From Syntrophomonadaceae bacterium (GTDB lineage: Bacteria; Bacillota; Syntrophomonadia; Syntrophomonadales; Syntrophomonadaceae), in NCBI GenBank assembly GCA_012718855.1, contig JAAYBS010000151.1, forward strand, positions 1-54,619: DNA of 54,619 nt, read 5' to 3'. The position numbers and the translations under genes are program-made. Shown here piece after piece: positions 1-54,619 of the stretch (positions within the stretch are counted from its first letter, which is position 1; the number at the start of each line of letters is the position of its first letter). A model generated the notes under the pieces. It was not told the DNA's origin. It worked only from the letters and a program-made list of their open reading frames with translations, and did no database searches.

Positions 1-213
1 AATTACTTCGGTTTCACTAACAGTAAAACCTGCCTCTTTCAGAATTTTATAAGCCCGTTCCGGATCATTAACAATAATCCTTAAGATTCCAAAATCCGAG
101 GTATCTGCTATGGATAGTGCCCTAATATTTATTCCTGCCTCGCCAAGAACTCTGGTAACGCTTGATAAACGACCTGCTTTGTTTTCTAAAAAAACTGAAA
201 TCTGTTTAGCCAT
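1..213 (-). CDS. ACT domain-containing protein; the N-terminal 71 codons are visible and the 3' end runs off the window start
   Basis: Not in the ORF track. The reverse complement reads ATG(213..211) [77 protein letters not shown] lies about 6 nt upstream, overlapping the paaK stop. This is the usual small ACT protein found downstream of paaK in anaerobes. Confidence 0.7.
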
Positions 214-224
214 TCTGTTCCTCC

Positions 225-1526
225 TTATATGTTCCTGCGATCAATAACGCGTTTGGCTTTGCCTTCACTACGCTCAATTGATTTAGGTTCAACCAGACGA
301 ACCTTGACACTAACCCCCAATGCACTCTCGAGTTCTTTAGTAATTTTTGCCCCCAGTTCTTCCAATTTGCGTATTTCATCACTAAATACACTTTCAGATA
401 CTTCCACCTGAACCTCTAATTGATCCAGATTACCTTTACGGTCAACTACCAATAGATAATATGGCTCTACGCCGGGAATGTTAAGCAGTACATGTTCCAC
501 CATGGACGGGAATACATTGACTCCCCTGATAATGACCATATCATCTGAGCGACCTAGTACCTTTTCCATGCGCACATGTGTTCTTCCACATTCACAAACA
601 TTCTTATTTAATACAGTAAGATCCCGGGTACGGTAACGGATAATTGGCAAAGCTTCTTTTGTAATAGTAGTGATTACCAATTCTCCAAACGCACCCTCCG
701 GTAATACTTCACCAGTTTCGGGATCAATAATTTCAGCTATAAAATGATCTTCTGCTATATGCAACCCTTTTCTACAATAACATTCTATGGCAACCCCTGG
801 TCCAATAATCTCGCTAAGACCATATATATCAAATGCATTTATGCCTAACTTTTTTTCAATTTCCCGGCGCATATTCTCCGACCACGGTTCTGCTCCAAAA
901 ATACCTGCTTTTAGTTTTAAATCAGAGGATGATACCCCCATTTCCTCCATAACCTCATACATGAGCAACGCATATGATGGTGTACAGGTTAATACCGTAG
1001 TCCCAAAGTCCTGCATTAACATTATCTGCCTTTTGGTGTTACCCCCTGAAGTTGGTATTACAGAAGCACCCAGCTTTTCTGCCCCATAATGTACCCCTAA
1101 TCCACCAGTAAACAGTCCATAACCGTAAGCGTTCTGAATCACCGATAATCTGCTGGCACCAGCACTGGTTAAAGCTCTGGCCATAAGTTCAGCCCAAGTG
1201 TCAATGTCTTTTTTGGAATAGCCAACTACGGTAGGCTTACCCGTGGTACCGGAAGAAGAATGAACCCTGACCACCTCACTCATCGGTAATGCAAATAACC
1301 CAAATGGATAATTGTCCCGCAAATCATTTTTGGTGGTAAAGGGCAGTTTTTTTAAATCGTCCAGGGACTTTATGTCATCTGGCTTGATACCCGCTTCATC
1401 CATTTTTTGTTGATAGGCAGGTACAAATGCATATAACCTGAAAACCGTTTCTTTTAATCTTCTGAGCTGGAGTTTCTCCAAATCAGAACGAGACATGCAT
1501 TCTTTTTCCTTATCCCAGTAGCTCAT
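225..1526 (-). CDS. paaK: phenylacetate-CoA ligase (adenylate-forming enzyme)
   Basis: 433-aa ORF with the [11 protein letters not shown]-binding motif. Length and N-terminal sequence ([22 protein letters not shown]) are typical of PaaK. Confidence 0.85.
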
Positions 1527-1806
1527 TTATTCTACCTCCCAGTACGTTTTTCCTGCATTAAATTAAAATAATTATACTCTTCGACATCATGCCAATATTT
1601 CACATAAATTGCTCTAAACCTGGTTGTTGAGACTCGTACTTTTCAACATTAGTAACATTATCCAAAAACTTGTATTCTCCTGCAAAATACTCAGATAAAA
1701 AAGATTGAGTCTTAAAGATAACAAAATGAAATATTATCGGGTGAATAAATTATGAGGGTTAAAGTGTAGTTTCCGGGAAGATTATAGCCGGGGCCAAGTT
1801 AGTATG

Positions 1807-2010
1807 AAAAAACCCCACCGAGCCGTGGTGCCGTAGTTTAAACCTGACTCAGCAGGTGGGTGCCCTCCCATGTATCTTTTGTTTCCTGGCTAAACAGGTA
1901 TACAGTCCACACACGGAGTCCGGGTTCCCTAGTTTTTGGTGTTGGCAAAAACATTCGGCTATTCTCACGAACACAGCAGGGATTTCCTGACTTAATTGTT
2001 TTTTGCTTGT
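1807..2010 (-). ncRNA. candidate small RNA or leader of about 200 nt downstream of aspS; class unassigned
   Basis: Minus-strand sigma-A-like promoter: TTGAAT (2045..2040), 17-nt spacer, TATTAT (2022..2017). A GC hairpin followed by a U6 tract lies at 1830..1807 (CCACG-GCU-CGGUGG, UUUUUU). The unit is relatively GC-rich in an AT-rich gap and has no credible ORF. Confidence 0.3.
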
Positions 2011-2090
2011 GCTTGAATAATATCACAATTATCGTAGTAATTCAAGAAATCCCGTCTGTCATAATACCCCAGTTTTCCCTCAAAAATCTT

Positions 2091-3851
2091 TTATTTTTCT
2101 CTTATCAGCAGTGAAAGTTCCCGAAGTTGTTTGGAACTAACCGGAGATGGTGCTTCCGTCATTGCACAGGAAGCGCTTTGAGTTTTCGGGAAAGCGATAA
2201 CATCACGGATACTATTTCTGCCTGCCATTATCATAATCAGCCGGTCTATTCCAAAAGCAATACCTCCATGTGGTGGAGTTCCATATTCAAAAGCTTCCAG
2301 CATATACCCAAATTTCTCTTTAGCTTCCTCCATAGTCATACCTACCAGAGCAAACATCTTTTCCTGCAAATCACGACGATGAATTCTTATGCTCCCCCCG
2401 CCAATCTCCGTACCATTCAAAACCAAATCATAAGCACGAGCTTTTACCATATCGGGATTGCTGTCCAGCAGAGGAATATCTTCCGGACGGGGTGAAGTAA
2501 ACATATGATGTACCGCTACATAGCGCTTTTCTTCTTCGTCATACTCCAGCAAGGGAAACTCAGTTAACCATACAAAAGAAAGTTCATTATTATCAATTAA
2601 ATTCATGCGTCGGGCTAATTCCAAGCGAATATTACCCAGAACTCTGGCTACGGTACTGACAGTATCAGCACTGAATAATAATAAGTCCCCCGGCTGGGCA
2701 TCCATGGTATGTAAAACGGCATTCATCTGATCACTGGTAAAGAACTTTGTAATTGGTGATCTTAATTCTTCCTCGGTTACAATTATCCAGGCTAATCCCC
2801 GGGCACCATTATCGGTTGCCAATTTGGTCAGCTCATCTATTTCCTTGCGCGTAAAACTGGCACAACCTTTAGCATTGATTCCCCGGACGACGCCACCGGA
2901 TTGTACTGCAGAAGAAAACACTTTAAATTCCACTTCCCTGACCAAATCAGTAAGTTCTACGATATCCAAATCAAAACGCAAATCGGGTTTATCCGAACCA
3001 TATCTGCTCATGGCTTCATCATAGGTTAAACGCTTGAAAGGAGTAGCAATTTTTTTACCGATACCCCGGTCAAATATTAAAGTCATCATCTCTTCTACCA
3101 GTTGGATAACATCTTCTTCATCAATAAAAGACATTTCCATATCCAACTGTGTAAACTCAGGTTGACGGTCAGCTCTTAAATCTTCATCACGAAAACAGCG
3201 AACTACCTGAAAATATTTTTCCATTCCCGCTACCATCAGAATTTGTTTAAATATCTGCGGTGACTGAGGCAGAGCAAAAAACTCCCCGGGATGAACCCGG
3301 CTGGGAACCAGATAATCTCTAGCCCCTTCGGGTGAGCTTTTCGTTAACATTGGAGTTTCTATTTCCAGAAATCCTTGGGAATCAAGATAATCACGCATAG
3401 TTTTAACTACACGATGGCGTAATATAAAGTTGTTTTTCATTTCTGGCCGACGTAAATCCAGATAACGATATTTAAGGCGCAAAATTTCATCCACTTCTAC
3501 ACCATCTTCAATATAAAAAGGAGGAGTCTTGGCCGGACTGAATACTTCCATCTGCTCAACATATACTTCAATTTTACCGGTAGCCAAATTAGGATTCTCA
3601 GTAGCTGCCGGTCTTTTTCTTACTATTCCGGAAACTGCTATTACATACTCGCTTCTAACCTGTTCTGCCAGATGAAAAGCCTCCCGGTTGACTTCCGGAC
3701 TGAATACTACCTGAATCAGACCGGAACGATCCCTCAGATCAATAAATATCAAGCCACCATGGTCCCGCCTGGTATCTACCCAGCCATTTAATACTACCTG
3801 TTGGCCCTCCTGCTCCAAAGTGAGTTCAGTGGCCATATACGTCCTTTTCAT
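2091..3851 (-). CDS. aspS: aspartate-tRNA ligase
   Basis: 586-aa ORF with class IIb synthetase motifs (FRDEDLRADRQPEFTQLD, GGGSIRIH) and full-length AspS architecture. Confidence 0.95.
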   Translation of the reverse strand: MKRTYMATELTLEQEGQQVVLNGWVDTRRDHGGLIFIDLRDRSGLIQVVFSPEVNREAFHLAEQVRSEYVIAVSGIVRKRPAATENPNLATGKIEVYVEQMEVFSPAKTPPFYIEDGVEVDEILRLKYRYLDLRRPEMKNNFILRHRVVKTMRDYLDSQGFLEIETPMLTKSSPEGARDYLVPSRVHPGEFFALPQSPQIFKQILMVAGMEKYFQVVRCFRDEDLRADRQPEFTQLDMEMSFIDEEDVIQLVEEMMTLIFDRGIGKKIATPFKRLTYDEAMSRYGSDKPDLRFDLDIVELTDLVREVEFKVFSSAVQSGGVVRGINAKGCASFTRKEIDELTKLATDNGARGLAWIIVTEEELRSPITKFFTSDQMNAVLHTMDAQPGDLLLFSADTVSTVARVLGNIRLELARRMNLIDNNELSFVWLTEFPLLEYDEEEKRYVAVHHMFTSPRPEDIPLLDSNPDMVKARAYDLVLNGTEIGGGSIRIHRRDLQEKMFALVGMTMEEAKEKFGYMLEAFEYGTPPHGGIAFGIDRLIMIMAGRNSIRDVIAFPKTQSASCAMTEAPSPVSSKQLRELSLLIREK

Positions 3852-3864
3852 ACCATTTTTCCTC

Positions 3865-5133
3865 CTAACAACTTGCCAATAATGTATTAATAAACTCGAC
3901 TGCCTGGGCTAAACCAACCTGATGTTGTTCTTTGTTACTCATATTACGTATGGTAACAAACCCGCCTTCTATTTCATCCTCACCTAATAACACCACCAAT
4001 GACGCATTCAACTTATCAGCGTGTTTCATCTGCGCACGGGCACTACGTGCGTTATAGTCCATTTCCGCACTTATACCTGCATCCCTGAGTTGTTTTACTA
4101 ATTTTACTGCCGGAGATAGATATTGCTCATTCATTGCCACTACAAAAACGATTTGATTCTGTACCAGACTAGGATTGATACCAGCCTGTTCCAAGGCTAA
4201 CAGGATACGCTCCATACCCATGGCAAAACCAATACCTGGTAGTTTTGGGCCCCCACAGGCTTCTACCAGACCATCATAGCGTCCTCCACCACCAATGGCA
4301 CTCTGAGCTCCAATCCCGGGGATGTGTACTTCAAAAGCTGTATTGGTATAATAATCCAAACCCCTTACCAATTTATCATCATGTTGAAAACTGATTTGGT
4401 TTTCCTGCAGATAATTTTTTACCTGCGCATAATGCTCATGACAATCCGGGCATAAGTAATCAAATAGGGTTGGGTGTCCCTCAATTGACTTCTGACATTC
4501 CGGCTGTTTGCAATCCAGTACCCTTAAAGGATTGTTCTGATAACGTACTTTACAATCATTGCAAAGCCTTTCCTGATGGGGAACAATATATTTTATAAGC
4601 TCCTGACGGTATGATTCCCGACAAATCGGACAACCGACTGAATTCAAGTGCAAATCGTATTCTTTCAAACCTGTCCGGGCAAGAATTTCCACCAGCAGCA
4701 TGATTACCTCGGCATCCAGATAGGGACTCCGGCTTCCAAAAGCCTCGACCCCAAATTGATGAAACTGCCGGTATCTGCCTTTTTGTGGCCGGTCATAACG
4801 AAACATAGGGCCAAAATAAAACCATTTAACCGGTAAAACCCCATTATAAAGATTATGTTCAATCAGGGCTCGTACACAACAGGCAGTTCCCTCCGGTCTA
4901 AGGGTCAGACTTCGGTCTGCTTTGTCAGTAAAAGTATACATTTCCTTGCTTACAATATCGGTACTGTCGCCTACCCCACGTTCAAACAATTCCGTATGTT
5001 CAAATATGGGAGTACGGATTTCCCGATATCCATACAATTCCGCCGCTTCCTTGATAATGTTTTCCAGGTACTGCCATCGGCGTGATTCTTCGGGAAGAAT
5101 ATCATATGTACCTCTGGGTGCTTTTGTGAGCAT
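3865..5133 (-). CDS. hisS: histidine-tRNA ligase
   Basis: 422-aa ORF with class IIa HisRS motifs (LRPEGTA, FRYDRPQKGRYRQFHQ, GGGRYD). GGAGG RBS upstream. Confidence 0.95.
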   Translation of the reverse strand: MLTKAPRGTYDILPEESRRWQYLENIIKEAAELYGYREIRTPIFEHTELFERGVGDSTDIVSKEMYTFTDKADRSLTLRPEGTACCVRALIEHNLYNGVLPVKWFYFGPMFRYDRPQKGRYRQFHQFGVEAFGSRSPYLDAEVIMLLVEILARTGLKEYDLHLNSVGCPICRESYRQELIKYIVPHQERLCNDCKVRYQNNPLRVLDCKQPECQKSIEGHPTLFDYLCPDCHEHYAQVKNYLQENQISFQHDDKLVRGLDYYTNTAFEVHIPGIGAQSAIGGGGRYDGLVEACGGPKLPGIGFAMGMERILLALEQAGINPSLVQNQIVFVVAMNEQYLSPAVKLVKQLRDAGISAEMDYNARSARAQMKHADKLNASLVVLLGEDEIEGGFVTIRNMSNKEQHQVGLAQAVEFINTLLASC

Positions 5134-5169
5134 AAAAAGGCCTCCAAGCCATATAATTCTGGGATAATT

Positions 5170-6678
5170 CTAATGTACGACCCCCAGGTTGTCAACTTTG
5201 TTGGCGATGATGCGTGTCAATGACTGCTGATATACTTCCGGGTTTTTGGGATTATAAAAAGAAGTAAGACTCCAATTACTGTAATTTACGTACTTGGAGG
5301 CAGCACCTGCTCCTAATCCAATAATTGTCTGGCGTTCCTCCATCATTTTAATATTGTAGTGACAAAAATTTCCCGGTAACGCGTAACCTACATTTTCAAG
5401 TGCCGCTTTCATATATTTTTGCCGGTATAGATAATAGGGTAAATAACCATGCTCAATCAGGTATTGGGAAATTTCCCTTATGCCATTCTCCACAATTTCA
5501 ATCTTGTCCTCCAGATTATCCTTACCTTCCGTCATTGCCATCGCTGAACCCCTTTTAAGTGCCAGTGTATGTACAGTAAGATTTTCAGGTTTTAATTTAA
5601 TGATTCTGGCAGCCGTATCATGATATTGTTCCGGGCCTTCACCGGGAAGTCCAATAATTATATCCATATTAATCTGCCTTATACCTGCATCTCTGGCCCA
5701 TTCAACCGCATTAATTATATCCCGATGGTCATGATTCCTGCCAATTAGTTTCAGCGTGTTATCCTGCATGGTTTGAGGATTAATGCAAACCCGGTTTACT
5801 CCAGCCCCGGCAAAAAACCTGAGCTCATCAACTGATAAAGTATCCGGTCTGCCTGCCTCAACAGTAATCTCTACTGTTGCTTCAGATATATACCAGTCAT
5901 AAAGAATTTCAAATAATTTTTGCTGATCTTCTAAAGTCAGAACGGTAGGGGTTCCACCACCAATATATATGGACTGGACCAACAAATTTCTTCTTTTCAG
6001 CAACTCCCCCACCGCAATCATTTCCTGCCATAGACAGGTCAGAAATGGTTTTACCTGAACGCTATAATCATTTAAAATTGCACCGGGAAATGAGCAATAA
6101 TAACAGCGGCTGGGGCAAAAGGGAATACCAATATAAACACTTACCAATCTCGCCGCCTTTTCTCCTGATAATAAAAAAGTTCTGTTATTATTCGCTACTT
6201 CACACATTAAAACTGATTTTTCATAGTTTACTTTATAATCATGACTCAATCGGTTAATTATTTCCTGATTATTTAACCCCCGATCATAAAACTGATGGAT
6301 CAACTTTACTGGCCTGACCCCGGTAAGAATACCGTAGGTACTCGGCTTTTTCCCATTCCAGGCACTAAGCAGGTCAAAAACCAGCCGGCGCGTATTACGA
6401 TTTATGTTTTTGCGGTTTTCAATCTGATCGTGGCTTAATTTATGATAACGACAGATCTTTACCAGCTTATTTGTGTCGGTTATACTGCCAGTTATTTTTA
6501 TACAGTTATTATCGTAAAAGTGATGAATGCTGATATTTAAATCCGGGTCTTCAATTGTATAAACCTGTATTTCTGCCAAAGGAAACGCCATTCGGATTAA
6601 TTCATGTGCATATTCATAAATAGATTCCGGTTTAAAATCAGTGGCTATTAACAATTTAAACCTCCATATATCGCGCAT
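5170..6678 (-). CDS. hemZ: radical SAM protein, HemN/HemZ-like coproporphyrinogen dehydrogenase family
   Basis: 502-aa ORF with the CxxxCxxC motif (FCPSRCYYCSF) and HemN-like length and order. The symbol is by family resemblance only. Confidence 0.7.
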   Translation of the reverse strand: MRDIWRFKLLIATDFKPESIYEYAHELIRMAFPLAEIQVYTIEDPDLNISIHHFYDNNCIKITGSITDTNKLVKICRYHKLSHDQIENRKNINRNTRRLVFDLLSAWNGKKPSTYGILTGVRPVKLIHQFYDRGLNNQEIINRLSHDYKVNYEKSVLMCEVANNNRTFLLSGEKAARLVSVYIGIPFCPSRCYYCSFPGAILNDYSVQVKPFLTCLWQEMIAVGELLKRRNLLVQSIYIGGGTPTVLTLEDQQKLFEILYDWYISEATVEITVEAGRPDTLSVDELRFFAGAGVNRVCINPQTMQDNTLKLIGRNHDHRDIINAVEWARDAGIRQINMDIIIGLPGEGPEQYHDTAARIIKLKPENLTVHTLALKRGSAMAMTEGKDNLEDKIEIVENGIREISQYLIEHGYLPYYLYRQKYMKAALENVGYALPGNFCHYNIKMMEERQTIIGLGAGAASKYVNYSNWSLTSFYNPKNPEVYQQSLTRIIANKVDNLGVVH

Positions 6679-7474
6679 AAGTTCCCAGACATATTATATC
6701 CAGACAATGCTCTGACAATTGCTTTAGTAAAGATGGTAATTCGTTAACCTGATCAGCATTATCTACCTCTACATAGAATCGATAATTCCCAGGAGTATCC
6801 CGTACAATTTTAGATTCAATTTTACTCAGGTTAAGATTACGGGCAGCAAATATTCCCAAAGCATTATATAAAGCACCGGGACGATCTTTAAGCGTAAATA
6901 TAATACTACATTTATCTCCTGGTAAATTGGTCGGTTCTCCTTTAGCTACCTCAATAAATCTGGTGTAATTATTTTCAATCTGAATATCACTGGCAATGAT
7001 ATGCAAACCGTAAAGCCTGGATGCTTCCTGATGCCCAATAGCTGCAGCCCGACGGCTTTCATTTTTTACTATTTGGGCAGCCCGGGCGGTACTGTCGGTA
7101 ATCTCAATTCTAACCCCGGGCAGGTTGTTTTTAATAAACTGATCACATTGTAATAACGCTACCGGTTGGGACACTACCAATTCAATGTCTTTTAAACTTA
7201 GATGGCGGGCAGTCATTAAATGCTGTTGAACCGCAATTTTTATTTCTCCGCAAATATGAAACTTCCCTGCTGCCAAACCATCAATAGTAAGGTTAATTAA
7301 TCCAGCCGTACTGTTTTCCAATGGAATTAAGACCCGTTTTGCTTCATCCCGATCAATTAAAGTGAATAATTGTTCAATTGTATCAACTGCTTTTAAATCA
7401 ACCTGGTCTCCCCAGTATAATCTGGCGGCAGCTTCACTGAATGTACCCCTTGGACCTAATATTGCATAACTCAA
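6656..7474 (-). CDS. pheA: prephenate dehydratase with C-terminal ACT domain
   Basis: 272-aa ORF with a PDT domain, the (N)YTRF motif and an ACT-like C-terminus. Overlaps aroF by 4 nt. Confidence 0.9.
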
Positions 7475-8313
7475 GATCTTATCCTCCTGCCAGTTGATAA
7501 AGCTATTGGCTCAATCTCACGCATTAACTGGCTGAAGCCCCGGGGAGTAAGCGATTGATCTCCATCAGACAGTGCTTTTTCCGGGTGGGGGTGCACTTCC
7601 ACCATTATTCCATCGGCACCAGCTGCAATGGCCGCTTTCGACATCGGTGTCACCAGGCTGCGAATGCCGGTTCCATGACTGGGGTCAACCAGAACCGGTA
7701 AGTGGCTTAATTCTTTAACCAGAGCTACTGCTGCCAGATCCAGGGTGTTTCTGGTCCAGGTTTCGGAAGTCCTTACACCTCGTTCACATAATATAACCTG
7801 TTCATTACCAGCATCCAATATATATTCGGCAGCCAATAACCATTCTTCAATGGTGGCAGCCATACCCCGCTTTAATATTACCGGACGTTCACACCTTCCC
7901 AGTTTTCGTAGTAAAGAGAAGTTATGCATGTTACGGGCTCCGATTTGAATAATATCAGCATGCTCACTGACCAGGGATATATCTTCACTATCCATTACTT
8001 CAGTAATAACCGCCATATTCATTTCCTCGCCAACTTTGGTCAGTATTTTCAAACCTTTCTCCCCTAATCCCTGGAAACTGTATGGTGAAGTTCGCGGCTT
8101 GAAAGCTCCGCCTCTTAACATGGAGGCGCCTGCTCCCCGCACTTTGAAGGCGGTTTCTTTGAATAAATCCTCACTCTCAACTGCACAAGGGCCAGCTACA
8201 ATAGCCAGTTGATCGGAACCTATAGCACATCCCTTAACTTTGATTATGGTATTAGTCTTGTCACCTTTTTTGACCAGCATACGGTTAGCCAGTTTATCTG
8301 TCAGGGTACTCAT
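7471..8313 (-). CDS. aroF: 3-deoxy-7-phosphoheptulonate (DAHP) synthase, type I-beta
   Basis: 280-aa ORF with AGPCAVES and other KDO8P/DAHP I-beta family motifs. First gene after the T-box leader. Confidence 0.85.
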
Positions 8314-8328
8314 AATTAAAACCTCCTT

Positions 8329-8369
8329 TAAAATAAAATAACCTCACATCCCATCAAGGGACGAGAGGT
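8329..8369 (-). terminator. second T-box terminator, just upstream of the aroF RBS
   Basis: ACCUCUCGUCCC-UUGAU-GGGAUGUGAGGU (12 positions, one mismatch, one G-U) followed by UAUUUUAUUUU. Confidence 0.7.
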
Positions 8370-8442
8370 CTTGAAAACTTCCCGCGGTACCACCCAAATT
8401 GGCTAATGCCCACTCATTAAGAATACAGGACTCCTGTAAAAC

Positions 8443-8473
8443 AAAAAACTTCTCACCCGTATGGGGCGAGAAG
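8443..8473 (-). terminator. first T-box terminator
   Basis: CUUCUCGCCCC-AUAC-GGGUGAGAAG followed by UUUUUU. Confidence 0.75.
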
Positions 8474-8773
8474 TGTTATACTCCCGCGGTACCACCCAAA
8501 TTGCCATAATATTGGCCCGCTTGTCAAAGGATACAGGTTTATCCGATATCCCCTTCCTGGTAACGGTGGAAGTTTCCGCCTCGACCTACTTTCCTTTAAA
8601 AGGTTTCAGCCGGGTGCTCCGAAGTGAACTTCAATCCGCTTCCTTATAGAGATGCTTGCAGCCGGTGGCATCCCCTCTCTGAATAACTTCACGAACCTAC
8701 TTTACTTCTTCACTGCATTTATTTTTATAAAGATAATTTATCATAACATATCAGGCTATGATTTGTAAAGCTT

Positions 8774-9394
8774 TTATAAAAAAGGATTATGCCTTCTCTC
8801 AAAACCAATAGTTGTAGCCGGTCCATGGCCAGGATAACATACCGTTTCATCATCATAGCAAAGCAATTTTTGTTTAATATTATCTATCAGTTGTTTGTGT
8901 GAACCTCCTGGAAAATCCGTTCTTCCAATGGAACCCTGAAATAAGGTGTCTCCCACAAAAATAATATCCCCGGTTTTCAAACATACTCCTCCGGCACTGT
9001 GACCTGGAGTATGTATGACTTCCAGTTCAACCGTATTGCCTATTTTAATCCGGTCACCCTCTTTAATAAACTCATCAGCTGGAGGACTGGTTACTTTACT
9101 TCCCATCAAAAAAGAAAAGTTTGAAACGGCGTTTACCAGCATTTTGGCGTCAGCTTCATGAATAAGAATTTTAGCTCCAGTGGCTTCCTTGACTCCACGA
9201 TTTCCGCCGATATGATCAATATGGCCATGGGTATTGATAATATATACTGCCTTTAGGCCATCTTCCTCTAAAACACTTACTATACCGCGGGCATTTCCTC
9301 CGGGATCAATAACTGCTACTTCTTTGGTTTCTTCACAGCCAACAATATAACAATTGACTCCCATGGTATTAATTTCTAAACCCTTAAGAATCAC
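8774..9394 (-). CDS. MBL-fold metallo-hydrolase (hydroxyacylglutathione hydrolase-like)
   Basis: 206-aa ORF with the HxHxDH motif (THGHIDHIGG). Confidence 0.8.
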   Translation of the reverse strand: MILKGLEINTMGVNCYIVGCEETKEVAVIDPGGNARGIVSVLEEDGLKAVYIINTHGHIDHIGGNRGVKEATGAKILIHEADAKMLVNAVSNFSFLMGSKVTSPPADEFIKEGDRIKIGNTVELEVIHTPGHSAGGVCLKTGDIIFVGDTLFQGSIGRTDFPGGSHKQLIDNIKQKLLCYDDETVCYPGHGPATTIGFERRHNPFL

Positions 9395-9408
9395 AACTTT
9401 ATCCTCCT

Positions 9409-9909
9409 TTAGAATATTTTCTCTGTATCCAGCAGGATGGTACAGGGACCGTCATTATTAATACCAACCAGCATATCTCCTCCAAATACACCAGTCTCAA
9501 CCTTGATCCCCTTATTATGCAGGTAATTAATACAGTAATCAAAAAGGGGTCCGGCCAGTTCCGGTACTTCGGCCTCAGTGAAACTGGGGCGTCTGCCTTT
9601 ACGAGCATCACCGTAAAGAGTAAACTGACTGATTAGTAAAATTTCTCCTTTAACATCCATTAATGAAAGATTCATTTTATCCTGACTATCATTAAATATG
9701 CGCAGATGTATTATTTTATCTAACAAATAACGAGCATCTTCCTCCGAGTCACCCCGTTTTATCCCCAACAGAACTACCAGTCCGGTATTAATTCTGCCAA
9801 TTATTTCTCCGTTTACGCTTACCGTACTATTATTGGTTTTTTGTATTACAGCGCGAACTTTACTCCCCCCTGACTTCTCCCGGAAGTACCCGGCGAACTT
9901 CCAGAACAT
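9409..9909 (-). CDS. dtd: D-aminoacyl-tRNA deacylase; start codon uncertain
   Basis: Dtd family sequence (SQFTLYGD, GRRPSF). The conserved N-terminus (V)RAVIQ aligns to a GTT codon right after the relA stop. The only canonical in-frame start is ATG 9909, which lies 17 codons upstream inside relA. Confidence 0.8.
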   Translation of the reverse strand: MFWKFAGYFREKSGGSKVRAVIQKTNNSTVSVNGEIIGRINTGLVVLLGIKRGDSEEDARYLLDKIIHLRIFNDSQDKMNLSLMDVKGEILLISQFTLYGDARKGRRPSFTEAEVPELAGPLFDYCINYLHNKGIKVETGVFGGDMLVGINNDGPCTILLDTEKIF

Positions 9910-12052
9910 CCTTAACTTTATGGATCCGCTGAATTACAGCATTTAATTGGGCCAGATCTTTGATTTCCAGTTTAAAGTTCATTATGGCCTCATTATTTTT
10001 AGTCGCTCGTGAAAAAACTGAGTGAATATTGATTCTCATATCAGCAATAATTGTCATCACATCGGTAGTAAGTCGAGAGCGATCCATTGCCTTAAGTTCC
10101 AGTTCTACCGTATATATCCCCCGGTCATCTGCCCATTCAACTTCGATAATCCGATCTTTTTCATGCTGCAAATAGCTTTGTAAATTAGGACAATCCCGGC
10201 GATGCACTGATACTCCCCGTCCACGGGTAATATATCCCAAAACCGGATCGCCAGGCAGCGGATTGCAACAGCGGGACAGACGAATAGCTACATCATCTAC
10301 CCCTTTTATACGCAATGCACCGGTATCTTTTTCGCGGCGCGGCAATGCTTTATCAGTGATATTGAGGGGTAACATATCCTCCACATGAGCATCATGGAAG
10401 AATAATTCTTTTTGTTTATTCATTACCCCGTTGACAGTGATATTGCCGTCTCCAATGGCTGCAAACAGGTCATCAACACTATTATAGCCAAATTTCCTGC
10501 TAACTTCCTGAAGTTTATCTTCTTTAAGCATTTCTTTGGGATTAAAATGTTTCTTTTTAAGCTCCTTCTCTAATAAATCGCGGCCCCGGATAATATTTTC
10601 CTGACGCTTTTCACGGTTAAACCAATTTTTTATACGACTCTTGGCTGAAGAAGTTTTTACAAAATTCAACCAGTCAAAACTTGGTCCGGGAGAATTCTTG
10701 GAAGTTAGGATCTCAACAATATCACCATTACCCAGGGGGAAATCAAGTGGTACGATTCGACCGTTAACCTTGGCGCCGGTACACTTATGCCCAACTTCTG
10801 TATGGACACGATAAGCAAAATCAACCGGGCAGGCACCCTTGGGCAATTCTATTACTTTCCCTTTAGGCGTAAATACGAAAACTGTATCGTCAAACAGGTC
10901 TATTTTCAAAGACTCCATAAATTCATTGGTATCTTTTACTTCCTGCTGCCACTCCAGAATTTGTCTTAACCAGGAAAGCTTTTCATCAAACTTCTTTTCA
11001 CGAGGATTTGTACCTTCTTTATAACGCCAGTGAGCTGCAATTCCATATTCTGCGGTTCTATGCATTTCCTCAGTTCGTATCTGAACTTCAAAAGGCTCCC
11101 CGCCTTCACCAATTAAGGTAGTATGTAAAGACTGATATAAATTAGGTTTCGGGGTGGCAATATAATCTTTAAACCTGCCGGGCAGAGGTTTCCACATAGT
11201 ATGAATAATGCCCAGGACTCCATAACAATCCCGTATATCATTTACTACTACCCGAATAGCAATTTTATCATAAATTTCATCAATATCTTTTCCCTGTTTA
11301 ATCATTTTCTTATAAATGCTATATATATTTTTAGGCCGTCCTTCAATGTCTGCCTGGATGCCAATCTGTTCAAGGCCGGAATAAATCTGTTCAATAATAG
11401 CATGAACATAATCTTCCCTTTCCTTGCGCTTTTGCTTAAGGCGCTTGGCTATTTCATAGTACATTTCCGGATCGAGGTAAGAAAAAGCAAGATCTTCCAA
11501 TTCCCACTTAAACTTAAAAACACCCAGTCGATGTGCCAACGGAGCAAAAATATCCATGGTTTCCTGGGCGATTTCCTTTTGTTTGCGCTCACTTTGAAAT
11601 TGCAACGTACGCATATTATGCAATCTGTCCGCTAATTTAATCAGAATTACCCGAATATCTTTGGCCATGGCAATAAACATACGCCGCAGGTTTTCCACCT
11701 GAGCGTCTTCTTTTGACTTAAAATTAATACGGCTCAATTTGGTTACACCATCGACCAATAGGGCAATTTCTTCACCGAAATCATTCACTATACTCATATA
11801 ACCTATATCAGTATCTTCAATAACATCATGCAATAATGCTGCACAAATTGTTTGAGTATCCATTTCAATCTCGGTTAAAATCAAAGCAACTTCTACCGGA
11901 TGAATGATATAGGGTTCCCCGGAAATCCGTTTTTGACCGGCATGCGCAATCATAGCATAATTATAAGCTCTCTCAATCAGCTCAGTATCTGCTTTGGGGT
12001 CATATGCTTTTATACGCTCAATAATTACCTGGGGGCCCATTATTATCACCAC
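9860..12052 (-). CDS. relA: bifunctional (p)ppGpp synthetase/hydrolase, RelA/SpoT family
   Basis: 730-aa ORF with HD hydrolase, synthetase, TGS and ACT regions in canonical order. An alternative ATG four codons downstream (MGPQ) is possible. Confidence 0.95.
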   Translation of the reverse strand: MVIIMGPQVIIERIKAYDPKADTELIERAYNYAMIAHAGQKRISGEPYIIHPVEVALILTEIEMDTQTICAALLHDVIEDTDIGYMSIVNDFGEEIALLVDGVTKLSRINFKSKEDAQVENLRRMFIAMAKDIRVILIKLADRLHNMRTLQFQSERKQKEIAQETMDIFAPLAHRLGVFKFKWELEDLAFSYLDPEMYYEIAKRLKQKRKEREDYVHAIIEQIYSGLEQIGIQADIEGRPKNIYSIYKKMIKQGKDIDEIYDKIAIRVVVNDIRDCYGVLGIIHTMWKPLPGRFKDYIATPKPNLYQSLHTTLIGEGGEPFEVQIRTEEMHRTAEYGIAAHWRYKEGTNPREKKFDEKLSWLRQILEWQQEVKDTNEFMESLKIDLFDDTVFVFTPKGKVIELPKGACPVDFAYRVHTEVGHKCTGAKVNGRIVPLDFPLGNGDIVEILTSKNSPGPSFDWLNFVKTSSAKSRIKNWFNREKRQENIIRGRDLLEKELKKKHFNPKEMLKEDKLQEVSRKFGYNSVDDLFAAIGDGNITVNGVMNKQKELFFHDAHVEDMLPLNITDKALPRREKDTGALRIKGVDDVAIRLSRCCNPLPGDPVLGYITRGRGVSVHRRDCPNLQSYLQHEKDRIIEVEWADDRGIYTVELELKAMDRSRLTTDVMTIIADMRINIHSVFSRATKNNEAIMNFKLEIKDLAQLNAVIQRIHKVKDVLEVRRVLPGEVRGE

Positions 12053-14724
12053 ATCAGCATATCGTTTAAGCTGGTTTCCAAATCAGCAAAAGCCTTTTTT
12101 TCAGCTATCCCTTCGAGATAATAGGGGGAATCAGCCAAATCCAAAGTGGTTTGCCGGTTAGGAAGGAGCTTTATTTCAATAATACTACCCTGTTTGTCAA
12201 TTTGACACAAGCCCAGATCAACCAATATATTCAAAGCTGACAGCACTTTTTCAGCCGTGATTGAAACTGTAGTTTCAGATTGTATTGCAATACAAACCTC
12301 ATTCAAATTAAGGGTGATTCTCACTTTTCCCTCTTTTTTCAGGTAGGACAAAACTAGTGATAATACTCCCTGGTCAGGGTAAATCTGTTCCAGTTTATTA
12401 TGGATAACTTTTAAATCTTCACGGGAGAAATTTACTTTAACCGGTATTTCCCCCTGCAGGTTAATACTCTGCATAAGTAAATGAGCTTCTAAAATGCTGC
12501 CGGGCACTTCGTTTAATACAAACTGCTCCTTTCCGGAGATATCTACATTTCTGTTATCAGATGCCAGTTCTGCAGCTGCTAACTCACACATATCATCATA
12601 TTTATTAATTCCATCTGTTGTTTCCAGTGGCAACCATTTTAATTCTGGCCGATCCTGCCCCCAGGTATCCCAAACCATACTTGATATACATTGCGTAGTA
12701 CGCCAGTTATCAAACGGAAAAGTATGAATACCATAAGCAATATGACCCGGCCAAGGGTACTTTTTATTATAGTAGTTTGCAAAGGCCCGGGTAATTAAAA
12801 AAATCTGATTATGTGACTGGAAAGCCTGCAGGGCCATTTGACGCTGCCTGACTGATAATCGGCCATGTATAGGTTGAATTACATGGGGACGAAAATACTG
12901 ACTGATAAACTCCCGTCCATAACAAAGAATACGATAAGTAGGGAAAACAATTACCACACCCTGACCATCCTGAATAGCCCGGGTATATTTATTAAATGCC
13001 GGCCAATAAGAGTCTGCATTTAAAATATCATTATTTATTGAAGGTCTCATATCCAAAATCTTAAGCTGTATAGTGGTTTGATTACGAAAATGGTTTTCTT
13101 CCACATGGAATAAAATATCCTGATACATCTCCTGAGTTGGTAAGTGTATAAATTCCGGCCGGTTAAAACTGATCATATTAATATTACCCGGATTAACCGT
13201 AGCTCGAACATGCTGCCTGGTATCTCCTACAGTACAAGGTTTGTCAACTGAACATTTCCTCCAGTAAAATACCGGTTGCGGATTACCTTCACCATAAGGC
13301 TTTAATAAATCCAGTTCTTTAATTAAACTGGTATTAATAAATTCACCATTTAGCTCCACCTCAAATTCCATTTCCTGATCAAGCGTTAGAAGTTTTCCCT
13401 GGGAGACAGCCAACTGATTGATTTTCTGTCTGAATAATTCAATATTTTCCCGATTAATGCTTAGTCCGGCTGCCATTTTATGCCCGCCGGATGCCAGCAG
13501 ATATTCCTTGCATTGCGACAAGGACTCAATTATATTGAAATCCGCTACGCTGCGCGCAGAACCTCTACCGGTATCCCCTTCCCAGGATATCATGATCACC
13601 GGTCGCAGATACCGTTCACATAATCTTGAAGCGACAATGCCCAGTACACCATGATGCCAATTTTCTCCATCTACCACGAGGACTGGAGCGGTTTGCAAGG
13701 TATAATCATTTTCAATTCTGTTTATGGCTTCCATAAGGATGCTGTTTTCAACATCTTTGCGTTGACTATTCAATAAACATAATTGTTCAGCCAGGTCGTC
13801 AGCATGTTTTTCATCAAAACAGGTAAGTAATTCAAGACTTATACGGGCACTGGCCATTCTTCCGGCGGCATTTAATCTTGGTGCCAGTATAAAACCAACC
13901 TGCCAGGTTGTAACCGGTTCATTTCCCCTACCAGTTTTCCTCATTAGTGCTTTTAATCCGGGGCGAAAAGTAGTTTGAATTTTTTCCAGACCATAACGAA
14001 CCAAAATACGGTTATCACCTGTTAAGGGAACAATATCTGCAATAGTAGCCAAACACACCAGATCCAACCATTGCCAGATGCGTTCCGGTTCAATTCTGTC
14101 GCTGCCCAGGGAGCGTGCCAGTTGAAAAGCTACACCTGCTCCTGCCAAACCGGAAGTTGCTTTGTTATTATCCAGTCGGGGATTTATTATACTAACCGCA
14201 TCTGGCAAATTAATATCGGGGGTATGATGATCAGTAATGATAACCTCCATACCTAAAGAATTGGCCAAAGCTACTTCCTGAACAGAAGTTATACCGCAAT
14301 CAACGCTGATTAATAAATTACAGCCGGACGTTGCCAATTCTTTTATCGCCTCATCATTTAATCCGTAACCCTCATTAAAACGATCGGGAATATAATTATC
14401 TACCCTGGCATCTAATAGCTGCAGACATTCAGTTAATATTACTGTGCTGCATACCCCATCAACATCATAGTCGCCATAAACAACTATTTTCTCTTGTTTT
14501 TCTATAGCTGATTCGATACGTTGACAGGCTGATTGCATACCATACATATTTAATGGTTCAGATAAATCATTCAAGTTGGCAAACAGAAATTCCCTGCCCT
14601 GCTTTACATCCCTTATACCGCGATTATATAGCAGATGTGCCAGTGTTTCTGAAACATCTAATTCTTTATGTAAATTTTTGACCTTATCAAGATCATATTT
14701 TTTTTGTTTCCAAATTGCAGACAT
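12046..14724 (-). CDS. recJ: single-stranded-DNA-specific exonuclease RecJ with a long C-terminal extension
   Basis: 892-aa ORF with DHH motifs (DYDVDG, ITDHHTP) and a DHHA1 region. About 330 extra C-terminal residues. Confidence 0.9.
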   Translation of the reverse strand: MSAIWKQKKYDLDKVKNLHKELDVSETLAHLLYNRGIRDVKQGREFLFANLNDLSEPLNMYGMQSACQRIESAIEKQEKIVVYGDYDVDGVCSTVILTECLQLLDARVDNYIPDRFNEGYGLNDEAIKELATSGCNLLISVDCGITSVQEVALANSLGMEVIITDHHTPDINLPDAVSIINPRLDNNKATSGLAGAGVAFQLARSLGSDRIEPERIWQWLDLVCLATIADIVPLTGDNRILVRYGLEKIQTTFRPGLKALMRKTGRGNEPVTTWQVGFILAPRLNAAGRMASARISLELLTCFDEKHADDLAEQLCLLNSQRKDVENSILMEAINRIENDYTLQTAPVLVVDGENWHHGVLGIVASRLCERYLRPVIMISWEGDTGRGSARSVADFNIIESLSQCKEYLLASGGHKMAAGLSINRENIELFRQKINQLAVSQGKLLTLDQEMEFEVELNGEFINTSLIKELDLLKPYGEGNPQPVFYWRKCSVDKPCTVGDTRQHVRATVNPGNINMISFNRPEFIHLPTQEMYQDILFHVEENHFRNQTTIQLKILDMRPSINNDILNADSYWPAFNKYTRAIQDGQGVVIVFPTYRILCYGREFISQYFRPHVIQPIHGRLSVRQRQMALQAFQSHNQIFLITRAFANYYNKKYPWPGHIAYGIHTFPFDNWRTTQCISSMVWDTWGQDRPELKWLPLETTDGINKYDDMCELAAAELASDNRNVDISGKEQFVLNEVPGSILEAHLLMQSINLQGEIPVKVNFSREDLKVIHNKLEQIYPDQGVLSLVLSYLKKEGKVRITLNLNEVCIAIQSETTVSITAEKVLSALNILVDLGLCQIDKQGSIIEIKLLPNRQTTLDLADSPYYLEGIAEKKAFADLETSLNDMLMW

Positions 14725-14840
14725 ATGGTCTTAATACCTCCCATTTTAATTACCCCGAATAAATGTACCATACTAATTGGGGGGCGTAAAAAGTCAGGGT
14801 TTTTCATATAAATAGCAAAACAGGTTTTTGGAGGTGTCTT

Positions 14841-15944
14841 ATGGCTAGAATCCGGCATTTTTTCCCCGGGGGAAATACTTGTTATGGTTTTCATTCCTTC
14901 TATGATCATCTGGTTTCACCTTTTGTCTCCCGTAAAATAATTCTAAAAGGTGGACCCGGAGTTGGCAAGTCCACGCTAATGCGCCAAATTGGAGAATACT
15001 TCTCCAATAATGGTTACGACATTGAATACCATTGGTGTTCATCTGACAACCATTCAATAGATGGTGTAGTAATAGGGAACCACATAATAGCTCTTTTGGA
15101 CGGAACTGCTCCGCATATAGTTGAACCGCGTTATCCAGGAGCTGTAGATGAGATTATTAATCTGGGTCAATTCTGGGATCGAGGTCAGATTATTTCCCAT
15201 CGGGAATCCATAGTCAAGCTTACCAGTCTGGTTTCTTTAAATTTTACCCGAGCATATCGTAGATTGCGAGAAGCTAAACTGGCTTATGAAGAATGGGCAA
15301 GCTATTATGAAGAAGCTCAGGATATGATAGCCGTAAATCGTAATATTCTGGCTTTATCGGAGGATTTTATTGATCAATGTTCTCCAACCGGGTTACAGAG
15401 ACATCTTTTTTATGGAGCTATTACCCCCCAGGGAGTAGTAACTGCTGTAGACAGCTTACTTGGTAAAAACTTTAGTTTATTCGCAGTTACCGGTAGTCCC
15501 GGCAGCGGCACACAGCAATTATTTAAGCATACAACTAACGTACTGACTATGAATAACCTGGAATGTGAAATTCTGCATAATCCCTTTAATCCAGATGAAA
15601 TTGATTTAATCATCTTGCCTTCCATGCAGCGCGCATTAATAAATGTATCCGAGCACTTAATTCCTATCCGGAGTTCTTTATCCGGTGGCAAATACAGACG
15701 ACAGCTTGATTTTGATCGATTTTTGCATACCGACGCTATCAATTCCTGTATAAATCTGATTGAAAATGCCAGGGAACGAACCAAAGCCGGAATCAAAGAT
15801 GCTGTAAGTTTTATTAATTGGGCAAAAAGGTATCATGATGAATTGGAAGGCTGCTATGTCCCGGCCATGGACGTAGAACAACTATCCAAACTGCGTGATA
15901 CTTTAATCGAAGAAATCGAACAACAACTGAGGTCAAACGGTTAG
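14841..15944 (+). CDS. uncharacterized P-loop ATPase
   Basis: 367-aa ORF with Walker A GGPGVGKST at residues 37-45 and a second, degenerate P-loop-like GSPGSGT later. GGAGG RBS upstream. I do not recognise the family function. Confidence 0.6.
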   Translation: MARIRHFFPGGNTCYGFHSFYDHLVSPFVSRKIILKGGPGVGKSTLMRQIGEYFSNNGYDIEYHWCSSDNHSIDGVVIGNHIIALLDGTAPHIVEPRYPGAVDEIINLGQFWDRGQIISHRESIVKLTSLVSLNFTRAYRRLREAKLAYEEWASYYEEAQDMIAVNRNILALSEDFIDQCSPTGLQRHLFYGAITPQGVVTAVDSLLGKNFSLFAVTGSPGSGTQQLFKHTTNVLTMNNLECEILHNPFNPDEIDLIILPSMQRALINVSEHLIPIRSSLSGGKYRRQLDFDRFLHTDAINSCINLIENARERTKAGIKDAVSFINWAKRYHDELEGCYVPAMDVEQLSKLRDTLIEEIEQQLRSNG

Positions 15945-17147
15945 GTGTATTAGCGTAGCTCGGGCCTGGTCACCAACCCTGCCATGACCGGCAGGAATAT
16001 CGAGTAACACTGGTAAATTAATATCAGTTTTCATTTTTGTATGGGGTATAATAGAAAATCCATTATTTGACAGGGTTAATTCACCCAACATTAAGCGTCT
16101 GACTTTAATTATTCGTGGTAAATCATTTTCTAAATAAAAATCAAACCAGGAATTTGCATAATTTCGCATACCCTGCAACCATTTAAATACAGGGGAAATC
16201 AAGGCATAAAACATAATTACTCCACCAAATGGATTACCGGTTACATTAAAAACAATACTTCCATCTAAAATGGCAGCTGAGGTTCGATGTGCCGGACGTA
16301 AATCCAACTCCCGGAATAAAAACCGGGCACCCAGTTTCTCCAGGGCGTTTGGCACAATATCATATTGCCCGTCTGAAGTTCCGCCACTAATAATAACGAG
16401 TGGAGCTTTATGAACTGCAGTTTTAATCTCTTGCATCAAAGCAGGTAAATCATCTCCGATAGCCAATTCAGATGACTCCGGTTGCCCACCGGCTTTAGAT
16501 ACTAGAGTACTGAAAAGAGTACGATTACTATTATAAATATGACCTGTTCTTAAAGGTTGTCCCGGTTGGTCCAACTCAGTACCAGTTACAATAATATATA
16601 CACGAGGTTTTTTAAATACAGGTACATGGCTTATACCTGTACAAGCAATCTGTTCCAAAGTTTCAGGATTTAAGCGGCTTCCCGCAAAAGCAATTTTGTC
16701 CCCGGCAGTAATTACATCTCCTATCAATTGGAGGTTCTCATTATCTTTGACATAATCTGTATAAGAAATGTAGTTCTGCTGCAGGACGGCCAGTTCCTGT
16801 TTAAGGACTGCCGCAGTCCCATCTGGAACCTGGGCTCCAGTCATTACCCGAAAGCATATGCCTGGAGACAGGGGAACGGTAGCCGGTTGCCCGGCAGCTA
16901 TTTCGCCTGATATTCTGAGCTTTTGTATAGGTGAATTCAAATTTATATTATCTCTATGAAGAGCATACCCATCCACCAATGAACGAGCAAAACCCGGCAT
17001 ATTAATCCCGGCTATGATATCTTCAGCAACTATATAATCCACAGCTGTTTCCAAAGTAATGTATTTTATTTCAGGAATTCTATCCGCTTGGAGACATAAT
17101 TTAATGGCAGTCTCTAAATCCACATTAAGCTTGGACAAAACAATCAC
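15933..17147 (-). CDS. MoeA-family molybdopterin molybdenum/tungsten transferase paralog
   Basis: 404-aa ORF with MoeA N-terminal features (VDGYAL) and an MoCF-binding region. GTG start one base after the upstream moeA stop. Confidence 0.75.
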   Translation of the reverse strand: MIVLSKLNVDLETAIKLCLQADRIPEIKYITLETAVDYIVAEDIIAGINMPGFARSLVDGYALHRDNINLNSPIQKLRISGEIAAGQPATVPLSPGICFRVMTGAQVPDGTAAVLKQELAVLQQNYISYTDYVKDNENLQLIGDVITAGDKIAFAGSRLNPETLEQIACTGISHVPVFKKPRVYIIVTGTELDQPGQPLRTGHIYNSNRTLFSTLVSKAGGQPESSELAIGDDLPALMQEIKTAVHKAPLVIISGGTSDGQYDIVPNALEKLGARFLFRELDLRPAHRTSAAILDGSIVFNVTGNPFGGVIMFYALISPVFKWLQGMRNYANSWFDFYLENDLPRIIKVRRLMLGELTLSNNGFSIIPHTKMKTDINLPVLLDIPAGHGRVGDQARATLIHLTV

Positions 17148-17148
17148 C

Positions 17149-18381
17149 TCATGAATGGAAAAAAGTAACCTTTACTGATTCACCGCTCTTTATCCCTTGT
17201 TTTTCATAAGGTATATGGATATAACCATCAGCACGGGCCAAAATACTCATAAGGCCCGATTTTCCCAGCAAGGGTTCCACGTACTCTTTATCCGGCATAA
17301 AAGCAACTGGTATATAATCATCCCTTCCCGCCTGTGATGCAACATTCAAGGATAGTTTAGCTGTGGACTGACGAAGAGGATATGGATTGAGCACCGGGCT
17401 GCATAGGGTATAAAACATCATTAAAGCTGATACCGGATGACCAGGCAGTCCTATTACCAGTTTTTCCCCTTCCCGTACTGCCATGGCCGGTTTTCCCGGT
17501 TTAACTGCTACACCATGAAATATTAACTCGGAATCAGGAAAATCCAATAATACTGTCAATGTCATATCTGCAATTCCCACTGAGCTGCCACCTGAAATAA
17601 GTACCATCTCATTTTCCTGCAGGCTTTCTTCCATAGCCTGTTTAAGCAGGACAAAGTCATCTTTCACTATGGGATAAGTTTTAGCTATAGCTCCACATGC
17701 TTCAACTGCCGCTGCCAGGGCATATGTATTTACATCCCTTACTTGTCCGATTAAAGGAGATTTTTCAATCGGAACAATTTCATCTCCGGTAGAAATAATC
17801 CCTACTTTTATTGGCCGTAAAACGGCTACCCCGGTAATTCCCAAAGAAGCCATCAGGCCAATATCCTGTGGCCTTAACCGATGACCGGCAGGAAATAATT
17901 CCTGTCCCAGAGATATATCCTCACCTTTTAACATGGTATTATCTCCCGGTCCTACCGGACGATAAATTAATACGGTCTTCTCATCAAGCTTTTCAGTATA
18001 TTCCACCATAACTACTGCATCACTATTCCCCGGCAGCATTCCTCCGGTCGGAATCCAGGCACATTCTCCTGATGATAATGAAAACTCTGTACTCCTCCCC
18101 ATTATAACTTCTCCAGTTAAAGTTAAAAAAGCCGGTAAAGACTCACTGCTGCCAAAAGAATCCTGTGCCCTAATTGCATATCCATCCACTGTTGAGCGCG
18201 TAAAAGCTGGCAATAGTTCAGGACTGCTTATACTGTCTGCCAGAGTACGATTATGCGATTCGGAAAGCGGTACCCATTCAATATCTGTATGGGTAAAAAC
18301 TTTTTTTATTCTTTCCAGAGCTGTATCAACAGTAACAACATCCAGGAATTCACGCACAAAAAACACCTCATTAGCTGCCAA
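17149..18381 (-). CDS. moeA: molybdopterin molybdenumtransferase MoeA
   Basis: 410-aa ORF with typical MoeA motifs (STVDGYA, ISGGSSVG, LPGHPVSA). TTG start. Confidence 0.85.
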   Translation of the reverse strand: MAANEVFFVREFLDVVTVDTALERIKKVFTHTDIEWVPLSESHNRTLADSISSPELLPAFTRSTVDGYAIRAQDSFGSSESLPAFLTLTGEVIMGRSTEFSLSSGECAWIPTGGMLPGNSDAVVMVEYTEKLDEKTVLIYRPVGPGDNTMLKGEDISLGQELFPAGHRLRPQDIGLMASLGITGVAVLRPIKVGIISTGDEIVPIEKSPLIGQVRDVNTYALAAAVEACGAIAKTYPIVKDDFVLLKQAMEESLQENEMVLISGGSSVGIADMTLTVLLDFPDSELIFHGVAVKPGKPAMAVREGEKLVIGLPGHPVSALMMFYTLCSPVLNPYPLRQSTAKLSLNVASQAGRDDYIPVAFMPDKEYVEPLLGKSGLMSILARADGYIHIPYEKQGIKSGESVKVTFFHS

Positions 18382-18520
18382 ATTTCTATCTTCATTATTT
18401 ATAATACCTTAGTTATATTCTCAGTCAAATAAGACAATATAAATTGCTCTGATGTATTAGCAAGCTGATTTGTGATAAATTCTAAATAGAAATATTAATT
18501 TCAGCAAGGAGTACGTTTAT

Positions 18521-20437
18521 ATGTCACGCAAAGTTTATATTGAAAATATGCCCCTGGAAAAAGCGCAACAATTATTTATAAATCAATTGGAACAAGTTGG
18601 CTATTTTAATCTGACGGGAGAAACTATCCCGGTCCTGGACTCCCAGGGCAGAGTATCATTACACCCGGTTATTGCCAAGCGCTCATCACCTCACTATATT
18701 GCTTCTGCTATGGATGGAATTGCTGTTAAAGCCGATGTTACATTTACGGCCACCGAAACTAACCCGATTACTCTTGCCAAAGAGCAATATCTGGAAGTTG
18801 ATACCGGTGATTATATCCCTCCGCAGTATGACTCGGTAATAATGATAGAAGATGTCAATTATATCGAAAACTCTGTACAGATTATCAAAGCAGCTGTCCC
18901 CTGGCAGCATATTCGCTCGGTTGGCGAAGATTTGGTAACTGGTGATATGGTAATGACCAGTTTGCAAACTATTGGGCCATACGAAATTGCTGCTTTATTA
19001 AATGCTGCCATTACTGATATAGAAGTTGTAAAAAAACCGGTAGTAGCTATTATCCCAACTGGAACTGAATTAGTTGAATACGGAAATCCGGAAATGGCTC
19101 CCGGTGAGATTGTAGAATCAAATAGTCATATGCTAAGCGGATTATGCCTGGAATGGGGGGCTGTACCCTGGCGACAGAACATAGTAATAGATGACCGGGA
19201 AGCAATTAAACAGGCAGTTTTATCAGTTAAAGACCAGGCTGATTTTATAGTGGTTTGTTCCGGTTCTTCCGCTGGACGGGAAGATTATACCTCATCAATT
19301 GTAGAAGAATTAGGTGAATTGATAGTTCATGGCATTGCTACCCGCCCGGGCAAACCAGCTATCCTGGGTATTATAGATAATAAACCGCTTATAGGAGTAC
19401 CAGGTTACCCAATTTCGGCCCAACTGGTTTTTTCCCTGTTTGCTAAGCCGGTATTATTAAAAAAACAAGCTATTGATCTACCGGAACCGGAAACTATTAC
19501 TGCCCAAATGTCCAGAAAGATTGCCTCTTCAATGGGCGTTGACGAGTTTATTAATGTTAATCTGGCTTATATGGAAGGTAAATATCTGGCCTACCCTCTA
19601 AACAGAGGTGCCGGTATAACTACCAGTCTGGTAAAAGCTGATGGTATAACAGTTATACCCCGTGGCAAAGAAGGAATTAATGCCGGTGAAGATTGTCAGA
19701 TCAAACTATGGCGTCCTCGCAAAGTTCTTGATGAAACACTGGTATGTATCGGCAGCCATGACATGAGTATTGATATTCTGGCTGATTTATTGTACAAATC
19801 TTATGGATTACGGCTCATTTCCAGCAATGTTGGCAGTATGGGCGGTTTAATGGCTTTACGTCGGGGTGAAACTCATTTCTCCGGAATTCATCTGTTGGAT
19901 TATGAAACCGGGAAATATAATACCAGCTATGTAAATCGTTATTTGCCAGGTCAGGATTGGTGTCTGATTAATCTGGTCAATCGCCAACAAGGTTTAATAG
20001 TAAAAAAGGGTAATCCTTTAAATGTCCAGTCTTTGCAGGATATCACCCGGGATAATATTCGTTATATTAATCGTCAAAAGGGCTCCGGTACAAGACTTTT
20101 ACTTGACTTTATGTTGCAGCAGCAAGGGGTTGACAGCAATTCTATATATGGTTATAACCGGGAGGAATATACGCATCTGGCTGTAGCAGCTGCCGTAAAA
20201 AATGATGCCGGTGATGTTGCCCTGGGAATATACTCCAGTGCCCGAGCATTGGATTTGGATTTTGTCCCGTTGGCAGAAGAAAGTTACGATTTATGTATTT
20301 TGCCGGAACGGTTAGGCGACATACGACTTGAGCAACTGCTAAGCGTTATTCAAAGTAATGAATTTAAAAAACACATTGATCAAATAGGGGGTTATAACTT
20401 AAAATCTTCAGGACAAATAACATCCCAGAGCAGATAA
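18521..20437 (+). CDS. MoeA fused to a C-terminal periplasmic-binding-protein-like (molybdate/tungstate-binding type) domain
   Basis: 638-aa ORF. The N-terminal ~400 aa are MoeA-like (SAMDGIAV, CSGSSAGRED, VPGYPISA). The C-terminal ~230 aa resemble a PBP-like substrate-binding domain. Confidence 0.8.
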   Translation: MSRKVYIENMPLEKAQQLFINQLEQVGYFNLTGETIPVLDSQGRVSLHPVIAKRSSPHYIASAMDGIAVKADVTFTATETNPITLAKEQYLEVDTGDYIPPQYDSVIMIEDVNYIENSVQIIKAAVPWQHIRSVGEDLVTGDMVMTSLQTIGPYEIAALLNAAITDIEVVKKPVVAIIPTGTELVEYGNPEMAPGEIVESNSHMLSGLCLEWGAVPWRQNIVIDDREAIKQAVLSVKDQADFIVVCSGSSAGREDYTSSIVEELGELIVHGIATRPGKPAILGIIDNKPLIGVPGYPISAQLVFSLFAKPVLLKKQAIDLPEPETITAQMSRKIASSMGVDEFINVNLAYMEGKYLAYPLNRGAGITTSLVKADGITVIPRGKEGINAGEDCQIKLWRPRKVLDETLVCIGSHDMSIDILADLLYKSYGLRLISSNVGSMGGLMALRRGETHFSGIHLLDYETGKYNTSYVNRYLPGQDWCLINLVNRQQGLIVKKGNPLNVQSLQDITRDNIRYINRQKGSGTRLLLDFMLQQQGVDSNSIYGYNREEYTHLAVAAAVKNDAGDVALGIYSSARALDLDFVPLAEESYDLCILPERLGDIRLEQLLSVIQSNEFKKHIDQIGGYNLKSSGQITSQSR

Positions 20438-20670
20438 ATAATCCCTGGTTATAGTTTTCATTAATAGATTTTATATATAAGGCAATAAATGAAATTAGCA
20501 AGGTTTTTATCCCTAAATGTCGAATGTTCCTATAGATTAGGTTATTCCAGACCATATTAATTGTAGTTAGTTGGAGTTCAAAATCATAGACAAGATTGTA
20601 GCAAGAATAATTTGTACCAACTTTAGCACTTTCTACACAGTACTAAATTGTTATGAAAGCCTTTATAATG

Positions 20671-20700
20671 TTACTGATGGTACAGTTAAGATGCTATAAT
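20671..20700 (+). promoter_or_regulatory. candidate sigma-A promoter for the fdnGHI operon
   Basis: TTACTG, 18 nt, TGcTATAAT (extended -10), about 60 nt upstream of the fdnG start. Confidence 0.35.
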
Positions 20701-20761
20701 GTCTATGTTAAGAGCTTTACGCTAAATTTGACTATGTGGGGAAAGGAGAGTGTGATGTATA

Positions 20762-23700
20762 ATGAAGGTTACTCGTAGGCAGTTTCTGAAGGTTACCGGT
20801 GCAACCGCAGCTACATTTGCAGTAGTTGAACTTGGTTTTGACCTCAATGCTACCGCAAGTGCAATTAAAGAACTCAGAACGAAAAATGTAACTCCGGTGC
20901 CTACTGTCTGTCCTTACTGTGCATCTGGCTGCGGACTGGTAGTATACTCGCAGACTGATAGTTCTGGCAAGTATGAAAAACTCCTGAGTATCCAGGGCGA
21001 CCCTGACAATCCTATTAATATGGGAGGGGCTTGTAGTAAGGGTGCAGCCATGTTTAACCTCAGAGAGATTTATGACCCGCACAATGGAGAACAGGTGGTT
21101 AACCCCAAGCGGGTTGCAAAACCGCTGTATCGCGCTCCAGGCAGCGACAAATGGGAGGAAAAAGATTGGGATTGGATGTTGGATGAAATAGCCAAGCGTG
21201 TAAAAGAGACTCGTGACGCCAGTTTTATCCACAAAGAAAAGCTTGAAGATGGCACCGAAGTAATTGTAAACCGTACGGAAAGAATTGGTTCTATAGGCGG
21301 CTCCGGTCTGGATAACGAAGAGTGCTATTTACACAGTAAATTAATGAGAGCATTAGGTTTGGTATATTTGGAAACACAGGCCCGTATCTGACACTCCTCA
21401 ACGGTGGCAGGTTTGTCACCTTCATTTGGACGAGGAGTCATGACCAACCATATGGTCGACCTGAAAAATACGGATGTAGCCTTAATTATGGGCAGCAATG
21501 CAGCAGAAAACCATCCGGTAAGTTTTCGCTGGTTGGACCGCGCACGCCAGGATCGGGGAGCAAAAATTATTCATGTTGATCCACGCTTTACACGTACTTC
21601 TGCCAAAGCAGATGTTTATGCTCCGTTGCGTTCCGGAACGGATATAGCTTTCCTGGGTGGAATGATTAAGTATATTCTGGAAAACAAACTTTATCACGAA
21701 GCATATGTTGCCAATTATACTAATGCTACTTTCCTGATTAAAGAGGGGTTTAGCTTCAATGATGGTATTTTCTCCGGCTATGACCCTGATAAACGGGCAT
21801 ACGATGTAAGCAGTTGGGATTATGAGACGGATGCCGAAGGTAGTCCAGTCAAGGATATGACCATGACTCATCCCCGTTCAGTTCTACAATTGCTAAAGAA
21901 ACATTACTCCCGCTATGATATTGATACTGTTTGTAGTATTACCGGTACCCCAAAGAATAAATATATGCAGGTTCTGGAAACCTTCTGCAGCACTGGTGCC
22001 CAGGATAAAACTGGAACAATACTGTATGCCATGGGTATTACCCAACATACGGTAGGCAGTCAGAATATCCGTGCATTTGCAATTGTACAATTACTGCTGG
22101 GTAATATGGGTCGCCCTGGTGGTGGCATTAACGCCCTGCGTGGTGAAAATAATGTTCAGGGAGCAACTGATATGGCTTTGTTATACCATATCATCCCAGG
22201 TTATATAACTTCACCAAGTAATGCACCGGAGCATAAGGACCTTACTGCTTTCCTGACTAAAGAAACTACCAAAGGTTATCGTTCCAATACTCCTAAGTGG
22301 GTAACCAGTCTGCTAAAAGCCTGGTGGGGCGATGCTGCAACCAAGAATAATGATTTTGGTTATCACTACCTGCCCAAACGGGACAGTAAAAAGAATTACT
22401 CTCATATTGCCATGTTTGAAGCCATGCATAAGGGAGAAATTGACGGTCTGTTTGTAATGGGAACCAATCCGGTAGTTGGCGGTCCTAACGCCAATAAAGA
22501 ACAGGAAGCACTATGTAATCTAAAATGGATGGTTCAAGCTGATCTGTGGTTGAATGAAACTGCTGACTTCTGGACTTATCAGGCTTGGGAAAGAGCAGTT
22601 CATAATGACAAAGTAGATCGCAAGACTCCAGCTGATATTGGAACTGAAGTATTCTTCCTGCCGGCTTGTGCAGTTTTTGAAAAAGAAGGTACTGCAGCAC
22701 AAACAGGTCGCTGGGTACAGTTCCGTTGGAAAGGTGCTGAACCGGTAGGCGACTCTAAAGCTGATCTGTGGATTGTAGACCAGATTGCCACCCGGGTGAG
22801 AAAACTGTATCAGGGCAGCACCAAACCTCAGGATGAACCAATTGTTAATCTAAATTGGGATTATGGTCATGGCCATGAACCTGATATTATGAAAGTAGCC
22901 CTGGAATTAAACGGCTACTATCTGGCCGACAATAAACCGGTACCCAGCTTTGCCAAACTGATGGATGATGGCACTACTGCGTGTGGTTGCTGGGTATATT
23001 GCGGGTGTATGGGACTTACTCCAACCGGAGAGCTTGACTACAAACCTATGCACCGTGACAACAAGGATAATTCCAAACATGGACTGGGATTATTCTCAAA
23101 CTGGGCATGGTCCTGGCCGGTAAACCGCAGAATTGTTTATAACCGTTGTTCTGTACAACCTGATGGCATAACTCCCTGGCCGGGGGACGAAAAGCGGGCT
23201 CTAATCCAATGGGATGCTACTGCAGTTGGCGATCCTGCTACCGGTAAACTGGGTAAATGGGTTGGGGACGATGTTCCTGACTTCAATGTTACTCTGGCAC
23301 CGGAAGAACCGGGAGGAAAGAATCCATTTATTATGAGACCCGAAGGGGTTGGCTGTATATTTGCTGCTAAAACCTCAATGAAGGATGGTCCGTTCCCGGA
23401 ACATTACGAACCCTGGGAAAGCCCGACCACGAATAAAATTAATAGTCAGCAGAATAATCCCTGTGTCAAGGTATGGGAACCTGATAAACAGGGTAACTCC
23501 AAAGATTTCCCTTATGTGGCTACCACTTACCGGGTAGTTGAACACTGGCAGACTGGAGCCTTGACACGCAACTTGCCATGGTTGTCTGAGTTAATGCCGG
23601 ATATGTTTGTTGAAATTAGTGAAGAACTGGCCAAAGAAAAGAACATCAAAAATGGTCGCAAGGTAATCGTTTCCACCAGCAGGGGTGATATTAGTGCGGT

Positions 23701-23896
23701 AGCTTGCGTAACCAAGCGCCTTAAACCTATGAATATTAACGGTGAAATAGTGCATATGGTTGGAGCTATCTGGCAATTTGGCTTTAAAGGATTTGCCACC
23801 GGCGATATAGCCAATCGGCTAACCCCGCATATCGGATGTGCAAACTCCATGTGTCCTGAATACAAGGCATTTCTATGCGACATAAGGAGGGCTTAA
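20762..23896 (+). CDS. fdnG: formate dehydrogenase catalytic subunit, Tat-exported, selenocysteine-containing (UGA at 21389..21391 read as Sec)
   Basis: Track ORFs 20762..21391 and 21404..23896 are in the same frame. The junction reads ETQARI-U-HSSTVAGLSPSFGRGVMTNH, matching the FdnG active-site block around Sec. It also has the twin-arginine signal MKVTRRQFLKV and the 4Fe-4S motif CPYCASGCG. Confidence 0.9.
21392..21438 (+). promoter_or_regulatory. putative bacterial SECIS hairpin
   Basis: Starts immediately 3' of the UGA. Lower stem ACUCCUC/GAGGAGU (21392..21398 with 21432..21438). Upper stem GGUGGC/GUCACC (21403..21408 with 21415..21420) with apical loop AGGUUU. Confidence 0.55.
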
Positions 23897-23898
23897 CG

Positions 23899-24717
23899 AT
23901 GGCATATATGACAAATCTGTATGACAGCAGTAAGTGTACCGCCTGCCGTGGTTGCATGATAGCCTGTAAGGACTGGAATCAGCTTCCGGCCGTTATGGAA
24001 CCGTTCAAGGGCAATTATTCAACCCATGAAGATACCAATGGGGACACCTTCACCATAATTAAATTTATGGAAGAAGAAGACCCGGTAGATGGTGTACGCT
24101 GGAACTTCTTGAAATACAACTGTTTCCACTGTTTTGATCCGGCCTGCATGCAGGTATGTCCCCGTCAGGCTTACAGCAAAACTGAATGGGGCGCAACTAT
24201 ACATGATCCGGACAAATGTATTGGGTGTCAATATTGCACCTATGCCTGTCCGTTTCATATTCCCAAGTATCGTAAACGGGAAGATAAAATAGCCAAATGT
24301 ACCTTATGTGCAGATCGGGTTAGCGAAGGTTTGACTCCGGCTTGTGCAAGAACCTGCCCTGCTAATGCTTTAAAATTCGGCGATAGAGCTGAGTTGTTGG
24401 CAGAAGCAGAAGAACGTGTAAAGTTTTTAAGGGCCAATGGATTTCCACGGGCTACAATTTACGGAAAGCTTGAATTAGGTGGCCTTAATAAACTCTATAT
24501 TCTAACTGATACACCGGACAAATTTGGTCTGCCAATTGATCCGCATATACCCAAACAAATCCCGTTCTGGCAGGACTGGGTACAGCCCTGGCTGGGTTGG
24601 CTGATACCCCTGGCTATAGCCGGATCAGCAACCAGTTTTGTTACTACCAGAATTTTGGCTAATAAACATGCTGGACACGAAGAGCATGGTGCGCATGTAG
24701 AAGGGGGGCATGAATAA
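23899..24717 (+). CDS. fdnH: formate dehydrogenase iron-sulfur subunit (4x[4Fe-4S]) with C-terminal TM anchor
   Basis: Cys clusters (CTACRGC, CFHC..C, CIGCQYCTYAC, CTLC) and a hydrophobic C-terminal helix. Start placed at the ATG after AAGGAGG rather than at track start 23875. Confidence 0.85.
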   Translation: MAYMTNLYDSSKCTACRGCMIACKDWNQLPAVMEPFKGNYSTHEDTNGDTFTIIKFMEEEDPVDGVRWNFLKYNCFHCFDPACMQVCPRQAYSKTEWGATIHDPDKCIGCQYCTYACPFHIPKYRKREDKIAKCTLCADRVSEGLTPACARTCPANALKFGDRAELLAEAEERVKFLRANGFPRATIYGKLELGGLNKLYILTDTPDKFGLPIDPHIPKQIPFWQDWVQPWLGWLIPLAIAGSATSFVTTRILANKHAGHEEHGAHVEGGHE

Positions 24718-25406
24718 TGCAGTTAGTTCCCGAATATCGTGAAGACCTGGAACGAGTAGAAAGGTTTAATCTGGTAGCCCGTGTAACGCACTGGGGACAT
24801 ACGGTTACTTTCCTGCTCTGCCTTTTTACCGGTCTGGTGTTGTTTGTAGACGGAGCCGATTGGCTGGCCGCTATATTTGGAGGCTACGGCGGTGCCGGAT
24901 TGATTCATCGTATCGCAGCAGTATTTTTAACTTTATTCATTGCTTTCTTTGTAATATTTGATTTCAAAGGCATCATTGACTGGGTAAAAGACCTGCTCCG
25001 TTTTGGAAAGAATGACATCATCTTTGTCATGAAATTCCCATTGGAGTTTTTAGGTTTCCCGGTAAAAATGCCTCCCCAAACCCGCTTTAACGGCGGTGAA
25101 AAGGGCAATTCCATGGTAACCCCGACTATGGTTATTCTACTGGTAATAAGCGGGTATATCATGTGGTTTCCGAGTATCTTTCCGGCAGGATTAGTAAGAG
25201 TAGCTTATCCTACCCATGATATTGCTATGGTATTCGCTACCCTGATGGTATGTATGCATGGATATCTGGGTTCTTTCCATCCCGGTTCCGGTGAATCCTT
25301 CTGGGGAATGTGGAAAGGTACTGTTCGCAAAGACTGGGCTCAGCATCATCATGCTATCTGGTATGAAGAAACTTATGGAAACAAAGCAGAAGAGGAAGAA
25401 GCCTAA
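24717..25406 (+). CDS. fdnI: formate dehydrogenase cytochrome b subunit
   Basis: 229-aa ORF with four predicted TM segments and conserved His residues. The start overlaps the fdnH stop (TAATG). Confidence 0.8.
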   Translation: MQLVPEYREDLERVERFNLVARVTHWGHTVTFLLCLFTGLVLFVDGADWLAAIFGGYGGAGLIHRIAAVFLTLFIAFFVIFDFKGIIDWVKDLLRFGKNDIIFVMKFPLEFLGFPVKMPPQTRFNGGEKGNSMVTPTMVILLVISGYIMWFPSIFPAGLVRVAYPTHDIAMVFATLMVCMHGYLGSFHPGSGESFWGMWKGTVRKDWAQHHHAIWYEETYGNKAEEEEA

Positions 25407-25431
25407 TATTATTCCATTAGTACATTATCAA

Positions 25432-25468
25432 GGGGCGACTTTATGAGTCGCCCCTGCTTTTATTTTTT
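25432..25468 (+). terminator. rho-independent terminator after fdnI
   Basis: GGGGCGACU-UUAUG-AGUCGCCCC followed by a U-rich tract. Confidence 0.75.
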
Positions 25469-25558
25469 ACTTATTAATATCTAGTCCTACTATAGTTTAA
25501 ATCCTGCTACATGGTATACTAATCAAAAGGTAATTATATTATTTAAGGAGTGATCTAA

Positions 25559-26380
25559 GTGGATCGTCAACCACCTGCCGAGCTTCCTGAAGGTTATGTC
25601 GATTTTTACAAACAACTGGAAAGCTGGCAGAACGAACAGACTATCAAACTACGTAAGACTTTCATTCATCATACCCAAGATATAGAGCCTTTGCTCAACA
25701 GCAGAAAGAAACCTTTATTGATGCAAGTAAGACATTATATTGATGAAAAAGATTTTAATCAGGTTTATAGAGCTCTTATTGCTTTTCTCTATGAAGCCAG
25801 ACCAAACACTGCTTTGTATTTGGATAGTATTATGCGGGGTATTGATGCTTTTTCCTTTGAACAAATTATTGAATCGTTAATCAAGCTGGATGATAAATAC
25901 CTGCAAATAATGGCTACCCAGCTGAATATATCTGAGGAATTTTTGTACTTTACTTTAGACCATGCATTGCGGCCTTTTCTTCGTTTAATTGCTGAACACT
26001 ATACTGATGCTCTTAAAAGTGAGACTCTAGATTGGGAATTTTATACTATCTGCCCTGTTTGCGGAGCAAAATCGCATATAAGTCGTCTGCGCAGTGAAGA
26101 TGGTCAAAGACTTATGTTCTGCGACCGTTGCTTTAGTGAATGGCCTTCCCGATTCCTGTTTTGCGTACACTGTGGTGCTGATAAACCTGGTAGTTTGTCT
26201 TTTATTAAAATTGAAGGCGATGATGCCTATCAGCTTTTTGTATGTGAGAAGTGTAAAGGTTACCTTAAAACTTACGATGAAAGAGTGGGTGGAAAGTCCG
26301 TAGATCTATTTATAGCTAATGTTGAAACCGTCTATCTGGACATGCTGGCTCAGGAAAGAGGTTATACCAATCACGATTAA
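25559..26380 (+). CDS. fdhE: formate dehydrogenase accessory protein FdhE
   Basis: 273-aa ORF with a GTG start after AAGGAG and paired CxxC motifs (CPVCG, CDRC, CVHCG, CEKC) typical of FdhE. Confidence 0.8.
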   Translation: MDRQPPAELPEGYVDFYKQLESWQNEQTIKLRKTFIHHTQDIEPLLNSRKKPLLMQVRHYIDEKDFNQVYRALIAFLYEARPNTALYLDSIMRGIDAFSFEQIIESLIKLDDKYLQIMATQLNISEEFLYFTLDHALRPFLRLIAEHYTDALKSETLDWEFYTICPVCGAKSHISRLRSEDGQRLMFCDRCFSEWPSRFLFCVHCGADKPGSLSFIKIEGDDAYQLFVCEKCKGYLKTYDERVGGKSVDLFIANVETVYLDMLAQERGYTNHD

Positions 26381-26463
26381 GTATTATTCATGATGAGTTG
26401 GGTTTTCTGTTGAGGATAGTTAGAAATTTTTTGAACCTGACTGAAAATCTAAACCTTGTAAAC

Positions 26464-26501
26464 AAAAAAAGGGACTGCGTTTAACTGCAGTCCCTTTTTT
26501 T
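26464..26501. terminator. bidirectional terminator between fdhE (+) and fdhA (-)
   Basis: An A7 run, GGGACUGC-loop-GCAGUCCC, then a U7 run. Confidence 0.75.
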
Positions 26502-26511
26502 CGTTTGGTTT

Positions 26512-29211
26512 TTATGAGATTTTTTCCACTCTGGCTGCACAAACCTTGTATTCAGGTATCTTGGCAACCGGATCCAATGAGTCAGCATTAGTTAATCTAT
26601 TTGCTGCTGCTTCTGCAAAGTGGAAAGTAGTAAAAATAACTCCCGGCTCTAAAATATCTGATATCTTCGCTTTGATATCAATAGAACCTCTCCGGGTTAC
26701 TACCTTAACCATTTCATTGTCCATAATATTTAATTTTTCAGCATCAATCGGATTTATTTCCAGCTCATTATGTGGTTTATGAGCATCCAGACCTGAGGAA
26801 CGCCTGGTCATGGTTCCGGTATGATAATGGAACAGACTGCGTCCGGTGGAGAGAATTAATGGATATTCTTCATCCGGCAACTCAGCTGCTTCCTTATACT
26901 CAACCACATGGAAAAGCCCTAATCCGCGATTGAATTTTTCCCGATGTAGAATTGGAGTACCCGGATGCTCTACAGTCGGACATGGCCAATGAATACCGGT
27001 TACATCTATTCTATCATAGGTAATACCAGCATACGAAGGAGTAAGGCTGCGAATTTCCTCAAATATTTCCTCAGGAGAGTCATAGCTCATAGCATAACCC
27101 ATACTGGTAGATAAATCGCAAATAATCTGCCAGTCACAGCGTGCTCCCTCAATAGGATTAATGGCCCTTCTGACTCTCTGCACTCTTCTTTCCGTGTTAC
27201 TAAAAGTACCGTCTTTTTCAGCAAAAGTTACACCCGGAAATACTACATCGGCCTTCTGAGCAGTTTCAGTCAGGAAGATATCCTGTACTACCAGGAATTC
27301 CAGATTCTCCAGAGCTTCTTCCACATGCTGCAGATCCGGATCACTCATCATGGGGTTTTCACCCAAAACATATAATGCCTTTAATTCACCATGATGTGCC
27401 TTGCCAATTGCTTCAGTAAGCGTTAGACCCACTTTATTGGAAAGCTTTACACCCCAGGCTTTTTCAAATTTTTCCTGGTTGGCTTCTACAGTTACATTCT
27501 GGTAGGCGGTATATACATTAGGCAGTCCGCCCATGTCACAAGCCCCCTGAACATTATTCTGGCCACGTAAAGGATTTACACCGGTACCGGGTCTGCCCAG
27601 ATTGCCGGTCATCAGAGCCAGGTTGCAAGCCGTCTTTACATTGTCAGTTCCGGTACTATGCTGTGTCAATCCCATGGCATAACATATGGCTGCTGCTTCA
27701 GATTCAGCATAAATTCTAGCAGCCTTGCGAACATCTTCAGCTGGTACCCCGGTTACTTTTTCCATAGCTTCAGGAGTATATTTTTCCAGAATAGCCTTGA
27801 AATCTTCAAAGCCTTCAGTACGGTTGGCTATAAACTCCTTATCCAATAAGTCCTCATTTAAAATAACATTCATCATCGAATTCATAAGTGCTACGTCAGT
27901 ACCCGGTACAAACTGCATATATACATCTGCCATTTCCGCCAGTTCTATGCGACGCGGATCAGCAACTATCAGTTTTGCACCGTTCCTGCGAACATTTTGT
28001 TTAATCTTGTAACCAATAACCGGATGATTTTCCGTAGTATTAGTTCCAATAATAAAAATGGCTTTTGCATCATTTTCCAGTTCACCAATGGTATTGGTCA
28101 TCGCTCCACTACCAAATGCTGCCCCCAGACCGGCGACAGTAACGGAGTGTCAGAGACGGGCGCAATGATCAACATTATTGGTACCAAGTACCGCACGAGT
28201 GAATTTTTGCGCCAGATAGTTCTCCTCGTTGGTTACGCGTGCTGATGTAAACATGGCAATGGAATCAGCACCATGTTTTTCTTTTATACCTTTAAGTCTT
28301 GAAGCTGTATAATCAAGAGCTTCATCCCAGCTGGCCTGACGCAGTTCACCATTTTCACGAATTAGTGGTGTGGTCAGACGCTCATCCGAATTAATAAAGT
28401 CCCAGCCAAAGCGTCCCTTTACACACAATGCACCATTGTTAACCGGGCTCTTTTCTATATCACGTACTGAAGTTACTCCAACTACTTTATCACCTTTTAC
28501 ATTTAATGCCAGAGTGCAACCAGTTCCGCAATAGGTACAGGTAGTAACTACCTTTTCAGTCTGATAAGGCTTACCTTTGCCAGCGGATACTTTACTGGTT
28601 AAAGCTCCAACCGGGCAAACCATTATGCATTGTCCGCAGAATACACAGGTAGAATCAGCCAGGTTACCATCAAATGCAGTAGAAATCTTAGCATGATGTC
28701 CACGATCTTTAATATTAATTGCCAATGCACCGGTAATTTCATCACATGCCCTAACACAGCGGGTACACATAATACATTTGTCGTAGTCCCTCATAATAAA
28801 TGGATTGGGATCCGGTTTGGTAAAATGCGGGCCTTCTCCATCAAACCTGGAGTCAGCTACTCCATAACGATAGCAATAATCCTGAAGTTTGCAGTCGCCA
28901 TCGCTTTCACAGGTATGACACTCCAGTTTATGACGGGAAAGAAGTAATTCCAAAATTATTTTGCGAGCTTCAATAACATCGCTGCTCTCAGTATGAATCT
29001 CCATGCCGTTCTCAGCTGGAGTTACACAGGTAGCCAGCAGGTTTCTTCTGCCTTTAGCTTCTACAACACACATCCGGCAGGAACCGGCCAATTTTAAGTC
29101 CGGATCATAACATAGGGTAGGGATATCTGCCCCAGCTATACGGCAAGCTTCCAGAAGCATTGTTCCTTTAGGAACCTGTACTTCTTTGCCATCAATTGTC
29201 AGGCTGATCAT
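26512..29211 (-). CDS. fdhA: NAD-linked formate dehydrogenase alpha subunit, selenocysteine-containing (UGA at 28152..28150 read as Sec)
   Basis: Track ORFs 28150..29211 and 26512..28101 are in the same frame. The junction reads [29 protein letters not shown]. N-terminal 2Fe-2S and 4Fe-4S ferredoxin-like domains are followed by a molybdopterin oxidoreductase domain (CTYCGTGC). Confidence 0.9.
28102..28149 (-). promoter_or_regulatory. putative SECIS hairpin
   Basis: The RNA 3' of the UGA reads CACUCCGUUA-CUGUCGCC-GGUCU-GGGGGCAG-...GGAG. The imperfect upper stem has a GGUC-containing apical loop, as in the E. coli fdhF SECIS. Confidence 0.5.
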
Positions 29212-30456
29212 CTAATGCCCCCCCTTTCCACTGGTAACGACCAGTTTTCTTGAATATTCATGTTTAAAATGTTTTATCGTTGAATCAATAGGAATAGGTG
29301 CAGCTTGTCCCAAGCCACACAAGGCAGCTTTTTGCATCACCTTGGATAATAGTTGCAAATTATCAATATCCTTTTCACTGCCATTACCATTATTAATTTT
29401 CTCCATTATTTCCCGGCAACGGAAGGTGCCTTCCCGACATGGATTACACTTCCCACAGGATTCATGTTCAAAAAATTTGGAAATACGGGTTACTACATCT
29501 ACAATGTCTCTGGTTTCATCCAATACCAATACGGCACCTGAGCCAAGGGCAGCCCCCATGTTGCCCATGGAATCGAAATCTATAGGACAATCAAGATTAG
29601 CTTCCGGTATAAATGCACCGGATGTTCCGCCTACTTGAACCGCCTTAAATTTTTTGCCGTTTTTAACTCCGCCGCCCAGTTCAAAGATTACTTCTCTTAA
29701 AGTCATATCAGTAGGTACTTCAAACCAGGTACTGTTTACAACATCACCTGTCAGAGTAACAATCTTGGTACCAGGATATTTGGGAGCACCAATACCGGCA
29801 AACCATTCTGCCCCTCTGGTAAGGATATACGGTAAACAGGCAAAGGTTTCCACATTATTTACCACGGTAGGTACGCCCCATAAACCTTCAACACCGGGGA
29901 ACGGCGGTTTAAATCTTGGTTCTCCGCGATGTCCCTCAATAGACTCGATTAAGGCCGTTTCTTCGCCGCAAACATAAGCTCCGGCACCCATCCGTGCCTC
30001 AATATCAAAATCTCCCAATACCCCTTCTGCTTTGGCACTTTCTACGGCTCGCTTTAACAGATCGACAACAAAAGGATATTCACCCCGACAATAAATATAT
30101 CCCTGATTTGAACCTATAGCAGCTCCGCAAATAGCCATACCTTCCAGCAGGGCCTGAGCATTCTTCTGGCATATTATGCGGTCTTTATATGTTCCAGGCT
30201 CACCTTCATCCAGGTTACAGACCACATACTTAACGGGTGCATCCTGGGGAACGAAACTCCATTTCATCCCAGCATTAAAACCTGCCCCGCCGCGACCTCT
30301 GAGGCCGGACTTCTTAACTTCTTCAATCAGGGCCTTAGGCTCCATTCCACGAGCCTTTTCCAAACCTTTATAACCGCCGACTTTTATATAGTCAGCAGCA
30401 TTGGCAGGATCAATCTTATCAGCGTATTCCAATAATACGCGGTACTCCTGAGCCAT
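29212..30456 (-). CDS. NuoF-like NAD(H)-binding FMN/4Fe-4S subunit
   Basis: 414-aa ORF with GRGGAGF and ESCGKCNPCREG motifs. Confidence 0.85.
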   Translation of the reverse strand: MAQEYRVLLEYADKIDPANAADYIKVGGYKGLEKARGMEPKALIEEVKKSGLRGRGGAGFNAGMKWSFVPQDAPVKYVVCNLDEGEPGTYKDRIICQKNAQALLEGMAICGAAIGSNQGYIYCRGEYPFVVDLLKRAVESAKAEGVLGDFDIEARMGAGAYVCGEETALIESIEGHRGEPRFKPPFPGVEGLWGVPTVVNNVETFACLPYILTRGAEWFAGIGAPKYPGTKIVTLTGDVVNSTWFEVPTDMTLREVIFELGGGVKNGKKFKAVQVGGTSGAFIPEANLDCPIDFDSMGNMGAALGSGAVLVLDETRDIVDVVTRISKFFEHESCGKCNPCREGTFRCREIMEKINNGNGSEKDIDNLQLLSKVMQKAALCGLGQAAPIPIDSTIKHFKHEYSRKLVVTSGKGGH

Positions 30457-30475
30457 GTTCTCCCTCCCTTCTGCT

Positions 30476-30922
30476 TTACTTGCAAGCGGATAGTATTTCA
30501 GGTATCTGTTCCGGTGATACGTTAAAAATCGGTTCGCTGTTGATAGTTACTACCGGAGTTGCCTGACATTGTCCGATACACTCGCACAATTCAAAGGTAA
30601 ACTTACCATCAGCAGTAGTTTCCCCAACATTAATGCCCAGATAACTTTCAATAGCTTTAACTACCTGGTCTGCACCGGCAATATGACACGGCGCGCTTTC
30701 ACACATGCGAACTATATATTTCCCTCTGGGTTTTACAGACAGATAAGAATAAAAGGTAGCCACACCATAAGCTTCTGCTTCTGAAACGCCAAAGGTTTTG
30801 GCAACTAATCCCAATGCTTCTTCGGGAATATAATTAAATTCATTTTGCAGAGCATGAAATGCCTCGATGATACCGCCCTTTTTCCCCCGATAAAGTTCAA
30901 TAATGTCTACATAATTAGCCAT
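30476..30922 (-). CDS. NuoE-like thioredoxin-fold 2Fe-2S subunit
   Basis: Start set at MANYVDII, preceded by AAGGAGGTG. The track ORF extends 12 codons further upstream. Cys pattern CxxxxC...CxxxC (CESAPCH, CECIGQC). Confidence 0.85.
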   Translation of the reverse strand: MANYVDIIELYRGKKGGIIEAFHALQNEFNYIPEEALGLVAKTFGVSEAEAYGVATFYSYLSVKPRGKYIVRMCESAPCHIAGADQVVKAIESYLGINVGETTADGKFTFELCECIGQCQATPVVTINSEPIFNVSPEQIPEILSACK

Positions 30923-31312
30923 TTTTTCACCTCCTTCGCAAAATGTATGAACAGGCACTTTAGAGCCACCTATTTTTTATTTATATGTATAGAATCTATC
31001 CATTTACTATTATTCCACATAAGCCCTTTCCCTGCTACCATTTTCACATTATTATAATATATTTTCATATTATGTATTCATATATTATTGATTTTATTAA
31101 CATTGCGTTAAATAATGCTTTTCTAATTCGTTAATAAGCCTATTTCCTTAAATTTCATCTATTTATTAACATGTAAATTTCATTTATTAATAAAGCAATT
31201 TGTCTGCATTTATTGAAATGACTATTCTATATGGTTATGTATTGATTTATAGTATATGGCTATTTGCATATCAGGATTATTTGATCAGGATTAATATTTG
31301 GGTTTTATCCAT

Positions 31313-31341
31313 AAAAAAAGAACGAACACCGCGGTTCGTTC
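31313..31341 (-). terminator. rho-independent terminator after mobB
   Basis: On the minus strand, GAACGAAC-CGCGGU-GUUCGUUC followed by U7. Confidence 0.7.
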
Positions 31342-31385
31342 GTTTATTACTTTAAGAGATATTTGTTAAATTTAGTGCTGCTAAA

Positions 31386-31871
31386 TTAAATGTTGGTTTT
31401 AAGACCCAGAATCTTTATTAAGAACCTGCTCAGTTCAACTGTCTGTTCAAAAGAAAAAACTGGTTCAGAGTAGGATGATAAATCAAAATCGCTTACGCGG
31501 GCAATTATATTGTCCAGCCGCAATGGATTAGGGTCAATATCCTTACGTAGTACTTCTATTTTTGGGTAGTGGTATTGTTTAAACCCCTCAGTAATAATTA
31601 AGTCGGCCGGCCCTACTTTATTCAGTAAAAATATTAAATCTTCGCTTTCCTGTCGCTGATACTGTATTAGAGTATGCGATGATGCCGCCATCACCTGATC
31701 AGCTCCAGCTGAATATAATCTTCCAGCATCATTGGCATCTATATCCAAATGTTGGGCATGTTTAATAACGGCAATCGTTAAATCCTGCTGTTTTAACTGT
31801 TTGATTACTTCTGTCAGCAGCGTGGTTTTACCTGAATTATGTCGTCCTACAAAAGATACTACTGGTGGCAA
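31386..31871 (-). CDS. mobB: molybdopterin-guanine dinucleotide biosynthesis adapter MobB
   Basis: 161-aa ORF with the P-loop GRHNSGKTTL and MobB length. Confidence 0.85.
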   Translation of the reverse strand: MPPVVSFVGRHNSGKTTLLTEVIKQLKQQDLTIAVIKHAQHLDIDANDAGRLYSAGADQVMAASSHTLIQYQRQESEDLIFLLNKVGPADLIITEGFKQYHYPKIEVLRKDIDPNPLRLDNIIARVSDFDLSSYSEPVFSFEQTVELSRFLIKILGLKTNI

Positions 31872-31957
31872 TATTCATTCCCCTTCCTTTTTAGGTGCTT
31901 AATGATGATTTTTTATGGTATATTAAATAAAATATTTACGGAAAGTAGTGATTTATT

Positions 31958-32413
31958 ATGAAAGAATACCGGACTGATGATATTATTGTTCATTGGGAAT
32001 CAGAAATCTGTTCTCATTCTGCCATATGCCTGAAAAAGTTACCCCAGGTATTTAATCTGGATGCCCGACCCTGGATAAATGTTAATGCCGCCAGCGCTGA
32101 GGAGATTATCCGCCTGATTGATTTATGTCCTTCAGGAGCCTTACGCTACTCATTACCCGAAGGTTCGAAGGTGGATCCGGCTCTGGCAGGTGGTCCGGGT
32201 TCTATGACCATAAAGTATGACGGTCAACCGGTAATAACTATGAAAATACTGCGCAACGGCCCTATACTTATTGATGGTCCCTTTACCATTACCAATACAG
32301 ATGGAAATATCATTAACCGGGAAGGCAAGACCAGTCTATGCCGTTGCGGTTTAAGTAATAACCGTCCATTCTGTGATGGTACTCATGCCAAAAAGGACTG
32401 GAAAGTTGATTAG
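31958..32413 (+). CDS. small iron-sulfur protein: divergent 4Fe-4S mono-cluster domain fused to a CDGSH domain
   Basis: 151-aa ORF. N-terminal C-x-H-x3-C...CP pattern (ICSHSAICL, CPSGAL). C-terminal CRCGLSNNRPFCDGTH matches the CDGSH signature. Confidence 0.7.
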   Translation: MKEYRTDDIIVHWESEICSHSAICLKKLPQVFNLDARPWINVNAASAEEIIRLIDLCPSGALRYSLPEGSKVDPALAGGPGSMTIKYDGQPVITMKILRNGPILIDGPFTITNTDGNIINREGKTSLCRCGLSNNRPFCDGTHAKKDWKVD

Positions 32414-33702
32414 ACTCCGGTCAGTCGACTGGCAATCGCCCGGCATTGCGCTATAACTTCTGGTTCGTTTATAGTTTTTAGCTGACGGTTTTGCATCAAT
32501 ATCCGGCCATCGACAATAACCGTTTCAACATCACTGGCCTGGGAAGCATATACCAGGTTAGCTACCAGATCATAACAGGGAGTCATATGGGCCTGGTTCA
32601 GGTTCATTAGTATAATGTCCGCCTTTAAACCAGGAGTCAGCCTTCCGGTCTGTTTAGTCAGACCCAATACTTCTGCACCGTTGCAGGTAGCCATTTGCAA
32701 AGCCTGATAAGCAGGAATAACGGTAGGATTGGCGGTGTTAACTTTATGCAATAGAGCACAGCTGCGCATTTCCTGAATCATATCCAGGTTATTATTGCTG
32801 GAAGTACCATCAGTACCTAACCCTACTGCTATTCCTGCGGTCAGCATTTCAGGGACCGGGGCAATGCCACTGGCCAATTTCATATTGCTTTCAGGATTAT
32901 GGGCTACTCCCACGTTATTATTTTTTAGAATTTGAATATCGTTTTCACTGAGATGAACACAGTGAGCGGCAACTACCGGAACACTGAATAAGCCTGTCTC
33001 TTCCAAAAGTTCCACCGGACTTTTACCATATTGTTTTTTAATATCTTCAATTTCCCCGCTGGTTTCAGAAATATGAATATGGATACCGGTTTCGGTTTGC
33101 TTAGCTAACTCCATAACGCGGCGCAAATAGTCCGGCGGGCAGGTATAAGGTGCATGAGGGCCCCATTTATACTGAATTCTGCCTCCCGCTGTCTGGTGCC
33201 ATTTTTCTATAAGCTCCAGGGATTCGGTAATTGCCCTCTCATTTTCCGGTCCGACTCCTATCATTCCCCGTGATATTACTGCCCGGATACCGGTTTCATT
33301 AACTGCTTCAGCTACCCGGTCCATATGAAAATACATGTCCATAAATGTAGTAGTACCGGATTTTATCATTTCAACTATAGCCAGCATAGTTCCCCAATAA
33401 ATGTCATCGCCAGTCAGTTTATCTTCCATTGGCCATATTTTGGTTTCCAGCCATTCCTTCAGGGGTAAATCATCAGCATATCCACGCAACAGGGTCATAG
33501 CTGCATGAGTATGGGTATTTATGAAACCCGGTAAGGCCACCTGATCTGTTCCATCAATTACCTGCCCGAAATCTCCCTGGGGCGGCTCCCCCGACATAAC
33601 CTCTTTTATCGTATCATCCTCTACTATTATGTATCCTTTTTCAATTACATTTTCATCACCATCCATCGGAATGATGCTGACATTTTTAATCAGGGTTTGC
33701 AT
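32410..33702 (-). CDS. mtaD: amidohydrolase, 5-methylthioadenosine/S-adenosylhomocysteine deaminase type
   Basis: 430-aa ORF with the HxH metal motif (NTHTHAAMT) and MtaD-like length. Sits next to mtnA and mtnP. Confidence 0.75.
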   Translation of the reverse strand: MQTLIKNVSIIPMDGDENVIEKGYIIVEDDTIKEVMSGEPPQGDFGQVIDGTDQVALPGFINTHTHAAMTLLRGYADDLPLKEWLETKIWPMEDKLTGDDIYWGTMLAIVEMIKSGTTTFMDMYFHMDRVAEAVNETGIRAVISRGMIGVGPENERAITESLELIEKWHQTAGGRIQYKWGPHAPYTCPPDYLRRVMELAKQTETGIHIHISETSGEIEDIKKQYGKSPVELLEETGLFSVPVVAAHCVHLSENDIQILKNNNVGVAHNPESNMKLASGIAPVPEMLTAGIAVGLGTDGTSSNNNLDMIQEMRSCALLHKVNTANPTVIPAYQALQMATCNGAEVLGLTKQTGRLTPGLKADIILMNLNQAHMTPCYDLVANLVYASQASDVETVIVDGRILMQNRQLKTINEPEVIAQCRAIASRLTGV

Positions 33703-33797
33703 GTTATTTTTTCCTCCTCTAATAATGAGCTAAAATTATTTATTTTTACTATATGACATAAATGCCGTATGCAAAATAATTTACTTCACTAAATTAA

Positions 33798-34814
33798 TTA
33801 TAACTGGTTTAAATAGGGAGGCTTAATTATTCCCCGTTCAGTAATAATGCCATCAATAAGTTCATGAGGAGTAATATCAAAGGCCGGGTTAAAAACACTT
33901 ACTTCAGGTACGGTGGCATTAATACCAAATATTTGACGAACTTCCTCCGCCTGGCGTTCTTCAATGGGAATTAAATCTCCGGTTGCAATTTCCCGATCAA
34001 TAGTTGACAGTGGAGCAGCAACATAAAAAGGAATATTATGCTGACGAGCCAGCACTGCCAGCGTATAGGTTCCAATCTTATTGGCAGTATCACCATTGGC
34101 AGCAATACGGTCGGCTCCAGTGATTACTGCATCTACTTTACCCAGTTTCATCGTGTATCCAGCCATACTATCGGTAATTAAAGTTACGGGTATCCGGTCC
34201 TGTAACAACTCCCAAACGGTCAAACGTGAGCCCTGTAATACCGGACGGGTTTCACAGGCCCATACCTGCTCTATCTTTCCCCGTTTAAATGCTGAACGAA
34301 TAACCCCTAAAGCCGTACCATAGCCACAGGTGGCCAGAGCCCCGGCATTACAGATGGTCATAACCCGACTACCCTTATGCAGCAGCTCCTGTCCATATTC
34401 ACCAATCGCCTCATTTATTCTTATATCATCGGTAAACATCTGTTCAGCTTCTGCCATTAACAACTGTCCCAATTCCGGATTAGAAAGGTTAGTTGATTGT
34501 TTATATACATCTTCCATACGCTGCAAAGCCCAGAATAGATTTACTGCAGTTGGCCGGGTTGAAGCCAGTATGTTTTTAATAACCTGAAAGTAATTGTCCC
34601 GCTCCTGTTCGGAACCTTCATATTTAATCATACCCAAAGCCAGACCATATGAAGCTGTAACCCCAATTAACGGAGCACCACGTACTTTCAACCTGATAAT
34701 AGCTTCGGCTACGTCTTCTACCGTACGGCAAGTCTCAAAACTAATTTCTCCGGGTAATTTACTCTGATCCAGAATAATCAAGTGTTCTCCGTCAAAGCGG
34801 ACCGTTTTAACCAT
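33798..34814 (-). CDS. mtnA: S-methyl-5-thioribose-1-phosphate isomerase
   Basis: 338-aa ORF, eIF-2B alpha/beta/delta family (GADRIAANGDTANKIGTY). Confidence 0.9.
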   Translation of the reverse strand: MVKTVRFDGEHLIILDQSKLPGEISFETCRTVEDVAEAIIRLKVRGAPLIGVTASYGLALGMIKYEGSEQERDNYFQVIKNILASTRPTAVNLFWALQRMEDVYKQSTNLSNPELGQLLMAEAEQMFTDDIRINEAIGEYGQELLHKGSRVMTICNAGALATCGYGTALGVIRSAFKRGKIEQVWACETRPVLQGSRLTVWELLQDRIPVTLITDSMAGYTMKLGKVDAVITGADRIAANGDTANKIGTYTLAVLARQHNIPFYVAAPLSTIDREIATGDLIPIEERQAEEVRQIFGINATVPEVSVFNPAFDITPHELIDGIITERGIIKPPYLNQL

Positions 34815-35604
34815 GTTTTCCTACACCTATTTCATCCAATATTTTTACGCAGTCACATTCCCGGGTTTCCGGAAGCAAAGCGGCGCTTTTCATCATAATT
34901 TCCCGCACTTGCTGAATGCGGCTTTTCATCATTTCTACCACTTCGGCATGAGTAAGTATACCAGGTGAAATACCGGCTGCGTAATTAGTTACTATTGAGA
35001 CATTGGCATAACAAATTCCCATTTCCCTGGCCAGGGTAACTTCAGGAACGCTGGTCATACCAATTAAATGACCTCCAAGTTGTTTAAACATTGCTATTTC
35101 CGCCCCGGTTTCAAATCGAGGGCCATCGGTACAAACATATACTCCGCCATTAGCAACATTAATACCGGATAGTTTACTGGCTTCAATTATAGCAGCACGC
35201 GTAACCGGACAATAAGGGACCGTCATATCACAATGAATTACCCCTTCTTCTCCGCCTTCATAAAAAGTTGTAATGCGTGAGCGTGTAAAATCGAGAAATT
35301 GATCAGCTAATACGATATCCCCCGGTTTATATTCAAAATGCAATGACCCTACGGCGGCTGTACCAATAATATGCTTTACCCCTATCTGTTTCAGGGCCAT
35401 AATATTGGCCCGATAATTAATAAGATGAGGTGGCACACTATGATCACTTCCATGTCGGGCAATAAATGCTATCTCTTCATTTCCATAATAGCCGGTTAAA
35501 AGTTTTACTTTTCCATAGCGATTCTCGACGACTTGTTCTTTAATCTGCTCCAGTATCTGGGGATCATATACACCGGTTCCCCCGATAATAGCCATTTTTA
35601 TCAT
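34807..35604 (-). CDS. mtnP: S-methyl-5'-thioadenosine phosphorylase
   Basis: 265-aa ORF, PNP/MTAP family (IIGGTG, GPRFET, GMT). Overlaps mtnA by 8 nt. Confidence 0.85.
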   Translation of the reverse strand: MIKMAIIGGTGVYDPQILEQIKEQVVENRYGKVKLLTGYYGNEEIAFIARHGSDHSVPPHLINYRANIMALKQIGVKHIIGTAAVGSLHFEYKPGDIVLADQFLDFTRSRITTFYEGGEEGVIHCDMTVPYCPVTRAAIIEASKLSGINVANGGVYVCTDGPRFETGAEIAMFKQLGGHLIGMTSVPEVTLAREMGICYANVSIVTNYAAGISPGILTHAEVVEMMKSRIQQVREIMMKSAALLPETRECDCVKILDEIGVGKHG

Positions 35605-35685
35605 ATTGGTTCCTCCTTCCGAGCACCTGAATAATCAGGGGCTCAACAATTGACTCTGCTGCAAAAAGTTCAATGTTCTTATTTT

Positions 35686-35883
35686 GATGCATAAATATTC
35701 CGTCGCAGACTTCGCATGGTAAACGTCCACTGCTTGCCTTGCATCTCCAGGGGGACGTTCCGATTCCGCATCCGTGCAGGGCGTCACTCTCGCCCCGTCC
35801 ATGGGGCTCGCCCCCTTACGATGCTTCGTCTTCGCAGGGTGTTTTTGCCATGCTCGTCAACGGCTCCTGCATACTTATGCATC
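35686..35883 (+). repeat. GC-rich long-hairpin element, copy A (candidate structured ncRNA, unclassified)
   Basis: 198 nt. Closing stem GATGCATAA/TTATGCATC. The 76-nt core at 35745..35820 is 74/76 identical to the reverse complement of 42063..42138. The strand label shows orientation relative to copy B only; the transcribed strand is unknown. Confidence 0.75.
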
Positions 35884-35914
35884 CGAATAAGGTTCTGGTG
35901 GGGTAAACACCAAT

Positions 35915-37009
35915 TTAATCTTCATCGTTATTTTCCGATGTAAACAAGGCAGCCGCAAATGCTTCCGCTGAAAAATCTCTTAAGTCTTCCAGGCCCTCGC
36001 CGATGCCAACCAGTTTAACCGGAATTTCCAATTCCTTTGCAATAGCCAGTACTATACCGCCTTTGGCAGTACCGTCCAATTTGGTTAATATTATACCTGA
36101 AACCCCGGTTACTTCTTCGAAGATTTTTGCCTGACTAATGGCATTCTGTCCGGTGGTGGCATCCAATACCAACAGAACTTCATGTGGTGCCCCGGGAATT
36201 TCTCGTTCGATTATCTTGCGCAGTTTTCCAATTTCTTTCATCAGGTTGGTTTTATTCTGCAAACGGCCGGCTGTATCAATTATTAATACTTCAGTCTTTC
36301 TGGCCCGGGCTGCATTAAGAGCATCATACACAACGGCTCCAGGATCTGCACCTTCCTGTAATTTGATTATGTCTACCCCAATCCGATCTGCCCATATCTG
36401 TAATTGATCAATAGCTGCAGCCCGAAAGGTATCAGCTGCTGCCAATAATACTTTTTTGTTTTCATTTTTAAAACGATAAGCCAGTTTGGCAATAGAAGTT
36501 GTCTTACCGGCACCATTTACACCTACTACCAGTATAACTGAAGGCTGGTACTCATTAATTAAAAGCCGGTTTTCATTGGTCTCCAATAAGGTCTTTATCT
36601 CATCCCTGATTAAAGCCGTTACTTGCTCCGGTTCATTAATTTTATTTTTTTTCGCTGCTGTTTTAACATTCTTTACTAATTCGAGACTGGTTGGTACGCC
36701 CACATCAGCCTCAATTAATATTTCCTCCAATTCATCCCAGAAATCATCATCCAGCTTGCGTGAACTCTTTACCAGGGTATCAATTTTGTTACTGATGTTA
36801 TGTCTGGTTTTGCTTAATCCCCGTTTAAACTTATCAAAAATCCCGTCTTTGGATTTGGCTTCGGATTTTAACTCATCACTTTCTGATTCATCTTTAATCT
36901 GCGTAGCCTCATAAGGTGTTGATTCCTCATAATCCTTTACCAGCAGTTCATTAGATTCTTCCGGCACATTATCTTTTTTCTTGTTTTTAAATTTGTCAAA
37001 TAATGCCAT
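35915..37009 (-). CDS. ftsY: signal recognition particle receptor FtsY
   Basis: 364-aa ORF with an acidic N-terminus and an SRP GTPase domain (GVNGAGKTT, DTAGR, TKLDG). Confidence 0.95.
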   Translation of the reverse strand: MALFDKFKNKKKDNVPEESNELLVKDYEESTPYEATQIKDESESDELKSEAKSKDGIFDKFKRGLSKTRHNISNKIDTLVKSSRKLDDDFWDELEEILIEADVGVPTSLELVKNVKTAAKKNKINEPEQVTALIRDEIKTLLETNENRLLINEYQPSVILVVGVNGAGKTTSIAKLAYRFKNENKKVLLAAADTFRAAAIDQLQIWADRIGVDIIKLQEGADPGAVVYDALNAARARKTEVLIIDTAGRLQNKTNLMKEIGKLRKIIEREIPGAPHEVLLVLDATTGQNAISQAKIFEEVTGVSGIILTKLDGTAKGGIVLAIAKELEIPVKLVGIGEGLEDLRDFSAEAFAAALFTSENNDED

Positions 37010-37026
37010 GATGTTACCCCTTCCTT

Positions 37027-40000
37027 TTATCCAGCCATATTTTCAGCTTCCTTTAAACTGAGAGTAAATACTTTAGAAATTCCTTTTTCCGGCATAGTAA
37101 CCCCCAAAATATGATCACCGCATTCAATCGTAGTCTGTCGATGCGTTATAATTATAAACTGTATTTGTTCTGACATACTCTTTAAAAATCGTGTAAACCT
37201 GGTTAAGTTGGTTTCATCCAGAGCAGCATCAATCTCATCAAGCAAACAAAATGGGATAGGCTTTAAGCGCAATAATGCAAATATAAAGGTTATACAGGTT
37301 AGCGCCCGTTCCCCACCGGATAACAGGTTTAATGATTGTAATTTTTTACCTGGCATTTTTACTTCAATATCTACTCCAGCATCTAACCGGTCGTCGGATT
37401 TTTCCAGTAATAAGCGGGCTTCACCTCCGGAAAACATCTCGGTAAATGTCTGGTTAAAACTCTCATTAGCCAATAGTAAAAAATGTGCAAACCTTTTTCC
37501 CATTAAATTTTCCGTATCACGCAGAAGTTTGTCCAGTGCATCCCTGGCCTGAAGCAGATCTTCATAATGACTGTTCATATATTCAAAACGTGCTTCTACT
37601 TCTTCATACTCCTTTATTGAACCCAGGTCAACAATCCCCAGGTCATCAATTAGTCCATTTAATTCCTGCATTCGGGCTTTATAATTTCTAACCTGCGCTC
37701 CCGACAAAGGTGAGTCTGTTTCGGGAATCGCTTCATTAAATTTTTCCTGCCACCGACTAATATAGTTTTTCAGTTCAGTTTCCATTTTTGCGATCAATAT
37801 TTCACCCTGGTGTATAGCATTTTCCAAACTAATTACCTTTTCCCTAAGCGGATTAACCTCAGTATTCATTTCTTGTAAAAGATTTTGTAATTCCTGATTA
37901 GCCTTTTGTTTTTCCAATAATACTGTATTATTTTTCCCCAATTGAATCGTTAATTTCTCTATTTCAGATTTTATGTATATAATTTTCTGCTGTTCTGATT
38001 CGGTTTCTTCTACCAAGCGATCACGTAACTGTTTAGATTGATTTCGGGATTGCTCATATGAATTTCTCACCTGTTTCAACTGCTCAATACTTTTTTTCAT
38101 ATTGTCCAGTTCCTGACGTTTCATATCAACCTGTTCCTGATAAGATAAACCTCGTTCCCTAAAAATATCCCGATCCCTAATAGCTGTATCAAGCTTTAAT
38201 TTTACCTTTTCCAGTTCGGTACCAAGTTGCTGGTTACGTTGCTGCAATTCTTTTTGCCGGTTATCAAGTTGAGCTTTTTCTTTTAATATTTCATCGCGTT
38301 CAATTTGTATATGTACATGTTGTTCCTGATAAGCCTTTTGTTCATTGGTCAGACGAACTTGTTCGGTTATGGTCTTCTGCTTTTGTTCGTTCATCATATC
38401 CCGTTTCATATTAAATTCGGTTAAATGATGTATAATATTTTCCAGCTGCTTTTCCAGAACTGATAATTTCTCATTAGCCTGTTTCGTCATAAGGCGATTT
38501 TTATCCAACGCCTGCTGGTTTTGTTGCTGTTTTAAGATTAAACTGTTTTCTTCGGCTTTACGTTTTAATGGTCCCTCAGTTTGATTAGGTTTAATACCTC
38601 CAGTAATCGCACCATTGCCATTAAATAATTCACCTTCCAGGGTAACTGTTCGCATAGGATAAGAAAAAGTTTTTAACAACTTTATAGCTACATTCATATC
38701 TCGGGTTACCAATATTCGTCCCAGCAAATATTCTACTGCCAGATTAAAATCGGGGGGATATTTAACTAATTGGGATGCTAACCCTATTACTCCATCAATT
38801 GATAATAATTGATTCAACACTTCTGAGGGTATGCTTTGAACCCGCAAAACATCCAGGGGTAAAAAAGTTACCCGACCTGCCCGCTGTTGCTTTAATAATT
38901 CTATCGCCTGACGGGCTTGTTCCACTTTTTCCACCACCACATTCTCCACCCCACGGCCAACTGCTGTTTCAATAGCAGTCTCCATTCCTGCCGGCACCTC
39001 CAAGGCTTCACCTAAGACTCCTATTAATCCAGGAAATTTATGCTTATTGGCCGGATTCAGAATATATTTTACCCCGGATGAATATCCCAGCAGATTACGC
39101 TGCCTCTCTCTAATCCCCATTAATTCGTTCTCTATCTTTACTCTTTCCAGATCCAGCCTGGCAAATTCAGATTCCAGTAACGCAACTTCCTCGGCCTGTT
39201 GTTTTTTCCCTTGTAAAAGCTGGCGCTGTTGGTTTTCTTCCTGGGCAATACTTCGGTTGATGTTTTCAATATCAGTTTGCAGTCTATCCAATTCTGAAGT
39301 TAATCTTCCCTGTTGATTACCTGACTCTTCTATATAGATAATTGTTCTTTGTCCTTTTTCCGCCAATCTGGCAGCCAAATCTTCAATCTCCCTGATACGA
39401 TTACCGGTACTGGTTTCCTCTCTCATTACATCAAAAGCCAGTAACTTGTGGTCTTCAAATTCACGATTCAGCTGTTCAATAGACTCTTCAACAGCAGTAA
39501 TATTTAGTTTTAATTCTTGATATTCACTTAGTCTAAGCTGAAATTTTTTTTCTTCTTCCTCAAAATCATAACTCATTCGATTCAGATCCTGGCCTATTTT
39601 ATCCAGCATTTCAGCATATTTGGTCTCATCTGTATCATTGGCAGTTAATCGTTCTTCATGATTTTTAATACGTTCTTCACTCAGGCGAATTTCACCTGAC
39701 ATTGAATTCAGCGAGTTTTCCAGAGTATATTTTTCTTCTCTTAGCCGTTCGATTTCCTGTCGTAATTCATCCATCCGCTTAGTATTAGTTTGCCAGTTTT
39801 GCTGCCACTGGTTTAATTTAGTCTGAGCTATTACCAGGGAATCTTTTTTCTCCTGTTGCAGGTTATGCTTCTGCTGGATATCCCGGGTTAATTTATCTAT
39901 CTCATAATGCATTAGCTGTTTATCTAATTCAGTAAGCTCACTGCTAAGAGAAATATATTGCCTGGCCCGGCCGGCTTTTTGTTCAACCTCCAGTTTCCTT

Positions 40001-40599
40001 TCAGTTAATTCGCTCAACAAATCACTAACCCGTACTAAATCCTCACTGGTAGTTGTTATACGTCTTCTGACCTCATCACGCTGCTGGCGGTGTTTGCTTA
40101 TACCGGAAGCTTCCTCTAAAAACATGCGTCGTTCCAAACCCTGACCATTAAGGACCTGCTCAAGTTCACCCTGACCAATAATGGAATAACCCTTTTTACC
40201 TAATCCGGTGCCCATAAATAAATTATGGATGTCTTTTAAACGAACCCGACTACGATTTAAATAAAACTCGCTTTCCCCTGAACGGAATAATTTTCTGGCT
40301 ACCGTTACTTCACTAAATTCTGTAGAAAGAATATGCTCGGCATTGTTTATATCAATTTCAACGTTGGCCATACCTAAAGCTCTATTGTTATCAGTTCCAT
40401 TAAAAATAACGTCTTCACTCTTTTGTCCACGCAGATTGCGGATATTGGCTTCCCCTAACACCCATCTGATGGCATCTACTACGTTACTTTTACCACAACC
40501 ATTAGGACCTACAATAACATTAATTCCCGGTTGAAAATCTATTATGGTGTGATCAGCAAATGATTTAAAACCTTTTATATCGATTTTTTGTAAATACAC
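37027..40599 (-). CDS. smc: chromosome segregation protein SMC
   Basis: 1190-aa ORF with Walker A GPNGCGKSN, long coiled coils, a hinge, the signature LSGGE and Walker B LLDEIDAALD. Confidence 0.95.
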   Translation of the reverse strand: MYLQKIDIKGFKSFADHTIIDFQPGINVIVGPNGCGKSNVVDAIRWVLGEANIRNLRGQKSEDVIFNGTDNNRALGMANVEIDINNAEHILSTEFSEVTVARKLFRSGESEFYLNRSRVRLKDIHNLFMGTGLGKKGYSIIGQGELEQVLNGQGLERRMFLEEASGISKHRQQRDEVRRRITTTSEDLVRVSDLLSELTERKLEVEQKAGRARQYISLSSELTELDKQLMHYEIDKLTRDIQQKHNLQQEKKDSLVIAQTKLNQWQQNWQTNTKRMDELRQEIERLREEKYTLENSLNSMSGEIRLSEERIKNHEERLTANDTDETKYAEMLDKIGQDLNRMSYDFEEEEKKFQLRLSEYQELKLNITAVEESIEQLNREFEDHKLLAFDVMREETSTGNRIREIEDLAARLAEKGQRTIIYIEESGNQQGRLTSELDRLQTDIENINRSIAQEENQQRQLLQGKKQQAEEVALLESEFARLDLERVKIENELMGIRERQRNLLGYSSGVKYILNPANKHKFPGLIGVLGEALEVPAGMETAIETAVGRGVENVVVEKVEQARQAIELLKQQRAGRVTFLPLDVLRVQSIPSEVLNQLLSIDGVIGLASQLVKYPPDFNLAVEYLLGRILVTRDMNVAIKLLKTFSYPMRTVTLEGELFNGNGAITGGIKPNQTEGPLKRKAEENSLILKQQQNQQALDKNRLMTKQANEKLSVLEKQLENIIHHLTEFNMKRDMMNEQKQKTITEQVRLTNEQKAYQEQHVHIQIERDEILKEKAQLDNRQKELQQRNQQLGTELEKVKLKLDTAIRDRDIFRERGLSYQEQVDMKRQELDNMKKSIEQLKQVRNSYEQSRNQSKQLRDRLVEETESEQQKIIYIKSEIEKLTIQLGKNNTVLLEKQKANQELQNLLQEMNTEVNPLREKVISLENAIHQGEILIAKMETELKNYISRWQEKFNEAIPETDSPLSGAQVRNYKARMQELNGLIDDLGIVDLGSIKEYEEVEARFEYMNSHYEDLLQARDALDKLLRDTENLMGKRFAHFLLLANESFNQTFTEMFSGGEARLLLEKSDDRLDAGVDIEVKMPGKKLQSLNLLSGGERALTCITFIFALLRLKPIPFCLLDEIDAALDETNLTRFTRFLKSMSEQIQFIIITHRQTTIECGDHILGVTMPEKGISKVFTLSLKEAENMAG

Positions 40600-41621
40600 T
40601 ATAATTCCTCCCGCGACACTACAGATACATCGCCGGTACTAATTTTACAAATTTGTTCTCCTGTATCTATTAACAATGATCCTTGTTCATCAATACCAAT
40701 ATTTACTCCGGCCAGAATTCGAGAACCCAGATCAACCCTGACTTCCTGTCCCAGATGATAACACAAACTGCAAAACTCCTGCATAATATCAGTAATACCT
40801 GACACTAAAAACCGCTCATAATAACTTTCCATTTGATTTAACACTGTTGCCAGAATATGATTAAGCTCAAAATTCTTATGTTCAGCAACTTGCATGGAGG
40901 TTGCATAATCCCTTATTTCAACCGGAATAGAGTCCAGATCCAGGTTAACATTGATACCAATACCAACTATCAGATAATTAGCAGCACCAATCTCACCCTC
41001 AAGTTCCAGTAAGATGCCGCCAGCCTTTTTCCCACCGATTAATAAATCATTAGGCCACTTAATCTGGCAAGTCGTCTCAGTATAATGCTGAAGAGCACGT
41101 GTGCAAGCTACTGCAAAAACAAGAGATAACAGTGCAGTCCTGGGTAAATCGAGCGGAGGGCGTAATAAAACTGAAAACCATAATCCCCCAGGTGGGGATA
41201 CCCAGCTGCGTCCCCGACGACCTCTGCCTGAATTTTGAGCAGCGGCAATTAAAACTGTACCTGTTGGTAACGATCGTTCCTGCAGCATAGCTTTAAGCCT
41301 GTTATTAGTGGAATCAACCTGAGGTAAAGTCAAGATTTTTCGGCCTATATTTTCAGTTTGTAAATATTCTGCTACTATTTCAGGGATTATTATATTTTCT
41401 ATCTGCTGCAGCTGATAACCCTTGCCCTTAACACTAATGATATTATAGCCTTCCTGTTTGAGAGTTTCCATATGTTTCCATACAGCTACCCTGCTTACCC
41501 CGGTAATATTGGCCAAATCATTACCGGAAATAAACTCCCCCCGGGAAAGCAGCAATTGCTTTAATATTTGTTGCTTCAAAAAGCCAACCCCTCTGAAAAG
41601 ACTAATTAAGCTATTTGACAT
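40599..41621 (-). CDS. birA: bifunctional biotin-[acetyl-CoA-carboxylase] ligase / transcriptional repressor BirA
   Basis: 340-aa ORF with an N-terminal winged HTH (LANITGVSRVAVWKHMETLKQEGY) and the GRGRRGRSW biotin-binding loop. Confidence 0.9.
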   Translation of the reverse strand: MSNSLISLFRGVGFLKQQILKQLLLSRGEFISGNDLANITGVSRVAVWKHMETLKQEGYNIISVKGKGYQLQQIENIIIPEIVAEYLQTENIGRKILTLPQVDSTNNRLKAMLQERSLPTGTVLIAAAQNSGRGRRGRSWVSPPGGLWFSVLLRPPLDLPRTALLSLVFAVACTRALQHYTETTCQIKWPNDLLIGGKKAGGILLELEGEIGAANYLIVGIGINVNLDLDSIPVEIRDYATSMQVAEHKNFELNHILATVLNQMESYYERFLVSGITDIMQEFCSLCYHLGQEVRVDLGSRILAGVNIGIDEQGSLLIDTGEQICKISTGDVSVVSREEL

Positions 41622-41666
41622 ATGAGCGTCAATTCCCTTTTGTGAGCGACTTTTTTAATAGACGCA

Positions 41667-41789
41667 GCAACATTAATTGCGGAGCCAACAGGCGGAGCAT
41701 CAGCAACCTTAATTGTGTTCATAGCCGAAGGCTTGAACACATCAGTAGTCCTGTGGGCAACATTAATTACACCCCACAGGGTGTATCAG
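41667..41789 (+). repeat. three tandem modules of GCAAC(A/C)TTAATT, a variable 16-26 nt segment, then ATCA(G)
   Basis: Modules at 41667..41702, 41703..41745 and 41757..41789. The variable segment of module 2 (GTGTTCATAGCC-GAA-GGCTTGAACAC) and module 3 (ACACCC-CACA-GGGTGT) is a hairpin. In module 1 it is a direct repeat (GCGGAGC..GCGGAGC). Confidence 0.7.
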
Positions 41790-41914
41790 TGGTACCGGTT
41801 ACGGTGTAGTCCCCGTTAGGGGGATAACGCGGATTTTTTTGTTGATAATATTGAGTTAGGTTATATATTGGGAGTTATGCTTCCTATTAAAGTAGTATGT
41901 TTCTATTTTTTTGA

Positions 41915-41954
41915 ACCTGACTTTACCTGACTTCCACTGACTTCACCTGACTGA
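41915..41954 (+). repeat. four tandem 10-bp phased repeats (CCTGACTTNN)
   Basis: CCTGACTTTA CCTGACTTCC ACTGACTTCA CCTGACTGAT. The CTGACT cores fall at exactly 10-bp spacing (41917, 41927, 41937, 41947). Confidence 0.8.
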
Positions 41955-41996
41955 TTATTAATTTTAAAATAGTGTTATCCCTGCCAAAATCCGTTT

Positions 41997-42200
41997 GGGT
42001 AAATAAATATGCAGGAGCCGTTGGGACGGAGCATGGCGGAAACACTCTGCGAAGGCCAGCAGCGTAAGGGGGCGAGCCCCATGGACGGGGCGAGAGTGAC
42101 GCCCCGCACGGATGCGGAATCGGAAAGTCCCCCTGGAGTCGCTGGACAAACAAATGGTGTTTCCCATGTGGAGTCCCGGCGACAGAATATTTATTCACCC
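41997..42200 (-). repeat. GC-rich long-hairpin element, copy B (inverted relative to copy A)
   Basis: 204 nt. Read on the minus strand, the closing stem is GGGTGAATAAATAT/ATATTTATTTACCC (14 bp, one G-U). The core 42138..42063 matches the copy A core. Confidence 0.75.
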
Positions 42201-42224
42201 TTACCAGCGAATCATACCTTTTTG

Positions 42225-42265
42225 TAACCTGACAGTTATTTATAATAAATACAAAATTCAGGTTA
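42225..42265. repeat. inverted repeat TAACCTGA-N25-TCAGGTTA
   Basis: Perfect 8-bp arms at 42225..42232 and 42258..42265 flanking an AT-rich spacer. Confidence 0.6.
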
Positions 42266-42289
42266 AGTAGAGCCAGGAACAGTCCCTTT

Positions 42290-42344
42290 ACAGGACTACT
42301 GATGTGTTTTCACCCTTACGGGTTAAGAACACCAATAATGTTGC
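42290..42344 (-). repeat. fourth hairpin module, inverted copy of the module at 41703..41754
   Basis: The reverse complement reads GCAACATTATTG-GTGTTCTTAACCC-GTAA-GGGTGAAAACAC-ATCAGTAGTCCTGT. The last 19 nt (AACACATCAGTAGTCCTGT) are identical to 41736..41754. The apical stem differs but still pairs (ACCC/GGGT versus AGCC/GGCT). Confidence 0.7.
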
Positions 42345-42362
42345 AGGTTCAAAAAAACTGAA

Positions 42363-43451
42363 TCACTGACCTGTGTTGACCAGGGACAGGAATTCTTCAC
42401 GGGTGATAGTTTTCAACGGGGAGTTATCGTCAAATGTACTTACTCCTATCTCATTTTGACTAAGCTGATCAATTCCTACCGGGATGACTTTCAGGTCATA
42501 ATTACTCTGCCACCAGAAAATATTAGCCCGTTTATTTCCTACCAACTTGGAAATATCCCGGGGATTAACATATAGTTTTACGTTTCCGGAAGCATGTCCA
42601 TGTTCCTTATACCATAATAACAACGGTTCTGCCTGCTGTTTAAATAAAGCTTGTTCTACCAATTCCCCAAAAGCTGGATGAAAAGGACCGGCAATAATAT
42701 TTCCGGGTTGCCGTAATTCTTCACCTGGATGTAAGCCCATGCGAATAACCGGAATATGAGCAATTTGGAATTGCATATACATTTGCAGTACAGTCTCAAT
42801 TGCTTCATCAAGGGATAATGGTTGGTAGGTATTGCGCAGGTACATATGATGCAAGCCGGTATCTTCAATAACCAGAGTGGGATAAATTCTTACCATATCA
42901 GGATTTATTTTAATAGTATTCTGCGTTGAATATAATTCATGATAATAAGTGGAGCCGGGAAGCCCTATCATTAATTGAATCCCCAGCTTAAAGTTATATT
43001 GCTTGATAAGCTCACAGGCTGTAAAAACATCCTCCGCATAATAACCTCGTGAAGATGCTTTTAGAACCTCATCATGCAAAGATTGAACTCCCAGTTCAAT
43101 GGTTGTAACTCCTCCCTGTGCCAATCGATTAAGAATGGGGGCAGAAATAGCATCCGGCCTGGTAGAGATGCGAATCCCGGATACTCTTTCGCTGGATAAA
43201 TAATCGGCCATCGCATTCAAGTATTCGCTTTGCAGATTAGCCGGCAGTGAAGTAAAATTCCCCCCAAAAAAAGCAACCTCAATTTCAGCATCAGCAGGTA
43301 TAGTATGGAGGGCAGGTTCAATTATATAAGATAGATGCTCCGGATACGGAGCACTGTTTTGGGTAGCTATTTTGTTCTGATTGCAGTACAGACATTGAAA
43401 GGGGCAGCCTGCATGAGGGATAAACACCGGAATATTATAATGTTTTTTCAC
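42363..43451 (-). CDS. radical SAM protein (ELP3/MiaB/NifB-like family commonly found downstream of rnc in Clostridia)
   Basis: 362-aa ORF with the CxxxCxxC motif (GCPFQCLYC) close to the N-terminus. Confidence 0.75.
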   Translation of the reverse strand: MKKHYNIPVFIPHAGCPFQCLYCNQNKIATQNSAPYPEHLSYIIEPALHTIPADAEIEVAFFGGNFTSLPANLQSEYLNAMADYLSSERVSGIRISTRPDAISAPILNRLAQGGVTTIELGVQSLHDEVLKASSRGYYAEDVFTACELIKQYNFKLGIQLMIGLPGSTYYHELYSTQNTIKINPDMVRIYPTLVIEDTGLHHMYLRNTYQPLSLDEAIETVLQMYMQFQIAHIPVIRMGLHPGEELRQPGNIIAGPFHPAFGELVEQALFKQQAEPLLLWYKEHGHASGNVKLYVNPRDISKLVGNKRANIFWWQSNYDLKVIPVGIDQLSQNEIGVSTFDDNSPLKTITREEFLSLVNTGQ

Positions 43452-43459
43452 GAGGCAAG

Positions 43460-44179
43460 TTACCTTTCCATATCAATTAATTTTAACAAATGAGGGTCAT
43501 TTACCACTTTTCCTGCAGCTTTCTGTTGGGCTTCTTTTTTACTGCGTCCAATACCGGTTGCTAAAAGTTTATCCTCGTAATATACGCCGGCAGTGAATAC
43601 TTTGGCATGTGCCGGACCATTTTCATTCAAAATTTCATAAATTACATTTGACTTGTTTTTTGCCTGAACCAGTTCCTGTAGACGTGATTTATAATCATAA
43701 AAATCACCTGAAGCAGTATCCTCAATAGCTTCTATTAAATAACTCTTTATAAAATCTGCTGCTCCCTGAAATCCCTGATCCAGGTATATCGCCCCGATAA
43801 CAGCTTCAACTGCATCAGCCAGGATGGACTTGCGGCCACGCCCGCCCGATTTATCTTCTCCTTTGCCCAGCAGCAGGTATTTCCCGAGCTGCATTTCATG
43901 GGCCCAATTATCCAAAGCCGACTCACATACTACCCGTGAACGAATTTTAGTTAATTCGCCCTCAGCTTTTTCAGGATACCTTTTAAAAATATATTCGGCC
44001 ACTACCAGATTCAAAACTGCATCACCCAGGAATTCCAAACGTTGATTAGTATTAATCTTGTTTTTTTCCTGTGCATAGGATGGATGTGCCAATGCCAGGG
44101 CAATTAAATTCAAATCATTACATTTAATCTGGTTGGTCTCAATAAACTCCCGGGCAATTTTTAGTTCGTGATTAGCCAT
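43460..44179 (-). CDS. rnc: ribonuclease III
   Basis: 239-aa ORF with the RNase III signature QRLEFLGDAVL and a C-terminal dsRBD. Confidence 0.95.
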   Translation of the reverse strand: MANHELKIAREFIETNQIKCNDLNLIALALAHPSYAQEKNKINTNQRLEFLGDAVLNLVVAEYIFKRYPEKAEGELTKIRSRVVCESALDNWAHEMQLGKYLLLGKGEDKSGGRGRKSILADAVEAVIGAIYLDQGFQGAADFIKSYLIEAIEDTASGDFYDYKSRLQELVQAKNKSNVIYEILNENGPAHAKVFTAGVYYEDKLLATGIGRSKKEAQQKAAGKVVNDPHLLKLIDMER

Positions 44180-44420
44180 TTTTAACCTGCTCTAAATAAG
44201 TATACAAGGCTTCGATCAATAATCTCATGGTGGGATAATCCTCCAGGTCCTCCTCGGGAAACTCTATGTCATAAATGTCTTCCAGGGCCATTATCATTTC
44301 CACTATATCAATCGAATCGGCATCAATTTCTTCGAAACTGGTTTCCATAGTAATGTCATCCGGGCTGATATCAAGTTGTTCCGCCAGTAATTTTCGTGCC
44401 AGTTCAAAAAATTCCTGCAT
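44172..44420 (-). CDS. acpP: acyl carrier protein
   Basis: 82-aa acidic ORF with a DADSID phosphopantetheine attachment-type motif, located between plsX and rnc. Confidence 0.8.
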   Translation of the reverse strand: MQEFFELARKLLAEQLDISPDDITMETSFEEIDADSIDIVEMIMALEDIYDIEFPEEDLEDYPTMRLLIEALYTYLEQVKNG

Positions 44421-44473
44421 GTAAATCCCTCCAATTTTTTCGGTTTCTATAAAGTCTATGCGTATATATTAAA

Positions 44474-45436
44474 TTATTCAGCCAATATCGCTTGCAACGC
44501 TGAAATTTGTTCAGTCACCATATTACGCGTAACACAATTCTCTGCTACCAGCATAGCGTTATAAACAGCTTCCCTGCGGGAACTTCCATGACCTACAACG
44601 CTTATTCCGTTTACACCCAATAAAGGAGCACCACCAACTTTGGTATAATCTATACGACTAAAAAATTGGGGCAAAGCCCCTAATTCCCGGGTTACCCCGT
44701 GAGCAATAAACCCGGCCAATCCCTCAACTGTTTTTAAAACTATATTACCGGTAAATCCATCACATAATACTACATCGACCTTACCGCTGAAAAGGTCACG
44801 TCCCTCCAAATTGCCAACAAAGTTTAATTGTGGATGTTGTTTCAGCAGTGTATGAGCTTCAACGCTGACAGAATTACCCTTGGTCTCCTCCTCACCATTA
44901 TTGAGCAAGGCAATACTTGGGTTTTGCTTATTAAATTGCAACACAGCATAAGCACTGCCCAATAGTGCAAATTGCAGTAATTGAACTGGTTTACAATCTA
45001 CATTGGCTCCTACGTCAATTAACAGGGTCACACTATCAGCAGCATTAGGTAAAGAGGCCACTATAGGCGGACGATCAATTCCCTTCATCCTGCCCAGAAT
45101 AAATATAGCCGCTGCCATTTGAGCTCCTGTACTTCCACATGATACCAGAGCATCTGCCTGGCCGGCCTTAACCAGATTAGTAGCTACAATTATGGAAGCG
45201 TCTTTTTTCTTCCGCATGGCTTGAGCCGGAGACTCATTCATCTCGACCACTTGAGAAGCATGAGCTATTTCCACCCGGGTCGAATCATAGGTTTGGGAAT
45301 TTAATTCCTGCTCAATTAAATCCGATTGTCCCACCAGGATGGCTGTACCGCGTTGTTCCTCTGTCCATCGTAATGCACCGGCAATTAATTCTGAAGGGGC
45401 ATAATCCCCTCCCATAACATCCACTGCAATTCTCAT
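44474..45436 (-). CDS. plsX: phosphate acyltransferase PlsX
   Basis: 320-aa ORF with full-length PlsX similarity (MRIAVDVMGGD, GFTGN). Confidence 0.95.
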   Translation of the reverse strand: MRIAVDVMGGDYAPSELIAGALRWTEEQRGTAILVGQSDLIEQELNSQTYDSTRVEIAHASQVVEMNESPAQAMRKKKDASIIVATNLVKAGQADALVSCGSTGAQMAAAIFILGRMKGIDRPPIVASLPNAADSVTLLIDVGANVDCKPVQLLQFALLGSAYAVLQFNKQNPSIALLNNGEEETKGNSVSVEAHTLLKQHPQLNFVGNLEGRDLFSGKVDVVLCDGFTGNIVLKTVEGLAGFIAHGVTRELGALPQFFSRIDYTKVGGAPLLGVNGISVVGHGSSRREAVYNAMLVAENCVTRNMVTEQISALQAILAE

Positions 45437-45528
45437 ACTTTACCTCCTCGGAAACACAAAAAGTAAGCTATTAGTCCTTTTAACAAGACTATATACCTTA
45501 CTTCTTGAACAGTCTACCGGAATAGAGA

Positions 45529-45699
45529 TTACATAACGCTTTTACCTTTATAATAACCGCAGGCTAAACATGCACGATGCGGCAGCTTTAATGCATGACA
45601 TTGTGGACACTCTACCAGTCCGGGTGCGTCAATTTTTCTCCATTCAGAGCGTCTTTTGTTTTTCCGGGCATGGGACTGTCTTCTTTTAGGTACTCCCAC
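45529..45699 (-). CDS. rpmF: 50S ribosomal protein L32
   Basis: Below the track length cut-off. GTG start after AGGAGG. Reads (M)GVPKRRQSHARKNKRRSEWRKIDAPGLVECPQCHALKLPHRACLACGYYKGKSVM, 56 aa, with the CxxC...CxxC zinc ribbon. Confidence 0.9.
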   Translation of the reverse strand: MGVPKRRQSHARKNKRRSEWRKIDAPGLVECPQCHALKLPHRACLACGYYKGKSVM

Positions 45700-45717
45700 T
45701 TGCAAAAACCTCCTTCC

Positions 45718-46224
45718 CTAGGTAAGATGCCGTAGTTTTTCCCAGCGGGGATCAATATTATCCTGCTGGCATTGACAGGAACTGCTGTTCAAATCAATTC
45801 CACATATCGGGCACAGGCCCTTACAATTAATACTACAAAGCGGGGCCATAGGAACCTGAGTAAGGATGATATCATATATCAGTGCAGAAAAATCAGCAAT
45901 TCCATCCTTAATAAATACTAACTCATCCTGCCATAGATCCTGTTCTTCCTGAAGAGATATATCAATCATACCAACAGCAAAATTAGCATTAATATCATAA
46001 ACAAAGGGCTCCAGACAGCGTGAGCAATTCAAAACCACTTCAGTTGATATTGTACCAAAAGCTTTAATCCGTTGGTCTTCAATTTCCAGGCGAATATCTA
46101 TAAATATTGGTTTACCGAATTCTTTACCCAGTGGTTTCAATATTTCATTATTCCCTGGTATCTCCGAATGAAATAGCTGACCTTGACCAGCTGATAATTT
46201 CATTCCTTTCAGGTTGATTTCCAT
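45718..46224 (-). CDS. YceD/YlbN family DUF177 protein
   Basis: 168-aa ORF with C-terminal Cys motifs (CKGLCPICG) and the conserved position directly upstream of rpmF. Confidence 0.85.
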   Translation of the reverse strand: MEINLKGMKLSAGQGQLFHSEIPGNNEILKPLGKEFGKPIFIDIRLEIEDQRIKAFGTISTEVVLNCSRCLEPFVYDINANFAVGMIDISLQEEQDLWQDELVFIKDGIADFSALIYDIILTQVPMAPLCSINCKGLCPICGIDLNSSSCQCQQDNIDPRWEKLRHLT

Positions 46225-46374
46225 GCGTGCACCCCATAAAAATAACAGATTAATTATAGTCTTACCCTGTTATTATTGTCAACCTTGGAAGGTTTTAAGC
46301 TCCTTTGTTTAAAGGCACTTTAATTTGCTCTTTATTCTGTAAATGGGGAAAATTAAAATGCCCCCGGCAAACAT

Positions 46375-46398
46375 AAAAAGGGCGGGTTGCCCCGCCCC
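46375..46398 (-). terminator. rho-independent terminator after ackA
   Basis: On the minus strand, GGGGCGGG-GCAA-CCCGCCC followed by UUUUU. Confidence 0.75.
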
Positions 46399-46409
46399 TG
46401 TTTAAAGTC

Positions 46410-47603
46410 TTATTTAGCCAGTTTATAAGTATCTCTGGCAATAACCAGTTCTTCATTAGTAGGAATAACAAAGATTCTGACCTTGGAATCAGCAGTAGCC
46501 ACATCAACTTCCTTGCCCCGAACCTTATTCTTTTCTACATCCATCTTAATTCCCAGCTGGTCCAGATTTTCACAAATCTTCTCACGAACATCATAACCAT
46601 TTTCACCAACACCAGCAGTGAAAACCAGACAATCGCAGCCATTTAACTTGGCAATATAGTTACCGATGTAGCCCTTAACCTTGTTATAATAAACATCCAG
46701 GGCATTCTGGGCTCTTTCATTGCCGGAAGATGCTGCTTCCAAAATATCACGCAGGTCATTTGATACACCGGATAATCCCAACATACCTGATTTCTTATTA
46801 AAGTAGCTGTTGGCTTCCTGGGAGTTCATACCCAGTTTTTCCATGAGGAAGAACACTATCGCCGGGTCAATATCTCCGGAACGGGTACCCATTACTAAAC
46901 CTTCCAGCGGAGTAAAGCCCATGGAGGTATCTACAACTCTTCCGTCTTTAATAGCTGCCATACTGGCGCCATTACCCAGATGCAACGTGACAATCTTACA
47001 ATCTTCATAAGGTTTGCCCAGCATTTCAGCAGCACGATGAGCTACATAATAATGGGAAGTACCGTGGAAACCATATCTTCTAACCTTGAATTTTTCATAA
47101 ACTTCATAAGGCAGTGCGTACATGAAATTTGCCGGTTGCATAGTCTGATGGAAAGCGGTATCAAATGCAGCTACATGTTTAACATTAGGCATTAATTCCT
47201 GACAGGCTTCAATTCCCATCAAGTTTGGAGGATTATGTAGCGGTGCAATATCAAAGCAATCTTTGATTACTTTCTTAACTTTGTCGTCAATTACTACTGA
47301 TTCAGCAAAATCTTCTCCGCCATGAACTACGCGATGTCCAACTGCACCAATTTCATCCATGCTCTTAATGACACCATATTCGGGATTAATCAGCACATCC
47401 AATACCAGTTTCATACCTTCAGTATGGTCGGGCAAATCCTTCTTTATTACTACTTCATCTTTGCCGGTTGGTTTGTGTTCCAGGGTACTTCCCGGAATAC
47501 CTACGCGATCAACCAAGCCTTTGGCTAGAACTGATTCATCCGTCATATCAAACACCTGATACTTAATAGATGAACTACCTGCATTTACTACCAGTATCTT
47601 CAT
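46410..47603 (-). CDS. ackA: acetate kinase
   Basis: 397-aa ORF with full-length AckA similarity (MKILVVNAGSSSIKYQ, HRVVHGG, FHGTSH). Confidence 0.95.
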   Translation of the reverse strand: MKILVVNAGSSSIKYQVFDMTDESVLAKGLVDRVGIPGSTLEHKPTGKDEVVIKKDLPDHTEGMKLVLDVLINPEYGVIKSMDEIGAVGHRVVHGGEDFAESVVIDDKVKKVIKDCFDIAPLHNPPNLMGIEACQELMPNVKHVAAFDTAFHQTMQPANFMYALPYEVYEKFKVRRYGFHGTSHYYVAHRAAEMLGKPYEDCKIVTLHLGNGASMAAIKDGRVVDTSMGFTPLEGLVMGTRSGDIDPAIVFFLMEKLGMNSQEANSYFNKKSGMLGLSGVSNDLRDILEAASSGNERAQNALDVYYNKVKGYIGNYIAKLNGCDCLVFTAGVGENGYDVREKICENLDQLGIKMDVEKNKVRGKEVDVATADSKVRIFVIPTNEELVIARDTYKLAK

Positions 47604-47664
47604 TAAAAACCTACCTCCTCAAAAATTATAATGATCAGGTAAGAGCAACTCCCCCCAAATTGAA

Positions 47665-48657
47665 CTATGCCCTTACTGCTGTCATAGCAACTACATTAAC
47701 GATGTCTTCAACACTGCATCCCCGGGACAAATCATTAACCGGTTTGGCAATTCCCTGCAGTATGGGGCCAATTGCTTCAGCTTTGGCCAAACGCTGTACC
47801 AGTTTATAACCAATGTTTCCTGCCTGTAAATCAGGGAAAATCAATACATTACATTCACCTGCTACTGGACTGCCAGGAGCCTTTGATGAACCAACACTGG
47901 GAACTAAAGCAGCATCTGCCTGGAATTCTCCATCAACTTTCAGCTCAGGAAATCTTTCTTTGGCAATCTTGACAGCGTTGGCAACTTTGTCAACTACTTC
48001 ATGACTGGCACTTCCTTTGGTTGAGAAAGAAAGCATACCAACTTTAGGATCTTTCATGCCACAAAGGTCAACAGCCGTACCAATAGAAGATTGAGCAAAC
48101 TCAGCCATTTGTTCTTCTGTAGGTACCGGAGTTACTGCACAGTCAGCAAATACAAAAGTTCCCTTATCCCCAAAATCACTATTGGGTACTATCATAATGA
48201 AGGCGCCTGATACTGCTGAGATACCAGGAGCAGTTTTAATAATCTGCAAAGCAGGTCGTAAAACATTGCCGGTAGTATTTTCAGCTCCAGCTACTTCACC
48301 ATCAGCTTTACCCATTTTAACCATCATGGATGCAAAAAATAGCGGGTCCAACATAGTGCTTTTAGCTTTATCCAAGTCTACTCCCTTGGATTTGCGCATT
48401 TCATAGAAAGCCTGTACAAAATCATCATAGAAAGCTGATTTTGCTGGATTGATGATTTCAGCTCCGGAAATGTCGGCTCCAATTTTACTTGCCAAAGCCT
48501 TAATTTCACCTTCGTCGCCTAACAAAATGGGATTAGCCAACCGTTGTGCAACGATGGCCTTGATTGCCTGTAAAGTTCTTTCTTCCGTACCTTCAGGCAA
48601 CACAATAGTTTTGACATTCTTTGCTGCCTTTTCTCTGATTTCTGCTAACAAACTCAT
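47665..48657 (-). CDS. pta: phosphate acetyltransferase
   Basis: 330-aa ORF, short (PTA_PTB only) Pta form, adjacent to ackA. Confidence 0.95.
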   Translation of the reverse strand: MSLLAEIREKAAKNVKTIVLPEGTEERTLQAIKAIVAQRLANPILLGDEGEIKALASKIGADISGAEIINPAKSAFYDDFVQAFYEMRKSKGVDLDKAKSTMLDPLFFASMMVKMGKADGEVAGAENTTGNVLRPALQIIKTAPGISAVSGAFIMIVPNSDFGDKGTFVFADCAVTPVPTEEQMAEFAQSSIGTAVDLCGMKDPKVGMLSFSTKGSASHEVVDKVANAVKIAKERFPELKVDGEFQADAALVPSVGSSKAPGSPVAGECNVLIFPDLQAGNIGYKLVQRLAKAEAIGPILQGIAKPVNDLSRGCSVEDIVNVVAMTAVRA

Positions 48658-48785
48658 TCTTCTACCTCCCCTAAATAATAACCTTCACCTTTCATTGAAA
48701 GCCAAGTAGCTGTGTTAATTCTAGCATAAAGTGAATAATTAGTGGTAAAATTTATAAGACAATAATAACCATTAGGAGCTGGGCT

Positions 48786-50033
48786 ATGGCTGTTCTGGGC
48801 ATTGTGGCTGAATTCAATCCTTTTCATAACGGACATCTGCATTTAGTAGAGGAAGCCTTAAAAAAAGATACTTTCTCTGCTTCAGTTTGTGTCATGAGTG
48901 GTAACTTTCTGCAACGTGGTGAACCAGCGCTATGCGATAAATGGTCACGAGCTGAGATGGCAGTTCGATGCGGACTTGACCTTATTATTGAGCTGCCGTT
49001 TTGTTTCGCAGTTCGCAGTGCCTGGTATTTTGCCCGTGGCGCCGTAAACTTGCTGGCTCAAACCGGAGTAGTTACCCACCTGGCTTTTGGCAGTGAAAGC
49101 GGAGATATGAATAGTCTCAATGCTATCGCTTCCATATTGGCTTCTGAACCAGATGAATTCAAAAGCAGTTTGCGTTCTCATCTGCATAAAGGTCTTAACT
49201 ATCCGGTAGCACGCTCTTTAGCTTTACAGGATTATATAAGCTCCACGCCCGATTTGGAAAATCTGCTAATGGGGCCTAATAATATCCTGGGGCTCGAATA
49301 CCTGCGCGTTATAAAAGAAGATTGTTTACCACTGATTCCCCTGACTATTCCCCGTCAGGGAAACTTTCATGACCTGGTACTGGGGCATTTTTCCAGCGCA
49401 ACTGCTATTCGCAAAAGTCTGGAACAAAACCAGTCATTACAGCAAATCACTCCAGCCATGCCAAAGGTTTGCCTGACACGATTGGAAAAAGAGATCTCCC
49501 TGGGACGGGCACCAGTTCATACCAATGCTCTGGAACAGGCTGTATTTTTCCAACTTCGTTCCCGGTCAACTGCCCAACTACAAGAAATATACGAGGTAAC
49601 CGAAGGGCTGGAAAACCGTTTGCATAATGCTGCTATAACCAGTCATACTCTGGAGGAACTACGCCACCAGGTTAAGTCAAAACGATATAGTCTGACCCGA
49701 ATTAACCGCACCCTTTTATATTCTCTGTTAGCCCTTTCCAAAACCCAGATGCAGGCATTTGACCTTAATGGTCCTCAATACATACATGTTTTAGCTTTTT
49801 CTGCAAAAGGGCAGGAAATCCTTCAAGAGATGAAAATTAAATGTACATTACCCGTCTTAAACCGCGGAAGTGAGGTTAAACAAGCCTATATAGGGGGATT
49901 TGGTAAGCATGTCCAGGAAATGATAACCATAGATGTATTGGCTGATGATTTATATGTATTAGGTTTTCCCAATCCACAACATCGTCAGGGAGCCCAGGCG
50001 TTTACTTCCACACCCTTCATTCTGACCGATTAA
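48786..50033 (+). CDS. tmcAL: tRNA(Met) cytidine acetate ligase (YlbM family nucleotidyltransferase)
   Basis: 415-aa ORF with the N-terminal HxGH-type motif (EFNPFHNGHLH) and a YlbM-like syntenic position. Confidence 0.8.
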   Translation: MAVLGIVAEFNPFHNGHLHLVEEALKKDTFSASVCVMSGNFLQRGEPALCDKWSRAEMAVRCGLDLIIELPFCFAVRSAWYFARGAVNLLAQTGVVTHLAFGSESGDMNSLNAIASILASEPDEFKSSLRSHLHKGLNYPVARSLALQDYISSTPDLENLLMGPNNILGLEYLRVIKEDCLPLIPLTIPRQGNFHDLVLGHFSSATAIRKSLEQNQSLQQITPAMPKVCLTRLEKEISLGRAPVHTNALEQAVFFQLRSRSTAQLQEIYEVTEGLENRLHNAAITSHTLEELRHQVKSKRYSLTRINRTLLYSLLALSKTQMQAFDLNGPQYIHVLAFSAKGQEILQEMKIKCTLPVLNRGSEVKQAYIGGFGKHVQEMITIDVLADDLYVLGFPNPQHRQGAQAFTSTPFILTD

Positions 50034-50802
50034 TTGCCTTAAGAATTTCAGGCAGTTTTTCCAGAGCCGCCTCCCTGCCTAAATCCACTAATTCTCTGGA
50101 GCAATCAAAATCCTGGGAGGAATATCCACCAACTGCCGGTTGAATTAAAATGGAAGCCAACTTGGAAACATAATCAAAATGAGGCTTCTGCATAATGTCC
50201 AGAGAAGTCAAAATCACATCAATAGAATTATTTATAACCGGTATTTTACCGGGACAATAGGTAACATCAACTGCAATAATCATTTCATAACCTCGATCAA
50301 TTGCCACCTGTACAGGCAAACGATCTGTGACTGCCCCATCAACCAATACCTGTCCATCTTTCCTGACCGGATGAAATACCCCCGGTATTGAAATGCTGGC
50401 CCGGACTGCCTCTGCTACTGACCCCTCTTCAATCACAATTTTCTCCCCACTTATGAGATCAGTTGCTACCACTGCCAATGGAAAGTCCAACTCTTCAAAA
50501 TTTTTATTTTTGGTTAGTAATTCAAGAAAAGTGGTAATCTTTTTACCTGCTATAAAACCCATTCTGGGTACACGTATATCATACAAAATATTCGTATTCA
50601 TATATTCTATCATGCGATCCAACATCTTAAGATCAGCACCGCAGGCATATATACCTGCCACCATGGCACCCATACTTGAACCAACTACCAAATCCAGAGG
50701 AATATTATTTTCAGCCAGTACCTGCAGGACTCCTATATGAGCCAATCCCCTCGCACTTCCTGCCCCCAGCACCAATGCAACTTCCGGTCGATTATCAATC
50801 AT
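50017..50802 (-). CDS. patatin-like phospholipase (YlbK-like)
   Basis: 261-aa ORF with the oxyanion GAGSARG motif, the lipase GSSMG motif, and a later DGA motif. Confidence 0.85.
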   Translation of the reverse strand: MIDNRPEVALVLGAGSARGLAHIGVLQVLAENNIPLDLVVGSSMGAMVAGIYACGADLKMLDRMIEYMNTNILYDIRVPRMGFIAGKKITTFLELLTKNKNFEELDFPLAVVATDLISGEKIVIEEGSVAEAVRASISIPGVFHPVRKDGQVLVDGAVTDRLPVQVAIDRGYEMIIAVDVTYCPGKIPVINNSIDVILTSLDIMQKPHFDYVSKLASILIQPAVGGYSSQDFDCSRELVDLGREAALEKLPEILKAINRSE

Positions 50803-50897
50803 GAAATAATACCCCTTTCAAGCTAACCCCAGATCAAAATAATTCTAATCATTACGCTCACCAGCATATATTCCTATATAGAAAGGAAGTAATATAT

Positions 50898-52079
50898 ATG
50901 AAACCATTCCCGGTATGGCTTTTACTATCATTAATATTAATATTAACCCTGTTTATGTTTATTAATCCCGGCGAAACCGTTAACGCCGCCGGTAGTGGTA
51001 TGAAACTCTGGTACTCTACTATCGTTCCGGCCTTGTTACCTTTTTTTATTGTTACTGAACTGCTGGTAAGTATTCATTTTGTAAAACTATTGGGGGTTAT
51101 ATTAGAACCAATTATGCGTCCTATATTTCGTTTGCCCGGATGTAGTTCCCTGGTATTAGTCATGGGTTTTACTTCCGGCTTTCCTATGGGAGCTGTATTA
51201 TGCAGCCGCCTATATGAGCAACATCTGCTTACCAGAGAAGAAGTACAGCGTTTAGTTTCTTTTACCAATAACTGCAGTCCCTTGTTTGTAATTGGTGCAG
51301 TTGGTATGGGAATGTTTGGTTCAGCCACAATTGGTTATCTATTAGCTGCTGCTCATTATTTAAGCAACCTTGGAGTTGGTTTATTATGGTCTATATTAAA
51401 TGATGGCCGGGGAATGATAACCCCGTCTAAATCCCATCAACAATTGGTAAGCAGTGCTGTGAAAGATTTCCTTGCTGCTAACCGGCTTAACACTGGCGGC
51501 ATAGGTCAACTTATGACTAATGCCGTTAGCAAAAGTATTGGTACGTTGCTCTCCATAGCCGGTTTTATTGTACTATTTTCGGTCCTGGCTCGTATGCTGA
51601 CCGTCTGGGGTGTACTTGATAATTTAGCTCATATATTCGTATATCTATTTGGGTTTTGCGGTGTTTCTTATCAGCATGGCTATAGCCTGGCTACTGGCTT
51701 ATTTGAAATCACCATTGGCCTTAAGACCTTAATAACATTCTCTCCAGGCACCTCGCTGATAAATTTAATTATAGCCAGTATAATATTATCTTTTAGCGGG
51801 TTATCAATAATCACTCAGGTAATGAGCGTAATAGCTGAAATTCATATCCGCTGGTCTTTTTACTTATTATCACGTTTGTTACAAATGATTTTTGCCACTG
51901 TAATTACTATAATCGGCTATTATCTGGTCATAATAAACAACAGCGTGCAGAGCTTTACTATTCCTGTATATAAAGTCCTGTACGCTATTGATGCCTGGAG
52001 CTGGTCAATTTATTGCTTTATTATAGGTTGCAGTATCATTGCAGTTATGACGGTAATAGGATTACTGTATAGAAATTAG
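50898..52079 (+). CDS. ylbJ: sporulation integral membrane protein YlbJ
   Basis: 393-aa polytopic membrane ORF with a nucleoside-recognition/spore-maturation-like domain pattern and the ylb-cluster position. Confidence 0.8.
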   Translation: MKPFPVWLLLSLILILTLFMFINPGETVNAAGSGMKLWYSTIVPALLPFFIVTELLVSIHFVKLLGVILEPIMRPIFRLPGCSSLVLVMGFTSGFPMGAVLCSRLYEQHLLTREEVQRLVSFTNNCSPLFVIGAVGMGMFGSATIGYLLAAAHYLSNLGVGLLWSILNDGRGMITPSKSHQQLVSSAVKDFLAANRLNTGGIGQLMTNAVSKSIGTLLSIAGFIVLFSVLARMLTVWGVLDNLAHIFVYLFGFCGVSYQHGYSLATGLFEITIGLKTLITFSPGTSLINLIIASIILSFSGLSIITQVMSVIAEIHIRWSFYLLSRLLQMIFATVITIIGYYLVIINNSVQSFTIPVYKVLYAIDAWSWSIYCFIIGCSIIAVMTVIGLLYRN

Positions 52080-52543
52080 AAGTCATCATTGTCAGCTCCG
52101 TTACGGATCTCATCCTTACCCTGAGCTATAGCTTCCAATCCTCTGCGCAACACCATTTCCATATGGGTTAAAACCCCATCGGCATATTCATTGGCATCCC
52201 GACGCATTTCCCGAGCTACTTCATGAGCCCGCGTAACAATATCGTCAGCTACCTGCATAGCATTACGGGTAATCTCATTTTCATCTACCAACCTGGCAGC
52301 CTGGCCTTTTGATTGTTCGACATACTCATCGGCCTGGGCAAAAGCATCCTGAACAATACGTTCTTTGTCCTGCAGAAGTATTCTGGCAGTTTCCAATTCC
52401 TCCGGTAACACCGCTCGCATACGATCAAGCCTATCCAACAAACGGTTAACATCAACCAGCGTTTTACCACTATAAAGAGGGATTTTTTTACCCTCCTTTA
52501 TTATCATTTCTATTTCATCCATAATCCTAAATATTTCCATCAC
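52076..52543 (-). CDS. hypothetical coiled-coil protein (function unknown)
   Basis: 155-aa charged, helix-rich ORF (repeated E/R/A/Q heptad-like stretches) overlapping the rsmD 3' end by 17 nt. No catalytic motif recognised. Confidence 0.5.
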   Translation of the reverse strand: MMEIFRIMDEIEMIIKEGKKIPLYSGKTLVDVNRLLDRLDRMRAVLPEELETARILLQDKERIVQDAFAQADEYVEQSKGQAARLVDENEITRNAMQVADDIVTRAHEVAREMRRDANEYADGVLTHMEMVLRRGLEAIAQGKDEIRNGADNDDF

Positions 52544-53111
52544 CAGCTGCTTCCTCCTTAATCAAATGATAATAATATAAAGTCGATTCACCATAATCGT
52601 TAACCCGATAACACTGCAGGTTATCAAATACCAACGGTAATGTCTTCCTGCGCGGGGCACGAATAATTATACTTCCATCAGAATTAAGAATAATCTGTTT
52701 ATCTAATGCGGTTAAAACCTGATCAAATAACTTTTCATTGGTAAAGGGAGGGTCAATATATATTAAATCGAACTTAATTTCACGCTTTAATAATACAGCA
52801 ATAGCAACAAATACATCCTGCCTGTATACTTCATAACCCAATTCAAATCCACATGCCTTTAAGTTATGATGAATAGTCTGGACAGCTTCCCTTCCTGAAT
52901 CAACCAATATAACCAAATCAGCCCCACGACTTAGAGCTTCAATTCCCACACTGCCGCTACCGGCAAATAAATCCAGGAACTTTGCATTTCTGATATCTGG
53001 CCCTATAACATTAAAAAGGGCTTCCTTAATACGGTCAGTTATAGGTCGGGTATCATAACCTGGTGGTGCTTTTAGTTTTTTTCCTTTAGCTGCTCCTGAG
53101 ATTACTCTCAA
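52527..53111 (-). CDS. rsmD: 16S rRNA (guanine966-N2)-methyltransferase RsmD (YlbH)
   Basis: 194-aa ORF with the SAM motif DLFAGSGSVGIEALSRGA and the DPPF motif. TTG start after GAGGT. Confidence 0.9.
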   Translation of the reverse strand: MRVISGAAKGKKLKAPPGYDTRPITDRIKEALFNVIGPDIRNAKFLDLFAGSGSVGIEALSRGADLVILVDSGREAVQTIHHNLKACGFELGYEVYRQDVFVAIAVLLKREIKFDLIYIDPPFTNEKLFDQVLTALDKQIILNSDGSIIIRAPRRKTLPLVFDNLQCYRVNDYGESTLYYYHLIKEEAAGDGNI

Positions 53112-53299
53112 TTTAAATTACCTCATTGTTATGTTTCGCCAGTCATTAACACTATCCTCTACCATTTTTTTAATTTTAGCACAAAATATTTCATTTTATT
53201 GTGTATATAATCTCTTTTAAGTGGCAATGATATAGATACCAGATGATAAATCTGGTAAACAGACCCTCCCCAACAACTTTACAAAATTCTCCTCTCCCC

Positions 53300-53328
53300 A
53301 AAATGGCGACCAAAAAGGTCGCCATTTT
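53300..53328. other. perfect 12-bp hairpin in the rsmD/gpr divergent intergenic region
   Basis: AAAATGGCGACC-AAAAA-GGTCGCCATTTT. On the minus strand (the rsmD 5' leader side) it is followed by UUUUGGGG. Confidence 0.6.
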
Positions 53329-53384
53329 AATTGTATAATTATGCTTTACATAACGGATTATATTGCTAAAGGAGGTAGTTTATT

Positions 53385-54344
53385 ATGAATAAATTTATGC
53401 AGGATTTCAGTCTGAATGTTGATCTGGCTATTGAAGCCCGTGATCTGGTCCGGGGAGCAGCAGATACCGAAATTGAAGGCGTTACAGAAGAAGTAATCAG
53501 CAAAGAAGAGATCAAGACCCATATAATAAAGATAAATACTGAGAAAGGGGCTCAAAAACTGGGACGTCCAATCGGAACTTATATTACTATCGAGTCCCCC
53601 CCTATGAAAGTAAATGATCCTTATTTAAAGGAAGAACTGGTTCAGGCTATCACAGATAGTATGAGTTCATTGGTAGCCGAATTTATTAAAACCAATGATA
53701 CCGTACTACTGGTAGGACTCGGTAACTGGAGAGCTACTGCGGATTCACTGGGACCTAAATTTATTGAATATAGTCCTATAACCCGCCACTATCATAGTTA
53801 TGCCCCGGATGCACTGGTAGAAGGGATGCGTCCTACCTGTGGTATAGCCCCGGGTGTACTGGGTATTACCGGTTTGGAAACTTTTGAAGTAATTAAAGGC
53901 ATAGTTGACAACATTAAACCGGCCCTGTTGGTAATAGTAGACGCTCTGGCAGCCCAAAATGTCGATCGTATTGGTACAACTATTCAAATATCCAACACCG
54001 GGATTCAGCCTGGGGCCGGAGTGGGTAATTTGAGACATTCACTAACTCAGGCTGACTTGGGAGTACCAGTTATAGCTATTGGTTGTCCTACTATTGTAAA
54101 TGCTGCAGTAATCGCTGATCAGGCAGTAAAAAAATTCTGTTTTAATACCGGGGCCAGTTACGATGAGATTAAATCTATTAATTCCATACGTGAAATCGTA
54201 TCCTTTTACGGAGGTTCCCTGTCAGTAACTCCCAAAGAAGTCGATGATATAATTGAAAATAGTTCCCGCATAATCTCTATGGGAGTTGCCAGGACTCTTT
54301 TTCCAGGGATTACAGTGGAACAATTGGAGCTTTATGCCACCTGA
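53385..54344 (+). CDS. gpr: germination protease GPR
   Basis: 319-aa ORF with the GPR family N-terminus (VDLAIEARDL) and overall similarity. AAAGGAGG RBS upstream. Confidence 0.9.
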   Translation: MNKFMQDFSLNVDLAIEARDLVRGAADTEIEGVTEEVISKEEIKTHIIKINTEKGAQKLGRPIGTYITIESPPMKVNDPYLKEELVQAITDSMSSLVAEFIKTNDTVLLVGLGNWRATADSLGPKFIEYSPITRHYHSYAPDALVEGMRPTCGIAPGVLGITGLETFEVIKGIVDNIKPALLVIVDALAAQNVDRIGTTIQISNTGIQPGAGVGNLRHSLTQADLGVPVIAIGCPTIVNAAVIADQAVKKFCFNTGASYDEIKSINSIREIVSFYGGSLSVTPKEVDDIIENSSRIISMGVARTLFPGITVEQLELYAT

Positions 54345-54354
54345 TACCATGAAA

Positions 54355-54381
54355 ACAAGCGGATGTTAAATATCCGCTTGT
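54355..54381. terminator. hairpin between the convergent gpr and SASP genes
   Basis: ACAAGCGGAT-GTTAAAT-ATCCGCTTGT. A short U tract follows on the minus strand only. Confidence 0.55.
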
Positions 54382-54412
54382 CTACATATATTATTTAGTT
54401 TACTAGGACCTG

Positions 54413-54616
54413 TTATCCAAGAGTGTTCTGGGTCTGGTAAGCATAAATCATTTTTTTAACCATCTGTCCACCAATGCTACCAGCCTGCTGGGAGGTTAGA
54501 TCGCCATTGTAGCCCTGTTTCAGGTTAACCCCTACTTCCTGGGCAGCTTCGAACTTAAACTTATCCATGGCTGCCTTTGCTTGAGGAACTAAAAGTCTGT
54601 TTCCGCCTCTTGCCAA
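54413..54616 (-). CDS. alpha/beta-type small acid-soluble spore protein; the 5' end is at or beyond the window edge
   Basis: The 67-aa ORF reads ...NRLLVPQAKAAMDKFKFEAAQEVGVNL...GSIGGQMVKKMI, matching SASP alpha/beta conserved blocks. The apparent start is a TTG 3 nt from the window end, so the true start is unresolved. Confidence 0.85.
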   Translation of the reverse strand: MARGGNRLLVPQAKAAMDKFKFEAAQEVGVNLKQGYNGDLTSQQAGSIGGQMVKKMIYAYQTQNTLG

Positions 54617-54619
54617 TTG

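Follow-up and report, generated by a model that had tools for sequence, protein, structure and literature searches.

The closest analogue of the repeat described here is bcr1, the group A repeat of the Bacillus cereus group (Okstad 2004; Klevan 2007; reviewed in PMC3184786). It is a dispersed, non-coding element of about 155 bp, bounded by 5-bp direct repeats and with no linked transposase, whose distribution differs between close strains and whose predicted stable fold is kept by compensatory changes (PMC3184786). Bacterial MITEs are classically marked by long and stable stem-loops (PMC3184786), and similar in kind to the present repeat are the Correia/NEMIS elements of Neisseria, the ERIC/YPAL elements of enterobacteria and the Chunjie elements of Geobacter (PMC3184786). 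[quoted passage not shown]

In this work we have analysed a stretch of 54,619 nt of Syntrophomonadaceae DNA (the window), in which an initial annotation had recognised two homologous GC-rich hairpins, here called copies A and B, and had leant towards a structured RNA of the riboswitch or sRNA type. This leaning did not hold, since terminal inverted repeats, target-site duplications and dispersed, polymorphic copies were found. Most probably A and B are copies of a mobile repeat of MITE-like type rather than of a dedicated RNA gene, and the repeat occurs in a small clade of Syntrophomonadaceae which are uncultured and come from anaerobic digesters. With bcr1 it has in common a Firmicutes host, the character of a small non-coding repeat, direct repeats at its flanks and compensatory changes, a comparison which is one of described features and not of sequence relationship; the two differ in that bcr1 folds into two stem-loops resembling a cruciform and is known to be transcribed, whereas the element reported here is a single long hairpin, about 260 bp in size, whose GC-rich apex is strongly conserved. 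The Correia, ERIC and Chunjie elements are present in tens to hundreds of copies, produce TA or other fixed duplications and are best conserved at their ends, whereas in our case few copies were seen, the duplication is of 4-5 bp and conservation rises towards the centre. No description of such a repeat was found in the literature on Syntrophomonas.

The neighbour genes around copies A and B are all on the minus strand, in the order rnc, a radical-SAM gene, copy B, birA, smc, ftsY, copy A, a gene for an MTA/purine nucleoside phosphorylase, and mtnA. Copy A is antisense to its neighbouring genes, and copy B has the same sense as its own, including birA downstream of it. In the spacer between ftsY and the phosphorylase gene, which is 310 nt long in the window, copy A begins right behind the stop codon of ftsY (35915-35917), and 46 nt separate its end from the phosphorylase start codon. 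The identical FtsY protein was found on metagenome contigs from anaerobic digesters and in MAG GCA_040768765.1, and the relatives of this FtsY carry the label Syntrophomonadaceae. In two of the related loci genes of this string were each called as two ORFs, i.e., smc in L039:1472-5044 (878 + 304 aa) and rnc in L008:1875-2593 (75 + 151 aa), each reflecting a frameshift or an assembly error.

Across copies the unit of the element is 255-263 bp long and is composed of two mutually near-complementary arms of ~95 nt each, with a non-palindromic, GC-rich core of 76 nt at the apex (Table 1). Its terminal inverted repeats are imperfect and ~17-19 bp in length, with the consensus TGRTTYYACTGCAAAAA at the left end and the reverse complement of this at the right end. 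In the copy of locus L037 the left terminus (TGATTCTACTGCAAAAAGG) and the reverse-complemented right terminus (TGATGACACTGCAAAAACC) match at 15 of 19 positions, and the reverse-complemented right terminus of the L036 copy (TGATTCTACTGAAAAAACC) matches the left end of L037 at 16 of 19. Within the 562 kb of fetched sequence the consensus was found, at up to two mismatches, at element ends only. The family profile matches copy A at 35662-35919, and copy B has a degenerate left end and no clean target-site duplication. Four ORFs cross the copies, all of them of low complexity and not conserved, on which ground a small-protein reading was ruled out; the ORF placed inside copy A by gene callers loses its ATG in L029 and L037.

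Table 1. Positions of the features of copies A and B in the 54,619-nt window.
Feature	Position	Strand	Basis or remark
Copy A, whole element, 260 nt	35651..35910	+	Boundaries from empty-site comparisons
Copy A, left target-site duplication, CAAT (CAATT if 35651 is counted)	35647..35650	.	Single in the L039 and L021 empty sites
Copy A, left terminal inverted repeat, TGACTCTGCTGCAAAAAG	35651..35668	+	Two mismatches to the consensus TGRTTYYACTGCAAAAA
Copy A, TTCAAT (TATAAT or CATAAT in other copies)	35669..35674	+	Alignments; possible weak -10 box
Copy A, long imperfect hairpin	35686..35883	+	Folding; extent as in the initial annotation
Copy A, GC-rich 76-nt core (70% GC)	35745..35820	+	
Copy A, right end with degenerate right terminal repeat, GGTTCTGGTGGGGTAAACAC	35884..35910	+	Alignments
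Copy A, right target-site duplication, CAAT	35911..35914	.	
Copy B, whole element, ~262 nt, between the radical-SAM gene and birA	41973..42234	-	
Copy B, long imperfect hairpin	41997..42200	-	Folding
Copy B, GC-rich 76-nt core	42063..42138	-	

The homology of the two hairpins, proposed in the initial annotation, is borne out by a column identity of 87% over ~255 aligned nt, and the identity of 74/76 which it had counted between the two cores was reproduced; a 28-nt core pattern is present in the window at these two places only, with none expected in shuffles. The extent that had been given to the homologous unit fell short, however, as the unit continues for ~35 nt more on the left and 27 nt more on the right, to a total of ~260 nt. 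Both copies do form the long stems described (-74.5 kcal/mol for A and -87.8 kcal/mol for B; z = -4.3 and -6.0, respectively, with 0/200 shuffles as stable), and the two double substitutions and the single change of G-C to G-U claimed for the outer stem can be read from the alignment of A with B. A GC content of over 60% had also been put forward; this is true of the core, at 70%, but not of the hairpins, at 57-59%, in a window with a GC content of 41%.

Comparison with related genomes showed that copy A is a precise insertion by which ATTG (CAAT or CAATT on the plus strand) was duplicated. Clean empty sites are present in the two closest lineages, L039 (FtsY 93% identical) and the sister species L021 (FtsY 94%), in which the spacer between ftsY and the phosphorylase gene is of 50 and 28 nt, respectively. 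The empty site of L039 reads GATTAAATTGTTGAAC (on the gene strand, GATTAAATTGTTGAACGATCCCTGCATTATGCAGGTG), and the occupied site of the window reads GATTAAATTG-(260 nt)-ATTGTTGAGC, or GATTAAATTG-(260 nt)-ATTGTTGAGCCCCTGATTATTCAGGTG on the gene strand. A second and independent empty site is that of the copy at trpC in L036, which is flanked by TAAGT on both sides, and for which L047 (TrpC 81%) has a single TAAGT at its empty site (L047:3760-3790). Other flanking direct repeats are (A)AGAT at L037 and TTTTAAT at L029; the flanks of L030 share AAT only (CTAAT vs TGAAT). The targets are AT-rich intergenic sites (NAAKT^T), and 4-5 bp of the target are duplicated. The length of the duplication, which reads as 4-5 bp at copy A and as up to 7-8 bp elsewhere, is not exactly fixable because the element ends and the flanks overlap.

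The empty sites also bear on the reading of the hairpins as a cis-regulatory leader (riboswitch or attenuator), or as a terminator, of birA-smc-ftsY and the methylthioadenosine salvage genes. Such a role would fit with the location of both copies in intergenic spacers of a single gene string and with the co-direction of copy B and the downstream birA, yet it is already contradicted by the short spacers of the two closest lineages, from which copy A is wholly absent, and some strains of the species itself are without copy B. Furthermore copy A runs antisense to the genes around it, other copies are found beside unrelated genes and in several cases between convergent genes, and there is no U-tract after the hairpin; we give this reading hardly any probability. 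A conserved syntenic RNA gene was likewise ruled out by the empty sites.

Polymorphism at strain level was observed for both copies. Copy B is present on six of the ten strain contigs which encode the identical FtsY and is absent from the other four; L004-type strains are without it, and in the sister species just the right end of copy B is left. Since copy B lies between two GTCAGGT units, its loss by recombination between these units is plausible. Strain variants of copy A are distinguished by three substitutions, one of which is in the core at 35767, and within the species the in-place constraint on the core is therefore not absolute.

The spacer which holds copy B has further features of its own. 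The 10-nt units with GTCAGGT (window 41915-41951, minus strand), which contain copy B, lie upstream of birA; the array was present in every relative examined (L004, L021:5290-5335 and L039:20-115), with inverted CCTGAC units opposite it and an AT-rich spacer between the two in L039, and this run may be a regulator-binding array. A perfect 19-nt inverted repeat (AACACATCAGTAGTCCTGT; window 41736-41754 and 42290-42308) encloses both copy B and the GTCAGGT array, and its left arm is part of a small hairpin 3' of the radical-SAM gene. The second hypervariable feature of this spacer is a hairpin-rich segment of ~280 nt upstream of birA (window 41640-41910, minus strand) with repeated AATTAATGTTGC motifs, which is tandemly duplicated in L039 (L039:120-420) and in whose place L004-type strains have ~55 nt.

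The distribution of the family beyond the window, in which two copies are present (n = 2), was addressed by a metagenome scan with a 20-mer of the core. Six new loci were identified, with elements 80-88% identical to A and B and with no resemblance to the window outside the element. Further copies and remnants total eight, all beside unrelated housekeeping genes of related digester genomes. The number of copies seen, ~10 loci in all, is low, which counts against the MITE reading. The neighbours of the further loci include uvrC, a HAD hydrolase, a ROK kinase, trpC, citrate synthase, an acyltransferase and a DNA methylase, and no transposase was found among the genes adjoining them; several of these copies sit between convergent genes. 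The 20-mer bait undercounts the family, as it is mutated in the strain variants of copy A and in the L048 copy, and when one genome of each species was scanned strictly with it, two chance matches inside genes were all that came up. Scans of viral contigs with a core 17-mer, with a 20-mer made of the end plus TATAAT and with a second core pattern gave chance matches in coding sequence or none, and no useful match emerged when copy B was compared with plasmids and phages by BLAST.

Some members of the family have decayed. The remnant L037:6384-6456, which was found with the family profile, and the element at L043:4757-4871 (also in L044-L046), which is carried by many contigs of one species, are both without the core and have kept the ends and the outer arms; the deletion in L043 is bounded by two CTCC repeats. 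L028:635-959 is a diverged copy without recognisable terminal repeats, and is followed by a tandem repeat of its first ~66 nt.

The insertion at trpC warrants particular attention. The copies of L036 (2428-2690) and L043 appear orthologous because they share the insertion point and the locus-specific left end TGGTTTCA.... Third codon positions of trpC are 79% identical between the two, the arms of the elements are about equally diverged, and the core, which is deleted in L043, has 0/76 differences from the family consensus in L036. In L048 (923-1199), with TrpC 98% identical to that of L036 and near-identical flanks, the same site with the same TAAGT duplication is occupied by a different, A-like member of the family in the opposite orientation. 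A simple in-place inversion was rejected for L048, the interior being 81% identical to that of L036 and closer to A and L037. Either a hot spot was hit twice or one copy was replaced by another, and copy-to-copy replacement could alone keep the cores alike.

The family thus displays the features by which MITEs are recognised, i.e., a small size without a conserved ORF, terminal inverted repeats, a duplication confirmed by empty sites, and dispersed, polymorphic copies. The initial annotation had held that many copies with target-site duplications and no covariation would make the element a plain MITE; copies with such duplications were indeed found, but a covariation signal was present too, if in the arms only. 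Neither the window nor the 48 loci (562 kb in total) yielded a full-length insertion sequence with such ends which could supply the transposase. The left end of the element, GATTCTACTGCAAA, agrees with the inverted repeat of the IS6 family at 11 of its first 14 bases, as known from IS1216 of the IS6/IS26 family (GGTTCTGTTGCAAAGTTTT; PMC2920175). End matches of this quality are at chance level in the window, with five found and 6.5 expected. IS6-family elements make 8-bp duplications. An IS6/IS26-derived MITE was rejected, given the chance-level resemblance of the ends and the duplication of 4-5 bp at copy A by the empty-site test; for these two reasons no IS family has been assigned, and the resemblance of the ends may be taken as a lead only.

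As a MITE-like repeat the element would be mobilised in trans, by a DDE-type transposase whose gene lies elsewhere. It inserts into AT-rich intergenic sites with the duplication of 4-5 bp of target. Its copies decay through internal deletion and are gained, lost or replaced at the level of strains, and the hairpin would be a consequence of the palindromic DNA which would form in read-through transcripts of either strand.

Another mode of transposition would be movement as single-stranded DNA, or site-specific recombination, with recognition of the folded hairpin itself, in the manner of the IS200/IS605-type PATEs, of REP/RAYT or of attC-like sites. Pairing and apex are better conserved than the ends, both strands fold, and one site is filled in both orientations in the near-identical strains L036 and L048, all of which would be in keeping with such recognition. 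Against this, IS200/IS605 elements and REPs are not known to have terminal inverted repeats or target-site duplication, and attC cassettes insert at attI, whereas the present element has terminal inverted repeats and its target-site duplications have been verified at empty sites. HUH and tyrosine recombinase genes were not found in the neighbourhood, and for the PATE/REP class sub-terminal or short hairpins of 20-40 nt would be expected, as opposed to the ~200 nt of the hairpin of this element. Movement by hairpin recognition is thus judged very improbable, and transposition as a MITE is the mode we prefer.

The nature of the pairing was analysed across the family. The consensus structure computed by RNAalifold has 69 pairs, and in seven family members double-sided changes affect eight of these (12 cells), compared with 3.8 pairs (4.2 cells) when the columns were shuffled and with 1-5 in slid controls. 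Compensatory changes in excess of the shuffled controls mean that something maintains the pairing. All of the double changes are in the outer arms, the core helices being invariant both under the alifold model and under the three-way junction which the initial annotation had proposed for the core, across the 16 pairs of which there was no covariation, so that the data speak neither for nor against this junction. In 7/7 copies it is the reverse strand which folds at the lower energy, and the consensus fold is of -79.9 kcal/mol in reverse and of -69.4 kcal/mol in forward orientation. Selection on the RNA of one strand predicts an excess of G.U among one-sided changes; the minority one-sided transitions at paired positions, on the strand read by the initial annotation, were 11 G.U vs 12 A.C, so that no strand-specific RNA selection is visible. 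A covariation which is limited to the outer arms and has no strand bias therefore supports a maintained palindrome and not a particular RNA, in a set of only seven to eight related copies in which RNA covariation is indistinguishable from the maintenance of a DNA palindrome. We conclude that the pairing belongs to the palindromic DNA element, and that it would fold in any transcript crossing it, in either orientation.

The initial annotation could not assign the element to a riboswitch or sRNA class, and no Rfam family matches it: in a search of the window against Rfam 15 there was no match to the element at the gathering score, and around both copies only noise at E <= 10. No tRNA-like gene was detected by ARAGORN, and a scan for promoters or terminators at the copies detected none. 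An internal promoter was rejected, the TATAAT box having a -35-like hexamer only at 13-14 nt, which is unworkable, and none at 16-18 nt. Elsewhere in the window Rfam models matched at full length a 6S RNA gene (1808-1985, minus strand; RF00013, 85 bits) and a T-box leader (8459-8722, minus strand; RF00230, 109 bits).

Conservation is not uniform along the element. Copies differ from one another by a mean of 5% in the core when the bait is left out, by 22-24% in the arms and by yet more at the ends; the evolution of the core is slower than that of the arms by a factor of at least four. For the three copies which were not found by means of the core bait (A, B and L048), 5/76 core columns vary as against 39/130 arm columns (p = 4e-5). 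Conservation that is highest at the centre is the opposite of what is expected of a purely end-dependent transposon, from which the preserved pairing of the arms would not be predicted either. The conservation of the core may be due either to selection on the core or to the overwriting of one copy by another. With selection, the 76-nt core would be a functional module, i.e., a domain of structured RNA or a site in the DNA to which a protein binds, active at the tip of the long stem and selected in the resident copies, and the element would be a mobile RNA gene or a mobile binding module. This is the direction in which the bait-free column counts point, together with the L036 core, identical to the consensus in spite of the 79% identity of trpC third positions to L043, and with the double changes which preserve the stem pairing. 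The TTCAAT/TATAAT-like box, situated in a bulge which is confined to the left arm, and the orientation of six out of seven copies in the direction of the upstream gene are also consistent with it. On the other hand, covariation is missing from inside the core, G.U and A.C changes show no asymmetry and the reverse strand is the more stable one, and neither an Rfam match nor a promoter nor a terminator was found. In addition, core-less derivatives persist, one of them on many contigs (L043-L046), a strain variant of copy A has its substitution at 35767 within the core, and the copy replacement suggested by L048 could be enough alone to account for alike cores. Taken together, a selected module in the core seems unlikely to us, if clearly less so than recognition of the hairpin during movement. 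If it were true, the palindromic transposon would be a vehicle which spreads a small RNA gene round the genome, with the arms as a scaffold of which the pairing matters and the sequence does not.

The MITE-like repeat of which A and B are most probably copies represents a previously undescribed family in the syntrophic fatty-acid oxidisers of anaerobic digesters, and it offers presence/absence markers at strain level. For annotation it implies that intergenic hairpins of this type should not be filed as riboswitches or sRNAs. By analogy with other bacterial MITEs the hairpin may alter the processing of mRNA or read-through, an effect which for copy A would be exerted at the junction of ftsY with the methylthioadenosine salvage genes that follow it. 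The insertion sets the two apart by a hairpin of about -80 kcal/mol, which may change the expression of the operon. The pattern of conservation, if it held in a larger sample, would indicate a function carried by the element.
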